In this document: in pieces, positions 1 to 64,000 of the stretch
How positions within the stretch are numbered: the stretch's first letter is position 1
Layout: every line of letters starts with the position of its first letter
From: Candidatus Methanomethylicia archaeon
GTDB taxonomy: Archaea; Thermoproteota; Methanomethylicia; Nezhaarchaeales; B40-G2
NCBI GenBank assembly: GCA_029259155.1
Contig: JAPDJI010000006.1
Span: 1-64,000, forward strand
Length of the DNA stretch: 64,000 nucleotides
Direction: 5' to 3'
Translations under genes and position numbers: made by a program
Notes under the pieces: model-generated
Database searches by the model: none
Told to the model about the DNA's origin: nothing
What the model saw: only the letters and a program-made list of their open reading frames with translations

Positions 1-309
1 GAACCTGGAATGAGGAAGATGGAGGCTGAGGATGTAGCCATAGTACCTTTAGCGACACCATTACTTGCTGGTCCCGGAAGCATCTCTACGGTGATCTACC
101 TCGTGGAGGCTATAGGCTTCGTAGAGACCTTGACTTCTGTAGCCTTAAACGTGTTCCTCACCTACCTCATCTTCAGGTCTTCTGAGAAGCTGTTTTCCTT
201 CCTTGGTAGGAATGGGGTCAGGGCAATAACGAGGATAATCGGTTTGATAATAGCGGCTATGGCGATAGCTATAATCAGGGAGGGTTTAGAGGCGCTTCTC
301 TTTATGTAG
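1..309 (+). CDS. MarC family integral membrane protein (5'-truncated by window edge)
   Basis: DVAIVPLATPLLAGPGSISTVI motif and LG..G..AITRIIGLII C-terminal helix are typical of MarC. Confidence 0.85.
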   Translation, partial: EPGMRKMEAEDVAIVPLATPLLAGPGSISTVIYLVEAIGFVETLTSVALNVFLTYLIFRSSEKLFSFLGRNGVRAITRIIGLIIAAMAIAIIREGLEALLFM

Positions 310-403
310 CGCCGCACGCTTCTTTATCTCATATAAGAAAAGCTGTAATCTTTTTCTGTGGTTTTCGAATTAAAGCGATGGTGTAGGTCGGGGAGGAGTT
401 GGC

Positions 404-2731
404 TTGAAGCCTCGAGGCTGGCTGAGGATTAGCCTCCTCTCGGTGATCCTGCTTGCTATCCTTGTTCATGCCAAAACCCCAACGTGCTTACACGCCCAGC
501 AAACTACGCCATCTGACCTTGAAGAGGCCTTAGCTGGCCGCTTTGGGGCTGGCGGTGTTAGTGGGATAGATTTTGAGGCCGCGGTTGAGCTTGGGGCCAC
601 ATGGATGAGGATCCCTGTGGACCTAGGCATGATGTCCTTTAACGACGTAGACCCCTTCGTCAGTCAAGCTCAAGAAGCTGGCTTGCTCATAGACCTAATC
701 TTCCAACCTGGGGGGCAGCCAGGGCCGGAGGCTGAGGGTTCTTGGTCCATACCGTTTACTCCTGAGGAGTTTGTCGAGGAGATGATGAGGTTCGTGGAGC
801 GCTACGATGGAGACGGCGTGGACGACATGCCAGGCCTACGCTACCCTATAAGGCACTGCGAGATCTTCAATGAATTTAACCCTCAGGTCTACGGCATAAC
901 CTACGAAGAGTACGCGGAGTACTACCGCTTAGCTTACGAGGCATTAAAGGATAACTGTCCAGATTGGCAGGTCGCCCCCTCCTCCTTCGTAGGAGTAGGC
1001 CCTGAAACCCAAGATTTCCTACAATTCCTTGTGGAGGAAGGGTTGGAGTTTGACTTCCTCAGCTACCATGCTTACTGCGAAGGCCTCAACGCAGGGGAGT
1101 TGATGTTTATTCTAGCCTCCTTGGGCATCGAGGACACGCCCGTCTGGGTCACGGAGTCTCAGTTTGGAGGAGGATGGGAACGTCTCCCTCTCAGTGAGGA
1201 GGAGGTAGCTGCCTCCATGGCTAGGAGCTACATCTACGCCTTCGCCATGGGTATAGATAAGGTACAGCCTTCAGAGCTTAGGGCTCAACCCTTCTTCAAC
1301 GATGGCTTAAAGTGGTCATGCCTGATAGACGAGTACGGCAATAAACGTGCAAGCTACTACGTGTACCTCGACCTTATCAGAAAGCTTGACCGCTTCACTG
1401 AGGTAGAGGTTCTAAGCCTTGGCTCAACGACCCAAGACCCCCTCACGGGCCACGTAGAGATTACCGGCGTCTACGCCTTTAAGTTCATAGTTGACGGCAA
1501 ACCCATATACGTAGTGTGGGGAGAGGAGGGAGCAAGCCTACCTGAAGAGATCAGGCGGTTAGGCCTGGGCCTTACTCCTTCCTTGACCAACTTGAGTACC
1601 GTAAAAGTCAACCCGACACCCATGTTTATTGAGCCCTACTGTGAAGCCGAGGCTACCCCCGAAGTGGAGGTTTCTCCAAGTGAGAGCTTAACCCTCGAGG
1701 AGCTACTAAATATACTCAGAGCCTCCTACGCCCTCAGCGAAGGGAGCCCTGGGTTTAGGGAAGAGGCAGACCTTAATGGAGACGGAAAGGTGAATATCAT
1801 AGACCTGGCTATCTTGGCATCGCGGCTTACACCTTCCTTTACCGAAGAGGAGGGTGAGGAGCTTAGGAGCGACATAACCCCTGGCATCGGCCCAGGCGAA
1901 CCACCTCCAGAGGTGCCTCCAGGTGCAGATGGACCTTGGAACCACAGGATACTTATTGCCACCTCTAATGATGGTCTAACTTGGAGTAAGACATACCACG
2001 TATTAGCTGAGCAGGCCTCCGTCCCTGACGTCATAGTTGATCATGAAGGACGGGTGAGGGTGTATTACGTCGACTACTACAATGGAGGCATCTCGGTGGC
2101 CATATCTGAAGATCTTTCAAACTGGGTATACGTAAAAGTGAAGGGCATAAACGCTAGCTGGGTAGACCCAGACGTAGTAATCCTTCCTGACGGGAGGTAT
2201 CGGTTATATGCCTCCTACATGCCTCTCGAGGGTCCTCAAGATAAGATAATCTCGGCCACCTCTGATGATGGGATACACTTCGTCGTGGAGGGTGGTGTTC
2301 GTTACCAAGAGGAAGGCTTCACGTTAACCGACCCTGATACGGTCTACGTTGACGGTCAGTGGATCATGTATGCTTGTAAGCTGACGGAGCCGATGCCTAA
2401 GCTCATTCGGCTGGTATCAAACGATGGCCTGACTTTCGTGAAAGAGTCTGAGATGGATTTTGAAGGCACGGTTCCATGTATCATCCTCGTAGAGAACGGC
2501 TACAGGCTTTACTGTCACTTACACGACTGTACCGCCATTCTGTGTTGGTTTTCAAGCGACTGTCGAAACTGGAGTGGGCGGACAGTAGTTCTTGAGCCTG
2601 GCCAGCCTGGGACGCTTGACGAGTTCGGCGTAGCCGACCCCGCGGTCGTGGAACTGCCTGACGGCTCATACCTGATGATTTATAAGTCTTGGATCACCCA
2701 GCCTTTCATAGGAGGCGTGGAGGGACCATGA
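404..2731 (+). CDS. Secreted multidomain glycoside-hydrolase-like protein (clan GH-A-like barrel + dockerin-like EF-hand + Asp-box beta-propeller)
   Basis: N-terminal signal peptide; EIFNEF (acid/base) and VWVTESQ (nucleophile) motifs; EADLNGDGKVNIIDLAIL dockerin-like repeat; repeated SxDGxxW/F Asp-boxes; GGAGG RBS upstream of TTG. Confidence 0.65.
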   Translation: MKPRGWLRISLLSVILLAILVHAKTPTCLHAQQTTPSDLEEALAGRFGAGGVSGIDFEAAVELGATWMRIPVDLGMMSFNDVDPFVSQAQEAGLLIDLIFQPGGQPGPEAEGSWSIPFTPEEFVEEMMRFVERYDGDGVDDMPGLRYPIRHCEIFNEFNPQVYGITYEEYAEYYRLAYEALKDNCPDWQVAPSSFVGVGPETQDFLQFLVEEGLEFDFLSYHAYCEGLNAGELMFILASLGIEDTPVWVTESQFGGGWERLPLSEEEVAASMARSYIYAFAMGIDKVQPSELRAQPFFNDGLKWSCLIDEYGNKRASYYVYLDLIRKLDRFTEVEVLSLGSTTQDPLTGHVEITGVYAFKFIVDGKPIYVVWGEEGASLPEEIRRLGLGLTPSLTNLSTVKVNPTPMFIEPYCEAEATPEVEVSPSESLTLEELLNILRASYALSEGSPGFREEADLNGDGKVNIIDLAILASRLTPSFTEEEGEELRSDITPGIGPGEPPPEVPPGADGPWNHRILIATSNDGLTWSKTYHVLAEQASVPDVIVDHEGRVRVYYVDYYNGGISVAISEDLSNWVYVKVKGINASWVDPDVVILPDGRYRLYASYMPLEGPQDKIISATSDDGIHFVVEGGVRYQEEGFTLTDPDTVYVDGQWIMYACKLTEPMPKLIRLVSNDGLTFVKESEMDFEGTVPCIILVENGYRLYCHLHDCTAILCWFSSDCRNWSGRTVVLEPGQPGTLDEFGVADPAVVELPDGSYLMIYKSWITQPFIGGVEGP

Positions 2732-2823
2732 AACAGGAAGCTTCAACTTTACAGTTATCAGCTCAGCCTTGGACAGGTGCTAGCATGACGAGTAATAAAG
2801 ATAGAAAATAAGGTTGATTTTGC

Positions 2824-3006
2824 TTACTCCTCTATCGTTATAGCTTGCTCTGGGCACTGGGACTCACAGGCTCGGCAAGCAACACATGCGTCTTCGTTTA
2901 CGATAACTACCTTATCGTTTTGTTTCTCATAAACGCCGCTGGGACATACTTCTACGCATGTGCCACAGTTGGTGCATTTACTTTCATCCTTTATAACCTT
3001 AGGCAT
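2824..3006 (-). CDS. 2x[4Fe-4S] ferredoxin
   Basis: MPKVIKDESKCTNCGTCVEVCP...CVACRACESQCP; start refined to ATG at 3006 behind a GGAGG RBS. Confidence 0.9.
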   Translation of the reverse strand: MPKVIKDESKCTNCGTCVEVCPSGVYEKQNDKVVIVNEDACVACRACESQCPEQAITIEE

Positions 3007-3150
3007 ATGCGCCCCTCCATCCAGTGGACGGCGTTTAAAGCTTAAGTATTCAGTATATAAGTACATCGCCTCGCCTCGCTCTAAGCCTGAAGAGAACGGA
3101 AACTAGGCTCACCAAAGGCTTAAGCTTCGATAAACCAGCTTCACGTTTTT

Positions 3151-3525
3151 CTATGCGCGGGCTGCCTTGATCACCCGTGTCCCTACCAGCATCAAATAGA
3201 CCCCTGCCGCTATGAAGCCTAAGCCTATGACATACGGAGCTACAGCTTCAAGTAAACTTGGGGAGAAAAGCAATAATCCTCCCACCGCGATTAGCAAGAC
3301 CCCAATCACGGTCATTACCGCTCCTCCAGCCTTAACTGGCACCTCAGCCTTGATCTTTGCTTCCTCCACCGTAAGAACAGAGTCGGCTAGGAAACCTAAT
3401 CCCATGCCGATGAACATAGCCGCGGTGAAGCCAAGCCCTCCTAGGGAACTCATTAAAATGAAGCCTACACCCATCCCAGTGAACATGAAGAAGAGGAAGA
3501 AGGGCTTTCTCCTACGCTCAGGCAT
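3151..3525 (-). CDS. Small Gly-rich membrane protein (about 4 TM), unknown function
   Basis: Hydrophobic GMGxG-containing helices; GGAGG RBS. Confidence 0.7.
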   Translation of the reverse strand: MPERRRKPFFLFFMFTGMGVGFILMSSLGGLGFTAAMFIGMGLGFLADSVLTVEEAKIKAEVPVKAGGAVMTVIGVLLIAVGGLLLFSPSLLEAVAPYVIGLGFIAAGVYLMLVGTRVIKAARA

Positions 3526-3679
3526 TTCCTCCCCTCCCCGTCAACTTCTCAACGTCTTCCCCACGTGCTCCACAGTTTGGACATGTACGTCCCTCTTCAC
3601 AGGTAGGATCGTCTAGCCACGTGAAGCCGCACCTCCTACATTTAAGGTAATCCAGAGCTAGCCCGATGGCGCAGCCCAT
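3518..3679 (-). CDS. Small zinc-ribbon (CxxC...CPxCG) protein, 53 aa, not in ORF track
   Basis: Manual translation MGCAIGLALDYLKCRRCGFTWLDDPTCEEGRTCPNCGARGEDVEKLTGRGGNA*; stop overlaps the start of the downstream gene. Confidence 0.7.
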   Translation of the reverse strand: MGCAIGLALDYLKCRRCGFTWLDDPTCEEGRTCPNCGARGEDVEKLTGRGGNA

Positions 3680-3782
3680 AGTTAACCCTTTCTCAACGGG
3701 TAAAGCTACTTAAGGTTAGCTGCTTGGCTCCGGAAGCTTTAAGGGTTAAGAACTGGTATGATGAGTTGGCCAGGGGTCATTA

Positions 3783-4316
3783 ATGGGTAAGGCTTCAACA
3801 GGAGCTAAGGCAGGCTTAGTGTCAGGTGTACTTACAGGCGTGATATCGGGCTCCATAGCCTACATAAACCTACTGGTTTTCAAGGAAAGCATGATAGCTT
3901 ACTTCGAAGAGCTCCTCGAAGAGCTCCCCGAGGAGGCGCAGGCTTACCTAAGCGCCGAAACCATGTATTCTATGGCGCTCAACTTCTCCTTCATAGGTGC
4001 CTTGATAAGCTTCATAATACTAGGCTTAGTTTTCGGCGCCCTCATGGGCTGGGGATGGGATAAGCTTCCCGGCAAGGGTTTGGTTAAAGGCTTGGTGATG
4101 GGCTTGGTAATGTTTATGGTCTTGCAAATCTTGAGCCTTGTATCCTCGAGCATATATATGGGGGGTATAGGTTACGGCCTCCACGGCGGTATGTGGATCT
4201 ACAATATGACTTCAAGCTTCCTCGTGGATATTCTCTGGGGTGGGGTGGCTGCGGCTCTGTATATTAAATGGTCAACTAAAGCTGAAGGGCTCCAAGGCCT
4301 AACACGCCTTAACTAA
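3783..4316 (+). CDS. Membrane protein (about 4 TM), unknown function
   Basis: Hydrophobic helices; lies just upstream of the ABC operon. Confidence 0.7.
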   Translation: MGKASTGAKAGLVSGVLTGVISGSIAYINLLVFKESMIAYFEELLEELPEEAQAYLSAETMYSMALNFSFIGALISFIILGLVFGALMGWGWDKLPGKGLVKGLVMGLVMFMVLQILSLVSSSIYMGGIGYGLHGGMWIYNMTSSFLVDILWGGVAAALYIKWSTKAEGLQGLTRLN

Positions 4317-4360
4317 AAAATTCAAGTTTTAGCAAGCGTTGGGAATAGGGGCCTCTTAAG

Positions 4361-5038
4361 TTGTCTACGGTGTACGAGCTGGTCGAGGTAAGCAAGATCT
4401 ATAGATTAGGCTCCGTGGAGACCGTAGCTTTAATGGATATCAACCTGAAGATTTATCGAGGCGAATACCTGGCCATCGTGGGTCCTTCGGGCTCAGGTAA
4501 ATCTACTCTCCTCAACATTCTTGGGCTTTTAGACAAGCCCAGTAGGGGGAAGGTTTTCCTTGAAGGAAAGGACGTAAGCGGCCTTTCAGATAGTGAGGCT
4601 TCAAATATCAGATCCAAGCACATAGGTTTCGTGTTCCAAATGTTTAACCTGGTACCTTGGCTTTCAGCTCTAGAAAACGTGGAGCTGGCTTCCTCAATAG
4701 CAAGGATCTCAAGAAAAGAAGCTAAGAAGAGGGCTAGAGAGCTCTTGGAATTGGTGGGTTTAAGCCATCGCATGCATCATAGACCAAGCCAGCTAAGTGG
4801 TGGAGAACAGCAGAGAGTTGCTATAGCTAGGGCGCTGGTGAATAACCCTAGTGTGTTGTTGGCTGATGAACCAACAGGCACCTTAGACTCGGTCACTGGA
4901 GCCCAAATAGTAAGGCTTCTACGAGACTTAACGAAACAAGGTGTTACGGTTGTGGCAGTCACCCATAATCCTGATGTGGCCTCCGTGGCTGATAGAACTG
5001 TTAAGTTGAGGGATGGTAGGGTGGTCAGCATTGAATAG
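4361..5038 (+). CDS. ABC transporter ATP-binding protein (LolD/MacB type)
   Basis: Walker A GPSGSGKS, signature LSGGEQQRVAIARAL, ADEPTG. Confidence 0.95.
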   Translation: MSTVYELVEVSKIYRLGSVETVALMDINLKIYRGEYLAIVGPSGSGKSTLLNILGLLDKPSRGKVFLEGKDVSGLSDSEASNIRSKHIGFVFQMFNLVPWLSALENVELASSIARISRKEAKKRARELLELVGLSHRMHHRPSQLSGGEQQRVAIARALVNNPSVLLADEPTGTLDSVTGAQIVRLLRDLTKQGVTVVAVTHNPDVASVADRTVKLRDGRVVSIE

Positions 5039-6584
5039 ACGGTTTTACCTAACCATCTTGATTTTGACGCTCTTCCTCTTAACCTTAGCTTCTATGCTTC
5101 GTATTGCCTCAGCCTCTCCTGATGACTTTGAGCTTATCTATGCGAGATGGGGTGATGCTGAAAACGAGGAAATCGCTGTCCCTGGAGGACAGACATCGCT
5201 CACAGTTTTCATCAAGTTTAAACCTCCAGGCAAGGATGATAGAGCTTTAGATGTTCTAGCTTCTCTAGATCTTCCTTCTCCTTTCAGGACAGCCACGGGG
5301 GTGTCGAAGTGTTATTATTGGGTGGACTCGATGTCACTTGGGGACATCGAGCCTTTCACTTTTTCCTTCAACATTCCTCCCGACGCAGAACCGGGCGAGT
5401 ATACCTTCACGCTTCACTTAAACTATCGTTACGTGGTTACCGAAGGCACCATAGGTGAAAACAAAGAGCAAAGCTTTACCTTTCAGCTTCCACTCTATCA
5501 ACGCACCGAGCTTCTCGTAGAACCTGAAACTTCTTTCCTGGTTAAAGGAGCTACTCAGAGTTTGGAATTGAGGTTTACTTGTGAAGGAGAAAGCGATTTA
5601 CTTGTTACTAGCTTAACCGTCACCTCTGCCTCCTCCTCGGTGATTGGCCATGAAGCTGTGCTTCCTATCCACTTACTTGCAGGTACATCGACTAGCGTCG
5701 ACGTGAAAGTCTACGTTCCCGAACAGGCATCATCGGTGGGCTTCTCCGTAGAGGTGCATTACCTCTTACATGGCTTAGAGCATACCCTAACAAGGGTTTT
5801 CAGCCTACCTACCATTGAGGCTCTTAAGCCTCTCTCCATCGAGGCCGATAGCTATGAACTATCTCCGGACGCGCTAAACTCCATTAAGTTGACGTTAACC
5901 AACACCGCTACTCAGCCCATAACCAATTTAACCTTAAGCTTGTCTGGACAAGCCCTCTCGTTGATAGGGTCAAACGAAGTATGGGTTGAGGAGGTAGAAG
6001 CCGGGGGGATCGAAGAAGTAGAAGTAGTGGTTAGGCCCTCAAGTCAAGCTGACAGCTACCTCCTGACAGTTCAAGTAAACTACGCTGTAGGGGATATGGC
6101 GTACTCAGATACCTTCAACCTATTCTTCACCAAGTCTACGAGGCCTCGACTCTCCTTCTCCTCAATAGAGGTCTCTAGGACTGGCGAGTACGTCTATGTA
6201 CGTGGACAAGTAATAAACGTCGGTAGGAGCGCTGCTAACTACGTCAACGTTACGGCTAGCTCTGAGCAGCTTAGTTTTGAAAAAGGATCGACCTATATAG
6301 GTACCTTAGAGCCTGGGGAAGCAGCCAGCTTTCTCCTTACGAGCCCTATTGAGGAGCCTGGTATCTATTATGTCACCTTGAGTGGCTTTTACGCTGATGA
6401 AGCAGGTTCATGGTTCGTGGAGGTTAGAGAAGTTCAGATCACGGTTGAAGAAGTTCCTGGTGTTGAAGGGGCTAGAGCTGTATCAATACACGAGCTTCTT
6501 CTCCCCGTTGCAGGGCTGGGTATTGGACTGTTTATAGCTGGCTTGGTAATCGGAAGGTATGTGGGAGGACGCCGTGAGGCTTAG
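5031..6584 (+). CDS. Secreted/membrane-anchored Ig-like repeat (COG1361/S-layer-domain-type) protein
   Basis: Signal peptide, beta-rich repeats (INVGRSAANYVNV...YIGTLEPGE), C-terminal TM anchor; sits between ABC ATPase and permease; start refined to TTG 5031. Confidence 0.7.
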   Translation: MNRRFYLTILILTLFLLTLASMLRIASASPDDFELIYARWGDAENEEIAVPGGQTSLTVFIKFKPPGKDDRALDVLASLDLPSPFRTATGVSKCYYWVDSMSLGDIEPFTFSFNIPPDAEPGEYTFTLHLNYRYVVTEGTIGENKEQSFTFQLPLYQRTELLVEPETSFLVKGATQSLELRFTCEGESDLLVTSLTVTSASSSVIGHEAVLPIHLLAGTSTSVDVKVYVPEQASSVGFSVEVHYLLHGLEHTLTRVFSLPTIEALKPLSIEADSYELSPDALNSIKLTLTNTATQPITNLTLSLSGQALSLIGSNEVWVEEVEAGGIEEVEVVVRPSSQADSYLLTVQVNYAVGDMAYSDTFNLFFTKSTRPRLSFSSIEVSRTGEYVYVRGQVINVGRSAANYVNVTASSEQLSFEKGSTYIGTLEPGEAASFLLTSPIEEPGIYYVTLSGFYADEAGSWFVEVREVQITVEEVPGVEGARAVSIHELLLPVAGLGIGLFIAGLVIGRYVGGRREA

Positions 6585-7746
6585 CGACCAGTTTAAGTTT
6601 GCCTTAAGGGCTCTCATGGGAAGGAAACTACGTAGCGGCTTAACTCTTCTAGGCATCGTAGTAGGCGTTGTGCTGCTCGTCGCAGTATTTGTGGTGGCTG
6701 ATAGCGTGACTGCTTCGGTCGAGCAAACTTTACTGAAAGGTGGAGCTAACCAAGTATACGTCATAGCGGGGGAACGTTACCTTACGGATAGCGACAGGTC
6801 GCTGTTAGAGTCCATCCCCCACGTTACCGCCACAATAAGCTACTTCTACTATGAACCGGTCACTGTAAGTTTTGGTGGCGCTTCAGAGACCGCTGCAGCA
6901 GTCTTCGTCGAACCTGAAGGTCTACTAAGCCTTTACCCAGGCTTAGAGGCAGAGGAGGGTGTTGTTGAGATAACCCCTTCGGAGTGCTTAGTGGGAGGTA
7001 GGTTGGCTGAGGAGCTCGGGGGAATGGTGAAGAGCGGCGACCTCATACAGGTGTCGGCTATGGGTAAGACAACCTCGCTGAGGGTTGCAGGTGTTCTTAA
7101 GCGATATGGCTTCACCTTCGCTGGCTGGGTGGACATGAGCGTAATAGCGTCGATAGACGTGGTTCAGCGACAGGGCGCTTTGAAGTATTACCCCTATGTC
7201 CTAGTGATAGTAGATCGCCCAGATAACGTGGAGGTAGTCGTCGACTTGATTAAGGATCTATATAGTGGATCCGTGAGCCTTTTCGTGATAAAGGACATAG
7301 TGCGCCAAATAATGAACGCAATGGAAAGCACGACCCTAATCATAGGTGGAGTGGCCGCTGTAACGCTCGTGGTAGCTGCGGTCGGCTTGATGAACGCCAT
7401 GTTTACCGCTGTAGCTGAGCGCACACGTATCATAGGTGTATTGAGGGCTTTAGGGGTTAAGAAGAGGGATGTCATGTTCCTTTTCCTGATAGAGGCTTTG
7501 GCCTTAACCTCTATAGGCCTTGCCATAGGCTTACCTTTAGGCCTCACTATAGGTGCCTTGCTTGTCTCCTATGGTGGTTTTTCCCCAGGCCCCACGGGAA
7601 GGGTTATGGAACTACCCATCACGATAGAGCTAAGCCACCTTCTTCTTGTAATACTGGTCCCTCTCCTTCTTTCGTTGATAGGAGCATTACCTCCAGCTTA
7701 TAGAGCTAGTAGCCTTGAACCAGCTCAAGCTTTAAGACAGGAATAA
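6574..7746 (+). CDS. ABC transporter permease (MacB/FtsX type)
   Basis: RSGLTLLGIVVGV, AVAERTRIIGVLRALG, PAYRASSLEPAQALR motifs. Confidence 0.92.
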   Translation: MRLSDQFKFALRALMGRKLRSGLTLLGIVVGVVLLVAVFVVADSVTASVEQTLLKGGANQVYVIAGERYLTDSDRSLLESIPHVTATISYFYYEPVTVSFGGASETAAAVFVEPEGLLSLYPGLEAEEGVVEITPSECLVGGRLAEELGGMVKSGDLIQVSAMGKTTSLRVAGVLKRYGFTFAGWVDMSVIASIDVVQRQGALKYYPYVLVIVDRPDNVEVVVDLIKDLYSGSVSLFVIKDIVRQIMNAMESTTLIIGGVAAVTLVVAAVGLMNAMFTAVAERTRIIGVLRALGVKKRDVMFLFLIEALALTSIGLAIGLPLGLTIGALLVSYGGFSPGPTGRVMELPITIELSHLLLVILVPLLLSLIGALPPAYRASSLEPAQALRQE

Positions 7747-7770
7747 TATATTTTCTCAGAGGCTGAAGAG

Positions 7771-8010
7771 TTGTCGGCCCCAGAGCTTTTCATGTTAAGC
7801 CTCGCGTTGATAATGTTGGGCTTTCTACTGGTCTTTGCAGCTATCCTCCTATGGGGCGTTAGGAGTGGGGAGAAAGTTAGTGGTGGAGGGGTTTTACTGC
7901 TCGGACCCATACCTATAATCTTCGGTTCCGACGTGAAGGCGGTAAAGGCGGTCGCGGCTCTTGCCATCATCTTAATGCTCCTAGTTTTACTGTTCTTCAC
8001 CCTAAGGTGA
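7771..8010 (+). CDS. DUF131 family small membrane protein
   Basis: GGGVLLLGPIPIIFGSD signature. Confidence 0.85.
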   Translation: MSAPELFMLSLALIMLGFLLVFAAILLWGVRSGEKVSGGGVLLLGPIPIIFGSDVKAVKAVAALAIILMLLVLLFFTLR

Positions 8011-8016
8011 TGGCGC

Positions 8017-9099
8017 TTGATCCTAGTCAAGACTCCCTTAGGTATGGAAAGGATAGCGGCTTCACGTATAACTGAGCTGGATGTAAACGTGGAAGTAGAG
8101 GCTAAGCCTTATGGTTACCCTGGCCTCGTCCTTGTTAAGGATGGATCTGAGGAGCTAGCCTCTAAGATTAAGGGCGAGGTCATAGAGGCTGAAAGGGTTC
8201 TGTTAGCTGATGAGGCGGTGAGCGCTGACATCGACTCTATAGTCAGCGCAGCGGTCAAGGTGGCTAAGCATAAGTTAACCGGCGCAAAGAGCTTCGCGGT
8301 AAGGACTGTCAGGAGGGGTTCTCACAGCTTTACTAGCATAGACGTAAACGTAAAGGTAGGAGCAGCTGTGAAGGCTGAGTTAGGCCTTCCTGTGGATCTA
8401 AGGAACCCTGATAAAATGCTTTGCATAGAGGTCTTGAAGGATTTAGTCCTCATAGGTGTGATGGAAGGCTCAGAGCTCCACCATAAACTCGGTCCGGGTA
8501 AACACTCAGTCCTCCCTTATCTTAGAAAGGCAGCCGTGGTTCAGATGCCTTACTTAGATTCCTTGGACGCTGCAAGGGAAATGGGCATAAGGATAGGCAG
8601 AGAGGTACAGACCTTTGAGGTCAAGGAGCTGGTAGTGGCCTTCATAGGCTCTGTGAAAGCCAGGGAACTTCAAGCTTTCCTTAATGGCGTCTTCGAGGGG
8701 ATTAATTCGCGCTTTGAGATTCAACGACGTATCTACGCTCATACCGTGCATAAAGTGCCGGTTTACGTACAGGATCTTTACCAACTAGTAAGGGATAGGA
8801 TGAAGGAGCCCCTCATAGTCTTTGAACCTGAAGGGCGTCCAGCCTCGACTTTGACCGAGGAGCTAGCCTCCTTTTTTACCGAGAGACATGGCAGGGTTAA
8901 TCTCTTGTTAGGTTCCCGTGAAGGTATTCCTAGCGGCGTGTTTAGGTTCGCTGATCTAGTCGTCGACCTATGCCCTGGCGTAACCATAGCTACTGATCTA
9001 GCTGCTGCGTCAGCTCTCATAGCAATTGCAAGCGCCGTGGAGGAATGGCTTATTTCACACGAGGAACAAAAGGCTAAGCAAGCCATGTCGGTTTCGTAA
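8017..9099 (+). CDS. THUMP-domain + SPOUT-class RNA methyltransferase
   Basis: SFAVRTVRRG...VDLRNPD (THUMP); C-terminal GSREGIPSG...DLCPG SPOUT knot. Confidence 0.82.
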   Translation: MILVKTPLGMERIAASRITELDVNVEVEAKPYGYPGLVLVKDGSEELASKIKGEVIEAERVLLADEAVSADIDSIVSAAVKVAKHKLTGAKSFAVRTVRRGSHSFTSIDVNVKVGAAVKAELGLPVDLRNPDKMLCIEVLKDLVLIGVMEGSELHHKLGPGKHSVLPYLRKAAVVQMPYLDSLDAAREMGIRIGREVQTFEVKELVVAFIGSVKARELQAFLNGVFEGINSRFEIQRRIYAHTVHKVPVYVQDLYQLVRDRMKEPLIVFEPEGRPASTLTEELASFFTERHGRVNLLLGSREGIPSGVFRFADLVVDLCPGVTIATDLAAASALIAIASAVEEWLISHEEQKAKQAMSVS

Positions 9100-9270
9100 T
9101 AGAACCCCCTCCTCATTGGTGGTGGAGTTGAGGACTTTGACGAGTCTAACGACCCCTCTTCTAATTCTAGCTTTAATAATCTCATCGGCGAGCCTGTCAA
9201 GCATGGCTAACCACGTAGCTGTAAAGCCAGAGATGGCCGACATAAACAGCGACAACGTCATAGGAGACAA
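9055..9270 (-). CDS. Small hypothetical protein with N-terminal hydrophobic segment
   Basis: 71-aa ORF in the intergenic gap, overlapping the 3' end of the SPOUT gene. Confidence 0.35.
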   Translation of the reverse strand: MSPMTLSLFMSAISGFTATWLAMLDRLADEIIKARIRRGVVRLVKVLNSTTNEEGVLLRNRHGLLSLLFLV

Positions 9271-9454
9271 TCAGTTCCTAAACAACGAGATCCATGATGT
9301 TTACGTGGAGCCTGAGAGTCAGGGTTAAGTTTCAGCTCGTGGAGGAGCTCAAGGCACCAGCTCCTATGATTGGCACCTCTTTACAAGACGCGATAATTCT
9401 TCAAGTTTCTTTAAAAAGCCTGCTTCCTCTCAGCAGAAGACCGCTGTCTTAGTC

Positions 9455-9730
9455 CTATCTGTTGTCAACAGGTCCCCTAGCCTCTACCATCTTCTCCAAC
9501 TTTTTCTCCAAAGTCATTAACTCATATTGAATTGAAAAAGCCTCCGCTAGGTCTTCGTATACCTTCCTGTAGCCTTCATAGTTCTTATTCTTCGGCAACT
9601 CCCCTCTTCTAATCTTTAGTTCAATGTCCTCTGGGCCGGAGGCTCCATAAGCTTTAAGGAGATCCTCTAGCCGCTTCTTCAGGCCCAAGTATTCACTTAA
9701 CACTTTCAACAGTTCATCTAAAGCTGCCAC
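9455..9730 (-). CDS. Small coiled-coil hypothetical protein (possible archaeal antitoxin-like)
   Basis: ELKIRRGELP...YEDL pattern; co-oriented with upstream genes. Confidence 0.5.
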   Translation of the reverse strand: MAALDELLKVLSEYLGLKKRLEDLLKAYGASGPEDIELKIRRGELPKNKNYEGYRKVYEDLAEAFSIQYELMTLEKKLEKMVEARGPVDNR

Positions 9731-9762
9731 TATACCTATAGCGCCCCATAAGAGGGATAATT

Positions 9763-11127
9763 TCAGTAGCGCTTAAGTATTAGCCTAGTCCGAGTTCCCG
9801 CTACACCTTTAATCGCTCTTATTCTATCTAGCCTCTCGTTAAGCTCGACGATGGAGCTGGCTGAAAGCCTAACCTCAATGTCGAACTCTCCGCTTAGCTC
9901 GAAGACCTCTTCTACTCCCTCTATGCTCAGGATGCGCTTAGCTACTGAAGCGGTGTGTATATTGCTGGTGCACTGCACCATTACTGAGGCTTCTATTCTT
10001 TTAGGTACCTCAACGCTCGGTTTGATCCCTAATACTTCCTCGACGAAGGAAGCAAGGTCCATGTCGCCGTGTAGGCGTAGAGCTGGCCTGCTCCTCAAGG
10101 CCTTTAACACAACGTTCACCTGCTCATTATCCAGCTTTAATCCAAGCTTTTCCAACTTGTTTCTAAGAGCCTTGACTGAACAGTACTTCGAAACCTCTAT
10201 CTCTACCTTCCTGCCAGCTTCTTCAGGCTTTATAGGCCAAAGAACATTTAATCCTTCAAGCGCCAAGTCCATGCGCGGCCCTGTCTTAACCGTGAAGCTA
10301 TAGTCTCCTACTACTGGGCTATGGGTGGGTAGAGGTATACCGCTATATTTTTCCACGAGCATGGATAGGCGTGGAAGGCCATTTAACCTAACGGTCTCTA
10401 TTTTAGCTAAGGTCTTTAAGGCTACTGCTACCTCAGCCATTGACGTTATGCCTGGGCCTTCACCTATGCCGTTAACTGCTACGTGTACTCCTTCAGCTCC
10501 TCCGCTTAAGGCGGCTATTGCATTAGCTACCGCCAACCCCATACCGTCATAGCACTTTGCCTCCAGCTTTGCTCCTACTTTTTTCTTGACCTCTTCGAAG
10601 AGGGATCTAACCTCGTTAGGACCCAATAAGCTAGAGGTATCTACTAGGCAGAGTGTATCAGCTCCTTCACTAACCGCTTGTTCACAGAGAACCAGTAGAT
10701 CTTGAAGAGCTGTTTGGGAAGCCCATTCAATAAGCAGGGTGACCTTAACGCCTCTCTCAAGCGCAGCCTTGATTCCCTCCTTCAGCTCCTTTTCCCAGCT
10801 AAGCCCTAGTCTATTTGAAGCCTCTTTCCATGCGGAGGTCGCCAGCATTACTCTATCGATGTTGCACTCGATGGCTGCTTCAACTTCTTCAGCAGATAAC
10901 CAAGCTCTAGCCGCTACTTCAGCTTGTAGGCCTTCACCTGCCACCTCTCTAACAGCCTCGAAGTCTTCATCACTAATAGCTGGCCTACCTACTTCGATGA
11001 CGTCTACCCCTATCCTATCTAGCTCTCTTGCAACCTCTACTTTCTGATCTACAGTGAAGGAAACCCCGGCAGCCAGTTCACCTTCACACAGTGTTGAGTC
11101 GACGATCTTTATCTTCAAGCAAGACAC
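9763..11127 (-). CDS. Homocitrate/isopropylmalate synthase-like (DRE-TIM) protein with C-terminal Lrp/AsnC (RAM) domain; active site degenerate
   Basis: DSTLCEGEL (canonical D[S/T]TLR[D/E]GEQ), KCYDGMGLAVAN (canonical HxHND.G.A.AN), NGIGEG; C-terminal IEGVEEVFELSGEFDI RAM motif. Confidence 0.8.
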   Translation of the reverse strand: MSCLKIKIVDSTLCEGELAAGVSFTVDQKVEVARELDRIGVDVIEVGRPAISDEDFEAVREVAGEGLQAEVAARAWLSAEEVEAAIECNIDRVMLATSAWKEASNRLGLSWEKELKEGIKAALERGVKVTLLIEWASQTALQDLLVLCEQAVSEGADTLCLVDTSSLLGPNEVRSLFEEVKKKVGAKLEAKCYDGMGLAVANAIAALSGGAEGVHVAVNGIGEGPGITSMAEVAVALKTLAKIETVRLNGLPRLSMLVEKYSGIPLPTHSPVVGDYSFTVKTGPRMDLALEGLNVLWPIKPEEAGRKVEIEVSKYCSVKALRNKLEKLGLKLDNEQVNVVLKALRSRPALRLHGDMDLASFVEEVLGIKPSVEVPKRIEASVMVQCTSNIHTASVAKRILSIEGVEEVFELSGEFDIEVRLSASSIVELNERLDRIRAIKGVAGTRTRLILKRY

Positions 11128-11221
11128 CTACGCCTGCCTAACCCTATCGGGCTCCATTTAAGCCTTATGAGTACGCCTAGACGGGGGGTACCTCAACCCT
11201 TAACTCAAGTTAAGAGGGGAG

Positions 11222-11410
11222 TCACTTCTCTATAGCTATTGCGAAGTCTGGGCATAGGAGTTCGCAGAGCTTACAGGCCAAGCATTTATCATCTATCGGC
11301 TTAGGAGGCTCTCCCTCAACCTCTGCTGGGCGAAGTGCTTTACTTGGACAGAACTCGACGCATATGCCACACCCCTTACATAGCTTCTCATCTATGTAAA
11401 TCCTGGCCAT
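11222..11410 (-). CDS. korD: 2-oxoacid:ferredoxin oxidoreductase delta subunit (ferredoxin)
   Basis: CKGCGICVEFCP...CLACKLCELLCPDFAI; last gene of the alpha-beta-gamma run. Confidence 0.88.
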   Translation of the reverse strand: MARIYIDEKLCKGCGICVEFCPSKALRPAEVEGEPPKPIDDKCLACKLCELLCPDFAIAIEK

Positions 11411-11949
11411 TAAACCACCACTAAACTGAAGCCTAACCTTAAGGCTTCAAGTGCAACTGACCCTCTCACCTTAGCTCTAACTTCAGGCAGCTCTTCAATC
11501 AAAGCTTTTTCGAGGCTACGTAAACTCGGAATGCCCATCAGCTTCGATAAAGCTCCAACTAAAATTAGATTGCCAAGTAATGGCTTCTTCAACTTCTCTT
11601 CAGCTAATCTGAAGGCCGGGATAGTAACAGCTTTATAATTCTCGGTCGATACTTCCTTCACCTTCTCATCAATCACCAGCAGCCCTCCCAGCTTCAGTTT
11701 TCGGAGAGCTTTTCTAGCCACTCTCTCACTCATAATTATCAGGGCATCGAGCCTAGAAGTAAAAGGATAGGCTATAGGCCCGTCTGAAAGCACTAACTCG
11801 CTTAGGCTCAACGTACCCCTAACCTCCGCTCCATAACTGACAGATTGAGAAGCGTTGAATCCATCAAGCACTGCCGCCTTCCCTATGATAGATCCCGCCA
11901 CTAAAACTCCCTGTCCACCTATCCCTGCTACTCCTACCTCAAGCCTCAA
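11410..11949 (-). CDS. korC: 2-oxoacid:ferredoxin oxidoreductase gamma subunit
   Basis: AGIGGQGV, SYGAEVRG motifs; start refined to TTG 11949. Confidence 0.88.
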   Translation of the reverse strand: MRLEVGVAGIGGQGVLVAGSIIGKAAVLDGFNASQSVSYGAEVRGTLSLSELVLSDGPIAYPFTSRLDALIIMSERVARKALRKLKLGGLLVIDEKVKEVSTENYKAVTIPAFRLAEEKLKKPLLGNLILVGALSKLMGIPSLRSLEKALIEELPEVRAKVRGSVALEALRLGFSLVVV

Positions 11950-12766
11950 GCCCAGCCTTCCTCCCAGCTCTTTCAATCATTAACTTGTAGGTTTCAACAA
12001 AGCCCGGCTTCTCTCTGTCGGCGTAAACCCCGACTAGGATTCTTCCTTCCACATCTATGCCGCTGGCCTTACTAACGTCTAGGCTTCTCCGGAGCATCCA
12101 CTTCATCATCTCAGCTGGCTTAGCCATTTTATTGCGCCTACCGAACTGTGTAGGACAATGCGACAAGGCTTCGACGTAAGCAAACCCCTTCCTCTCTAAG
12201 GCCCTTCTAATAGCATTTTTCAGCATTACAGCGTGGGCCACGGTCCACCTAGCTACGTAGCTTGCCCCTGCATCAGCAACTAGCCTTGCCACATCCATTC
12301 CGGGCTCAGGGTTTCCATAGGGAGTAGTGCTGGTGTAGGAGCCTTGCGGCGTGGTTGGAGCGGTCTGACCCCCAGTCATGCCATAGATCATGTTGTTAAC
12401 CATTATCACCTTTATCTCTAGGTTTCTTCTAGCTGCATGTATTAGGTGGCTTAGCCCTATTCCTGCTAAGTCGCCGTCTCCCCCGAAAACTACTACTTCC
12501 TTATCCGGCCTAACCATCTTGATCCCTGTAGCCACAGGTATGCTCCTACCATGAAGTGTATGTATGGTATCGGCCTTAAAATGAGGAGAAGGTATCCAGG
12601 AGGAGCAGCCTATTCCGCTACAAAACACGAAGTTGCCCAGGTCTTCGTAGCCTAACTCCTCGACTGCCTTAAAGAAACAGTTTGCCACGATACCGCAGCC
12701 ACATCCTGGACAGAAAGGAGTAGGTAAGACTTCTTCGCGTAGGTATTTAAGAGCGAAGTGCCTCAT
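11939..12766 (-). CDS. korB: 2-oxoacid:ferredoxin oxidoreductase beta subunit (TPP-binding)
   Basis: FCPGCG, SGIGCS, HTLHGR, GGDGD...NN.IYGMTGGQ. Confidence 0.93.
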   Translation of the reverse strand: MRHFALKYLREEVLPTPFCPGCGCGIVANCFFKAVEELGYEDLGNFVFCSGIGCSSWIPSPHFKADTIHTLHGRSIPVATGIKMVRPDKEVVVFGGDGDLAGIGLSHLIHAARRNLEIKVIMVNNMIYGMTGGQTAPTTPQGSYTSTTPYGNPEPGMDVARLVADAGASYVARWTVAHAVMLKNAIRRALERKGFAYVEALSHCPTQFGRRNKMAKPAEMMKWMLRRSLDVSKASGIDVEGRILVGVYADREKPGFVETYKLMIERAGRKAGLEA

Positions 12767-13914
12767 CTACGCCACCTCAAGAGTTGGTTGACCACTTCCC
12801 TAGGGGTGATCGGCCTTCCGCCACCTACCTTATTCAACCCTACTACGCGGCAAGCCTCCCGCGCCACTCTTCTTACCTCTAAAGATATTTGTCCAAGATT
12901 AAGCTCGGGTACGACTATCACATCTACCCTCTCTGAAAGAGCTTTTACAGGTTTATCGGGGAAGGGCCAGATGGTCTTCAATCTAACGTGGCCTACCTTT
13001 ACCCCCTTATCTTCAGCCATCTTTATCGCTTCATATACGCTCCTAGAGGTGCAGCCGTAAGACACTACTCCTACCTCAGCTTCCTCTATGCCTTGCAGCT
13101 CTACCTTAACTATGTCGTCGACGTGATCCATTATCTTCCTAACTAGCCTAGTCACCAACTTACTATGTACCATGGGCGATGCGGTGTGCCTGTAGCCATA
13201 TTCATCATGGGTCGATCCGGTGACGAGGAGGTTGAAGCCATCGCCGAGCCTAGGCATGGGTGGCACACCGTTAGGTTTAATGGATCCGAAGGGGGCTTCG
13301 TCAAGGCTATATGGTCTTCGCCTCTCCACGAGTACTATTTTGTCCTCAGAGGGGACCTCCACCCTCTCCCTCAAGTGCCCTACTATTTCATCAGCTAAAA
13401 CTATGACTGGGCATCGATAACGCTCAGAAAGGTTAAACGCCTCCACGGTTAAGTCGAACATTTCTTGAGCTGAGTTAGGACATAGAGCAATAATGGCTTG
13501 ATCTCCGTGTCTACCCCATCTAGCTTGCATGACATCTCCTTGTCCACATTTAGTGGCTTGGCCCGTAGCTGGTCCCAGACGTTGAACATCCACTATTACG
13601 CCTGGGGTCTCCGTCATTACCATGTACCCTATTGCCTCCTGCATGAGGCTAAATCCAGGGCCGCTAGTCGCTGTCATTGCCTTAGCCCCCGCCCATGAAG
13701 CTCCGATTACTGCGTTGATGGCTGCAATCTCGTCTTCGACCTGTAGAAATACTCCCTTTAAGAGGGGGAGCCTTGACGCCATCCTCTCCATGATCTCCCT
13801 CTGAGGCGTAATAGGGTATCCGGCAAAGAAGCTACATTCCGCCGCTAGGGCACCCTCAGCGCAGGCTACATTCCCCTCCCAAAAATGAACTCCAGCTAGT
13901 ACTCTCTTCTCCAT
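12763..13914 (-). CDS. korA: 2-oxoacid:ferredoxin oxidoreductase alpha subunit
   Basis: FFAGYPITP, EDEIAA, ATSGPGFSLMQE. Confidence 0.93.
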   Translation of the reverse strand: MEKRVLAGVHFWEGNVACAEGALAAECSFFAGYPITPQREIMERMASRLPLLKGVFLQVEDEIAAINAVIGASWAGAKAMTATSGPGFSLMQEAIGYMVMTETPGVIVDVQRLGPATGQATKCGQGDVMQARWGRHGDQAIIALCPNSAQEMFDLTVEAFNLSERYRCPVIVLADEIVGHLRERVEVPSEDKIVLVERRRPYSLDEAPFGSIKPNGVPPMPRLGDGFNLLVTGSTHDEYGYRHTASPMVHSKLVTRLVRKIMDHVDDIVKVELQGIEEAEVGVVSYGCTSRSVYEAIKMAEDKGVKVGHVRLKTIWPFPDKPVKALSERVDVIVVPELNLGQISLEVRRVAREACRVVGLNKVGGGRPITPREVVNQLLRWRR

Positions 13915-14120
13915 GATTAGCCTAGTAGAAGGCTGCCTTCATGCATTTAAGCTTTATCAGCTCTCCACACAGCTTCTCAACGCTTTGCCACCTAGTGCCT
14001 TCTTGGTGGTAAATTAGTCGACGGAATCAAAGTAAGAACATATATGTTCCTCTTGGACAGCTATTTTATTAAAAAAACACTTCTTAACACCTAAACCATA
14101 AGTCCTACATAAGGCTAGGG

Positions 14121-14409
14121 ATGGACATGAAGCTGTGTATTGGAGGGGTTTATACGAAGAACGAAGACGCCATAACTGTTCTCGTTAACCATTACGGCAT
14201 GTTGCTGAAAGCCGGAAGCAAGCGCTACACCTTCTACGTTGAGCATAGAGGAGTAAATTAACCGTAAAAGAGGTAGCTGAGTTAAAGGAGTTAAGGAGAA
14301 AGTACCTACATGATAGTACCCTGAGTAGTGGATTAAGCAGAAGACTTTGGACCTTTTCAGCAATGATTGGGATAAAGAGGCTGAGTTGAGGGAAGAGGCG
14401 GAGGGTTGA
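14121..14409 (+). pseudogene. Probable decayed gene (frameshifts and in-frame stop)
   Basis: Protein-like fragments in different frames: MDMKLCIGGVYTKNEDAITVLVNHYG..., KEVAELKELRRKYL, YPE*WIKQKTLDLFSNDWDKEAELREEAEG*. Confidence 0.4.
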
Positions 14410-14594
14410 TGTCGAGGACGCTTGGCTTTAAGTGCTTGCCGCTTGGGGGTTAGTGTTGTTGGCTAAGCTAATGGCTCCTTAGTGGCTGCATGGAATGAGT
14501 TTAGTTGGGCGTGGATAACAACTGTCCGCGCCGTGGGGTTTGCGTTAAGGGTTAGTAGGGTGTTTCCTTAAGTCATCGTCGCCTAGTAGAGCCT

Positions 14595-14915
14595 TTATCG
14601 TTGACTGTCCTCGACGAGGCTGTCTGTGTTTACGGCTTTTGCTTCAATTAAGCATGCTTTCTCCATGAGCTAGGCGCCCTCAGTGACTAGGGTTAAACCT
14701 GTCGTGCTTAGCTACGTATAGGTAGGCAGCGTCGTGGAACGTTAGTTTGAGCTTGGAGGCTAGCTTCATGATCCCTGTGTAGTCCTGGAGGCTCCTCTTT
14801 TCAACCTCCTTTTCAAAGGCCCTTCTATCAACCTCGCTGACCCTCGCTCCATGGCTCTCGATCAACTCCTTAAGCTTCCTTGAAATTCTAATGCTGATCG
14901 TCACACTATTTAACG
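14595..14915 (-). pseudogene. vapBC toxin-antitoxin remnant: antitoxin N-terminus joined by deletion to a PIN C-terminus
   Basis: SVTISIRISRKLKELIESHGARVSEV.RRAFEKEV (RHH-like) runs into IMKLASKLKLTFHDAAYLYVAK; after a frameshift LTLVTEGA*LMEKA (canonical LVTED.KL). Confidence 0.72.
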
Positions 14916-15010
14916 TAGCATGCCTGACATATTTACGGTTGAAATAGCTATGCATGTTGTGGAGGGCACGGTTCAGGTTAGGAGTTAGCTTTGTTGTCGT
15001 GCGGTGTTGG

Positions 15011-15523
15011 TTAGCAGGAGAAGCGCCCATTGTCTTTGGCTTCGCGGACCCTTTGCACTACGTTCTCAAGCCACCCTATCGTCTTCACGTTCCTGATGTC
15101 GAACGCTGGGACGTAGGGCTTGATGTCCAATAGAGGGGTTCCGTCGACTATGTCCACGTCCTGTATGTGGAGCGTGTTGCCCTCTCTTCGCAGTAACCTG
15201 ACTATCGATATCCCTATGGGGTTAGGTCTTGGAGGAGCCCGTGTAGCGAAGATTCCCTGTGGCTGGTTGTTCATGTAGGGTTTAACCTTCAACAGGCTCT
15301 CCTTTACGAGGTGGAAGTGGTATATGAGGATGATGTGGGAGAAGCCCTCTAAGCCATCTAGCCCCTCCGCGTACTCTGGGTATACCTCGACGGTCCCTTT
15401 GACGCCTTCAGCGGCTGCGGGCTATATTGGGGTGCCCTTGGGCTCTTTAAAGGGCGTATGTATAAACCCTATGGGCTTATAGGTTATGTGAGTACTCGAG
15501 GAAAGGAATGGCGTGTTTAACAC
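15011..15523 (-). pseudogene. trmO: tRNA m6t6A37 methyltransferase TrmO/TsaA (YaeB) interrupted by an in-frame TAG at 15422-15424
   Basis: Continuous frame from GTG 15523: ITYKPIGFIHTPFKEPKGTPI*PAAAEG...GLDGLEGFSHIILIYHFH...GIFATRAPPRPNPIG...DGTPLLDIKPY. Confidence 0.85.
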
Positions 15524-15805
15524 CCTTAGTTGGGTTAGCTGGGCTTAAGTTAAGAGTTAGCCTCATTAACAGGCTTGTCGCCTCCGGCTTTCAAGGTGTT
15601 GTTGAGGCTCCTAGGTGCTCTCCTAGCTGAGGGCTTAATTGAGCTTGATGCGGCCTGAGGGGGTGTTTAAGCGAGCTGGCCGCGGTTAAGGGATGCGTCC
15701 AACCTCACCGACGCTAGAGGCTTAAGTCGGCTCACTGTTGATAGGGCTTTTCTTGGAGGGAGGAGGTGTCGGCTACTACGCGCCCGAAGAGGCTTCGCTG
15801 GAGCT

Positions 15806-15922
15806 TTAAGTCATGGTTTTAGCTGCGTTCTCAACGTCTAGCTGTAAGGCCTCAGCTCTCTCAAGGTATCCTCTCGCGAGCTTAGCCCTATATTCGGCCT
15901 CCTTTGAAGGATTCAGCTTCAA
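15806..15922 (-). pseudogene. HEPN-domain remnant (internally deleted)
   Basis: MKLNPSKEAEYRAKLARGYLERAEALQLDVENAAKTMT* resembles the archaeal HEPN N-terminus (YR..LA..YL..AE...QL.VENAAK) with a missing segment. Confidence 0.55.
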
Positions 15923-16128
15923 GCCTTACCCCTGGATGGGCTCAAGCTCTTCGCTTAGAGACTTAGCTAGGCTCATAGCTGGCGCTACGCTGGTAAGAAG
16001 ACCGTATCCCATGCAACTACCTTAAAAGGCGCTACACCGCGGTGCTGAAGCGATGATCGTGCCCAGCTTTTTTGCGAGGACATAACACTTTAAGTTGGTG
16101 GGTTAACGTAGGGTTCTTGGGGTAGGCC

Positions 16129-17316
16129 GTGGCTTACGTCTCGTCCGCTCGCCTCGACGCTGCACGAAGAATCATGGAGGAGTTCGCCTGCTCGACAGGC
16201 CTACTTCCTGAAGGCTATCCACGGCGCTACCTATGGACAGATGCCTTCGCGGTGTTCAACTTCTTGGAGCTCCATAGGCTTACAGGCGAGGCGCTCTATA
16301 AGCAGCTCGCGTTGCGCCTTGTAGAACAGGTTCACCACGTCTTGGGAAAGCATCGCGGAGACGATGGGCGTAGCGGCTGGATAAGCGGGCTTGAAGACCG
16401 TGAGGCTGAGGAACACCCGACGGCCCGCGGCTTAAGGATAGGCAAGAAGCTACCTGAGCGCGGACCAGACGAGCCTTACGACCCTATCTTGGAGTGGGAG
16501 CGCGACGGTCAATACTACCACTACCTCACTAAGTGGATGCTCGCCCTATGCAGGGTAGCTCAGGCGACAGGCGACGCTAAGTACCTTAGATGCTCCGTGG
16601 AGCTAGCCGAGGTAGCACACGCCGCCTTCACTTACACCTCGTCTCTCGATGGCCGCAAGCACCTATACTGGAAGATGAGTATAGACCTCTCCCGCCCCCT
16701 AGTACCTCAGGAAGGTCAGCACGACGCGCTCGACGGCCTCATAACCTACGCTGAGCTTCAAGCAGCCTCGCCGGCGGGGTCGCTGCACCTAAGGAACCAG
16801 GTAACGGATGCTCTAAGCATGTGTAGGGAAAGAGATTGGAGTGAGTGGGTTACTGATGACCTGCTCGGCGTAGGTGAGCTCTTAAGCCTCTCCTTCAGGG
16901 CGGCGAGGCTAATTCTCGAGGGCATGGACTACTTAGCTGAGCTGCTATACCCTCTGCTCGAGGCTGCGCACGTTAGCCTTAGAGCTTACCTGTCTAAGGA
17001 CTTCTTCAACCTTCCAGCCAGCCGTAGGCTCGCCTTCCGCGAGCTCGGCCTCTCGATAGGCCTTCACGCCGCTGAGAGGCTTAAAGCCCTGGCCGGGAAG
17101 TTACGCGCCCTCCACCATCCATTACTTAAGGACGTAGGAAGGTTTACTTCGATGAACGAGGAGATTGAAAGGTTCTGGCTTAACCCAGCAAGCTGGGAGG
17201 CTGATACTTGGGTGGAGCACCGGGACATTAACATGGTCATGCTGGCGACGAGCCTAATACCCGATGGATACCTCGGTCGACTACCCAGCTCTGTGCAGCG
17301 TGAAGATCTACGTTGA
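16129..17316 (+). CDS. Conserved uncharacterised protein, possible (alpha/alpha)-barrel fold
   Basis: RYLWTDAFAV, GLRIGK, ERDGQYYHYLTKW, WKMSIDLSRPL, LAFRELGLSIG, HRDINMVMLATSL blocks; GC-richer than flanks. Confidence 0.7.
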   Translation: MAYVSSARLDAARRIMEEFACSTGLLPEGYPRRYLWTDAFAVFNFLELHRLTGEALYKQLALRLVEQVHHVLGKHRGDDGRSGWISGLEDREAEEHPTARGLRIGKKLPERGPDEPYDPILEWERDGQYYHYLTKWMLALCRVAQATGDAKYLRCSVELAEVAHAAFTYTSSLDGRKHLYWKMSIDLSRPLVPQEGQHDALDGLITYAELQAASPAGSLHLRNQVTDALSMCRERDWSEWVTDDLLGVGELLSLSFRAARLILEGMDYLAELLYPLLEAAHVSLRAYLSKDFFNLPASRRLAFRELGLSIGLHAAERLKALAGKLRALHHPLLKDVGRFTSMNEEIERFWLNPASWEADTWVEHRDINMVMLATSLIPDGYLGRLPSSVQREDLR

Positions 17317-17628
17317 GTGTGAACTTCATTGAAGAATAGCGGATCAGCAACATACGTCACAAACCCAGTAAGATTGAATTGGCCGGTTAAAGGGAAGACG
17401 CTGGGTGACTGTCTTACGTAAGCTTTGAAGGGAGGCATTGAAAGCGATCGAGAAGTGCAATAACAATGCTTTTTTATAGCCTGGAGCTTAAAAGAGGATG
17501 CGAATATGATGTGAGAGCCTTGAAGTGTTCCGGCTGCGGCGCTTGTATGGACTTAGGCAAGGGGCCGCCGTTGATGAAGGCGCCAGCCACTTGCGTTAGG
17601 GCGAAGAGTAAGTAGGCTGGACGTAGCC

Positions 17629-18018
17629 ATGTACCGGAGGAGGGCTAAGCCACGCACGAGGCCCCTAAGCTCCAGGAGCCATGAGTACTGGGACTTCAGG
17701 ACGGACGTGTTGGTGGTAGCTGAGAAGGACTCGGTTGCTAAGGCCATCGGCCGAGGACTGTCAATAAGCGGGCGAAGCTTTCCGATGAAAAATTGTCTAC
17801 TCAAAGCTTCCATAAAGGCTGAGGGAGGCACTGTGTGGACGACAGGTTTTGATAAACATTACAAGCATTTTGAGGTCTCCTTTAGCTTAACTGATGAAGA
17901 GACGCTCGTGGAGGCGAGGATTGAACAGCTAGGCGCCTTATTGTCACATGGCAATGATGAGAGAGCTCAGCGATGGATAAAGACGATCTTCAACACCATT
18001 ATTCAAGCATCCTCCTAA
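17629..18018 (+). pseudogene. Chimeric ORF containing a type IA topoisomerase Toprim N-terminal fragment
   Basis: DVLVVAEKDSVAKAIG matches L(V/I)(V/I)AEKPSVAK.IA, then continues into unrelated sequence. Confidence 0.5.
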
Positions 18019-18078
18019 CCGTGTTAAACCGATAGAAAACCCGATAAACCCCTATCTGCCTGATAAGCGCGGCTAAAT

Positions 18079-18348
18079 ATGGCAAAGAAATATGCGCTTA
18101 TCGTTGCTTTGGGCAAGGACCGTCCAGGCCTCATAGCTGGCTTAGCCTCAGCCGTGGCTGAGGTGGGAGGTAACATAGAGGATCTGGATGAAGTGGTGAT
18201 GAAGGGGGTTTTCGTCATGAACCTGCTCATCAGCCTCGAGGGAGATCAGAGAAGCTTCGAAGAGCTACGCAGCCATATTTTAGAGAAAGGCAAAGAACTG
18301 GGGTTAAGGGTGGAGGTTCACGATCCTAAAGAGGAGGGTTGGGTTTAG
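18079..18348 (+). CDS. Stand-alone ACT domain protein
   Basis: GKDRPGLIAGLA...GGNIEDL. Confidence 0.88.
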   Translation: MAKKYALIVALGKDRPGLIAGLASAVAEVGGNIEDLDEVVMKGVFVMNLLISLEGDQRSFEELRSHILEKGKELGLRVEVHDPKEEGWV

Positions 18349-19289
18349 GCTTGAGAGTTGTGGTTACTGTAGCTGGCTTCGATAGACCTGGTATAGTAGC
18401 TGGTATAACCGAAGCTTTGGCATCGCTGAACGCCAACATCGTTAAGGCGAGAGCCTCCTCCCTTCTAAACCTCTTTGTAATGGTACTTCTGGTCGACCTG
18501 GCAGAGGTGAAGGTCCCCTTTAAGGTAGTGGAGGACGTACTCAAGGAAAGAGGCAATGAAATAGGTGTAGGCGTATCTATAGAGACGGAAGACGGCTTCC
18601 TCAAAGAACGGCGACTCGTGGCATTTGATGCTGACGGTACATTAATAGATGGCGAGGTCATCGACGAGCTAGCTAAGGAAGCAGGAGTGGAAAAAGAGGT
18701 CAAGGAGATCACGAGGAAGGCTATGGAAGGTGAGATAAGCTTCAAGGAAGCCCTTAAAATGAGGACAGCCTTGCTTAAAGGCCTCCCGATAGACCGGGTC
18801 AAGAAGGTAGCTAATAGGATTAAGGTGGTTCCTGGAGCGCAGGAAATGATCTCAACGTTAAGGAGCGCAGGCTTCATTACCGTGTTGATAACGGGAGGCT
18901 TTGATATAATCGCTGAGGAGGTAGGACGTAAATTAGGGTTTGACTACGTCTTCGCTAACCGCCTCGTTGTCAAGGACGGTGTACTGACAGGAGAGGTGGA
19001 GGGGGGCATCATGGATCCTGAAGATAAATTAAGGGTATTAAAGGAAGTAGCTGAAAAACATGGAATTAAGCTAGAGGAGTGCGTAGCTATAGGGGATGGG
19101 GCCAACGACCTGTTGATAATAAAGAATGTAGGTCTAGGGATAGGCTTCAACCCTAAACGTGTGGTTAAGGAACAGGCTAAGGCTCTTGTCGGCATAAAGG
19201 ACATGAGGGCGGTCTTAGCCCTAATGGGCTTCGGTCAGCTAAAACGAGACATCGAAGCCAAGGTAAAACAATCCAACGCTAATAGTTAA
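18339..19289 (+). CDS. serB: Phosphoserine phosphatase with N-terminal ACT domain
   Basis: GFDRPGIV ACT; HAD motifs FDADGTL, EVIDELA, TGGF, GDGANDL. Confidence 0.93.
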   Translation: MGLGLRVVVTVAGFDRPGIVAGITEALASLNANIVKARASSLLNLFVMVLLVDLAEVKVPFKVVEDVLKERGNEIGVGVSIETEDGFLKERRLVAFDADGTLIDGEVIDELAKEAGVEKEVKEITRKAMEGEISFKEALKMRTALLKGLPIDRVKKVANRIKVVPGAQEMISTLRSAGFITVLITGGFDIIAEEVGRKLGFDYVFANRLVVKDGVLTGEVEGGIMDPEDKLRVLKEVAEKHGIKLEECVAIGDGANDLLIIKNVGLGIGFNPKRVVKEQAKALVGIKDMRAVLALMGFGQLKRDIEAKVKQSNANS

Positions 19290-19305
19290 AAAATGAAGTA
19301 TTAGG

Positions 19306-19593
19306 TCACTTCGATAAGCGTTCTATTAGCTTCTCGATGGGTATAGCGGGCATGGTTAAAGTATCGATGGTCCCCCTGGCGCCCAGCTCAATAGCTACCT
19401 TAGCTACGGTTTCGTTGTCTGGGGCCTCTATGATGTTTACGAAGTCATAAGGGCCAAGGAGTAAAAACTGACTTAACACCTTTACACCCATAGCCTCTAT
19501 CTCCTTATTGACCTCAAGGATACGTTTAGGGTTATCCTTCACCGTTTCCCTACCTTCACTTGTCAGCTTAGTTAACATTACATAAAAAGGCAT
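19306..19593 (-). CDS. GYD domain protein
   Basis: LGPYDFVNIIEAPD...RG...TLTMPA. Confidence 0.85.
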   Translation of the reverse strand: MPFYVMLTKLTSEGRETVKDNPKRILEVNKEIEAMGVKVLSQFLLLGPYDFVNIIEAPDNETVAKVAIELGARGTIDTLTMPAIPIEKLIERLSK

Positions 19594-19645
19594 GCATACA
19601 CCCCTGTTCCTAGTTTAAGAAGTCACTCTGTGTTAAGGATTATGT

Positions 19646-21073
19646 CTAGGCTCCTCCAGTTTTAAAGAGCTCATCTAGTGTTGCTTGGCTTCCTCTACGT
19701 TTACGTTTGATCACTGAGAGGAAATCATCGCGTACCGGCCGATAAACCTCGTCGTAAAAACGTTGTTGATCCAGTAGGGTGGTGCGCGGGAAGTTCCTTA
19801 AGTAGTCAAGCGCCGCTTTCCAAGCTTCCTCGTAAGGTATAATGGCCTCTATACGTTTAGCTATCTGTCTATCGTAGTCGCTAGGCTTCTGCTCCATGTC
19901 ACCTATGGCGAACCAGCCTCTGGGTGAAAGGTAAGCTCCTTCATCTCCAATCTGCTCCATTTTCTTCTCGCCGTGCACGTATGTAGTTAACGTGGCGCGG
20001 CGTCTAGGTTGAAGGAGGCGGTCTCTGGCGTAGCGTTTAGCCCATGCATAGAAGACGGCTCGATTAAGGCCGAAGGACTTTGCCTTCTCGAGATCCCCAG
20101 TCACTAAGTAATAGCGGGCAGCTTGTAGGAGGCCCATGACCTGAAACCTACCCAGCCTACCTGTAGGGGCTTTAAGTCCATGTACGGTGGCTGGTCGAAC
20201 CTCTTCGGCCTCCACAACAGTTCTAGCTTGCCCTGTCTTAACATAGCCAGGCCAGCCATCGTAGCCTCCAACCTCTACCAACGCCTTTTCAGCCAGTTTA
20301 TCCCCTTCTCCTTCCTCGTACTTCCTCCACGAAGGGTCATGTTTAAAGCTCTCAGGTCTAGCCCAATCCGGATGAAAACTGATCAGCTTATCGGGTTTAA
20401 AGCATACGCAGCATAGATCTAGTTTGCGGTGAAGCGATAGGGGGGCGGTGAAAACCCTCTTCAAGTCGATCTTGTTCTCAACCTTAAGTGGCCTATCGCC
20501 TGTCGGAGCTAATGAAGCTATCTTTTTCAGCTCACTCTTAACGGAGCGTAAAACATATTCCACGACGGAGAACGCCACGTCGAGAGGATTATGCTTAGCG
20601 AGGAGGTCGGGGGAGAAGGCTCTTTCATGTATATGTACGTGTATGCCTCGACCTGACCACTTCAAGAATAAAGATTCCTCTACTCCTTCCTTCTCGAGCT
20701 TCGATACTATTGTTTCAGCTGCATCTAAGGCTTGACGCCAGCTTTCAAGGCTTGCGTCCACGTCCCAGACTGGAGACGTGAATGTTATGTTGAAGGGTTT
20801 ATCGAGGTCTTCAGCAAGCTCAAGCTTAGCGTAAAGGTTTATAGAGGCATAGAAGGTTCTAGGCTTAAGCCCCTTGAACCTCTTAATCAGCTTCTCCAAA
20901 TCCTCAGTTGTATCAATGGTTATGGGTCTCTCTCCTCTCCTCCAGTATCTTAAGAAAACCCTTCCCTCCTTCTCCTCCCCCTCTAAAGCAACCCAACGCC
21001 CCCTACAGTACGACACTACCTCCTCCTTAACTTCAGGCCTAGAGTAGTAGGCTAAGACCTCCTCGTAGTCCAA
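19646..21073 (-). CDS. Archaeo-eukaryotic primase (AEP) superfamily protein with extra C-terminal domain and PIP-like tail
   Basis: WDVD (motif I), KWSGRGIHVH (motif II), KIDLKRVFTAPLSLH (motif III); ends in QATLDELF. Confidence 0.75.
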   Translation of the reverse strand: MDYEEVLAYYSRPEVKEEVVSYCRGRWVALEGEEKEGRVFLRYWRRGERPITIDTTEDLEKLIKRFKGLKPRTFYASINLYAKLELAEDLDKPFNITFTSPVWDVDASLESWRQALDAAETIVSKLEKEGVEESLFLKWSGRGIHVHIHERAFSPDLLAKHNPLDVAFSVVEYVLRSVKSELKKIASLAPTGDRPLKVENKIDLKRVFTAPLSLHRKLDLCCVCFKPDKLISFHPDWARPESFKHDPSWRKYEEGEGDKLAEKALVEVGGYDGWPGYVKTGQARTVVEAEEVRPATVHGLKAPTGRLGRFQVMGLLQAARYYLVTGDLEKAKSFGLNRAVFYAWAKRYARDRLLQPRRRATLTTYVHGEKKMEQIGDEGAYLSPRGWFAIGDMEQKPSDYDRQIAKRIEAIIPYEEAWKAALDYLRNFPRTTLLDQQRFYDEVYRPVRDDFLSVIKRKRRGSQATLDELFKTGGA

Positions 21074-21160
21074 GCTAGTCGCCTAGAGTAAAAGGAGGCT
21101 GCTCAGCCTCTTACATTTTCCTACCTAAAACTAAAAATGGTCCTCTAAGAGACTATACTC

Positions 21161-21952
21161 GTGATCGTATTGCTTTCCAAGTTGAAGGAACTCTCTTCAA
21201 AGCTACAAGCTCTCCTAAAGCTAGAATCTCAACCCGTGGCAGTTAAGCTAGTTAAGGAGTCCTCGGAGATTAAAGGTTTCAAAACTCCGGGCGAGATGAA
21301 GGTTAAATTAGCGGTCTGCCAGACCCTAGCCATGTCTTGGAGGTATGGATGGAGCGTTGCTGTAACTAATGAAGAATGTGCATGTCAGGTTGCTAAAGTT
21401 ATCTTCGGCTGGTTAAAAGTGGACCTAGAAACTTTCGCGAGCGCTTTCCTTAAGTGTGGCTTCTTTAAAGATATGTGCGCCGCTATTAAAGGTGTAAAGT
21501 CATCTCTAGAGGAATGCAATATCTGCCCCGACAGCTGCTTCGCTGTAGCCTCTACTCCTATGTCGAAGGCTCCATGGCTCCCAGACGTGGTGTTAATGTA
21601 CTGTAACCCAGCTCAATCTCAGCTGCTAGCCTTAGGCTACTCTTACATTAACGGGGACAGCGTGGAGATAAAGTATTCAGGTAAACACGCATCGTGTGGT
21701 TATGCCATCGCTAAAACGTTTAGCTCCAAGAAGCCTGTCCTCGTTCCTCCAGGCGGAGGGGACAAAGTGTTTGCCGCATGTGACCCAGGCCACGTCATCT
21801 TCGCCCTCCCGCCGAGTCTTCTGGAAGGAGTAGTTGAAGGCATTGAACATGTACGGCAAGCTGGCGTTACTAACTACCCAACTCCTATCTTCTTAAGGTT
21901 TGAACCTCAACTTCCTCAACCCTTCAGGGAGCTTGAGAGAGAGGTCGAGTAG
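21161..21952 (+). CDS. DUF169 family protein
   Basis: PVAVK, VCQ, EECAC, PDVV...NPAQ, ASCG, GGGDK pattern. Confidence 0.8.
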   Translation: MIVLLSKLKELSSKLQALLKLESQPVAVKLVKESSEIKGFKTPGEMKVKLAVCQTLAMSWRYGWSVAVTNEECACQVAKVIFGWLKVDLETFASAFLKCGFFKDMCAAIKGVKSSLEECNICPDSCFAVASTPMSKAPWLPDVVLMYCNPAQSQLLALGYSYINGDSVEIKYSGKHASCGYAIAKTFSSKKPVLVPPGGGDKVFAACDPGHVIFALPPSLLEGVVEGIEHVRQAGVTNYPTPIFLRFEPQLPQPFRELEREVE

Positions 21953-21993
21953 TTTACCCAAGCCTTTTTAGGCTTAGAGCCTAGAGCTTATCG

Positions 21994-23958
21994 ATGTCCT
22001 ACCCCTCACTAATCCTAGCTCTAGGGGCCAGAGTCCGTAAACTCCCCAGCTTTCAGCATCCTTTCCTCGAAGACTGTTTAGACCTATGCGACCTAGCCTC
22101 AGCCTCTACGCTGCTCAAGATTAGCGTTGAAGAAGCTTCTAGGCTAGCTTTAAGGTTAAAGGAGGTTAAAGCTAAAGTTAAGCTATCAGATGTGGCTTGC
22201 ACTAAGGATGCCAGAAAGGTGTTAAAGGAAGTTCTAACAGAAGCGGCTCGCTACCCTGTTTTGGAGCCAGCTAGGCACAGCCTTCTCCTTACCCTACCTT
22301 CCTTGAGCTTAGAGGAGGCTCAAGGAAGGTTAAGGCTAGTGGAGGAGGCGATGAAACTACTTAGAGAGATAGACTACGAGGAGGTCAAGGCTAAGCTGCT
22401 GCAGGCTTCTTTCGAGCGAGCTAAGCTCCCTATCCTTAACGTGGCTCTTGCTCTGACCAGTAAGAAGCTCTATGAAGAAGCTGAGGCTATGTATACACCT
22501 TTCATCAAGGTGGAGCTCATAGACTCGGCTGAGAAGGCTAGAAACGTGGTGGAGGAGAACGATGTAACCCTAACCATGACGCAGCTGCCTGTCGACGAGC
22601 CGGGCTTGGTTCCAATAGCTGGGCTTGAAGACATAGAGGTGGTTCCCCATATCATCGCCTCACTCTACTCTGCTTGGAGAAAGCCTCTTGAAGCCTTTCT
22701 TGAACTCGCTGAGATTTACGGCGAGTTCTCAGTCTTCAAAGCTTTTAGAGAGGACAGCTCGCTGGAACTTGTCAAGGAAGTGGCTCGCCTCATGTCCCTC
22801 TACTCCCCTGAGGGGGAGGACATCGAAGAAGCCTTTGGCTGGCTTGAAGCTGAGGTTAAGTCCTTAGCCAGGAGGGTGTTAAGGGAAGGCGGAGGAGCTG
22901 AATCGTTTAAAGAAGGAGCTAGAAGCCTACTAGCTGAGGCTACAGATAGGTTTAATCTAAGCTGGAGGGCTCAAAAACTTCTTGAAGAAGCTCTCGAGGA
23001 GGTTGAAGCTCCTTACTTTGAGCTACCTAGATATAAGCTGGAGGCTTTGAGAAGCCTCAACCGCAGGGAGGTTGGTGAGAAGCGTTTCCTTGAAGCTAGA
23101 GAGCTGGTTAAGAAGCTCTATAAGGTTAGAGAAAGCGTGAAGCGGTGCTTAAAGTCCCTGATAGACTTCGACCTTTCGCTGGCGTTGGCTAGGTTCAGCC
23201 TTGACTATGATCTAAGGCCTGCTAAGCTCGTTAATAAGCTCGGTTTGGGCTTCATCAATGCTCGAAACCTAACCCTACTACGTGAAGAAAAGCTGGGTAT
23301 AGCCAAGGTTCAGCCAGTTTCCTACGCTATAGGAGATACCGAGATCAAGTTGCTGGGCGCGACTCCACAGCGCGTCGTGCTCTTGACAGGTGCTAATAGC
23401 GGTGGTAAGACGACACTCCTCCTCACCATAACCCAGATCCACCTCATGGCATTACTAGGGCTCCCAGTTCCAGCTGAAAAAGCAGAGGTTCCCTTAATGC
23501 CGCTATTCCTCCTGAGACGTAGGACAGCTAAGAGGCTTGGAAGCCTGGAGTATGCTATTAGGCGTTTAAGGCTCATCTTCACTAAGCCTGGACCCAAACT
23601 AGTCCTCATAGACGAGTTCGAGGCTCTCACGGAGCCTGGAGCCATGGGGAGGATGATGGCTGCCCTCCTTAACAACCTCCCTCGCCGCTCGTTAACGGTA
23701 TTCGTTACCCACCTCTCCAGGGAAATAATCCCTCACCTACGCGTCCCATTTAGGGTGGATGGAATAGAGGCTAAGGGTTTGGACGAACGGGGCGAACTTA
23801 TCGTAGATCGACAGCCTCTATTTAACCACGTAGGCGCAAGCACCCCTGAGCTAATTGTAAGCAAGCTCCAACACGAAACTGCCAGTAGGAGGTTGAGGAG
23901 GCTCTATGAGAGCATGTTGGCAAGCTTGAGACAGGAACCTCTAAAACCTTTAATCTAG
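21994..23958 (+). CDS. Archaeal MutS-like ATPase (MutS5/MutS2-like; MutS domain V, no mismatch-binding domain)
   Basis: LLTGANSGGKTTLL, GLPVPA, LIDEFEALTEPGA, VTHL, RVDGIEA, STPELI. Confidence 0.85.
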   Translation: MSYPSLILALGARVRKLPSFQHPFLEDCLDLCDLASASTLLKISVEEASRLALRLKEVKAKVKLSDVACTKDARKVLKEVLTEAARYPVLEPARHSLLLTLPSLSLEEAQGRLRLVEEAMKLLREIDYEEVKAKLLQASFERAKLPILNVALALTSKKLYEEAEAMYTPFIKVELIDSAEKARNVVEENDVTLTMTQLPVDEPGLVPIAGLEDIEVVPHIIASLYSAWRKPLEAFLELAEIYGEFSVFKAFREDSSLELVKEVARLMSLYSPEGEDIEEAFGWLEAEVKSLARRVLREGGGAESFKEGARSLLAEATDRFNLSWRAQKLLEEALEEVEAPYFELPRYKLEALRSLNRREVGEKRFLEARELVKKLYKVRESVKRCLKSLIDFDLSLALARFSLDYDLRPAKLVNKLGLGFINARNLTLLREEKLGIAKVQPVSYAIGDTEIKLLGATPQRVVLLTGANSGGKTTLLLTITQIHLMALLGLPVPAEKAEVPLMPLFLLRRRTAKRLGSLEYAIRRLRLIFTKPGPKLVLIDEFEALTEPGAMGRMMAALLNNLPRRSLTVFVTHLSREIIPHLRVPFRVDGIEAKGLDERGELIVDRQPLFNHVGASTPELIVSKLQHETASRRLRRLYESMLASLRQEPLKPLI

Positions 23959-25151
23959 CCTCGGCTGGCTTGAAGACTCCACAAAGCTAGAAGGAGCATG
24001 GCGACGGTGCTGAGGGAGGCAGCGAACATGAAAGCGTAGGATGGGCTAACCAGCTCCCACAAGGCTCCAGCTATAAGGTTGCCTACTATTATGGTCAGTC
24101 CCGTAAGGGCATGGTAGATACCTAAGCCTGTTCCTTTAAGCTCACCGCACACGTCAGCTACGAGGGCTCTCTCTACGCCCTCCACGCTGGCGTAGGCTAA
24201 GCCGTACAGCGCGAAGAGCATGACCATCCACCAAGACACTGAAGCATAAATGAACAACGAAAAGGTGAAGGCGAACATTGCATACCCTACTGCTAGGACT
24301 CTGCTCTTCCCAACTCTGTCAGCTAAGGTCCCCATGGGATAGGAGAATACGGCGTACACCACGTTAAAGAATACGTATAGCAGTAGGGGGGCAGCTGTCG
24401 ATGCCCATCCTTCAAAGAGTAAGCTGACCCTTAACAGGGGGAACATGTAGCTGAGGTTTCCAGCCGCAAACAAGGTAGTGATGGGTAGAAGAAGTTTAAA
24501 CCGTTTAGGTAGATTTCTCAGCGATAAGATGAAACCTCTAGTCGTTACGTAGTGTACGGTTTCTTTAACGAAATAGAGAGGTATGAGGGCCATGAAGGCT
24601 ATAACTCCGGCCATCAAAAAGAATGATCTAAAATCCATGTTAACCAAGCTAAGTAGGACGAAGGCTACTATCGACCCTATGACAGCCCCAGCTGTGTCCA
24701 GGGCTCGGTGAAGACCAAAAGCCCTACCTCTCCAACTTTCAATTGCAGACTCAGCGATGAGGGCATCTCTAGGAGGAGTCCTGATACCTTTACCCGCCTT
24801 CTCCGCTACCCTTAATCCTAACACGTGCTGCCAGCTTCCAACTAAGGTCAAACCCATCTTTGAGATAGATGAGGTCAAGTAGCCTAATGCTACGAGAATT
24901 TTACGCCTACCTAACCTATCTGACGCATAGCCAGCCGTTAACCTGAGTATGCTTGCTATGCCGTCGCCGAGGCCACCGATTAATCCTATAGCTAAGCCTC
25001 CTCCGCCTAGCGAGGCTATGAAAAGTGGAAGGGCGGGCATGATCATTTCACTGCTCACATCGGTGATGAAGCTGACTGCCCCTAAGAGAGCAACGTTCAG
25101 CCCCAAAGCGCCGATCGCGCCTTTCTTACCCGACATCATGCGCATCGTCAA
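23955..25151 (-). CDS. MFS transporter
   Basis: DVSSEMI, GYASDRLGRRK, GKGIRTPPRDALIA, GRAFGLHRALDT. Confidence 0.92.
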   Translation of the reverse strand: MTMRMMSGKKGAIGALGLNVALLGAVSFITDVSSEMIMPALPLFIASLGGGGLAIGLIGGLGDGIASILRLTAGYASDRLGRRKILVALGYLTSSISKMGLTLVGSWQHVLGLRVAEKAGKGIRTPPRDALIAESAIESWRGRAFGLHRALDTAGAVIGSIVAFVLLSLVNMDFRSFFLMAGVIAFMALIPLYFVKETVHYVTTRGFILSLRNLPKRFKLLLPITTLFAAGNLSYMFPLLRVSLLFEGWASTAAPLLLYVFFNVVYAVFSYPMGTLADRVGKSRVLAVGYAMFAFTFSLFIYASVSWWMVMLFALYGLAYASVEGVERALVADVCGELKGTGLGIYHALTGLTIIVGNLIAGALWELVSPSYAFMFAASLSTVAMLLLALWSLQASRG

Positions 25152-25349
25152 CCTTTCAATAGGACCGAAGACTACTTTAGGTTTCTGCAGGGAGCTTCAA
25201 GGTCAAGCTTGCTTACGGTCTCCAACAAGTCTGGGATGAGAGGCTTGCGATGGATGAGGGAGGTTAATGAGTCCATCGCTAAGGGCTGAGGCCTAAAAAA
25301 CCTTGATGAGACTAACTGAGGCTGGTAACATGAAACTTTATCTTTAGCA

Positions 25350-26420
25350 GTGCCGAAGTGGGGAGAGGTGTACCTTGTGAGGAGGGTGATCTATAACGTC
25401 ACAGCTAAGTGTAATCTTCATTGTAGACACTGCTATGCTGCAGAGCTCCAAGGAGGTGTAGAGCTCTCTACTGATGAAGCTCTGGGGGTAGTTGAGGAAG
25501 TAGCTAGGTGCTTTGGGAAGGACACCAAGCTCATATTTAGTGGAGGCGAGCCTCTACTTCGCGAAGACGTCTACGACCTTATAGAACATGCTTCAAGGCT
25601 AGGTTTACGGGCTTCGCTTGCTACCAATGGAACCTTAATCACTGAGCAAGTAGCTGAGAAATTAAGAAAATCGGGGTTGACTGAGGTTTCAATAAGCTTA
25701 GATGCGGCATCTCCCGAGATCCATGACCAGATCAGGGGGCAAGGGAACTTCGAGAAAGCTCTAGAAGGACTTAAAGCCTGTAGGAGAGCTGGACTTGAGA
25801 TACTCATTGACCCCTGCGTGTTCAGTTTCAACGTTGAGCAAGTTCTAGAGCTTCTAGGTTTAGCTGAAGAGCTGGGAGCTAAAGGACTAAGAATTTTCCA
25901 CTATATTCCCATGGGTAGAGGTAAACATGAGCTGCCTAGCGCGCAACTAACGACGGATAAGTACAGTGAATGGCTTCAACGCCTCTACAACGAGCAACTA
26001 CGTAAACCAAACATATCCATATACGTGACGCAGACCCCACAATACACACTGCTTCTAGCCAAGGGTGTAGAAACAGGTTCATCTATAGCCTCTAAGATGT
26101 ATGAGGAGCTTAAACCGGGATGTAGAGCAGGAACCCACACGCTTTCAATTAAACATAACGGCGACGTCACTCCTTGCCCGCTTTGGACGACAGCTCTCGG
26201 TAACCTCCGCTCTCAAAGTCTACGTGAAGCCTTAAACTCTGAGCTTGCCAGGAAGCTTAGAGATAAGCAGCGTTACCTGAAAGGTAAATGCGCCGACTGT
26301 ATCTACGTTGATGTATGTGGCGGGTGCCGTGTAAGAGCCTATCAAGCTACAGGCGATTACTTCAGCGAGGATCCATTATGTAGCGAAGTTTTCTATAAGC
26401 CTCGTGGCGAGGAGGCTTGA
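25350..26420 (+). CDS. Radical SAM/SPASM domain protein (AhbD/NirJ-like)
   Basis: CNLHCRHCY, SGGEPLLR, SPASM CRAG...GDVTPC...CADC...CGGCRVRA...DPLC. Confidence 0.9.
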   Translation: MPKWGEVYLVRRVIYNVTAKCNLHCRHCYAAELQGGVELSTDEALGVVEEVARCFGKDTKLIFSGGEPLLREDVYDLIEHASRLGLRASLATNGTLITEQVAEKLRKSGLTEVSISLDAASPEIHDQIRGQGNFEKALEGLKACRRAGLEILIDPCVFSFNVEQVLELLGLAEELGAKGLRIFHYIPMGRGKHELPSAQLTTDKYSEWLQRLYNEQLRKPNISIYVTQTPQYTLLLAKGVETGSSIASKMYEELKPGCRAGTHTLSIKHNGDVTPCPLWTTALGNLRSQSLREALNSELARKLRDKQRYLKGKCADCIYVDVCGGCRVRAYQATGDYFSEDPLCSEVFYKPRGEEA

Positions 26421-27262
26421 ATAAGGCTAAGTTTGTTAGAATGGAGGCTAGACTCAAGAAGAAACTATACCGTGAAGTAGCGCTTAAGTCCCTTAAAGCG
26501 CTGATACATGATAGTGGCCCCTACTTTATCTTTGACTGCGGCTGCGGCGAAGCCTACGAAGCGGTATATGGTTTCTTCCCAGTTCTCAGGCGCCTTAAGC
26601 TTAATGCCGAGATAACCATACTTCTACTCGACCTCTCAAAGAAAGCTTTGGAAAAGGCTTTACGTAAACTAAAACAGACTTCCTCAAAAGGGATCGTTGA
26701 AGTTTACGCTGTGGTCTGTGATGTAGCTCATTTACCCTTTAATAAGGTGGTGGTTGATAGAGCGCTCGGCTTCTATGGATCAATACTTCACGAGCTATAT
26801 ATGCGAAAGTCTCTTAATGAAGCCTTGAGCGAAGCCAGAAGGTATTACAGGCTGATGGCTGGCTATGACTACGTCGACCCAGACCCTCGAGGAGAATTTA
26901 AGATTAAAATAACCGACTTAAACGCTGATTTGAGGAAAAGAATCTTTAGGTTAGCCGAGAAGCTTGGAGAACAAGTCGATGATCTATGTAGGCTTTCTCT
27001 GGTCCTTGAAGCAGTGTATCAGCTTAGCTTTCCCGGCGGCCAACCTCTAAGTCACCTCCACTTTACTAGGAAGGCCTCCTCTATGCGCCGCCTCCTGAGC
27101 CGCCAAGGCTTAAGGTTAAGGTGGACGAAGAGATACGACATAGCTCCTGAAGTGGGCTTTAGGCTTAAGGCACTGGGGGCTGCTCATCTTTCCTTTCCCT
27201 TTCCGTTAAAGGGAAGATTAGCATGGCTTGCTGAGCGATATAAACACTCAAAAGATTTTTAA
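26417..27262 (+). CDS. Class I SAM-dependent methyltransferase-like protein
   Basis: FDCGCGEA motif I, LDLS, CDVAHLPF, SILHEL; overlaps the rSAM stop. Confidence 0.62.
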   Translation: MNKAKFVRMEARLKKKLYREVALKSLKALIHDSGPYFIFDCGCGEAYEAVYGFFPVLRRLKLNAEITILLLDLSKKALEKALRKLKQTSSKGIVEVYAVVCDVAHLPFNKVVVDRALGFYGSILHELYMRKSLNEALSEARRYYRLMAGYDYVDPDPRGEFKIKITDLNADLRKRIFRLAEKLGEQVDDLCRLSLVLEAVYQLSFPGGQPLSHLHFTRKASSMRRLLSRQGLRLRWTKRYDIAPEVGFRLKALGAAHLSFPFPLKGRLAWLAERYKHSKDF

Positions 27263-27325
27263 GTACGAAACAGCCCACCGAAAAAGTAAAGACTTGGTGT
27301 TGAGTAAGGAGGGAAGGTTGATCAT

Positions 27326-27655
27326 ATGAGTAAAGACCAAGCAGTAGGAGCACTCCTCGTCTTAATATCCATAGTAGTCATGGTACTATACATATGGTTA
27401 GTGTTCTTTCCAGGATATCCTCCAGGACTATTGCCTCCCGGCATAGATGTCATAATACTGAAGTTAACGGGCACCGTCGCCATAATCATAGTCTTCGGCA
27501 TACTAGCATGGATAGGCTATACGCTCGCCACCACCCCACCGCCTAAACCTATTGAGGAGATAGAGAAGGAGCTCGAGGAGGAGCTAAAGGAAACCGAGAA
27601 GAAAGAACAGGAGAAACCTGAAGAAGCTAAACCTGAAGGAGAGGGAACTAGCTAA
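27326..27655 (+). CDS. Conserved small 2-TM archaeal membrane protein with acidic tail
   Basis: MSKDQAVG...WIGYTLATTPPPKPIEEIEKE. Confidence 0.8.
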   Translation: MSKDQAVGALLVLISIVVMVLYIWLVFFPGYPPGLLPPGIDVIILKLTGTVAIIIVFGILAWIGYTLATTPPPKPIEEIEKELEEELKETEKKEQEKPEEAKPEGEGTS

Positions 27656-27745
27656 GGGAGTTTCCAACCCTACATTCTTACATTTATTTCTAGCTTAGCT
27701 TAAGGCGGACTGAAGCTTTTAAGGGGCTAGGTCGCAGTTTCACCT

Positions 27746-28408
27746 ATGGAGACCGATGAAGGAGACCTTGCCAAGGTGGTTGAGGCTCTAAAACGTATTG
27801 ATACCTACCCGGAAGAACTAGGCTTAGACTTAACTAAACCTGAAGGTAGGTTCAAGTGGCTGTTGGCATCTATCCTGTTCGCTAAACGTATACCGGTCGA
27901 GATCGCTAAACGTACCTTCAAGCGCTTCATGGAGGAGGGCTTAACAAGCCCTAAAGCCTTATTGAAGGCTGGCTGGAATAAGCTCGTTGAAGTACTCGAT
28001 GCTGGAGGCTACGTACGCTACGATTTCTCCACGGCCTCCAACCTATTAGAAGCCATGGAGACCCTTGAAAACCTAGGAGGCTTAGAGGAGCTCTACGAGA
28101 CGTCTACGAGCCCTGTGGACTTGGAACGTAGATTGATGAGCCTTAAAGGTGTAGGACCCACTGCGGTAAGTATTTTCTTACGGGAACTACGTGGAGTCTG
28201 GAGTAAAGCTAGGCCCAAGCTTTCAAGTTTCGCTTTAGAGGTCTCTAGAAAACTTAGGCTTCCTGAGGACCTAGCGGTGGTGCTGGAGCCTAGGCTGGTT
28301 AAACTTTTCATAGAGTACTGTAAACGTGGGCGCTGTCCATTATGTCCAGTTAAAAACTTTTGTTGTGAAGAGGTTGCGAAAAAGTCGACAGGTAAAAGGC
28401 ATGGTTAA
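27746..28408 (+). CDS. HhH-GPD / endonuclease III-related DNA-binding protein
   Basis: FKWLLASILF, GYVRYDFSTA, HhH LKGVGP...IFLRELR, C-terminal C-x4-CxxC-x5-C. Confidence 0.8.
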   Translation: METDEGDLAKVVEALKRIDTYPEELGLDLTKPEGRFKWLLASILFAKRIPVEIAKRTFKRFMEEGLTSPKALLKAGWNKLVEVLDAGGYVRYDFSTASNLLEAMETLENLGGLEELYETSTSPVDLERRLMSLKGVGPTAVSIFLRELRGVWSKARPKLSSFALEVSRKLRLPEDLAVVLEPRLVKLFIEYCKRGRCPLCPVKNFCCEEVAKKSTGKRHG

Positions 28409-28417
28409 TAGGCCTTA

Positions 28418-28816
28418 CTATGTACTGAGCCTCTCCTTAACGAGGTCTAGGAACTCGCCTGCTTTCTTTACCTCGAACTGTATGAGCCCTGAATCTAAGA
28501 TGTCTTCATGTAAGAGCTCTCCTTTAAACAGTCGGCTCCTAGCAATGAACCTCTCGTATAGTCCTCTCTTGGCGAGTTCAGGGTCGTTTCCTTCAAGCGA
28601 CATTAGCAGCCTCCTCCTATCATAGTGACTTCTCGGAAGCTGAGAGTACAATTTGAGTATGAGTGCGTCAGCTGCCTGTATGACTGCTTCCCAAGCCCTC
28701 GAAGCAGCGTCTCGCATCTTTATCATGCTGTTCTCGGCGACGCCTTCCTCAAGACATTTTAAGGCTTCTTTATAGAGTTGGGAGGCTGAACTTATTAGGC
28801 CATCCGAGGTCTCCAA
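28418..28816 (-). CDS. PaREP1/HEPN-like protein (degenerate motifs)
   Basis: RDAASRAWEAVIQAADALI...PRSHYDRRRLL; the usual EKAW and LHG motifs appear altered. Confidence 0.65.
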   Translation of the reverse strand: METSDGLISSASQLYKEALKCLEEGVAENSMIKMRDAASRAWEAVIQAADALILKLYSQLPRSHYDRRRLLMSLEGNDPELAKRGLYERFIARSRLFKGELLHEDILDSGLIQFEVKKAGEFLDLVKERLST

Positions 28817-28972
28817 ACTTCCCAGCCCTTAGGCTGCTAGGTCTCCCTCTATTTAAGGTAGACGGCGTAGTGGAAAGTGAGGTATTACTATTACTTTTTC
28901 TAGCGGCTTCGCTAACAGGCCCTCGCCTCCTTTATATCCAAGCGCTCCTCAACAACTATTTGTAAGTTAACC

Positions 28973-29641
28973 ATGCTTGACGTTAAAAGATGTAGGAGAT
29001 GCGGTATTTATACCGAGCTTTCTGATCATTGCGGAGAGCCTTGCGACACGGTGTTAGAGGGAGGTATGAGGCTTAGGTTGAGTAGGTTTATGACTGCTCT
29101 ATTGAGGCATGCTGCTCCCAAGTATGGCTTGTCGCTTGATCCTGAAGGTTGGGTTAGCCTTGGCAAGCTCCTAGGCGTGATGAGGTCTAGGTATCCTTGG
29201 CTGCGTGCGGAGCACCTACTTGCCGTGGCCCATACCGACCCTAAGGGTAGGTTTGAGGTGAGGGAGGGATTGATCAGAGCAAGGTATGGTCATACCTTAC
29301 ATGTGGAGCTAAGCTACCCTGAAGACCTGGAAATTAAGTTGTTATATCATGGGACCACTTCATCCAAGGTCGGCACTATCCTACGTGAAGGCCTCAAGCC
29401 CATGAGGAGAAGGATGGTACACCTATCTCCTACCTTAGAGGATGCGTTAATCAACGCTTTAAGGTGGAGGCGAACACCATCAATCATAGTGGTGGATACT
29501 GATAAGCTTAGGAGTAGAGGTGTTAAGGTCTTCAGAGCCAGCCATAGAGTCTACTTGGCGAAATATGTGCCTCCCTCATGCATCGTCAAGGTAATAAAGG
29601 ACATTAAACCTTATACATTTGAGCGTAGTAGCTTATCCTAA
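28973..29641 (+). CDS. kptA: RNA 2'-phosphotransferase (Tpt1/KptA)
   Basis: LLRH, KGRFE, IRARYGH, LYHGT, GLKPMRRRMVHLS. Confidence 0.93.
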   Translation: MLDVKRCRRCGIYTELSDHCGEPCDTVLEGGMRLRLSRFMTALLRHAAPKYGLSLDPEGWVSLGKLLGVMRSRYPWLRAEHLLAVAHTDPKGRFEVREGLIRARYGHTLHVELSYPEDLEIKLLYHGTTSSKVGTILREGLKPMRRRMVHLSPTLEDALINALRWRRTPSIIVVDTDKLRSRGVKVFRASHRVYLAKYVPPSCIVKVIKDIKPYTFERSSLS

Positions 29642-29655
29642 GTAGGTGTTAGGAC

Positions 29656-29751
29656 ATGGCTAAGAAGAGGTTTTCTCGGATAGCAGGCTTAATGATAATG
29701 CTAATCCTGCTCCTCTCCATAGTAGCCTCCGCCATCCTCTTCATGATATAG
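29656..29751 (+). CDS. 31-aa single-TM microprotein, not in ORF track
   Basis: MAKKRFSRIAGLMIMLILLLSIVASAILFMI*, AGGTG RBS-like element upstream, fills the kptA-rps25e gap. Confidence 0.6.
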   Translation: MAKKRFSRIAGLMIMLILLLSIVASAILFMI

Positions 29752-29799
29752 AGTTGGCTTAATAAACCACCACGTAACTCTATCCCTGGGTCGACCTAT

Positions 29800-30150
29800 A
29801 TGGGAGGAACCAAGAAGAAGAGCCTAAGCCAATTGGAGAAGCAGCAACAGCTTAAGGAGAAGAGGGAAAGGGAAAAGGCGGAAAGGGAGAAGCGTAAGAG
29901 GGAGGAGAAGGCGGAGAGAGATAGAAGCGTACGCATGTTAATAGCCTCTGATGAACAGGTTAAAATCATAGAGCAGGAGGCGTTATCGAACGGTTACGTA
30001 ACTCCCTACACCGTGGCTTCACGGCTTAATGTGAGGATAAGCGTAGCTAAGCTTCTCTTAAGAGACGTTGCGGCTCGAGGCATCATAAAACCAGTATCTA
30101 AGAGTTCTAGGACAATAATCTATGCTCCAGTCTCCGCTGCAAGCAGCTAA
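29800..30150 (+). CDS. rps25e: 30S ribosomal protein S25e
   Basis: MGG.KKK...LEK.Q N-terminus; VTPYTVASRLNVRISVAK.LLR winged helix. Confidence 0.88.
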   Translation: MGGTKKKSLSQLEKQQQLKEKREREKAEREKRKREEKAERDRSVRMLIASDEQVKIIEQEALSNGYVTPYTVASRLNVRISVAKLLLRDVAARGIIKPVSKSSRTIIYAPVSAASS

Positions 30151-30265
30151 GAATACACTTAAACGTGAAGGCTGCGTGGTTATTATTGAAGGAATTAACT
30201 ATTCTGGTTTAATCGGGGATCGCGGGATTTTTAAATGGGTATAGGTCTAAAGGTTTGGTGTAATT

Positions 30266-30802
30266 TTGCTCGATCTGCTTAGTGAAACATTCGAGCCTAC
30301 AGGTGTTGGAAGCCTCCTCTTCTTGCTACTGCCTCTATTGATTTGTTGCTTAGCTTCAACCTTTCTACGTGGAGGCTCAGCTAGTCAAGCTCAAGCCACA
30401 ACAGCTTTAGAGGTCGATTCATGGTTTACCCCTAAGAACATCAATGACGCGTTCAATGAAGTATGTAAAGAAGTTGATAAATGGCGAGAACAATCTACAG
30501 CCTCAACCAGCGACAAAAAAGTGGTAGGACGTTTTCGGGTTTTACAATCCATCCCTCCAAGGCTTCATAGCGTATTTGATGAAAGAGAGGGTGAGATCAC
30601 GTTTGAGTTGACCAAGGTTGAAGGGGGCGGTACATCGGTTAGGGTGAAGTATAGCCCAACAGCTAGGCAGCGTATATACGCGTTTAGGGCACAATCTGAC
30701 GTTAAGGTTCCCTCGGCCTTAACGCTCAGTTGCCCTTCATGTGGTAGATCTGTTCTGAAAGACTATGAAGCGTGTCCTTATTGTGGAAGCAAGCTTAAGT
30801 GA
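30266..30802 (+). CDS. Membrane-anchored protein with C-terminal zinc ribbon
   Basis: N-terminal TM; CPSCG...CPYCG. Confidence 0.75.
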   Translation: MLDLLSETFEPTGVGSLLFLLLPLLICCLASTFLRGGSASQAQATTALEVDSWFTPKNINDAFNEVCKEVDKWREQSTASTSDKKVVGRFRVLQSIPPRLHSVFDEREGEITFELTKVEGGGTSVRVKYSPTARQRIYAFRAQSDVKVPSALTLSCPSCGRSVLKDYEACPYCGSKLK

Positions 30803-31263
30803 TACATATGGCTGCTTTAAACTTAGAGAAGCTCATTGCTCACCGCCACTGGGTAACGGTGAAGGTTGGCAGTAAGAGCATACGGGTTTGTGCCCGGTGT
30901 ACAGGCTGTATAGTAGGCTTTTTCTCACTCCTCTTTCTCACTTTACATGTCAATTTCGAGTTTTTCAGAGCTTTATCACCGTATCTACAACTCACTGTAT
31001 GTCTCCTTCTGGCGATGCCTGCAATGGTCGACTGGCTGACGCAGACCTACGGTTTAAGGAGCAGCACCAATAAATTAAGGATCATCACGGGATTCCTAGA
31101 AGGGATTAGTGTAGCCTTCCTATCCCTCGCTGCCATCCCCTTCATTATCAAGATGCTAACCTTGTTATCTATCGGTGGAGGAGCCTTCACTTTAGGTTTT
31201 CTTTTAAACTCCAAGTTTAATGGAGGGGAAAATGACACCGCGACTTCATTTAGTAGTCGCTGA
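30799..31263 (+). CDS. DUF2085 family membrane protein
   Basis: VCARCTG, P..VDWLTQ...R.STN.LR.ITG. Confidence 0.8.
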   Translation: MIHMAALNLEKLIAHRHWVTVKVGSKSIRVCARCTGCIVGFFSLLFLTLHVNFEFFRALSPYLQLTVCLLLAMPAMVDWLTQTYGLRSSTNKLRIITGFLEGISVAFLSLAAIPFIIKMLTLLSIGGGAFTLGFLLNSKFNGGENDTATSFSSR

Positions 31264-31295
31264 AGTTTTACCACGAAGCACTCAGTAAGGATTGG

Positions 31296-31850
31296 CTAGG
31301 TAAACTCTGCGAGCGATAATCCTCTCCTAACTTTAGGCAACTTCTCTGTGGCGTTAATTACCCCGCTAGGGGTTCTTTCGACGTAGCCTAGCTCTAACAG
31401 CTTCTTTAACACCTTGCCGGGGTCTTTTACGCCTAGAGCTTTAAGGTCGTCAAGGAACCTCAGCTCACCTACGCTCCAGTAATCGTTAAGGTAAGCTACC
31501 GCAACCTCTAAGTCCTCCTTCACCTCTTCGAGCGTAAGTGTGGCTGGTGTAACTGTCTTCGCTACGGTTATGCTCGGCATTGGTTCAGGGGGTGAAGTTT
31601 CAGTTTTTAACAGCTTAACCACGCTGGGAGCTGCTAATCCATCTAATCCCTCGACTACACGGTATCCTTGCGGGGCTTCAGCCACCCCTCTTGAAACCAT
31701 CTCGTTCAATATTACCGCTACTACAAGCATCGATCCCATGTCTTCGCGCTGAGCCCATTCAACGAGTTCTTCGAAGCTGGCTTCTCCACCTTTCTCCTCT
31801 ATGGCTTTACGGTAGCGTTCTAGGAGCTTCTCAAAGGCGTCTTCGCTCAA
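31296..31850 (-). CDS. Hypothetical protein with two winged-helix-like segments
   Basis: ASFEELVEWA...LNEMVSRG and YWSVGELRF...LLELGYVERTPSGVINAT. Confidence 0.65.
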   Translation of the reverse strand: MSEDAFEKLLERYRKAIEEKGGEASFEELVEWAQREDMGSMLVVAVILNEMVSRGVAEAPQGYRVVEGLDGLAAPSVVKLLKTETSPPEPMPSITVAKTVTPATLTLEEVKEDLEVAVAYLNDYWSVGELRFLDDLKALGVKDPGKVLKKLLELGYVERTPSGVINATEKLPKVRRGLSLAEFT

Positions 31851-31887
31851 AACAAGTCCTCCACTAGTCTCTCTGGAGACAGGAGGC

Positions 31888-32538
31888 TTAAACCTCCAAC
31901 GCCTCTTCTTTATCTACATTAACACTTTCGATGAGCTTAAGCCTCTCTGCTTGTAGCCTCTCAAACTTAGCTCTCCTCTCATACTTCTTTCGCCGACTCC
32001 TAGCTATAGTTACGAATATCCTCCTAGACTTCTCTCTATACTCTACTCTGAGCGTAACCTCCCTGTCCATCCACTCGTCTTTCATTAATATGTGTCTGAC
32101 CTTTTTTCGGTGGGGGAACCTGACTACCACTATAGGTATGGCTGTAAACCCCCTCGTCTGAAGTTGATGATACTTTGCGTGAAGCTTAGCGTAGTCTTCA
32201 GGTCGAACGTGGAAGATGTCTCTCCTAGATACCTTACATTCTAATAGCTTAACCTGAGGCGCCTTGTTGAAGACTAGGATATCGACGCCTCCAAAGCTAT
32301 GTTGGCTCTTAAAGACCACGCCTCCACGTTTAAACCTGTTATATAAGAACCTTTCAAAGCGCTCTCCATCAGGGTATATCTTCGACCTGTAAATGTAGCT
32401 CTTTAAAGTCTCTTCAAGCTTGTTTTTTGCTTCATCCACCCTGCCGTCCTCTAGAAGCTTTATGGCCTCTCCAAGCGCCCTATCGAAGCGATGATGGTAG
32501 AGCTTCACATCATCCGCCCCAGGGAGCCGGGTCAACAC
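31888..32538 (-). CDS. PD-(D/E)xK nuclease, Hjc-like
   Basis: GERFER...S..S.GGVDIL...LLECK catalytic pattern with N- and C-terminal helical extensions. Confidence 0.7.
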   Translation of the reverse strand: MLTRLPGADDVKLYHHRFDRALGEAIKLLEDGRVDEAKNKLEETLKSYIYRSKIYPDGERFERFLYNRFKRGGVVFKSQHSFGGVDILVFNKAPQVKLLECKVSRRDIFHVRPEDYAKLHAKYHQLQTRGFTAIPIVVVRFPHRKKVRHILMKDEWMDREVTLRVEYREKSRRIFVTIARSRRKKYERRAKFERLQAERLKLIESVNVDKEEALEV

Positions 32539-32574
32539 TATATTAGAGTGCCACTTAGCTTTACCGGTTAACAG

Positions 32575-33096
32575 GTGGTTGCCGTGTTAATAGGGTTGAT
32601 ATCAGATACACATGACAATATTCACGCGATCAAGGCAGCCGTATCCTTCTTCAACAGCGAAGGCGTCGACCTTGTCCTCCATGCAGGGGACTACGTAGCC
32701 CCCTTTACTGCTGAATTTTTCAAGGAATTGAAGTGTAGGCTCATAGGCGTGTATGGTAATGTCGATGGAGATCGGGAGCTGTTGAAGGAGCGCTATATTA
32801 ACATCGGGGCTGAGATCAAGGGGTTTATGGCTGTGCTTGACCTGTCAGGAATTAAGGTGGCCCTAATACATGGCTCACCTATGGAGCTTGTGAATGCTTT
32901 AGCTAAATGTGGAGAATACGACGTGGTGGTACATGGCCACACCCATAGAGCCCGCTGTGAAAAACTCGGTGTAACACTTGTCGTTAATCCAGGCGAGGCT
33001 TGCGGCTATTTAACTGGAAAGGGGACCATAGCGTTGTTAGAGCTGCCAGAGCTAAAGGTCAACCACGTAGTTCTACACGAACTAAATAAAAACTAG
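32575..33096 (+). CDS. Metallophosphoesterase (YfcE/MJ0936 family)
   Basis: SDTHDN, HAGD, GNVD, HGHTH, NPGE. Confidence 0.92.
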   Translation: MVAVLIGLISDTHDNIHAIKAAVSFFNSEGVDLVLHAGDYVAPFTAEFFKELKCRLIGVYGNVDGDRELLKERYINIGAEIKGFMAVLDLSGIKVALIHGSPMELVNALAKCGEYDVVVHGHTHRARCEKLGVTLVVNPGEACGYLTGKGTIALLELPELKVNHVVLHELNKN

Positions 33097-33104
33097 TTAA
33101 ATAT

Positions 33105-33761
33105 TCACTGCTCACTACTTACTAAGGCTTCCAAGTCCTTTATGGCTTTTTCAGCCTCCTCGACATTTACTCCTCTCCCAGCTCCAACGAGGCCCGGCAA
33201 CCCTCCAGCTACAGCTTCCTCTACGGTGTCGGCGGAAGGTATCTTGCCTTTAATCGCCACTGGTCTAGGTTCGAGGACAGCTCCTCTCACCGCTATTACG
33301 TCTTCTAGCGGTGTGGCAGCTATCATACCTACCACTTTATCTTCTAATTTAACTCTAAACACGTGGTCCCCTATGGTGGTAGTAGCTACCTTCTCTACTT
33401 TATAGGCGAGGCGCTTGGCTAAAGCCTCCTCCACTTCTGCTAAGGTTTTCTCTACGTGTTTCGCTACTTCTTCATCTGGTACACGTTTGAAGTATTCTAT
33501 TTTCAAGGTGTTCAGCTTGAACCTGATCTTGCCATCCACGACCTCGTAATCCACCCTGGCCCTCACTACATCACCTTTATCCGACTCCAGCTTGTCTACG
33601 ATGATCCTGTAAAGTACTTGATTAAGCTCAGCAGCAGCCCTAGCTATTTCTTTAGAGTCCACCTCTCCCTTAGCGACTGCTTCTCGTAGCTGGGCAAAGA
33701 GGGTTTTCTTGATCTTGTTGGCGTAAGCCCCTGCAATTATGAAGCCTGTACTTAGCTGCAA
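33105..33761 (-). CDS. ThermoDBP-related (DUF2258) single-stranded nucleic-acid-binding protein
   Basis: LSTG.IIAGAYA.K...TLFAQ...AELN..LY.....K.DVVR..VDY. Confidence 0.82.
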   Translation of the reverse strand: MQLSTGFIIAGAYANKIKKTLFAQLREAVAKGEVDSKEIARAAAELNQVLYRIIVDKLESDKGDVVRARVDYEVVDGKIRFKLNTLKIEYFKRVPDEEVAKHVEKTLAEVEEALAKRLAYKVEKVATTTIGDHVFRVKLEDKVVGMIAATPLEDVIAVRGAVLEPRPVAIKGKIPSADTVEEAVAGGLPGLVGAGRGVNVEEAEKAIKDLEALVSSEQ

Positions 33762-33836
33762 GTCTTTTCACCTCTCCTCTTTTTAATGAATAGGGGGATA
33801 AGGCTTTTAAGGTTGATAGTGATGCTGCTGCTGGCT

Positions 33837-34865
33837 TTAAAGCGCCTTTGTCTTAACTTTCTTCTTCACTCTTTTGGTAGCTTCAACCATTACTTTCAGC
33901 TTGGCTATGGCTATGAGGTGGCCTACATCGTCTTTGAAGTATGACTTAAGCCCCCCAAACCCACAGTCAGGGTGTATGAGAAGCCGGTCGTATCCGTATA
34001 TTTCTCCAGCCTTATCGATGAAGGCTTCCACTTCATCTACGCTCTCAACCGCCTCGCTCCAGGCTTTACGTCCGGCAGCTACGTCCAACATTAACTGAGG
34101 GTCTGGATTTGAATCTACGCATCCTAGCCCTAAGATCTTATCATAACCCTCCAGTTTTTTCCTATCATAAGCTTCGAGGTTTTGCGGAGTTGCCTTAAAC
34201 GCATGGCTAAGTACTGGGAAACCTGACCTTAACAGTAGGTCGGCCACAGGCTGGGCGTCGCCACAGCAGTGAAGGGACGGAATGGCTCTTGAGAAGGCTT
34301 TCACCACTTTATCCAACGCCTCTAATATGACGTCCTCCTTCAAGCCAGCGTAGAGAGCATAAGGCAGGACAGGCTCGTCTATGGTTATAATCCTGGCCCC
34401 CCCTTCATCATATCCCTTAACTATAGAGGCAACGACGTCTGCTAAAGCCAATACCACGTCTGGGTACTCCACAGCTCTATGTTCCTTCGTGACCTTAATC
34501 ACTGACGCTAACGTAACTGGGCCTGTAACCGGAACTTTTAGGCCTATCACTTTCCCCATCATCCCGCTCTTGGAGAGGTGCTCCATCGCTAAGTCGAGGT
34601 ACTCTAAGCCAATAGGCTTAGCTGGAGTTTTAGGTTCTCCTACAAGCCAAACTTCACCTTCCCTTATCTCTACTCCACAACCCTGCTCAGCTAGTGGCTC
34701 GAGGAACATAAGGTTCATGTCGAGGAGTTGGCCGTAACATGGATAATCTATCCCTGCCTCTACCTGATCTCTCAAGGCTCGAGCCATGTTTTCGTAGGAG
34801 TGAGGTAGAGGAAAGCTCCCTATCACTGTGGTTCTAAGCTTCCCGTAAAGCTCCTCCACCTTCAA
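33837..34865 (-). CDS. Core (MetE C-terminal-like / MesA-type) methionine synthase
   Basis: TTVIGSFP, DQVEAGID, TGPVTLA, IDEP, HCCG, PDCGF; single-barrel length. Confidence 0.82.
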   Translation of the reverse strand: MKVEELYGKLRTTVIGSFPLPHSYENMARALRDQVEAGIDYPCYGQLLDMNLMFLEPLAEQGCGVEIREGEVWLVGEPKTPAKPIGLEYLDLAMEHLSKSGMMGKVIGLKVPVTGPVTLASVIKVTKEHRAVEYPDVVLALADVVASIVKGYDEGGARIITIDEPVLPYALYAGLKEDVILEALDKVVKAFSRAIPSLHCCGDAQPVADLLLRSGFPVLSHAFKATPQNLEAYDRKKLEGYDKILGLGCVDSNPDPQLMLDVAAGRKAWSEAVESVDEVEAFIDKAGEIYGYDRLLIHPDCGFGGLKSYFKDDVGHLIAIAKLKVMVEATKRVKKKVKTKAL

Positions 34866-35449
34866 CTCTCTACCCCTGCGATGTCTGCTATAGCTCTAAG
34901 CAACTTAGCTTTGCAGACCTCGCAGAACTCCGAGGTCTTATAATCGGTGTCAGCTATGGTGTTACTGAACCTCATCACGCAGGTTGGGTTATGGCAATGG
35001 TTTAGCCCCAGCGTATGTCCAAGCTCGTGTACAGCTTCCTTCAAGGCTCTCTCCATAAATAACTCCTCATCAACTCCTCCATACAGGCTTGCTTTGAGCC
35101 TAGCTAGGTATATGACGGCGTAGTTTCCCCTTACCTCGGCCTCACCGAAGACAAAGTTTAAGCCAGGGACGTAGGCATCTACATCAGCTACTCCTAGCAC
35201 CTTTACGTCCGGCGGCTTAGGGCCGTGAAGCTCCTTTAACGCTTTCATTATCGCCGGTGATAGGTATTGGTGTCTCCACTCATCGAAAGCCCATGCAGGT
35301 AGGTCGAGAACTTCCTCAGCCACCACGCAGGCGGAGCTCGGTATCCTTACTTCCACTCCTCTACTTAGGTAATCGAGGACTTCCTTGTTTATCTTGCCTA
35401 TGGGTTGAAGAAACACCGTTATCCAAGCAGCTTTCACACCCCTGAGCAT
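34862..35449 (-). CDS. amzA: Archaemetzincin zinc metalloprotease
   Basis: HELGHTLGLNHC..P.CVM.FSN...D.K...C..C. Confidence 0.92.
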   Translation of the reverse strand: MLRGVKAAWITVFLQPIGKINKEVLDYLSRGVEVRIPSSACVVAEEVLDLPAWAFDEWRHQYLSPAIMKALKELHGPKPPDVKVLGVADVDAYVPGLNFVFGEAEVRGNYAVIYLARLKASLYGGVDEELFMERALKEAVHELGHTLGLNHCHNPTCVMRFSNTIADTDYKTSEFCEVCKAKLLRAIADIAGVES

Positions 35450-35453
35450 CTTT

Positions 35454-36542
35454 TTACCTCCAAACTCCAGGCCAGTAAGGCGATAGCAGCCGCTTCACCG
35501 TGTTGATGGTATCGTCTACGCGGTTTAGCACCCATTTATCCTCAAGTATAACGTCGTCCTTCACGCTCACCTCTTCTACTCCTGCCAGCACGGCGGTGGC
35601 CAAGTAAAATGCCCTAGCCGCTGCTTCAACGTCATATCCGCCAGCGAGCTCTATCATTACGCGGCCCTCACATATTTCATCGCTCGCTGAAGCTATTAAT
35701 CTTGCTACTTCGATGTAACAGCTCATGGTTAGGTCGAGGGAGGTCAAGGGATCGCTGTAGTAGGTATCTGCGCCTAGAAGGAGAAACAACATGTCAGGTT
35801 TAAACGCCTTAAATAAGGGTAGGAAGAGCTCTTTGAGGGCTTTCAAGTATGCTTGGTTAGAGGTCCCTGGAGGTAAAGGTATGTTTACCGTGAAGCCTCT
35901 ACCCTCGCCTTCACCTATCTCCTCAGCTCTGCCCGTGCCTGGATAGAGGGTTCTTGGGTCTTGGTGAAGCGACATGTAGAGCACAGAAGGGTCTTCATAG
36001 AAGATCTCATGGATGCCGTTGCCGTGATGAGCATCGCAGTCGAGGACGAATACCTTTGAGGCCAAGCCTTTACGTTGAACATACCTTATAGCTACAGCCT
36101 CCTGATTAAAATAACAAAATCCGAAGGATTTACCTACGTGGCTTCTCGTAGCGTGGTGGCCACCAAACATCGCGCACTGGACCGCTACGTTAAGCTCGCC
36201 CTTCAACACCATCTCGCACCCCTGCATTACCCCGCCTGTCTGTATCAAAGCCCTCTCGTAGGTTCCTGGAGGCACGGGAGTATCTCCATCAAGCCATCCA
36301 CCTCTAACGCTAAGGAACTTTATGGCATCCAGCAACGACCTATCATGAACAGCTAGAAGGTTCTCCTCCGTCGCTACTAAGCTAGTCTCCACCACCCTCA
36401 CGTTTGGTCGTTCAAGTATTCTGTTCTCCCTAAGGAGTTTCATGTATGCTTCATGGCGCTCCCTACCCTTAAAGGGATGTAGCTCCCCGAAACTATGTTG
36501 AAGCAGCTCCTCTCTATGGAGAATGCCAAGCCTCCGTTTCAT
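35454..36542 (-). CDS. Histone deacetylase family (AcuC-like) protein
   Basis: GGHHA, GFCYFN, DCDAHHGNG, YPGTG, GADT..DPL, GGY. Confidence 0.92.
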   Translation of the reverse strand: MKRRLGILHREELLQHSFGELHPFKGRERHEAYMKLLRENRILERPNVRVVETSLVATEENLLAVHDRSLLDAIKFLSVRGGWLDGDTPVPPGTYERALIQTGGVMQGCEMVLKGELNVAVQCAMFGGHHATRSHVGKSFGFCYFNQEAVAIRYVQRKGLASKVFVLDCDAHHGNGIHEIFYEDPSVLYMSLHQDPRTLYPGTGRAEEIGEGEGRGFTVNIPLPPGTSNQAYLKALKELFLPLFKAFKPDMLFLLLGADTYYSDPLTSLDLTMSCYIEVARLIASASDEICEGRVMIELAGGYDVEAAARAFYLATAVLAGVEEVSVKDDVILEDKWVLNRVDDTINTVKRLLSPYWPGVWR

Positions 36543-36671
36543 CGACGCTCACAACCCACCTAGACTACGCTCAATTTAAGCCTTAGTAGTGGTGAAGGCT
36601 AAAGCTTTCTAGCTTGCCTAGGAAGAGGTTAAAAGTACGCTGTTCTCGCATAAAGCTGCAAGGGTCCCAAA

Positions 36672-37100
36672 GATACGTACACGTATCCGTTAAGGGTGAC
36701 TGACGTATCGATGAATTGATGGATTGAAAGATACATGTAACGCAACCGCATAGGAGAGCGAAAAACGGAAACCAGGCCCATAACCCATTAAGGAGAAAAA
36801 AATTCTCCTTAGCGATTGGTTAGACCGCTCTAAACGACCTGTTCAGATCGTTTTCAAGACAGCCTTTCCACCAGCCGACCATATAAGGTCTAGCTCTCTA
36901 ATAACCTACCCGGTTATGGCCAAAAACGTGAATGGCATTTATTCTTCCCTAGTATAGAAACGTTCCTTCAGAATTTATACTAGAATATAAGTTTCTATGT
37001 ATAATTTTTCATGTAATTATGGAACCATAATCCCCCCACTCTGGTGTAAACTATTCTGCCTTTTTCCTTAGAGTGTTATAGTCTATTGAGCGGTCTGGAA
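36672..37100. promoter_or_regulatory. AT-rich, inverted-repeat-dense non-coding region
   Basis: Dyads at 36672-36687, 36789-36811, 36832-36853, 36877-36890, 36901-36917, 36949-36983, 37016-37031, plus long-range AGACCGCTC (36822-36830) / GAGCGGTCT (37088-37096). Confidence 0.5.
36705..36730 (+). repeat. Solitary CRISPR-repeat-like sequence GTATCGATGAATTGATGGATTGAAAG
   Basis: 26 nt, ends in the archaeal repeat 3' motif ATTGAAAG, internal dyad ATCGAT-GA-ATTGAT; only one copy seen. Confidence 0.35.
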
Positions 37101-37257
37101 ACCTTGAAGAGGGATCGCCATGAACTTAAGCTTCAAGCCGGAGGAGGTTTTGTACAATGAGGTCGTCGAGTTAATGGTGAGTGGGGATTTAACTGGCTTC
37201 TAGGAGGACGTTAAAGCTTATTAATTTAGAACTTCATTCTATCGAAGGGTCACAAGC

Positions 37258-38040
37258 TTGTTAAAGGCCCTACTCAAACTACTACGGATTTACCCACTGT
37301 ATGAGAAGTGGCTATGGCATCAGGTTAAAGGTAAACCTATACCTCAACACATAGGAGTTATCCTGGATGGCAACCGTAGGTGGGCTCAGAACAGGCTATA
37401 CAAGCCGTGGCTAGGCCACTTTTACGGTGCCGATAAGGCAGAGGAGCTCTTAGACTGGTGTTTGAAGCTGGGTGTGAAGACATTAACGCTCTACGCTTTT
37501 TCAACCGAGAACTTCGAGAGGCCTCCTAATGAGGTGGAGGCTATCTTCAAGGTGATAGAGGAGAAGCTGCTTAAACTGACGGATGATCCTAGGATCTATA
37601 GACATAAAGTAAAGGTTAAACTGCTTGGGAGGCGCGACCTCCTACCACCTAACCTTAGGAGGCTTTTCGAGGAAGTTGAACGTAAAACCGAAAACTTTGA
37701 CCAACACTTCCTCAACATAGCTGTAGCCTATGGAGGGAGAGCTGAGATAGCTGACGCTGTCAAACGTATAGCTGAGGCAGTGGCGCGAGGAGAGATTGCG
37801 CCTGAGGAGGTGGACGAGGAGCTCATAGAACGCCACCTATACACGGCACATCTGCCCAACCCACACCCAGACCTTATCATAAGGACATCGGGTGAGGAGC
37901 GGCTTAGCGGCTTTCTCCTATGGCAGTCAGCGTACAGTGAACTATGTTTTCTCGATGTCTACTGGCCGGAGTTTAGGAAGATAGACCTCCTTAGAGCAAT
38001 AAGGGTATATCAGTCTAGGCAACGGAGATTTGGACGCTGA
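37258..38040 (+). CDS. uppS: Polyprenyl diphosphate synthase (cis-prenyltransferase)
   Basis: HIGVILDGNRRWA, YAFSTENFER, YGGRAEI, PDLIIRTSGEERLSGFLLWQSAYSE. Confidence 0.95.
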   Translation: MLKALLKLLRIYPLYEKWLWHQVKGKPIPQHIGVILDGNRRWAQNRLYKPWLGHFYGADKAEELLDWCLKLGVKTLTLYAFSTENFERPPNEVEAIFKVIEEKLLKLTDDPRIYRHKVKVKLLGRRDLLPPNLRRLFEEVERKTENFDQHFLNIAVAYGGRAEIADAVKRIAEAVARGEIAPEEVDEELIERHLYTAHLPNPHPDLIIRTSGEERLSGFLLWQSAYSELCFLDVYWPEFRKIDLLRAIRVYQSRQRRFGR

Positions 38041-38069
38041 GAAAGCCTCAGATTCGGCCCTGACCATAC

Positions 38070-38498
38070 CTACCTTAAAATGTGCGCCACTTCAACTCCA
38101 AGCTTCTGAAGATACCTCGCTATGAAGCGTCTATGACAACCTCTAGGGTTCTCCTCCAGACAGAGGAGACAGGTACGTTTTTGGCTCGCTAACTTTAACA
38201 GCTCTTTTATTCCGTCCTTAAAGCTCTTCGTATCCATGTAGCGTTCAAAGCCTCCGCGACGGTAGCCTCCAAGCCTATCTCCCATCCATACATAGCTTAT
38301 CCCAGCTTCCTTAAGCCACCGCTCCATGTTCTCTCGCGCGAAGTCACCCTGCTTGGACTTGGGCCACCTCCTGATGTCTACGACTAGCTCTATTCCACTG
38401 GCTTTCAACATGCTTAAGACTCGCTCGCGGCTACGTGAGCCATAGCCTATGGTCCAAATTTTCAAAGCTCTCTCCGTCAATGTCCTGCTCAAATACAT
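38070..38498 (-). CDS. DUF488 family protein
   Basis: WTIGYG, VDIRRWPKS, LGGYR, LCLE....CHRRFIA. Confidence 0.88.
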   Translation of the reverse strand: MYLSRTLTERALKIWTIGYGSRSRERVLSMLKASGIELVVDIRRWPKSKQGDFARENMERWLKEAGISYVWMGDRLGGYRRGGFERYMDTKSFKDGIKELLKLASQKRTCLLCLEENPRGCHRRFIARYLQKLGVEVAHILR

Positions 38499-38586
38499 AA
38501 TATATGGGCTTCACTAATCCTTTTCCTCTGCGTAGCCCTTAAACATGAGCTGTCTTTTACTATGAGCGAGATACTGGTGGTTTATC

Positions 38587-39201
38587 TTGGACCTCTGGGA
38601 GGCTATAAAAACGAGGAGGAGTATCCGTAAGCTTACAGGGGAGTTAAGCTTCAGCAGCCTCCTTAAACCTTTGGAAGCGGCTAGATGGGCTCCTAGCGCT
38701 CATAATGCTCAGCCATGGAGGTTTCTTCTAATTTTAGATCCTCAAGTTAAAAGAAGCTTGGCTGAAGCTATGGCTGAAGCTTGGGTCAAGGACCTCATAG
38801 CCGACGGCGTAGAGAAAGAAGCCGCTGAGAAGGCAGCTTATAGGTCGGTGATGATGATTGTCAGTAGCCCAGTTGCTATAGTTGTCTGTTTAACCATGGA
38901 AGATATGCAGAAATATCCTGATGAGCGTAGGAGGAGGGCTGAATATTTAATGGCGGTTCAAAGCGTTGCGGCAGCCGCGCAGAACCTGCTTTTAGCGCTA
39001 CATGCTGAAGGTCTGGGTGCATGCTGGCTTTGTGCCCCGCTATTTTGCCAGGAAGCTGTTAGAGGGGCTCTCGGGATCCCAAGCGACGTAGAGCCGCAGG
39101 CCTTGGTAATTGTAGGGCGTCCAGCCGAATCCCCCCTCCCCCCGCCTAGGAGGCAGTTAAATGAGGTGTTGTTCATCAATAGGTGGGGTGTTAAGCCTTG
39201 A
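38587..39201 (+). CDS. Nitroreductase-fold protein similar to the FbiB C-terminal domain (candidate dehydro-F420-0 reductase)
   Basis: RRSIRK, APSAHNAQPWRF, W..DL..DG, YPDERR..AE..MAVQS, GACWLCAPLFC; overlaps the cofD start. Confidence 0.78.
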   Translation: MDLWEAIKTRRSIRKLTGELSFSSLLKPLEAARWAPSAHNAQPWRFLLILDPQVKRSLAEAMAEAWVKDLIADGVEKEAAEKAAYRSVMMIVSSPVAIVVCLTMEDMQKYPDERRRRAEYLMAVQSVAAAAQNLLLALHAEGLGACWLCAPLFCQEAVRGALGIPSDVEPQALVIVGRPAESPLPPPRRQLNEVLFINRWGVKP

Positions 39202-40127
39202 TAACGGCGTTGGCAGGTGGTGTAGGAGCCTCAAAGCTCCTTAGAGGCTTGGTGGAGGTGGTGGATCCCAGAGAGCTCACGGTGATAGTGAATACCGGGG
39301 ATGATATAGATCTCTTCGGCCTCTATATCTCACCTGACGTGGATATAGTCACATACACCTTAGCCGGCTTGGTGGATGAGGAGAAGGGTTGGGGTTTCAA
39401 GGATGATACCTTCCACTGTCTTGAAACGCTGAAGCTTTATGGTTACGATACGTGGTTTAAGCTTGGCGACCGCGACTTAGCCACCCACATCCATAGGACC
39501 TTGTTGATGAAGGCTGGTTTAACGCTGTCTCAAGCCACTGCTATGATCTCTAAAGCGTTAGGAGTGCGCTCTAAGATACTGCCGATGAGTAACGATAGGG
39601 TCACCTCTATGGTCAAGACGGACCGTGGCGTGATGACTTTTGAGGAGTACTTGGTCAAGCATAGCATGGTCCCTGAAGTACGAGATGTGTTCTACGCAGG
39701 GGTCGAGGATGCTAAACCTGCTCCAGGAGTGGTTGAAGCGTTGGAGGAGGCTAAGGTTATCGTGATATGTCCAAGCAACCCTGTGGTCAGCATAGGTCCT
39801 ATACTATCTATCCGAGGTGTACGTGATGCTCTGCGACGTGCTCAGGCTAGGATAGTGGCGGTATCTCCAATTATAGGCGGCAGGCCTGTAAAGGGGCCAG
39901 CTGACAAATTGATGAGAGCATTAGGAGTAGAGGTATCAGCTTACGGAGTGGCTGAAATGTACAGGGATTTTCTGGATATCATGTTAATAGACGAGGCGGA
40001 CGTTAAGCTTAGACCGAGGATAGAGACGCTGGGCATTAAGGTTGCGGCCACCTCGACCTTAATGAAGAGCCTCGAAGATAAAATTAGGCTAGCCAGGTTA
40101 GTCCTTAAGGAAGGGCTTAAGCATTAA
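39198..40127 (+). CDS. cofD: 2-phospho-L-lactate / PEP transferase CofD (FbiA)
   Basis: LAGGVGASK, VNTGDD, SPDVD, LGDRDLATH, PSNPVVSIGPI, VSPIIGG.PVKGPA. Confidence 0.95.
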   Translation: MITALAGGVGASKLLRGLVEVVDPRELTVIVNTGDDIDLFGLYISPDVDIVTYTLAGLVDEEKGWGFKDDTFHCLETLKLYGYDTWFKLGDRDLATHIHRTLLMKAGLTLSQATAMISKALGVRSKILPMSNDRVTSMVKTDRGVMTFEEYLVKHSMVPEVRDVFYAGVEDAKPAPGVVEALEEAKVIVICPSNPVVSIGPILSIRGVRDALRRAQARIVAVSPIIGGRPVKGPADKLMRALGVEVSAYGVAEMYRDFLDIMLIDEADVKLRPRIETLGIKVAATSTLMKSLEDKIRLARLVLKEGLKH

Positions 40128-40288
40128 CGTGAAAGCCCCTCCAGAATGGAAACTAGGTACTCCTTAAACTTCTTGAATAATGCTCTTCCAGCCTTGGTTG
40201 GGTAGCACCTCTAACCGTTATGTTCTATGAAGGGCATGTCCAGTATTGATGCTCTCTTTACTTGGAAATCCGCCTTGCTTGAAGCATG
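40124..40288 (-). pseudogene. Winged-helix regulator remnant with in-frame TAG (40211-40213)
   Basis: ...ILDMPFIEHNG*RCYPTKAGRALFKKFKEYLVSILEGLSR* resembles a wHTH wing (LIE..G..Y..T.KG). Confidence 0.35.
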
Positions 40289-40334
40289 AGTAAAAGAATA
40301 AAGTTAAAAGTAGCCTACCTGTTAGCTGGGCTCC

Positions 40335-40979
40335 ATGTTGAAGGTTTTTGCTGCTGTCCCGGTTAAGGAGCTATCTTCAGCCAAGACTAGGCTATCTAAG
40401 TTACTATCCCCCGACTTCAAGGAGGTCTTTGTCTTAGCTATGTTGAGAGACGTATTGGATGCTTTAATGTCATCGAGCTCCCTGAGTGAAGTGATGGTGA
40501 TTTCCTCAGACCCTGAAATATTAGAGGAGGCTTCAAGGCGAGGAGCCGTAGGGATCGATGAAGGGGAGCCTAGAGGGATCAATGAGGCTTTAAGGTTGGC
40601 GGTCGATGAGGCCTTAAGACGGGGCGCTGAGGCATTGCTTATCGTGCCGTGCGATGTCCCTCTCATTAAGGCCTCAGACATAGAAAAGTTGATGAGCTTC
40701 TTGGAGCCCCCTCCTTCCATGGTTATTTCCCCCTCAAAAAATAGGGAAGGTACCAATGCTTTGCTCCTGGCTCCCCCGAACGTCATAGCTCTTCGTTTTG
40801 GCCCTCAAAGTTTCCAGAACCATTTAGAGGAGGCGTCTTTAAGAGGGGTCAACGTAAAGATCTACGAGTCTTCAAGCCTGGCGCTGGATATAGATGAGGA
40901 GGAAGACCTTCAGATCCTAAAGCGGATGAAGGGAGAGGGACGTGTCATAGCTCTCCTAGAGTCTTTTGGTTTTCGATAA
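40335..40979 (+). CDS. cofC: 2-phospho-L-lactate / PEP guanylyltransferase CofC (FbiD)
   Basis: VPVK...AKTRLS, AMLRDV, P.DVPLI, GTNAL, FG..SF..H, LDIDEEEDL. Confidence 0.92.
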   Translation: MLKVFAAVPVKELSSAKTRLSKLLSPDFKEVFVLAMLRDVLDALMSSSSLSEVMVISSDPEILEEASRRGAVGIDEGEPRGINEALRLAVDEALRRGAEALLIVPCDVPLIKASDIEKLMSFLEPPPSMVISPSKNREGTNALLLAPPNVIALRFGPQSFQNHLEEASLRGVNVKIYESSSLALDIDEEEDLQILKRMKGEGRVIALLESFGFR

Positions 40980-41072
40980 CTCTTTGATGTAACCAGCAGG
41001 GCGTTTTGGTCCCGGGACACTTTTTAAAGAGCCTTCTACGTAACAAGTTTTGACGGTTGGAGGCGCGGTGTT

Positions 41073-41528
41073 TTGGAGAAGCGGATGAGTTGGGACGAGT
41101 ACTTTATGGAGATGGCCAAGCTGGTCAGTAAGCGTAGTACCTGTTTAAGGAGGCATACGGGCGCTGTGCTCGTGAAGGATAACCGTATAATTGCTACTGG
41201 CTATAATGGAGCCCCTAAAGGGTTACCCCACTGCGCGGAGGTTGGCTGTATGAGGGAGGCTTTAAAGGTGCCTTCAGGTCAGCGACATGAGCTCTGTAGA
41301 GGGCTACATGCGGAGCAGAACGCCATTATTCAGGCAGCGGTGTTCGGCGTAAGCACTAGGGGCGCTACGCTGTACACTACGACCTATCCCTGCGTGATAT
41401 GCGCCAAGATGATTATTAATGCCGAGATCGGGGAGGTAGTGTACGATGACGACTACGAGGACGACTTAGCCAAGCGAATGCTCAGCGAGGCGAGGATTAA
41501 GGTTAGGAGGTTTAAGACACGACGCTAG
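41073..41528 (+). CDS. dCMP deaminase (ComEB family)
   Basis: SWDEYFM, RSTCLRR, TGYNG, HAEQNAI, PCVICAK. Confidence 0.92.
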
Positions 41529-42942
41529 CAGCCCGCTCCGCTGCCTCGATCAACGGGTCTGGATGTAGGCCTAGGGCGAGGCAGATCAAGGCCAGGGCGA
41601 ACATGGGTATTAGCATGGCGAACGATACTCTAACCCTCCCCAGCCTCCTGCGGGTCAACATGACTCGGTTGATAAAGCGGAGCCAAGCAGCTGAGAACAC
41701 CGCCATCATCACCGCTGCGGCCACGGTGGGCGCCAGTAGCCCCACGTCGACCCCGGCCATGTAAATGAGGAGCTCGCTCACGAATATGTTCAGGCCAGGG
41801 ATGCCGATGATGGATAAGGAACCTATAAGTCCCGCTGCGCTAGCCTCAGGCATGAACCATAGCATGTCGCCCAGCGTCCTAATGTTCCTGACCTTCACCT
41901 CATGGACTATGCAACCAGCGTAGAGGAAGAGGAGGCTCTTCACTATCTCATGGTTCAAGGTGTGAGCCACTGCTGCTACAGCCGCTCCGTGAGCGAAGAG
42001 GCCTAGGGCGAAGACCACTAAGCCCATCTCGTTGATGCTTGAGTAAGCCATGAAGCGCTTGATGTCAAGCTGAGAGAAGGATAGAATGGCTGTGTAGCTA
42101 AGCATCGCAAGCCCACATCCCCACACTAGCCAGCTAACTGACCTCAATGACTCTAGGCTCCAGCAGCCATACAATATCCTTAGGAAGCCGTAGGCCGCGA
42201 CCTCTATCATCAACCCTGATAGCATGGCGCTGACGGGTGCGGGTGCTTCTGAGTGAGCATCAGGGAGCCATACGTGAAGCAGGGGGATCACGCCCATCTT
42301 AATCAGTAAGCCTATGGACACGGAGGCCGCTGCGAAGACTTCAAGGGGGCTGTCTAGGCCAAGTTCCTTCACGGCCAGGAGGTTAAAGGTCCCCTTTAAG
42401 GCGTAGAGCGATAGCAGGCCGAAGAGGAGGGTTGTTGAGGCCACGTGGGAGATGAGTAAGTATAGCATCGCTGCCCTAGGTGCCTCAGCGCCCTCCCCGT
42501 AAAGGTGAATGAGGGCGTAAGAAGACCAGACCATGAGCTCCCAGAAGAGGTAGAAGGCTATCATGTCCACTGACATCAAGCATCCAATCATGCCTGAGGT
42601 GAAGAGCAGGAGGAGGCCGCTGTAGAGCTGAGAGCCGTGCTCCACATACTTAGTGCTGTAGGTTAGGCAGGCGTGGCTGATGAAGGAGGCTAGTACCACG
42701 AAGGCCGCATTAAGCTCGTCGAAGCACAGCAGCCAGCTAAAGGCCAGCGAGCCTCCGTGGCCCCAGGAAGCCTCGAAGCACGCTCCCCCTTGGAGGTAGA
42801 GCTTGGTCGATAAGGTAAGCGCGGCAATCAACGCGGTGAGCGCAGCGGCCCAGGCCGCTGTTGGTGGAAGCTTACGCGAGCAGAGCGTATTGAAGCAGCC
42901 CACGGCAAGGGGGATTAATAGAATTAAGGCAGCCTCAAACAT
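41512..42942 (-). CDS. Proton-translocating antiporter-like subunit (NuoM/MrpD type)
   Basis: [33 protein letters not shown]...KSLLF, FVSEL (Glu in TM12, NuoM-like). Confidence 0.88.
42215..42279. repeat. 65-nt exact direct repeat, copy 1 (copy 2 at 44151-44215)
   Basis: cctgatagcatggcgctgacgggtgcgggtgcttctgagtgagcatcagggagccatacgtgaag is identical at both sites. Confidence 0.95.
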
Positions 42943-44833
42943 GTTTAACCAGCCTCCAAGCTAGTGTTGCGAGCAGCGAGGCGGTGAAGGCGAGGAGCCA
43001 GGCTTGATTAAGCGATGCAGCAAGGAGAGCGGTGAGGAGGGCTGAGAGGGCTAGGCTTACATCGACCATCCTCCTCAATAGCTCTGCGGGGTGTCTCCTT
43101 CTAAGCGCTTGGCCTAGTGGGAGGCTGGAGGCCTTAGAGAAGAAGGCTGACTCGTGGGTCCTGGCTACCTCCTTGGCGGTCAGCATGGCCGCGTCGGGCA
43201 AATCATCTAAGAAGCCAGCTCTAAGCTTAGCTTCGGAGCCTTGGCTTAGGAGCCTCGACATCCTTAGAAACGACGAGGCCAGCCAGGAATACGCGTAGTC
43301 CACGCCGAGCCCAGAGGTCAGCAACGATGTGAGCCTCCTCGGGGCCGTGCAGTTGCCTATTTGATAATAGGCCCACCATAGGGCCAGGCCGGCCAGTGCG
43401 CATAGTAGGGTAGAGGCCATCAGGAAGAGGCTGAGCCTTACTTCGAGGGATTCCACGATTCCGAGCGTGACCATCCACCTAGCAGGGGTAATGAGCAGCA
43501 CGCCTAGAGGAAGGCCTAGGAGGCAAGCTGAGGCAAGCGCTAGCATGGGAGGCAGGGTGGTGGACGGCGGCGAGGCCTCGACGAGCCTGTAGGAGGAGCC
43601 GTAGATGAAGCCGAGTAGCCTAGCCACGTAGGCCACGGTGAGGGCAGAGCCCAGCATCATTAACCCAGCCACCCAGAGCCTCCCCTCCTCGAGGGCTGTG
43701 TCTATTATCAGGTCCTTGGTGAAGAAGGCGTTGAGAGGAGGGATGGCTGCGAGGGCTAGGGCACCTATAGCGAAGGCAGCTCCATGAAGCCTTAGGTCGG
43801 TCCCCACCCCCCTAAGCACCCTTAAGTCCCTAGACCCAGCAGCGTGGCTTAACACGCCGGCGGCTAGGAAGAGGAGGGACTTGAAGAGGGCATGGCTGAA
43901 GGCGTGTAGGCCTGCTGCCACTAAGCCCAGCGTGGAAGCTAGGCCGAGGGAGGCCACCATGTACCCTAGCTGGCTTATGGAAGAGAAGGCCAACACCCTC
44001 TTCACGTCAAGCTCGACTAGGGCTGCTGCCCCTCCATAAAGCAGGGTTACTACCCCCCCGAGGAGTAGTAGGGGGGCCAGCCCCTCAGCTATTTCCACGC
44101 TTAAGTCCATGGTCCTAATCAGCATGTAGACCCCGACGTGTACCATCAATCCTGATAGCATGGCGCTGACGGGTGCGGGTGCTTCTGAGTGAGCATCAGG
44201 GAGCCATACGTGAAGTGGGTAGATGGCCACCTTGAAGGCTAGCCCAGCGACCATTAAGGCGCAGGCCAGCTTCAAGCCCCACGTAGCCTCGTGGGCTGCT
44301 AAGAAGCGTAGCTGAGCGAGGTCGAAGGTATGGGTGGTCATGTAGAAGGTGACTATGGACACTACCATCAACGCGCCGCCTAGGTGAGTGAAAATGAAGT
44401 ACTTAGTAGCTATCGACAGCGCTTTCTCCTTGGGACACTCAGCCCAGTGGGCTATAAGGAGGTAGGAAGGTATCAACATGAACTCCCAGAACACGTAGAA
44501 GAGCACGAAGTTTCTTGAGGTCACTGAGCCAGCCATGCCGAGGGCGAAGAGGCATAGCAGGCCGAAGAACCTGGACCTATCAGTCTCCACGTAGCTGTGA
44601 GAGTAGACGCTGGCGAGGAGCGATATGGTGAGCACGAGGACTATGAAAGCCTGGGAGAGTAGGTCGTTGAAGAAGGGTAGGTCAATGGGGTCGGGGATGA
44701 AGAGGAAGGCGAGAGACATAGCCAAACCAAGTGAAGCTGCGAGACCTGCGTGTTCCTCAAGCCTATCGCTCACCGCTATGGTTAGAAGCACACCAGTGGC
44801 GGAGAGAACCATGAGAGAGTAGAGGGTACCCAT
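42935..44833 (-). CDS. Proton-translocating antiporter-like subunit (NuoL/MrpA type)
   Basis: [52 protein letters not shown]-terminal GLGVDYAY plus long amphipathic helix. Confidence 0.88.
   Translation of the reverse strand: MGTLYSLMVLSATGVLLTIAVSDRLEEHAGLAASLGLAMSLAFLFIPDPIDLPFFNDLLSQAFIVLVLTISLLASVYSHSYVETDRSRFFGLLCLFALGMAGSVTSRNFVLFYVFWEFMLIPSYLLIAHWAECPKEKALSIATKYFIFTHLGGALMVVSIVTFYMTTHTFDLAQLRFLAAHEATWGLKLACALMVAGLAFKVAIYPLHVWLPDAHSEAPAPVSAMLSGLMVHVGVYMLIRTMDLSVEIAEGLAPLLLLGGVVTLLYGGAAALVELDVKRVLAFSSISQLGYMVASLGLASTLGLVAAGLHAFSHALFKSLLFLAAGVLSHAAGSRDLRVLRGVGTDLRLHGAAFAIGALALAAIPPLNAFFTKDLIIDTALEEGRLWVAGLMMLGSALTVAYVARLLGFIYGSSYRLVEASPPSTTLPPMLALASACLLGLPLGVLLITPARWMVTLGIVESLEVRLSLFLMASTLLCALAGLALWWAYYQIGNCTAPRRLTSLLTSGLGVDYAYSWLASSFLRMSRLLSQGSEAKLRAGFLDDLPDAAMLTAKEVARTHESAFFSKASSLPLGQALRRRHPAELLRRMVDVSLALSALLTALLAASLNQAWLLAFTASLLATLAWRLVKHV
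44151..44215. repeat. 65-nt exact direct repeat, copy 2
   Basis: Identical to 42215-42279; extends by CATCAA past one mismatch. Confidence 0.95.
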
Positions 44834-44837
44834 CGAC

Positions 44838-46289
44838 CTAGACCTCCATCATCCAACTCTCCTCCAAGCAGGCTACGGCCGCCTTGTGAGCTGACTCAAG
44901 GAACGGTGAAGGAGCGAGGCCTATGAGGAAGCAACTTATGATCAGCGAGATTATTAGGGCTCGGAGGCCCCAGCTAGCTCCACGCTGCGTGGATGGCCCC
45001 TCCCCGGCCCTGCTGTACATGGAGTAGAGAGCCCTCATGAAAGATGCCAGCATAACTAGGTCGAGCACGATGAAGGCCGCCGCTACCCATAGGAGACCCT
45101 CCTCAACCATCGATAGGAACACTAAGAACTTGCTGTGGAAGCCGTTGAGTGGGGGCACAGCGCAGCTACTGAGCGAGGCTATAAGGAAGCCAGTGGTGCC
45201 TAGTAGCACGTGTTTATAGGCACCCTTTAAGGCATAGATTCTCCTTCCCTGAGAGGACTGTATGAAGAGCGCTATGCTGGCGAAGAAGAGGTTCTTAATT
45301 AACACGAGGTTGAGCACGTGGAAGAAGACTCCTTGAAGGGCCGTATGGTTAGCTATGCCCCAAGCCATCATCAACACACCCCCCTCCCCCACTGAGGTAC
45401 AGGTTACGAGGCGCTTAAGGTCGTCCTGGCCGAGCGCAAGTAGGTAGCCAGCAGCCATGTTTACAACAGCGGCCGCGAGGAAGAAGTCCTTCAAGGCTGG
45501 TAAGAGGGGACGGTACACGGTGAATAACATGCGGGTCGCTCCATAGAAGCCGACGACTCTCACCGCAGCAGCCATGAACGCGCTCGAGGGGCTTGGAGCC
45601 CATGGGTTAACCCCCGGGAACCATATATGGGCTGGGAACACCGCTAACTTCACCCAAAAACCTCCCAGCACGAGGGGTAGGGTCAGCCATAGAGCCTGAG
45701 GCGGAATAGTGGAAGCCACCTCAGGTATCATGGTCGACCCTGCCTGAAGAGCTAGTACCGCGAAGCCGAGCACGAGGAGGATGGTGGAGGCCGCGTCGAA
45801 GGCTAAGTAGAGCGCTAAGCTCTCCCTAGGCCCTGTATCTATGCCGACCTCGTCAGGTAGGCGGGGGGCCATGAAGTAGTAGGAGGCCAAGTTCATCAAT
45901 AGGTAGAAGAGGAGAAAGCTAAGGAGGTCGCCACAGTAAATAAGGCTCACGATCCCCAGCAGGGATAAGGTGAGGGAAGCATAGTAAGCAGGATCGTTTA
46001 GCTTCTTTAAGTAAGTAGCTGCTAAGAGCATGGCGGCAGCTCCAGCCATGGTGAACTTCTCGAGGAGCAGTGCTCCATAGGCGTCCAGGAAGAGAAGGCT
46101 TGGAGACCTAGAGAGCACGGCTGGGGTATCCTCGACAAGGGGGGCTGCTAAAAACGAAGCTGCTAGGCAGGCTAGGGAGCCTACTACAGCTACGTAGCTA
46201 GTAAGCTTAGCTCCACGCTTCACTACCGCTGAGGCTGAGGTGGCTACAGCTGTAACAATAGCCGCCTGTAGAGGCAGTGAGGCTAGCAA
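44838..46289 (-). CDS. Proton-translocating antiporter-like subunit (NuoN/MrpD type)
   Basis: VKLAVFPAHIWFP, QDDLKRL, PPLNGFHSKF; the TM5 Glu appears absent (LFYLLMNL). Confidence 0.82.
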   Translation of the reverse strand: MLASLPLQAAIVTAVATSASAVVKRGAKLTSYVAVVGSLACLAASFLAAPLVEDTPAVLSRSPSLLFLDAYGALLLEKFTMAGAAAMLLAATYLKKLNDPAYYASLTLSLLGIVSLIYCGDLLSFLLFYLLMNLASYYFMAPRLPDEVGIDTGPRESLALYLAFDAASTILLVLGFAVLALQAGSTMIPEVASTIPPQALWLTLPLVLGGFWVKLAVFPAHIWFPGVNPWAPSPSSAFMAAAVRVVGFYGATRMLFTVYRPLLPALKDFFLAAAVVNMAAGYLLALGQDDLKRLVTCTSVGEGGVLMMAWGIANHTALQGVFFHVLNLVLIKNLFFASIALFIQSSQGRRIYALKGAYKHVLLGTTGFLIASLSSCAVPPLNGFHSKFLVFLSMVEEGLLWVAAAFIVLDLVMLASFMRALYSMYSRAGEGPSTQRGASWGLRALIISLIISCFLIGLAPSPFLESAHKAAVACLEESWMMEV

Positions 46290-46305
46290 TTCACAAGGCC
46301 TCCAA

Positions 46306-46956
46306 TCAGAGGCCGAGGAAGTGTAGCCTATGCCTTCTCCTTAATAGGATGACTGCGTCTCCCTGCTCCAGCTGAGGTACTTCGTTAGGTAGTAAGGCGG
46401 CCCCCCCTCTGAGTATGAGGAGGGGGTAGGTGTCTTTGAGCTTCCTGCGTATGTCCAGCGGCCTAAGCCCCTTTAGCCTAGAGCCTTCGTCCACGGACAC
46501 CTCCTCGACCTCTATGTCCTTGCGCACCATCTCAAGTAGCTCGAAGAGGCTTATTCTCCTAATCTTAGCGTAGATCCTTAACACCGAGGAATCTACGTGG
46601 TTGACCAGCTCGTGAAAGCCCAGCGACCTACAGACCTCAGCGTAGGAGGCGTGCTTTATTCGAACAAGCACCCTTCTAGCTCCTAGGTTCTTGGCTAGGA
46701 GGGAAGCAATGAGGTTCACTGGGTCGCTCCCTGTCAGGGCGGCGAAGACGTCAGCCCTCCCCACGCCCGCCTCGATTAACACGCGTGGGTCAGTGGCACT
46801 TCCGGTGAAGACGTTAACCTCAGCCTCGAGAGACTTGGCTAGCCTCTCGGTGACCTCTGGGCTAGTGTCGATGGCCGCTACTTTGTAGCCGTGGAGCACC
46901 ATCCTCCTCACCGTGGCCTCTCCAACGTCGCCTAAGCCGGCCACTATGATAAACAA
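46306..46956 (-). CDS. trkA: TrkA/KtrA-family RCK protein
   Basis: IIVAGLGDVG, GSATDP..L..AG, ALTGSD..N; TrkA-C tail. Confidence 0.85.
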   Translation of the reverse strand: MFIIVAGLGDVGEATVRRMVLHGYKVAAIDTSPEVTERLAKSLEAEVNVFTGSATDPRVLIEAGVGRADVFAALTGSDPVNLIASLLAKNLGARRVLVRIKHASYAEVCRSLGFHELVNHVDSSVLRIYAKIRRISLFELLEMVRKDIEVEEVSVDEGSRLKGLRPLDIRRKLKDTYPLLILRGGAALLPNEVPQLEQGDAVILLRRRHRLHFLGL

Positions 46957-47588
46957 CCACTAGCCCCCTCCTTGTGTCTGATTAACACGAGGACATCGCC
47001 CGGCTCCAGCGTCAAGTCGGGGTCGGGGAACTTCACCTCCCCCTCTGACAACACGAAGGCTGGGTAGGAGTTCTTCAGAACCTCCTCACCGAGCTCCTTG
47101 ATCTTCCTCCACGCTAGCTCCGAGCCCTCCCCTATCTCGACGTGCTCGACGTCGACGAAGTGCTCACCTATAGAGACTACGTCGGCCAGCTTAAAGCCAT
47201 GGACAGATGCATCGATCCTAAACGCTGTGGCCTCGGCTGGGCTACAGATCTCGGTGAGGCCGACCATCCTACAGGCCTCCACGTACACCGGGTTCTCGAC
47301 CCTCACCAACACCCTCCTAGCTCCCTGATGCTTAGCCAGTAGAGCTGAGACTAAGTTTACATCGTCGCTCCCCGTCAACGCTAAGAAGGTGTCAGCTTCC
47401 TCAACCCTCACCTGTTCCATGACGTGGGGGTCTGTTACGTCACCCTTCACCACCTCAACCCCCCTTGCCTCAAGCTCCCTGCAAGCAGCCTCATCGCGCT
47501 CGATCACCACGACGTGATAGCCAAGCCCCTTCAAGTAGGTCGCCAGCGCCCTCCCGATGTCGCCTCCTCCGGCTATCACTACCTTCAC
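46944..47588 (-). CDS. trkA: TrkA/KtrA-family RCK protein
   Basis: VIAGGGDIG, GDVTDP, ALTGSDDVN, P.PD..LEPGD. Confidence 0.88.
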   Translation of the reverse strand: MKVVIAGGGDIGRALATYLKGLGYHVVVIERDEAACRELEARGVEVVKGDVTDPHVMEQVRVEEADTFLALTGSDDVNLVSALLAKHQGARRVLVRVENPVYVEACRMVGLTEICSPAEATAFRIDASVHGFKLADVVSIGEHFVDVEHVEIGEGSELAWRKIKELGEEVLKNSYPAFVLSEGEVKFPDPDLTLEPGDVLVLIRHKEGASGCLS

Positions 47589-47683
47589 TCCCTACCTCAC
47601 CGCCGACCTTAAACTCTTAGATACGTAAAAGGGTATCGCCGTAAAGGAAATAGGTCGGCTAGTAAAAGAAACTATAGATAGGC

Positions 47684-48331
47684 TTGTTCGTGGTCATAGC
47701 TGGCGGCGGTGGTGTTGGTAAAGCTCTGGCTAAGAGGCTTATTGAGAGAGGGGAGAGGGTCGTCGTAGTGGACAAGGACCCCTCGACGTGCTCTATGCTT
47801 CGAGAGGAGCTGGGCGTCGAGGTGGTAGAGGGCGATGCTACCAACATGAACGTCCTCCAGCGCGCTGGCGTCGAACACTGTGACGCCCTCTTCGCCCTAG
47901 TTGGCCAGGGCAACATCAACGTCATGATAGCGTTGGCTGCCACTGTCTGTGGCTGTAAGGCTGGGAGGGTTGTAGTGAGGGTGGACAACGACCGCTACCT
48001 TGAAGTGTGTAGCATGCTCGGCTTGAAGGAGGTCGTGAACCCAGCTAAATCGGTGGCCGTAGTGGTGTCCGAGATGGTTAGAGGTGTCAAGCTAACCACG
48101 TTGGCGGAGATGTACTACAAGGGTTACATCGACGTAGAGAGCGTAAAGGCAGAGGATGAACAGTATCTACAGGCCCTCGTAACTAAGATTGCCCATATGG
48201 TAGGTCAAGAATGCCACCCTATCCTCGTGATAAGGAACAGTAAGATCATGCTTCCTGAGCCTAACCTCAAGCTCAAGGCAGGGGATGAGGTAGTTCTCAT
48301 AAAGCGGAGGAGTTTGATGTGCGCGTCGTGA
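47684..48331 (+). CDS. trkA: TrkA/KtrA-family RCK protein
   Basis: VIAGGGGVG, GDAT...L..AG, VVNPA, P.P...LKAGD. Confidence 0.88.
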   Translation: MFVVIAGGGGVGKALAKRLIERGERVVVVDKDPSTCSMLREELGVEVVEGDATNMNVLQRAGVEHCDALFALVGQGNINVMIALAATVCGCKAGRVVVRVDNDRYLEVCSMLGLKEVVNPAKSVAVVVSEMVRGVKLTTLAEMYYKGYIDVESVKAEDEQYLQALVTKIAHMVGQECHPILVIRNSKIMLPEPNLKLKAGDEVVLIKRRSLMCAS

Positions 48332-48945
48332 TAGCTGGAGGAGGAGATCTCGGGGAGTCGGTCGCCAGGATCTTAAAAATTCAAGGCGTACACGTCACCA
48401 TAGTAGATCGAAGTAGGAAAACTTGTGAGAAGCTTGCTAAAAGGCTAGATGTGGACTTTGTTGAAGGAGATGTCAGTGACCCATTAACGCTGGAAGAGGC
48501 GAGAATTGAGGAGGCTTCGGCTTTCCTAGCTTTAACGGGCGATGACTCCATTAACACTATCTCCTCGCTCATAGCTAAGCGATACGGAGTTCCAAGAATA
48601 ATAGCTAGAATAGAAGACTCGAGCTATGCTCGCGTATGTGAGGCTAATGGGGTGGAGGTCGTCAGCTTCGTTGAATCAGCCTCTATGATGTTGGAGGCCA
48701 TATTGTATCACAATAAGCTGATCGAACTAACCTCATTAATAGAGGAGGAGGGGTTGGACATAGAGCGCATAGATTACCACGGTAAAACAGGGGAGTTAAA
48801 AATTAAGCATAATGACGCCTACCCAATTATGGTGGTGAGGGGCGGCGAAGTCTTCCTGCCCAATCCAGGGCTTAAGCTTAAAGATGGTGACAGAATATTC
48901 ATCATAAAAAGGCGTAAGAAGCTCTTCTACATACCTGAGCTTTAA
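48319..48945 (+). CDS. trkA: TrkA/KtrA-family RCK protein
   Basis: VIAGGGDLG, GDVSDP..LEEA, ALTGDD..N, PNP..KLKDGD. Confidence 0.88.
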   Translation: MRVVIAGGGDLGESVARILKIQGVHVTIVDRSRKTCEKLAKRLDVDFVEGDVSDPLTLEEARIEEASAFLALTGDDSINTISSLIAKRYGVPRIIARIEDSSYARVCEANGVEVVSFVESASMMLEAILYHNKLIELTSLIEEEGLDIERIDYHGKTGELKIKHNDAYPIMVVRGGEVFLPNPGLKLKDGDRIFIIKRRKKLFYIPEL

Positions 48946-50387
48946 AGCACTATACCTGTCGAGAAGTAAAGAGCTGTGCCTATGAGGATGACGATGAACC
49001 ATAGGAGAAGATCTAAGAACCTTTTACGCCTCGTTAACCCAGGCCTTCTGGTCAGCTGTGACGGATAAATAGTTATGTTTAGCCTCTTGGCCACTAAGAA
49101 GGAGATCATGGATGCTATCAGCATAGGTGCGAATAAGCTGAAGTTACTGCATGTTTCACATAGGAGTAGGATAGTAGACATGGGTACTCTACCGGCAGCG
49201 GCGTAGAGCGCAGCCATCCCAGCGACTATGTAGGCAACATGCGCCCCTGACCTAACTATGAATTCAGGAAATAGCGCATCGAGAGCTAATGCGTAAGCTC
49301 CACCTATCATCGCTCCGCAGAAAAGCGAAGGTACTATTACACCTCCAGCTCCAGCGCTAGCTATGGAAAAAGTGCTAGCCAAGATTTTTCCGAAGTATAA
49401 AAGGAGGAAAACCCATATCAGAAGGTGGCCAAAGCTATTAAAGAGCTCCGTGAAATCTATGGTTTCCTGTATTACCCAGTAGCCCATTCCCCATAAATAG
49501 AGCTCCCCTAGCATTAAAAGCCCTAACAACACGACGAGGCCGTCGAGCAGTCCTCCAATAGCTGGCCTTAAAGGTCTAGGTATTTTAGAGTCTCTAATCG
49601 GGTAATGGAAGGCATAGAATATTTTAGTCCATAGAGCAGCTGCAATAACCGATACAAGCCCCAGCAACGCCATGCCTGCGACGTGAAATAAGCTGTAAGC
49701 TACGTTGGGGTTCAGTATTAACATGTCATGGAACTTTGGAAAAGTTACGAGAGGCTCTGAGCCTAAAAGGGAGTTGAACAGCAGAAAACCTACTACCGAA
49801 GATATCAGGGCTGACGGTAAAGCTTCCACCTCGACGTCTTCAGAGTATAGGACCTCGCTAGCAAAGATCCCCCCACCGAGGGGGGCACTGAAGATTCCTC
49901 CTAAAGCCCCTGCAGCTCCACAGATAGCCACTATCTTAGCGTCTCTACGCGTAAACTTCATGAACCTCCCAAGCCATGTTTTCTTAAAGAAGAGGTTGAT
50001 GGCTGCGGCGACGGCGCTGCCTGAATATGCCATAGGACATTCTCTGCCAGCGCTGCCACCTGTACCTATGGTTAGGGAGGCGGTCAAGATTTTCAATACC
50101 CCTTTGCCCGGGTTTGTATACCCATGATGTAGGTGGACGAGCTCTATCATGCCATCGGTGGAGCATGGAATGTAGAATGCATCTTTGTCTAGAAGGTAAT
50201 TAAGTAAGCCTACGGCTAAACCGCCTGCAAAAGGTATGAGGGCTACCATAAACAATAAGCCTTGACTACGAGCTTGATTGACGAGATCTAAGAAGAACTC
50301 TATGGAGAACTTCAAGGAAACAGTAAAGGCTATGCCTGCGATTCCACCGAGAAGTCCTGAAAGGAGGCCAAAGATCACCCATTTCAT
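48942..50387 (-). CDS. ClC-family chloride channel/transporter without CBS domains
   Basis: TIGTGGSAGRECP, GAAGALGGIFSAPLGG, GAGGVIVPSL, IYPSQ. Confidence 0.9.
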   Translation of the reverse strand: MKWVIFGLLSGLLGGIAGIAFTVSLKFSIEFFLDLVNQARSQGLLFMVALIPFAGGLAVGLLNYLLDKDAFYIPCSTDGMIELVHLHHGYTNPGKGVLKILTASLTIGTGGSAGRECPMAYSGSAVAAAINLFFKKTWLGRFMKFTRRDAKIVAICGAAGALGGIFSAPLGGGIFASEVLYSEDVEVEALPSALISSVVGFLLFNSLLGSEPLVTFPKFHDMLILNPNVAYSLFHVAGMALLGLVSVIAAALWTKIFYAFHYPIRDSKIPRPLRPAIGGLLDGLVVLLGLLMLGELYLWGMGYWVIQETIDFTELFNSFGHLLIWVFLLLYFGKILASTFSIASAGAGGVIVPSLFCGAMIGGAYALALDALFPEFIVRSGAHVAYIVAGMAALYAAAGRVPMSTILLLCETCSNFSLFAPMLIASMISFLVAKRLNITIYPSQLTRRPGLTRRKRFLDLLLWFIVILIGTALYFSTGIVL

Positions 50388-50649
50388 AATTCTATTACTT
50401 AATATTTCATGTACATTTAGGATCGTTGAGAGGCCACCCCGGAACTCTCATTTCCCTATAGTTAGGACTATCTCCCCCCTGTGATGGCAACTTATGAATA
50501 AACTTTTTGCTGTTTTTTCAAGGTAGCGTAGGGCGAGTGAAAACTACGACGACTTAAGTACTATTGCTGTTGAGAAATGTAGCGCTGTGTCTATTATGGT
50601 GACAGCGAACAACATAAGATGGTCGTCCTGAAACTTTGGGGAGATGTGG

Positions 50650-51786
50650 CTAAGACCCGCCGCTTAACTTGAAGAAGTTTAAAATGGTCTTTGCAGCTAT
50701 TCTTGCACCGTTCAAGACGTCTGCGACTTTAACGTACTCGTCTTTAACGTGCGCCTGCCCCCTGGTCATGGTACCTATAGACACTATAGGCACATTGAAC
50801 AGCCTGTGAAGTTGAGCTGCATCTATCCAACCTTTAGCCACGGTTGGCCAAGCCTTAAAGCCTTCGTCTTTAGCTGCTTCCAAGGCAGCCTTCGCTATGG
50901 GGCTTGACGGCTCAATCACGTAGCCTTTCAGCCCGCCCTTTAGCCTGACCTTAAAACCATGTTTAAGTGCTCTATTTGCCACCTCTAGCACGCGCCTTAC
51001 GGCATCTTTAGGGCTTAAGGTAGGTAGGAGCCTAAAGTTCACGTTCATGTAACATGAGTCAGGTACCATGGTGGGCCACTCACCTCCCTTAATGACTGTG
51101 ACGGTAACGTTCTCGACGACCGGTAGAGGTCTTTCCATCCGCTGTAAAATTCTTGGGGATCGTAGCTCGCTGATAAGGTCGTAGGCCCTATAGATGGCGT
51201 TGACTCCAAGCTCAGGCTCTGAGGAATGATAAGCCTTACCTTCCACTATCACCTCCACGTTAGCTATACCTCTACATCCTATCACTACTTCACATTGTCT
51301 GTCTTCAGCATCTATATAATGGTCTAGGCATATGCCAGCGTCGACGTCCACCTTGTCCTTCAACCCTCTCCTCGCCCTCACCTTACCTCCTCCCTCTTCC
51401 CTCGATGTGAAGAGAAGCACAAGCCTCCCGGGGAGGTGCTGAGTAACGAGCGCCTTGGCTATGGTCAACATCGCCGCCACTCCTGCCTTATTGTCTGAGG
51501 CCCCTCTACCGTACACCTTACCTTCTCTAAGCATACCTGAGTAGGGATCTATGGTCCATCCGTTTCCCGGCGGGACCGTGTCAAGGTGAGCGTTTAGTAA
51601 GACCCTGCGTTTTCCGCTACCTAGCTCGGCTATGACGTTGAAGTAGCCATCTACCTCGGCTCTCAGCCCCATCTCCTGTAGCTTAGAAACTACTAGCTTC
51701 GCAACTTTTTCTTCTCCTCTAGGAGGGCTTGGAATCTTAACTAGTTCCTGAAGGGTTTTAACCAAGTAATCTGAGTCCAGCTCCAT
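50650..51786 (-). CDS. M20 family metallopeptidase/deacylase (ArgE/DapE-like)
   Basis: NAHLDTVP, GRGASDNKAG, SREE, GKAYHSS.P..GVNAI, AH..DEY. Confidence 0.9.
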   Translation of the reverse strand: MELDSDYLVKTLQELVKIPSPPRGEEKVAKLVVSKLQEMGLRAEVDGYFNVIAELGSGKRRVLLNAHLDTVPPGNGWTIDPYSGMLREGKVYGRGASDNKAGVAAMLTIAKALVTQHLPGRLVLLFTSREEGGGKVRARRGLKDKVDVDAGICLDHYIDAEDRQCEVVIGCRGIANVEVIVEGKAYHSSEPELGVNAIYRAYDLISELRSPRILQRMERPLPVVENVTVTVIKGGEWPTMVPDSCYMNVNFRLLPTLSPKDAVRRVLEVANRALKHGFKVRLKGGLKGYVIEPSSPIAKAALEAAKDEGFKAWPTVAKGWIDAAQLHRLFNVPIVSIGTMTRGQAHVKDEYVKVADVLNGARIAAKTILNFFKLSGGS

Positions 51787-51825
51787 ACAGGAGCCTTTTA
51801 TACTGCTAGCTTCTTAAAGCCTATT

Positions 51826-52170
51826 GTGGACGTAGAAGCTAAGATTTTAGGGGCGAAGGCAGCGGAGAAGTCTCTAAATCGTTATGGGGCCCTTCTCGAA
51901 GGAGTTGCTGTCTACCTTAGCGACTGCTGTCTTGACGGTAAACCCTACGCTGAAATATACGTCTTCCTTGAAGAACTTCCTATCGAAGAGGAGGATATAG
52001 CCTCAGAGATTCTAGCCTCAATTAAGGAAGGTGAGTGTGCAGGCGTATCAGTGTTTGTCTTCACTTTAAGCGAAGTTGAGCGTAGAAGAGGCAGCCTAAT
52101 AGAGGCGTTGAAGGTCTCCCACATAGCTTACGACAGGTCTGGTAGAATTAAGCGCCTCTTGGAAACCTAG
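51826..52170 (+). CDS. Hypothetical protein with degenerate minimal-nucleotidyltransferase-like fold
   Basis: VFVFTLSEV.....LIEAL....IAYD pattern of MNT C-termini; no GS/DxD motif. Confidence 0.45.
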   Translation: MDVEAKILGAKAAEKSLNRYGALLEGVAVYLSDCCLDGKPYAEIYVFLEELPIEEEDIASEILASIKEGECAGVSVFVFTLSEVERRRGSLIEALKVSHIAYDRSGRIKRLLET

Positions 52171-52237
52171 AAGTCAAGGTAACGTACTTTCCCTACGTTA
52201 TAGATGGGTCTTAAAGGCGTGCCTCAAGCATGGTATG

Positions 52238-53665
52238 TCATAGCCTTTCCCAAAGCTCCGAGGTGAATAGAGCTAGGATAGGTAGCAGTTCTAAGCGTCC
52301 AACCCACATACACCAGACCAAGGCCAGCTTCGAAGTAGCGTTAAGGCTGAAAAGATCCAAGTACGCTGGTCCGACACCGCCCTCCGCTGATAAAGTGGCT
52401 GATAGAGCTGATGTGAAGGGTATGCCTTGGGCTGTTATGATAAGTGTAGAGACAAAAGCTACGGCCAAGTAGATGAAGAAGAAGCTAGCTACTCTTAACG
52501 CGTCTTCAACGTTCATGATCCTTCCTCCGACTTTGAGAGGTTTAATGGACTTTGGAGGAAGCATGGTTTTATGTACTTCATGTGACGCTAGCTTGAAGAG
52601 CACTATCATCCTCGCCACCTTGATAGCTCCAGCGGTGGAGCATAGCGATCCACCTACGACCATCAATATCATCAATATCCACTTAGACGCCTCGGGAAGA
52701 GAATTAACATCCATGCTGGTGAAACCGGTTGTCGTAGCTATGGAAACTGTCTGAAATACACCTAGCCTAAATGCATGTAGTGTACTAACGTTTAGATGAA
52801 GAACTATATCGAGGGAGACTATGATCGAAGCTACGGCTATAATCATTAACATTACCTTAAGCTCCAGGTTCCTCCAAACCTCATCGTTCCTCCCTTTAAG
52901 TAGATAGAGGTGGACGTGGAAGTTGGTGGCCCCTATAATCATGAACACCACTAGTACGCTCTCTACCCAGGGGTTATGAAACCCCTCTATATTAAGTGTC
53001 TTTGTTGAAAATCCTCCAGTGGCCAACGTGGTAAAGGAGTGGCATAGAGCGTCGAAGCCCGAGAGGCCTAGGTAAGTCAGCAAAATAGCGCACAGGAAGG
53101 TGTAAAGCGTGTATATTAGCCAAAGATCCTTAACCGTGTCCCATGCCCTAATCGTAAGTTTCTCCTCTCTAGCTTCAGCTACGTAAAGCCTCCAAACTCC
53201 AATTCCACGTGGAGTCATAAAGAGGATGAAGAACAATACGATTCCAAGCCCTCCAAGCCATTGAGTTAAGGCCCTCCAGAAGAGTAAGCTATGAGGGACA
53301 TCTTCAAGATTGCTCAGTAAGGTCATGCCAGTAGCCGTAAACCCAGACATGGCTTCAAAGAAAGCGTCCAGGGGTGCCATGTCATGTAGGTATGGAAGAG
53401 AGCCAATACCTGTTATCAGGAGCCAACCCATTGCTGAGAAGAACAAGGCCTGAGCTGGATTGATCTCGTCAGGGATGGGTAGCTTCGCGCTAAAGAAACC
53501 GCCTACAATCATGAGGGGGAGAGCTACTGAAAGCAGCTCTTCAAGAACCATCCACTCCTCATAGATTACAGCTACAAGACTAGGGGCTAAGAGCACGAGC
53601 CCAAGCAACAATGTGAGCCTCGCGAAGAGAGCAGGTAGTGCCAGTTTCTTCAATCCTGACACCAA
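52238..53665 (-). CDS. trkH: Trk potassium uptake membrane protein
   Basis: FEAMSGFTATG, TQWLGGLG, TLATGGFS, TTTGF, STAGAIK, GRLE. Confidence 0.93.
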   Translation of the reverse strand: MVSGLKKLALPALFARLTLLLGLVLLAPSLVAVIYEEWMVLEELLSVALPLMIVGGFFSAKLPIPDEINPAQALFFSAMGWLLITGIGSLPYLHDMAPLDAFFEAMSGFTATGMTLLSNLEDVPHSLLFWRALTQWLGGLGIVLFFILFMTPRGIGVWRLYVAEAREEKLTIRAWDTVKDLWLIYTLYTFLCAILLTYLGLSGFDALCHSFTTLATGGFSTKTLNIEGFHNPWVESVLVVFMIIGATNFHVHLYLLKGRNDEVWRNLELKVMLMIIAVASIIVSLDIVLHLNVSTLHAFRLGVFQTVSIATTTGFTSMDVNSLPEASKWILMILMVVGGSLCSTAGAIKVARMIVLFKLASHEVHKTMLPPKSIKPLKVGGRIMNVEDALRVASFFFIYLAVAFVSTLIITAQGIPFTSALSATLSAEGGVGPAYLDLFSLNATSKLALVWCMWVGRLELLPILALFTSELWERL

Positions 53666-53822
53666 GTTTGACGAGGCATGGGGATATTAACCGTCGGTTT
53701 AAGCTTTTTGCTATTCACGTACCCATGAACAAGTAAAAGATATAAGTAGAATGCCACGCTTCCCTTTTGCCTTAGAGAGGCTTCAACGCCGCGTGGATGG
53801 CTGAGGGGGAAGGTGCGTAGCG

Positions 53823-54089
53823 GTGTCGGCAGAGGCCGGCGAGATCCTGATAGGTAGGAAGCCTGCAGCAAGCTACATACAGGCGATCCTAACCGCGGCC
53901 GCTAGAGGAATCAGTGAAGTAGTGTTGAAGGCTAGAGGCAGGAACATTAGCAAGGCAGTAGACGTCAGCCAACTTGCCCTAAGAGTAGTGTTAAAGGACT
54001 TTGAAGTCTACGATGTGAAAGTAGGCTCTGAGGAAGTTACTGGCGGCCGCAGAGTGTCAACCATAGAGATAAGGATGAGGAAGAAGTAG
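53823..54089 (+). CDS. albA: DNA/RNA-binding protein Alba
   Basis: ILIGRKP..Y, LKARGRNISKAVDV, VSTIEI. Confidence 0.93.
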   Translation: MSAEAGEILIGRKPAASYIQAILTAAARGISEVVLKARGRNISKAVDVSQLALRVVLKDFEVYDVKVGSEEVTGGRRVSTIEIRMRKK

Positions 54090-54167
54090 ACGGTGAACCA
54101 CAACCAACCCATCTTTTTCTTATAGGTACTATAAGATTAATTAAACTCCTTTAGACTAAATCGTAGG

Positions 54168-54512
54168 GTGTTAAGGTTGTCTCAATATGATATTATGGTG
54201 ACAACTACAGAGAAGGTCCCCGGCTTCGAAGTAGAAAAGGTTATCGGGCTGGTATGGGGGTCCTCCATAAAGGCTAGGCACGTAGGCAAGGACATTAAGA
54301 TGGCTTTAAAACACATCGTGGGCGGCGAACTTACGGATTACGCCGAGATGATGGAGGATGCAAGGCGGACAGCGCTTAGCCGCATGTTGGAGCATGCTAG
54401 ACAGCTTGGAGCTGATGCGGTTATAAACATTAGGATGACCACGTCGATGGTTATGTCCGGGGCCGCTGAGATCATAATTTACGGCACTGCTGTGAAGCTC
54501 AAGAAAACTTAG
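54168..54512 (+). CDS. YbjQ/UPF0145 family protein
   Basis: G.DI...LK.IVGGEL..Y, LGADAVINIR, EIIIYGTAV. Confidence 0.9.
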   Translation: MLRLSQYDIMVTTTEKVPGFEVEKVIGLVWGSSIKARHVGKDIKMALKHIVGGELTDYAEMMEDARRTALSRMLEHARQLGADAVINIRMTTSMVMSGAAEIIIYGTAVKLKKT

Positions 54513-55170
54513 TTCTGAGTATTAATACCTTGCCGAGGTCGGTTAACCTATAGCTTTTATCAAGAGTAAGCTCCACTAATCCTCTATCTTCAAGCGCGGA
54601 GAGCGTATTTGAGAGTTCTTCCACGCTCTTTCCTTTCATCTGGGCTATTTCTCTTAACTTGAGCTCTCTCTGCCTTAGAATTTTTAGAAGTTCCAGCTCT
54701 TCGTGGCTGAGGGCATGTAGGAGGGGCTTCACGTTGAACATAGCTCTATGTAAAGGATATAGCATAGCTGAGTATGAGAACGCAGAGGCGGCGTAGAGGC
54801 TGTACGATAAGGGAGGCTCGATGGGGATATGTATGAAGAGGATGAGGAACGCTAGTAGCGCTAACCCCATGGCCACTGCCTTAGCTTTGTTTTCCTTAGC
54901 TCCGAAAAGCTTGTTGTAGAGGGCTCCTAGCAGGACACCAACCACTATTAAGGTTAAGGGCAGGAAGATAACGATGGATGACACTATCAAAACCCAAGAG
55001 TGGAGAGTCGGTTCAATGGCTTCGAGGCCTACGGAGCTTAGAGCCTCATAGAGCCTCTCCGGGCTATGGACTAGGACAAAAAGTGTAGCTGAGGTGAGGA
55101 TGAATATGCATGGAAGGATGGCTATGAAACCTGCCTTAGCCCCAGCATTTGTGGTCAAGTTAAGCTTCAC
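54499..55170 (-). CDS. Membrane protein with C-terminal winged-helix domain
   Basis: About 4 TM then LREIAQ...LSALEDRGLVE...YRLTDLG; follows the ABC-2 genes. Confidence 0.78.
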   Translation of the reverse strand: MKLNLTTNAGAKAGFIAILPCIFILTSATLFVLVHSPERLYEALSSVGLEAIEPTLHSWVLIVSSIVIFLPLTLIVVGVLLGALYNKLFGAKENKAKAVAMGLALLAFLILFIHIPIEPPLSYSLYAASAFSYSAMLYPLHRAMFNVKPLLHALSHEELELLKILRQRELKLREIAQMKGKSVEELSNTLSALEDRGLVELTLDKSYRLTDLGKVLILRTKFS

Positions 55171-55915
55171 ACCTCCTGAACAAGTAGGCGCCTAAAAGCA
55201 GGGTGAAGGTACATAGCACGGTTAACACGATGAGGTTTACGATTAATGGAAGCGCCCCTTGACCAATAAGTGCTCCTCTCAATCCGTCTACAGCATAAGT
55301 TAAAGGATCGAGATAAATTATCCACTTCATCCATGTAGGCGCGCTCTCTAAGGGGAAGAAGGCGGTGGAGAGGAGGATCATGGGCATGATCAACAGGTTC
55401 ATTATCAAACTAAATCCTTCAAAGTCGCTTAGTCTAGATGCTATTATTAACCCTATTCCTACGGCGAAGAAGGAGGTCAACAGCATGAATAGGAGGCCAA
55501 GCGTCAGCCCTAAGGCATTAATCTTAACCCCCATGAGGGCGCTTACGGTTAATATAGCCAAGCCTTGAAACATCGCTACTGTAGATCCTCCAAGCGTTTT
55601 CCCCACCACTATGGAAAGCCTGCTTACAGGTGCAACTAAGACTTCCTTCAAGAACCCGAATTGTCGATCCCAGATTATCAAAACTCCTGAAAACATGGAT
55701 GAAAAGGCGACCGCTACGACAATCATTCCGGGCGCCAGGAAATCTAGGTAACGGATTCCCTCCCTAAAACCGGGAAACCTAGCAGCGCTTAATCCGAAAC
55801 CTAAGATCACTAAGAAAAGTAGTGGCTGCATAAGGTTGGCTACAAGCCTACTTCGTGCTCTTATCAGCCGCTTAATTTCCCTAAGCCACAACACGTAGAC
55901 GGCTTGTAAGTTCAA
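55160..55915 (-). CDS. ABC-2 type exporter permease (DrrB-like)
   Basis: FLAPG, DRQFGFLKEVLVAPVSR, PLTYAVDGLR. Confidence 0.92.
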   Translation of the reverse strand: MNLQAVYVLWLREIKRLIRARSRLVANLMQPLLFLVILGFGLSAARFPGFREGIRYLDFLAPGMIVVAVAFSSMFSGVLIIWDRQFGFLKEVLVAPVSRLSIVVGKTLGGSTVAMFQGLAILTVSALMGVKINALGLTLGLLFMLLTSFFAVGIGLIIASRLSDFEGFSLIMNLLIMPMILLSTAFFPLESAPTWMKWIIYLDPLTYAVDGLRGALIGQGALPLIVNLIVLTVLCTFTLLLGAYLFRRCEA

Positions 55916-55918
55916 TCC

Positions 55919-56893
55919 TCAATGCCTCCACGGCTTCCCTTGCCTTTCAGCTCTCTCTTCCAAAGGAACCTTACCCGTCAAATGTATGAACACGTCTTCG
56001 AGCGTAGGTCTACGTAAACTCACCGCCTCAACCTCAATAGCCATCTGCTCCGCCAACTTAACCACTTTAGGGACTTTCCCCTCCCCCTTCTCTACGTATA
56101 TGCTTAGATGTTTACCATCCGTCAGCTTCACGTCCTTAACCCAGCCCTCCTTCGCTAGAACCTCGGCCAGTTCTCGTGCTCTAGCGCAACTTAGAGTTAT
56201 AACGTCCTTCCCCATCAAATCCTTCAGGTTAGAAGGCGTGTCCGAAGCTATTATCCTACCTCGATCAATGATAGCTACCCTTCTGGCGAGAAACTCGGCT
56301 TCTTCTAAGTAGTGGGTGGTCAGAAACATGGTTACACCTTCATCACGGTTAAGCTTCAACACATAGTCCCATATAATCCTCCTAGACTGGACGTCAAGAC
56401 CTAGCGTAGGCTCATCGAGGAAGAGCACTTTAGGGTAATGCATTAAGCCTCTAGCTAATTCAAGCCTCCGCTTCATACCTCCAGAGTAGTTCCTAACGAG
56501 CTCGTCCGCCCTATCAAGTAGGCCGACAAGCTCCAAAACCTCTCTTATACGTTGAGCTCTACGTTTCCTCTCTATTCCGTACATCCTGGCGTGGAAGTCG
56601 AGATTCTCACGGCCGGTAAGCCTATCATCTAGAGCAGGCTCCTGAAACACTACGCCTATCACTCGCCTCACTTCATCGGGCTGCTTTACCACGTCGAAGC
56701 CACAGATCTTAGCTGTGCCCGACGTAGGTCTTAGAAGGGTGGAGAGTATTCTAACTGTGGTTGTCTTGCCTGCGCCGTTAGGTCCTAGGAAGCCAAAGAT
56801 CTCTCCTTCCTTGACCGTGAAGGATACATGGTCTATCGCGACTACTCTCCCATTAAAAACCTTTGTCAGCTCATCGGCCTCGATAGCTGTCAA
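55919..56893 (-). CDS. ABC exporter ATP-binding protein (DrrA-like)
   Basis: GPNGAGKTT, YSGGMKRRLE, LDEPTLGLD, PTLEDVF. Confidence 0.95.
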   Translation of the reverse strand: MTAIEADELTKVFNGRVVAIDHVSFTVKEGEIFGFLGPNGAGKTTTVRILSTLLRPTSGTAKICGFDVVKQPDEVRRVIGVVFQEPALDDRLTGRENLDFHARMYGIERKRRAQRIREVLELVGLLDRADELVRNYSGGMKRRLELARGLMHYPKVLFLDEPTLGLDVQSRRIIWDYVLKLNRDEGVTMFLTTHYLEEAEFLARRVAIIDRGRIIASDTPSNLKDLMGKDVITLSCARARELAEVLAKEGWVKDVKLTDGKHLSIYVEKGEGKVPKVVKLAEQMAIEVEAVSLRRPTLEDVFIHLTGKVPLEERAERQGKPWRH

Positions 56894-57010
56894 ACTTCTA
56901 CACCTTCTTAAACGTCCTTACGTTCTTGTCACGTTTTTCTTCTCTAGAGCTCTCCTTAGGCTGCTTCATCTTAATATTAATGTTTCCTCACCTATTTTTG
57001 GCTGGTTGCC

Positions 57011-57523
57011 TTGATCAATATGGACCGTGAGTATTTGCCCTCCATGTCCATCGAACAGGCCTTCCTACCAAATGGACGTAAAGTGGAAGTTAGGATAGTT
57101 AGACATCCAGGAGCGGTAGCTATCTTGCCAGTTTTTAATGACCGTCGCTTGATCCTACTGAGACAGTATAGACCTACCATTAACAGGTGGCTGGTGGAAA
57201 TACCCGCTGGGACCCTAAAGCCTGGAGAAACCCCTGAAGACTGTGCGAGACGCGAACTCCTAGAAGAGACCGGATACGAAGCTGAGGAGCTAACAAAGCT
57301 TTTAGAGGTTTACCTTGCCCCCGGCTACAGCGATGAGCTGCTCCACGTTTTCATAGCCAAGGGTTTAAGGTTTAAAGGAGCTAGCCCTAGGCTTGACGAG
57401 GTGATCGAGACTATGACCATAGAATTAAGCGAGGCTTTAGAAATGGTGGCCCGCAACGAGATAAGAGACGCTAAGACCATTGCGGCCTTGCTTTACTTAG
57501 CCTCCTTTCAACGTCAGCTTTAA
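57011..57523 (+). CDS. Nudix hydrolase (ADP-ribose pyrophosphatase-like)
   Basis: HPGAV, QYR, EIPAG..KPGE....CARRELLEETG, IRDAKT. Confidence 0.92.
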   Translation: MINMDREYLPSMSIEQAFLPNGRKVEVRIVRHPGAVAILPVFNDRRLILLRQYRPTINRWLVEIPAGTLKPGETPEDCARRELLEETGYEAEELTKLLEVYLAPGYSDELLHVFIAKGLRFKGASPRLDEVIETMTIELSEALEMVARNEIRDAKTIAALLYLASFQRQL

Positions 57524-57555
57524 AAAGCCTCTCTTCACCTACTCTGCGACCTTAC

Positions 57556-57939
57556 TTGCATGAGTTCTCCGTCATGCAGTCGATGGTGGAGATGATCCTT
57601 AGCATGGCTGAAGCTAAGGGTGCAGTTAAGGTACTATCGGTTTCCCTGCGTGTAGGAGAGCTTACTTTCCTTAATCCTGAGCAGTTAAGGTTCGCCTTCG
57701 AAGTCTTAACGGAGGGCACCATAGCTCAAGGCGCATCCCTCCTAATAGAGTCTGTTAAGCCCGCGGTCAGGTGTAGGAGATGTGGCTATGAGGGGGAGGT
57801 AGATTACCGGGGAGAAGAAGTACACTTACCTCTCGTCGTGCCCTTATCGGTTAAGTGTCCGAAGTGTGGCGGCGACGTGGAGCTGATAGCCGGGAGGGAG
57901 TGCACTCTAACCTCCATCAAAGTGAAGCTTGATGAGTAG
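57556..57939 (+). CDS. hypA: Hydrogenase nickel metallochaperone HypA
   Basis: MHEFS, VGELT, CRRC...CPKCG, GRE. Confidence 0.93.
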   Translation: MHEFSVMQSMVEMILSMAEAKGAVKVLSVSLRVGELTFLNPEQLRFAFEVLTEGTIAQGASLLIESVKPAVRCRRCGYEGEVDYRGEEVHLPLVVPLSVKCPKCGGDVELIAGRECTLTSIKVKLDE

Positions 57940-57998
57940 ATGGTTTAACGTTGCTGTGTTCAATGTATACTACGCTGTTGAGGCTAATGGACGTAGCC

Positions 57999-58871
57999 CT
58001 AAGCTTCCTTAAACAGCCCCTTAATGGACGTAGCGCTTAGGTCTTTGGGGGGTACAAGGTGCAGGTGGAGGCCTACGTCTTCAACAGGATGAAAGCCTAA
58101 AGCTAAGCCTACTAACTGCGAGACGTGGAGCACGGGGATAACTTTATCGAGCTCGCCGAGGTCTCTCATCTGGTACTGCGTCTTATCTATCATTAGCTGG
58201 CAGGCAGTACACATCACTAATATTAGGTCTGCGTCTGCGTCCACCATGCTCGTTACCTTTAGCCTCGACACCGGGCTAAGGGCTTCTAGGACCCAGGGCC
58301 ACTTCATGGCTGTGGCGCCGCAACACGTAGCTTTCTCTTCGTAGCTCAGTACGTTCGCACCGAGCGATAAAGCTATATCTTCTAGTAGATCCTCGCCATC
58401 CACGCCCTTAATGGCTTTAGCGTGCATGGCATAAGCGTAGTGACAGCCTACATGAGTAACCACATTAAGCCCTTTTAGGGAGTCCTGGGCCATCTCGCTT
58501 ATCTTCTCTCTGAGAAGCCATAGAACCTCAGCCACGTGTAGACACTCTATGTTCTCTGAAGGACTTTTCTTCAGAGCTACGTTAAACGTCCTGTAGCAGC
58601 CGTTGCAAGGCGTCACCACTACGTCGTGTTTGATCAGTCTTCGCATATTGTAGCTGGTCAACATCTTCAACTCCTCCCTACCTATCATCCCTGCTATTTC
58701 AAGCGGTAGGCCGCAGCAGACAACGTGTTCAGGACTGAGTACTTTGAAGCCTAGTTTCTCAAGCACCTTAATGGAGGAGTAAGTTACGCCGGGGTAAATG
58801 CTTGTAGCTATGCAGCCAGGGTAGAACGTTAAGCTCCTCCTCTTTAAGAGCTCCTCCATCTCAAGCCTCAC
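57999..58871 (-). CDS. hdrB: Heterodisulfide reductase subunit B
   Basis: Two CCG domains (YPGC...CCG...CNGC; HVGCH...CCG...CTAC); start probably GTG 58871 or ATG 58859. Confidence 0.88.
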   Translation of the reverse strand: MRLEMEELLKRRSLTFYPGCIATSIYPGVTYSSIKVLEKLGFKVLSPEHVVCCGLPLEIAGMIGREELKMLTSYNMRRLIKHDVVVTPCNGCYRTFNVALKKSPSENIECLHVAEVLWLLREKISEMAQDSLKGLNVVTHVGCHYAYAMHAKAIKGVDGEDLLEDIALSLGANVLSYEEKATCCGATAMKWPWVLEALSPVSRLKVTSMVDADADLILVMCTACQLMIDKTQYQMRDLGELDKVIPVLHVSQLVGLALGFHPVEDVGLHLHLVPPKDLSATSIKGLFKEA

Positions 58872-58872
58872 C

Positions 58873-59325
58873 TTAAGCTTTCTTGCCCCTCGGCTTAGGC
58901 CCTCGCCCCCCAATGATCTTTCTCAGCTCAGCTCTCACGTATTCTGGGAGCAGGCGAGGGTTAAGCCCCCTCGGCTCGTTGAAGTCGCGTACCTTATCAT
59001 TCACAGGCGCCATCATAACTCCTCGGCTCAGTATATTGTCGAGAGCCTCTAAGTAGACCTCTAAGTCGCCTCGCTCTAGACCTCTGCTCACGAGCATCCT
59101 TCTCAGCGCCTCTACGACCTCAGGTATGTGTACTGCATTGGGACATACGGCCTCACAGGTGTGACATAATAGGCAGAGCCAAAGGTGGTCGTGAAGCGCC
59201 TCTCTACCCATCGCTACGTTTAGCATGACTCTTCTAGGGCTGAAGCTCATTGTAGCTCTTGCTGATGGACAGGCAGATGTACATGCTCCACACTGGATAC
59301 ATCTGCGTCCTTCACTGAGTAGCAA
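58873..59325 (-). CDS. hdrC: Heterodisulfide reductase subunit C
   Basis: CIQCGACTSACP, SPRR, WLCLLCHTCEAVCP; directly upstream of hdrB. Confidence 0.88.
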   Translation of the reverse strand: MLLSEGRRCIQCGACTSACPSARATMSFSPRRVMLNVAMGREALHDHLWLCLLCHTCEAVCPNAVHIPEVVEALRRMLVSRGLERGDLEVYLEALDNILSRGVMMAPVNDKVRDFNEPRGLNPRLLPEYVRAELRKIIGGRGPKPRGKKA

Positions 59326-59358
59326 TTCTAAAATAACTCTTCACCTCCTATTGAATTT

Positions 59359-59736
59359 ATGTCGGAAGTCGAACTCATGCTGTTGGTAGCTAGGGTGCAC
59401 GGCGCTGAAGTAGTTTCACGGATATGTACTGCCTGCAGGGAATATGAGGATGCTGTAGCGCTAGCTTTAATCTCGAAGGTGGACGCTGAGAGGCTCGGGC
59501 TTAAGGATGGAGACCTCGTTGAGGTGTCTTCTATTACGTCTGTAGTGACCGTTAAGGTTAAGGTCTCCGATGAGGTACGTGAGGGGCAAGTCTTGATGCC
59601 GCAGAGCCCTTGGTCTATGTCGCTCATACCTAGCAGCTGGGCTTCAAGGCCATACCCTAGGCTTAGCGGACTCAAGGTAACGGTTAAGCGGTCTTCGGGT
59701 GAAGCAACCAGCCTTGACAAGCTACTCCACTCCTGA
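59359..59736 (+). CDS. fwdD: FwdD-like molybdopterin-dinucleotide-binding-fold protein (divergent)
   Basis: EY..A.A....DAERLGLKDGDLVEV...G.V.MP.SPW...P..SG..V.V; the TGR and GPWAN motifs are altered. Confidence 0.72.
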   Translation: MSEVELMLLVARVHGAEVVSRICTACREYEDAVALALISKVDAERLGLKDGDLVEVSSITSVVTVKVKVSDEVREGQVLMPQSPWSMSLIPSSWASRPYPRLSGLKVTVKRSSGEATSLDKLLHS

Positions 59737-61029
59737 GAACTCTTTCCTCAACCTCTCGAGGTCGCCGCGCTCGAAGAGTATCCTAACCTTTGGGGAGGCG
59801 AAGATCTTGATGGCCTCCTCGACTCTTCTCTTAACCAGCTCGAAGCCTGCTGGAAGAGGTGGTATAGGTCTCGGGGGCGGCGGCACGTACTCTTCTGTGG
59901 GAAGCTCTACTTTCCTCGCGTATAGCTCGCCCCTTGGCGCTCTGTAGCCTTCAAGCACTTTCTTAAAGAACTCTTCATAGCTAGCTGACCAAGGGGCTCT
60001 ACCTTTCTCAATCCTCATGTGCTTTCTCCTAACCTCTAAGGCCTCGACAGGACAGGCCTCCTCGCAGGCTCCACAGTATATGCAAGCTTCCTTGACAGCC
60101 GATACCTTGTCTGGTCCCACTGCCTTAGAGACGTATATTGCCTTAGTCGGACAAATGTTGATGCAGTTTTTACATCCTGAAGGATCGCACTTATCAGGGT
60201 TAACCATGACCACCTCTCCGTCAAAGGGGGGCTCACAGCTTACAGCCTCGGTGGGACATACCTTAGCGCATAGCCCACAGTAGACGCAGAGCTCTTCGTC
60301 GACCTCCACCGAGCCGCTTACGCGAGGCTTCTCTACGACCCTCGGCGCAGCCTTTGTACACTCGACCTTTATAGCGTCCGTCGGACATATCTCCTCGCAT
60401 AGGCCACAGTAGTCGCAGAGCTCCTCGTTGACGATGATTGTTAGCCCCGGCTTAAAGCTGGGCGCTTCAGGCCGAGTCCACTCAATCCGTAGCGCATCGC
60501 AGAGATCTTCGCATAGGCCGCAGTAACAACACTTCTCTAGGTCTACAGCTATCTTGCCCTCGGCGTACCTATCAGCTGTCTCGTACTTGACAAGGTCTTC
60601 CTTCTTAGCCACCTCGACCTTAGCCTTGATGGCTACACGAGGGCACACGCGCTCGCATAGGTGGCATGGGATGCACTTGTCCTCATCGATCGATATGGAG
60701 CCCTCGACCCTTGGGTACTCCTCCTCGTGCTCGATGTTGACCTTGAGGGCGTGGGTAGGGCAGATTGACGAACATAGGGGGCATATCACGCACTTGCCCT
60801 CGTCTATCATTATGAGGGGGGCCTCCAACTTACCTGAAGCGACCTCCTTAATGGGCCCCAAGCTAATGGCGTTAGTGGGGCACACCTTGACGCATAGACC
60901 GCAGCCCACACAACGATCGATTATGAAGGTTAGCTCCTTACCTAATACAACGCCCTGCCACCTGTAGAGCAGGAGATTTTCCTCTATCGCTGAGAGCTCG
61001 GTGATGGGCTTCTCAGACAAAGCTTCCAC
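59722..61029 (-). CDS. fwdF: Polyferredoxin FwdF-like
   Basis: Many CxxCxxCxxxCP motifs; N-terminal CVGCGLCVKVCP...LGP as in FwdF. Confidence 0.85.
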   Translation of the reverse strand: MEALSEKPITELSAIEENLLLYRWQGVVLGKELTFIIDRCVGCGLCVKVCPTNAISLGPIKEVASGKLEAPLIMIDEGKCVICPLCSSICPTHALKVNIEHEEEYPRVEGSISIDEDKCIPCHLCERVCPRVAIKAKVEVAKKEDLVKYETADRYAEGKIAVDLEKCCYCGLCEDLCDALRIEWTRPEAPSFKPGLTIIVNEELCDYCGLCEEICPTDAIKVECTKAAPRVVEKPRVSGSVEVDEELCVYCGLCAKVCPTEAVSCEPPFDGEVVMVNPDKCDPSGCKNCINICPTKAIYVSKAVGPDKVSAVKEACIYCGACEEACPVEALEVRRKHMRIEKGRAPWSASYEEFFKKVLEGYRAPRGELYARKVELPTEEYVPPPPRPIPPLPAGFELVKRRVEEAIKIFASPKVRILFERGDLERLRKEFSGVE

Positions 61030-63400
61030 CTCCAGTGGCCTCGGAGCCTATTGGCCCGAGGTTAGCCACCTCATCCACGAACCATCTTATCAGCTCCGCC
61101 AGCCTCTTTCCCTCAGTCGCTGAAGCCCCGTCGATGTGGAGCCTCCTAGGGTTTATGCCTACCTCCTTCAACACTTCCCTGAGGGCTGAGGCCCTTTCAT
61201 TAGCCTTCGCCCTGCCGGAGCGGTAGTGACAGTCTTGTTCGTGGCAGCCAACTATGAGCACGCCGTCAGCCCCCAACTCAAAGGCCTCTAGCACGTGTAC
61301 CGGCGTGACCCTAGCTGAACAAGGCACCCTGATGACCCTCACGTTAGTCGGGTAGGGAATCTTGCTAGTCCCAGCGTTGTCTGCGGCTGCGTAGCCGCAC
61401 CACTGGCACATGAAGGCCACTATGAGCGGGAACTCCTTCTTCTCGGACAGCAGGGCCTTAAGCATGAGCGATATCTGCTCGTTGCTCAGGATCCCGCCGG
61501 GAGGAGATAGAGCTCCTGTCGGACACACTGCATAGCATGCTCCACAGCCTCGGCAGGCTAGCTCATCTACCTCCACCTTCCCCTTCTCCACCTTCAGGGC
61601 TCCGAAGAGGCATGCATTTACGCAAGCGAAGCATCGCTTACATGTACTTGGATCAATGGTAGGAGCGTAGACCTCAACCTCAACCTCACCTCTCTTGATG
61701 AGCTCTGCTGCCCTAGCCGCCGCAAGCCCAGCTTGCATGACAGACTCGGTTATATCCTTAGGCCCTGTGCACGCTCCCGCCACGAAGATTCCTTTGCTGA
61801 AGGTGTCGGCTGGGTTAAGCTTTAAGTGATACTCAGCTAGGAAGTCGTAATCGCTTAGCTGTAGGCCGAGGAGCTTGGCCAGCTCCCTATTGTCTGGGGG
61901 CGCCTCCACGCCTACGCTGAGTACGACGAGGTCGAACTCCTCCTCGACCATCTCTGAGGAGAGTGTGTCCTCGTAGAAGATCTTGATCCTCCCTTGCTTC
62001 GTGGCCCTAAGCTGCCCTACCTTCGCCCTTAGGAAGCGTACGCCCAGCTCCAGGGCCCTCCTGTAGGCTTCCTCACACGCCTTGCCAATGGCTCTCACGT
62101 CGGTGTAGAAGATGGCAACGTCGACGTCGGGGAGCATGAGCTTGGTCTGTATGCTCTGCTTGATGGCGTTCATGCAACATACTCGGCTACAGTAAGGCCT
62201 CCCAATCCTGTCAGACCTGCTCCCCACACACTGTATGAAGGCTACTTTCTTAGGTTGCGCCCCGTCCGATAACCTAATTATTTTTCCCTTGGTTGGACCC
62301 GAGCTATTAAGCATCCTTTCGTACTCGGGCCCCGTCACGACGTCGAGGCACCTGCCATAAAGGTATTCTGGAAGCCCCCGCGGGTCAAAGGGCTTGAAGC
62401 CGGTGGCTACGATGATGGCCCCTACCTTGAACTCGATGTAAGAGTCTTGGTCCTTGAAGTTTATAGCTTTAGGATCGCATACCCCGAGGCACGACATGCA
62501 GCCAATACACCTACTCATATCTATGTAAGGCGCTGGAGGGACGGTTTCTGGCGAGGGCTTAACGATGGCCCTCCTCATACCTATACCGTAGTCGTACTCG
62601 CTGGGGGCCTCGATGGGGCATACATCGAGGCACTTATTGCACCCGTTGCAGAGCTTTTCATCGATGTACCGAGCCTTCTTCAACACCTTCACGGTGTAGT
62701 TGCCGGGCGCACCCTTGACCTCTACGACCTCGCTCAGCGTGTACACGTCTATTAGGGGGTGGTTGTACACCTTCGAGAGTTGGGGGCCTAGCACGCAAAT
62801 GCTGCAGTCAAGGGTTGGATAGACCTTGTCCCACTTGGCCATGTGCCCCCCTATGAAGCCCTCCTTCTCCACGAGGTATACCTTGATCCCCATGTCGGCA
62901 AGGCTTAGAGCGGCTGTGATCCCTGCTACGCCTCCACCTATGACTAGGACCGCTTTCTCCACGGGCAGCTTTGCTACCTTAGCCTCCCTGGCGTAAGGCG
63001 CTGCGGCTATGGCCATGCTGACCAGGTCAGCGGCCTTGACGGTAGCTCTATCTGGGTCGTGTGCGTGGACCCATGAGCACTGTTCCCTCAGGTTAACTAT
63101 CTCCACGAAGCCTCTATTGAGGCCAGCCTCCTCAGCGGCGTTCTTGAAGAGCTCGCTGTGTAGTGTAGGGGTGCAGCATCCTATGATTAAGCGGCTAGCC
63201 TTCTCCTCCTTTAAGGCCTCTTTTATTTTTCTTAGGCCATCATCGCTGCAGCAGTGCTCATGTTCATAGAAGGCTACGTCTGAGTACTTCTCAGATAGAG
63301 TTTTAATGACCTTACCTACATTTACTACCCCTGCGATGTTTGAGCCGCAGTGACAGATGAAGGTCAGGACCTTGCTGGGAGCTCCCCCCGCACCGTCCAG
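61013..63400 (-). CDS. hdrA: Heterodisulfide reductase subunit A fused to MvhD; true start lies upstream of the ORF-track start
   Basis: Frame open from 63409 (FICHCGSNIAG, CS, GCCTP..H, NLREQCSWVH, GGGVAG, QCVGSR, CSRVCC); C-terminal MvhD (FMCQWCGYAAAD, RVPCSARV, GC...CHY). Confidence 0.9.
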   Translation of the reverse strand: MDGAGGAPSKVLTFICHCGSNIAGVVNVGKVIKTLSEKYSDVAFYEHEHCCSDDGLRKIKEALKEEKASRLIIGCCTPTLHSELFKNAAEEAGLNRGFVEIVNLREQCSWVHAHDPDRATVKAADLVSMAIAAAPYAREAKVAKLPVEKAVLVIGGGVAGITAALSLADMGIKVYLVEKEGFIGGHMAKWDKVYPTLDCSICVLGPQLSKVYNHPLIDVYTLSEVVEVKGAPGNYTVKVLKKARYIDEKLCNGCNKCLDVCPIEAPSEYDYGIGMRRAIVKPSPETVPPAPYIDMSRCIGCMSCLGVCDPKAINFKDQDSYIEFKVGAIIVATGFKPFDPRGLPEYLYGRCLDVVTGPEYERMLNSSGPTKGKIIRLSDGAQPKKVAFIQCVGSRSDRIGRPYCSRVCCMNAIKQSIQTKLMLPDVDVAIFYTDVRAIGKACEEAYRRALELGVRFLRAKVGQLRATKQGRIKIFYEDTLSSEMVEEEFDLVVLSVGVEAPPDNRELAKLLGLQLSDYDFLAEYHLKLNPADTFSKGIFVAGACTGPKDITESVMQAGLAAARAAELIKRGEVEVEVYAPTIDPSTCKRCFACVNACLFGALKVEKGKVEVDELACRGCGACYAVCPTGALSPPGGILSNEQISLMLKALLSEKKEFPLIVAFMCQWCGYAAADNAGTSKIPYPTNVRVIRVPCSARVTPVHVLEAFELGADGVLIVGCHEQDCHYRSGRAKANERASALREVLKEVGINPRRLHIDGASATEGKRLAELIRWFVDEVANLGPIGSEATGGGSFV

Positions 63401-63431
63401 CCTAGCCGTCTAGACCACCTTCATTAAGCGT

Positions 63432-64000
63432 TTAGAGCGAGGAGCTCAACCTCTCAAGGAACACCTCCTCGTCAGCCACGCTGGCTGGAGGCTTAAGGAA
63501 GGGTTTAAGCTTCACTTCGACGCCGTCCATCCTCGTAACTGTCCCTCCACTCTCAACACCCATTATTGAGAGCGGAACCGAGACTTTCCCGTTAGAGAAG
63601 GTCCAGGTAGCCCTCTCCTCTAGGACTATTGTTGGGATCCTCATTAAAGCCTTAACTGCTAGAGGGGTTAGTTCCTCGGACACCTCGCTTTTAACTATGA
63701 GTGCTGCGTCCACCCCTTCCCGCTCGAGCTGGCAAGTTGCAGTAGCCTCAGGGGACATGTGTTCTTTAAGGGCTGAGAAATCCAGGGCCCGTGGCGCGCC
63801 CCCAAGCTTCTTTGTGATGAGGGCTTGGCCCATAGAGTTCACGTACTCAGCCATAGGCATTATGGAGACCTTCTTTCCAAGCTCAAGCAGCGACCTAGCC
63901 AGCTCAGCCATGGAGCTTAAAGCCTCTTCAGGCTTCTCCGACTGAAGTAGTCCGCGGCCGATGAACATAGCCACGTAGGTGGCCGGCTTAAGGTCCTTAA
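63432..64000 (-). CDS. fwdB: FwdB-like protein, C-terminal part (5'-truncated by window edge)
   Basis: F.G.GL, DAALIV, IP.IV, GVE.GGT..RMDGV...LK; the PMRGHYN motif appears as PMAEYVN. Confidence 0.75.
   Translation of the reverse strand, partial: KDLKPATYVAMFIGRGLLQSEKPEEALSSMAELARSLLELGKKVSIMPMAEYVNSMGQALITKKLGGAPRALDFSALKEHMSPEATATCQLEREGVDAALIVKSEVSEELTPLAVKALMRIPTIVLEERATWTFSNGKVSVPLSIMGVESGGTVTRMDGVEVKLKPFLKPPASVADEEVFLERLSSSL

Follow-up and report, generated by a model that had tools for sequence, protein, structure and literature searches.

The window analyzed here is the whole 64,000-nt stretch of contig JAPDJI010000006.1 (GCA_029259155.1), and all coordinates given below are positions in it. 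Its minus strand carries a five-gene operon at 41512-47588, in which two genes for RCK proteins precede three genes for antiporter-like subunits of the N-, L- and M-type (the triad). The first gene, RCK-A (46944-47588, 214 aa, TrkA_N and TrkA_C), overlaps the second, RCK-B (46306-46956, 216 aa, TrkA_N), by 13 nt. A gap of 16 nt leads to the N-like gene (44838-46289, 483 aa) and one of 4 nt to the L-like gene (42935-44833, 632 aa), which overlaps the last gene, M-like (41512-42942, 476 aa), by 8 nt; all three triad products match PF00361. A GGAGG on the same strand precedes the start of every internal cistron by 9-10 nt: 10 nt before the TTG of RCK-B (46967-46971), 9 nt before the start of the N-like gene (46299-46303), 9 nt before the ATG of the L-like gene (44843-44847) and 10 nt before that of the M-like gene (42953-42957). 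The coordinates and gene order agreed with those of the first-pass annotation, made from the sequence before this analysis, and so did its statement that the genes are joined by overlaps or by gaps of at most 16 nt. As it had also noted, the run ends at a convergent dCMP deaminase gene (41073-41528), which shares 17 nt with the M-like gene. The host of the operon is a rare hydrothermal archaeon.

Two further RCK paralogs, already reported as divergent from the operon, lie on the plus strand. RCK-C (47684-48331, 215 aa) is the first gene of this pair and overlaps RCK-D (48319-48945, 208 aa) by 13 nt, with a GGAGG (48306-48310, plus strand) 8 nt before the GTG start of the latter. The A/T-rich 95 nt between RCK-A and RCK-C (47589-47683) are the presumed site of both promoters, whose elements were proposed by eye only, as a sigma-70 scan is inapplicable to archaea. 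RCK-D converges, with a 4-nt overlap, on a minus-strand gene for a CBS-less ClC anion channel or exchanger (48942-50387, 481 aa, Voltage_CLC 204.6 bits). A second TrkH gene, TrkH2 (52238-53665, minus strand, TrkH 182.8 bits in Pfam), sits 3.3 kb from RCK-D and has no adjoining RCK gene. Neither the ClC nor TrkH2 had been remarked on before. One side of the operon is flanked by CofC, CofD and dCMP deaminase, and the other side of the locus by ClC, an M20 peptidase and TrkH. The list of open reading frames and the Pfam matches of the neighbors revealed no Nuo, Mrp, hydrogenase or Fe-S gene adjoining the operon, as the first-pass annotation had held.

The operon, RCK-C, RCK-D and the ClC together form a lineage-specific eight-gene cassette (41512-50387) that is present or absent as a unit; TrkH2 lies outside it. 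In G002, which belongs to the same family, the gene for the M20 peptidase directly adjoins that for dCMP deaminase, and the RCKs, triad and ClC are absent from the syntenic site. In G001, from the sister genus, the operon is intact and syntenic at 64-75% identity overall (triad 66-75%, RCK-A and RCK-B 68-72%), with order and junctions unchanged; the identity among RCK-A orthologs is 68-71%. Another contig (L014) holds RCK-B, the 16-nt gap, the N-like gene and the start of the L-like gene. Three other runs gave contigs that span the RCK-B/N-like and dCMP-deaminase/M-like junctions, and with this independent support the arrangement is no assembly artefact. The breaks of three other assemblies coincide with the two copies of a 99-nt repeat, located in the part of the M-like gene coding for TM7-TM8 (42190-42288) and in the L-like gene (44126-44224); the copies are 90% identical.

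In the genomes and loci sampled, the linkage between RCK and antiporter-like genes is restricted to three or four closely related lineages within a single archaeal family. It occurred in 2 of the 62 genomes of the class, and was absent from all 77 distant PF00361 loci in metagenomes and from all of the remaining 26 RCK loci sampled across the phylum. The first-pass annotation had proposed that its reading would fall if this linkage were not conserved elsewhere; since the linkage is confined to a narrow clade, the expectation of conservation was borne out by half, in the sister genus and on contig L014, and failed beyond them. As the linkage is seen in one family-level clade only, shared ancestry is inseparable from functional constraint.

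The subunit types assigned earlier from the TM12 signatures could be verified in the translations, which show FHSKF in the N-like, FTKD in the L-like and VSE in the M-like protein, all aligning with the Lys/Glu column of 243 homologs. The Pfam scores for PF00361 were 114, 215 and 183 bits, respectively. The best NCBIfam models match this typing, yet every score is below the curated cut-off: NuoN (TIGR01770) for the N-like protein (142.6 vs. 332.6), NuoL (NF005141) for the L-like protein (260.7 vs. 556) and NuoM (TIGR01972) for the M-like protein (233.6 vs. 263.8). The FpoL model scored 166.7 against a cut-off of 1050, and the MrpA and MrpD models were far under theirs. The closest solved structure by sequence was MbhH (6cfw, chain H) for all three proteins, with 122, 175 and 182 bits. 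The gene order N-L-M also occurs in the genome's own complex-I-like cluster (C7). The L-like protein is extended at its C-terminus by a stretch resembling a lateral helix and by terminal TM helices, in accord with the L-type lateral helix named in the first-pass annotation. Its AF2 model has an overall pLDDT of 79.9, which falls below 50 over residues 536-583 and is 39-51 in the lateral-helix part; the top Foldseek matches of this model are NuoL/ND5/NdhF chains, aligned over ~640 columns (full length) with TM scores of 0.70-0.75.

Residue columns were taken from the alignment of 243 homologs, with the M-like protein aligned to E. coli NuoM. The TM7 and TM11 lysines, present in 230 and 219 homologs, are kept in all three triad proteins, and the TM5 glutamate, present in 238, is kept in the L- and M-like proteins. 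The L-like protein has a His at TM8 and Lys-Asp at TM12, and the M-like protein has its TM12 Glu together with unusual glutamates at the TM8 Lys column and in TM11. The N-like protein is the most divergent: it keeps the lysines of TM7, TM11 and TM12 and lacks the TM5 Glu, a column that is non-Glu in only 5 of the 243 homologs, and the TM8 Lys; in all, three usually conserved channel residues are lost. This loss and the failure of every triad protein to reach a curated cut-off are what would be expected if a complex I arm had been duplicated and its copy, the triad, were now decaying without a function of its own. We regard such decay as extremely improbable, as all copies seen have undisrupted reading frames (64-79% identity), the identity to G001 is no lower than that of housekeeping neighbors, and the key Lys/Glu residues and Shine-Dalgarno sites are conserved.

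A search of the 94%-complete genome did not find an orphan set of partner subunits for the triad, which the first-pass annotation had named as a finding that would count against it. The two NuoK-like genes are confined to clusters C7 and C19 (Mbh/Mbx-like), and the three NuoH-like genes to these and C4 (Ech/Hyf-like). Each of the three clusters has antiporter-like subunits of its own. The MNHE, MrpF, PhaG and MnhB domains (MrpE/F/G/B-like) occur only in C19, and hydrogenase-type genes in C4 and C19, none adjoining the operon. Given a completeness of 94%, such a set might have escaped the assembly.

The triad might instead serve the C7, C19 or C4 complex in trans, docking on it as an accessory module for pumping and adding translocation sites, comparable to extra NuoM/MrpD variants. 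PMC9040806 describes forms of complex I in which the pumping subunits number four or five, C19 and C4 each encode a single full antiporter-like subunit, and the match of all three proteins to MbhH would fit as well. We consider such docking very unlikely. G002 and G003 lack triad orthologs and have ~8 antiporter-like candidates, compared with 11 in G000, which by candidate count suggests that genomes lacking the triad retain the other complexes. Moreover, the triad has an L-type lateral helix of its own, as suits a self-contained row; its N-like protein lacks the TM5 Glu that would take the signal from an upstream subunit; and it is presumably co-transcribed with RCKs and with no redox gene.

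All four RCK proteins match TrkA_N (RCK-A 102, RCK-B 86.7, RCK-C 95 and RCK-D 92 bits in Pfam; range 87-102), and the TrkA_C match is weak or absent: 27.4 bits in RCK-A and weak in the other three. The glycine motif of the dinucleotide fold and an acidic residue are visible in the translations, in RCK-A as GxGxxG with the acidic residue after strand 2. RCK-B, RCK-D and ClC-adjacent RCKs share a basic, hydrophobic C-terminal tail. The RCKs from other families that come closest (G164, G041, G118, G357 and G066) adjoin a short CBS-less ClC gene divergently in five of five cases, and those scoring lower adjoin TrkH in 21 of 21. The scores were 184-216 bits for the ClC-linked and 123-151 bits for the TrkH-linked proteins, with an HMM built from the window's own RCK paralogs, so that the ranking expresses likeness to these. 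In the RCK tree, clades A to D, of which C is a separate clade and D includes the RCK-D ortholog P0124, radiate as a star together with the ClC-adjacent RCKs, far from the TrkH-adjacent RCK1. RCK-A to RCK-D thus belong to a ClC-linked RCK subfamily, defined here by gene neighborhood, and not to the TrkH type. An assignment to the Trk/Ktr type could not be upheld, given the ClC-adjacent relatives and the NCBIfam results, in which TrkA half-models were the best for all four RCKs and every one scored below its cut-off.

TrkH2 nevertheless offers a rival partner, since the RCK pairs could be split TrkA-like gating subunits for K+ uptake through it, their place before the triad reflecting co-regulation with H+/Na+ extrusion and not binding. 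Among six genomes checked, a second TrkH was found only in G000 and G001, the two that have the cassette, and in neither does it adjoin an RCK gene; in the four other relatives a single TrkH is accompanied by a single divergent RCK. The TrkA half-models would agree with this, and an RCK ring made from two genes is known, as TM1088A/B (PMC4380455). This explanation appears quite improbable to us because the RCKs fall in the ClC-linked subfamily, apart from all the TrkH-adjacent proteins, because TrkH2 is outside the cassette and in G001 on a different contig from it, and because the resident RCK1 could serve TrkH2.

As their nearest relatives are ClC-adjacent and a ClC is part of the cassette, all four RCKs may serve the ClC. 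They would then regulate it as a heteromeric ring, and the triad would merely be co-expressed as an RCK-independent cation/proton translocator, e.g., balancing charge or pH for Cl-/H+ exchange. In addition to the neighborhoods and the tree, the joint gain and loss of ClC and RCKs fits this reading, as does a Voltage_CLC-TrkA_C fusion architecture listed in a neighborhood table of PMC11602996. We hold it to be unlikely, though in earnest contention, for RCK-A and RCK-B are presumably linked in translation to the triad and not to the ClC, which would have a transcript of its own and converges on RCK-D. ClC-linked loci of other lineages have a single RCK beside the ClC, and no PF00361 gene was seen at these loci in the 2-20 kb of sequence per locus, the contigs of G041 and G066 stopping at or just past the RCK; the rise to four RCKs hence coincides with the arrival of the triad. 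Composition points the same way: GC3 is raised in RCK-A, RCK-B and the triad (0.65-0.73) and is 0.49-0.51 in ClC, RCK-D and TrkH2, at a genome mean of 0.545 (sd 0.074).

Our preferred reading, to which we give a little less than an even chance, is that RCK-A and RCK-B arose by duplication from the RCK subfamily that elsewhere accompanies CBS-less ClCs and now gate a stand-alone N-L-M cation/proton translocator. The triad would correspond to a complex-I-like enzyme's distal membrane arm, present as a separate copy, with the row clamped together by the lateral helix of L, and would act as a secondary translocator exchanging Na+ or K+ against H+. L and N would move protons along the conserved Lys/His chain, and M, with its two extra membrane-buried glutamates, could supply the cation site. 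N-like would be placed where the missing NuoK/J/A input would dock. A single mRNA would yield RCK-A and RCK-B in fixed proportion, and these may form a heteromeric nucleotide-binding ring or dimer that contacts the triad at the cytoplasmic face and opens or closes it. The RCK-C/RCK-D pair probably still serves the adjoining ClC, in which case related sensors would switch both the cation/H+ and the anion/H+ flux. The fuller version, in which the triad with its lateral helix is an autonomous translocator, switched by a ring derived from ClC regulators and joined with an RCK-controlled ClC into a ligand-gated salt/proton unit, is in our judgment rather doubtful.

The RCK-regulated cation/H+ translocator of the first-pass annotation is thus retained in part: the tight operon and the lack of a partner set in the genome favor it, whereas the narrow clade, the ClC-linked nature of the RCKs and the presence of ClC and TrkH2 as rival partners weigh against it. 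The three residues lost from the N-like protein also count against our preferred reading, and we know of no precedent for a triad without energy input or known cation-path subunits.

The ion path and driving force of the antiporter-like subunits of complex I and Mrp are still debated, and to our knowledge every studied system embeds these subunits in large assemblies. The operon may encode a minimal form of the complex I membrane arm that arose in nature and is gated by a ligand, and N, L and M with two soluble ligand sensors would make a minimal, expressible object. It could be used to test autonomous ion translocation by antiporter-like subunits, the role of the lateral helix, and whether conformational input from a cytoplasmic ring replaces redox or small-subunit input. 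If the fuller version is true, it would be the first case in nature of antiporter-like subunits at work with no E-channel, no redox module and none of the small subunits of Mrp; the complex I/Mrp superfamily would also gain its first RCK-regulated member. The RCK subfamily that consistently lies beside CBS-less ClCs points, in addition, to an undescribed regulation of ClC. The full-text literature yielded no paper describing the RCK-antiporter or RCK-ClC linkage, with supplementary neighborhood tables outside the scope of the search.

Compared with known systems, the triad resembles the arm of complex I/NDH-1/Fpo in the PF00361 fold, the N/L/M TM12 signatures, the TM7 and TM11 lysines and the lateral helix of L. 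It differs in having no NuoH/A/J/K and no Q or electron-input module, in the two RCK genes that precede it, in the TM5 Glu and TM8 Lys missing from N-like, and in the Glu at the TM8 Lys column of M-like. In Mbh, MbhH is the single antiporter-like subunit of a 14-subunit hydrogenase, whereas the operon has neither hydrogenase nor Mrp-like small subunits; unlike in Mbh, Mbx, Ech and Hyf, no NiFe-hydrogenase large or small homolog and no NuoH-like gene lies beside the triad. KhtTU is an RCK-gated cation transporter. As in TrkAH and KtrAB (PMC6987127 and PMC11078986), a separate cytoplasmic RCK (TrkA_N and TrkA_C, GxGxxG) is encoded with a membrane partner; unlike in these and in KhtTU, a PF00361 triad takes the place of the TrkH/KtrB channel or the CPA2 antiporter in the operon. 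The ClC-linked RCKs of other Thermoproteota are the nearest relatives and likewise adjoin a short CBS-less ClC, but are single, whereas four paralogs occur here, two of them heading the triad operon.

With Mrp (CPA3), the triad shares a redox-free row of antiporter-like subunits, proposed in PMC7419157 and PMC5703873 to exchange Na+ or K+ against H+, but it lacks MrpB/C/E/F/G and the MrpA C-terminal domain. As a rule Mrp antiporters require their small subunits, with two exceptions in which MrpA alone is still active (PMC5703873). Activity of MrpA alone or of MrpA and MrpD, reported for two organisms, shows that large Mrp subunits can act without the full set. The words TrkA, RCK and KTN do not occur in the text of that Mrp review. 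Finally, DAB is a precedent in which a PF00361 subunit functions outside complex I and Mrp, together with a non-canonical soluble partner (10.1101/476713 and PMC13684180); it differs in combining one antiporter-like subunit, DabB, with the carbonic-anhydrase-like DabA.

ORF mapping and domain scans resolved a five-gene operon on the minus strand, in which RCK-A (46944-47588) and RCK-B (46306-46956) precede three PF00361 antiporter-like subunits of N type (44838-46289; 114 bits), L type (42935-44833; 215 bits) and M type (41512-42942; 183 bits), together called the triad. The gene description of the first-pass annotation was thereby borne out. RCK-A and RCK-B overlap by 13 nt, RCK-B and N-like are separated by 16 nt, N-like and L-like by 4 nt, and L-like overlaps M-like by 8 nt; at the 3' end the M-like gene is convergent with a dCMP deaminase gene, which it overlaps by 17 nt. 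GGAGG was found 9-10 nt before the starts of RCK-B, N, L and M, i.e., every internal cistron, and at 8 nt from the start of RCK-D, a member of the divergent RCK-C/RCK-D pair. Since GGAGG-N9-start occurs 14 times in the window and so is no rarity there (7.0 ± 2.6 expected, with 3 of 100 shuffles reaching 14), the Shine-Dalgarno argument rests on its presence at every internal start and not on the window count; this presence is compatible with a polycistronic mRNA. A promoter and terminator scan was set aside, as its counts were in line with those of shuffles (5 versus 4.8; 10 versus 8.6) and its sigma-70 model is unsuited to archaea. Contigs of three other sequencing runs spanned the RCK-B/N-like and dCMP-deaminase/M-like junctions, so the arrangement is not a mis-assembly. 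It is real and unusual.

The typing of the three subunits as N, L and M proved correct. At TM12 they carry Lys (N-like), Lys-Asp (L-like) and Glu (M-like), and among NCBIfam models those for NuoN, NuoL and NuoM, respectively, score highest, with none reaching the curated cut-off. The best solved-structure match of all three was MbhH (6cfw_H), with complex I and NDH-1 subunits next. Conserved residues were surveyed in an alignment with 243 homologues, a biased sample because it consists of the top matches to L-like and N-like. The TM7 and TM11 lysines are present in all three proteins (230/243 and 219/243 in the background). The TM5 Glu (238/243) is present in L-like and M-like and replaced by Leu or Ala in N-like. 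The TM8 Lys column holds Val in N-like, where an invariant Arg directly precedes it, His in L-like and Glu in M-like; M-like also has an extra Glu in TM11, a residue outside the seven commonest of that column among the 243 homologues. That the triad is a decaying remnant appears highly improbable. The AF2 model of L-like (mean pLDDT 79.9, pTM 0.79; residues 536-583 below 50) has helices at 508-540, 547-564 and 572-579 in the lateral-helix region, followed by two terminal TM helices, and by Foldseek it is most similar to NuoL/ND5/NdhF chains (~640 aligned columns, TM 0.70-0.75). A 99-nt direct repeat, 90% identical and with a long exact core, links the TM7-TM8 coding regions of M-like (42190-42288) and L-like (44126-44224); it looks like the product of gene conversion between these paralogues, and both copies coincide with contig break points in three other assemblies. 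Among the long N-like matches (~1170-1330 aa), no RCK domain fused to PF00361 was found, TrkA_N being absent from all eight proteins scanned. The next-best matches to N-like include fused antiporter-like rows (P0127, P0128, P0136, P0144, P0147 and P0149), single chains of this length in which PF00361 is present two or three times and the only other domain is Proton_antipo_N, apart from a sub-threshold PF10125 match in P0128.

Three further PF00361 loci were identified in the source genome (1.55 Mb, 47 contigs, 94% complete). Contig C7 carries a complex-I-like cluster in which NuoA, B, C, D and H share a strand, opposite J, K and three antiporter-like genes. On contig C4, an Ech/Hyf-like set combines NuoB-, C-, D- and H-like genes with those for Fe-S proteins and an HdrB-like CCG protein. 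The set on contig C19 is Mbh/Mbx-like and comprises MrpE, F, G and B and MbhD along with NuoK- and NuoH-like genes. An orphan set of small or peripheral subunits, named in the first-pass annotation as possible evidence against a separate translocator, was searched for throughout this 94% complete genome and none was found; the two NuoK-like and three NuoH-like genes all lie within the C7, C4 and C19 clusters. These clusters offer potential partners, and docking of the triad on a resident complex seems very unlikely to us. The antiporter-like genes of C7 (L001 7891-13113) are ordered K-type (521 aa), KD-type (704 aa) and E-type (509 aa). As this TM12-K/KD/E order is common to C7 and the triad, the triad looks like a diverged copy of a C7-like N-L-M block. 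In the 521-aa subunit of C7, Thr replaces the TM7 Lys. The HdrB-like CCG-domain protein of C4 (L002 2743-9896) is encoded between the NuoC- and NuoD-like genes, and after the 704-aa antiporter-like gene of this cluster comes a PF00361 fragment of 142 aa whose frame reads through one TGA.

Orthologues proved extremely scarce. Among 5.8 billion clustered proteins, the best matches to L-like outside its own cluster were two clusters with identities of 66% and 60%, and the next, generic NuoM proteins, reached at most 42%. An exhaustive HMMER search of 1.84 billion representatives with N-like gave one cluster at 70% identity, with the rest at or below 32%. A word-based search with RCK-A (1104 scored candidates) returned five proteins in total, namely the query, two orthologues with 68-71% identity, a protein at 37% that is likely orthologous to RCK-D, and a fifth at 26%. 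Source names assign the group to Nitrososphaerota/"Geothermarchaeota". Among 41 relatives, a full-length match to L-like was found only in a sister genus (G001; 64%), and five further relatives match the core only, at 34-39% identity, which we take as paralogous types. N-like is present in 2 of 62 genomes of the class, the source genome and G001. Its alignment found one locus in a species-level genome collection, a result that says little about distant relatives since very specific patterns were used. Synteny with the G001 locus is complete between CofD and YbjQ (triad 66-75% identity, RCKs 68-72%). On a contig of a third lineage (L014; 78-87% identity), RCK-B is likewise 16 nt away from N-like, which is followed by the beginning of L-like. 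A neighbourhood search for linked RCK and antiporter genes, as proposed from the initial reading, thus recovered the linkage in G001 and L014, but not beyond a narrow clade: an RCK is adjacent in 3 of 80 metagenome loci with L-like homologues, namely the three orthologous ones including the window, and in none of the other 77. Comparative support is accordingly limited. Eight marine metagenome loci (L040, L060, L063, L068, L078, L080, L083 and L091), probably of one lineage, carry a 31%-identical PF00361 gene with a ClC homologue 6-10 kb away.

To place the RCKs in a family, an HMM built from the paralogues was searched against 401 genomes of the phylum, and the scores formed three groups: 285-311 bits for the cassette RCKs, eight in the source genome and G001 together; 184-216 bits for five RCKs, each from a different family outside this one; and 123-151 bits for the remaining matches. 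The intermediate group is divergently placed beside a short ClC in 5/5 cases and beside TrkH in none; the lowest-scoring group is beside TrkH at all 21 examined loci and beside ClC at none, a count that excludes G000:C9 (TrkH-adjacent by other evidence) and G164:C9 (no locus obtained). PF00361 neighbours were absent from all 26 of these other RCK loci. In the RCK tree, the four clades A-D, supported at 100% each, formed, with the ClC-adjacent RCKs, one unresolved radiation far from RCK1, the resident TrkH-linked RCK. Because the trees are unresolved stars, none of the paralogues was singled out as the orthologue of the ClC-adjacent RCK. A basic-then-hydrophobic C-terminal tail is found in RCK-B, RCK-D and the ClC-adjacent RCKs and is missing in RCK-A and RCK-C. 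Score groups, neighbourhoods, tree and tails together argue that RCK-A to RCK-D are descendants of a ClC-linked RCK and not TrkA in the strict sense. The original Trk-type framing should therefore give way to a ClC-linked RCK family within an eight-gene cassette. This RCK subfamily is consistently paired with a short CBS-less ClC (window 47684-50387; L137, L107, L138, L139 and L113). All four RCKs might serve the ClC, a reading that we consider rather unlikely.

In a genome of the same family without the triad (G002), the M20 peptidase gene directly adjoins that for dCMP deaminase. This empty site indicates that ClC, RCK-D, RCK-C, RCK-A, RCK-B, N, L and M form one presence/absence block. A single TrkH with one divergent RCK is present in G002 and in each of three other relatives (G003, G004 and G007), with an additional weak TrkA_N match in a longer ORF in G004 and G007. 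Among these six genomes (G000-G004 and G007), a second TrkH (TrkH2) occurs only in the cassette carriers G000, the source genome, and G001, and lacks an adjacent RCK. In the source genome it is located at 52238-53665, 3.3 kb from RCK-D, inserted between orf114 and YbjQ; in G001 it is on another contig than the cassette (L096 7416-8861). That TrkH2 is the transporter served by the RCKs is improbable. From M-like to RCK-C (41512-48331), GC3 in the source genome is 0.65-0.73 (genome mean 0.545, sd 0.074); RCK-D, ClC and TrkH2 have 0.49-0.51, placing the island edge between RCK-C and RCK-D. Horizontal transfer was not concluded from this clear island, because the whole G001 locus is uniformly at 0.66-0.75, and donor and direction of transfer cannot be stated.

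As the most parsimonious reading, we hypothesize that an ancestral ClC-RCK pair expanded to four RCKs, of which the RCK-C/RCK-D pair would have remained with ClC, and the RCK-A/RCK-B pair would have been placed ahead of an acquired N-L-M block, now serving as its regulator. The triad retains the lysine chain on which proton transfer depends, the acidic cluster of M-like could bind Na+ or K+, and loss of the TM5 Glu in N-like would be expected of a proximal subunit once the NuoK/J/A input was gone. These three features make an RCK-gated exchanger the best explanation. The triad may accordingly exchange cations for protons and be gated when nucleotides bind to an RCK-A/B oligomer, a proposal whose last steps we infer and to which we give slightly less than an even chance; the RCK-regulated cation/H+ translocator proposed at the outset is plausible. 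A complex prediction of N-like with RCK-A and RCK-B (N-like scored, run without controls; score 0.00, mark 0.32) counts neither for nor against it.

The ClC of the window (48942-50387) has retained a motif of the GRExP type, including the gating glutamate. The first motif of E. coli ClC contains a serine; at this site the window protein has a different sequence in the alignment, and its anion specificity is uncertain. Full-text literature searches, with supplements outside their scope, gave no description of a linkage of RCK/TrkA with antiporter-like subunits, complex I or Mrp, or of ClC with RCK. TrkA, RCK and KTN are not mentioned in the text of an Mrp review (PMC5703873). The pairing found here suggests that RCK proteins regulate prokaryotic ClC in a way not described so far. 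A Voltage_CLC-TrkA_C fusion architecture is an entry in a published neighbourhood table (PMC11602996).
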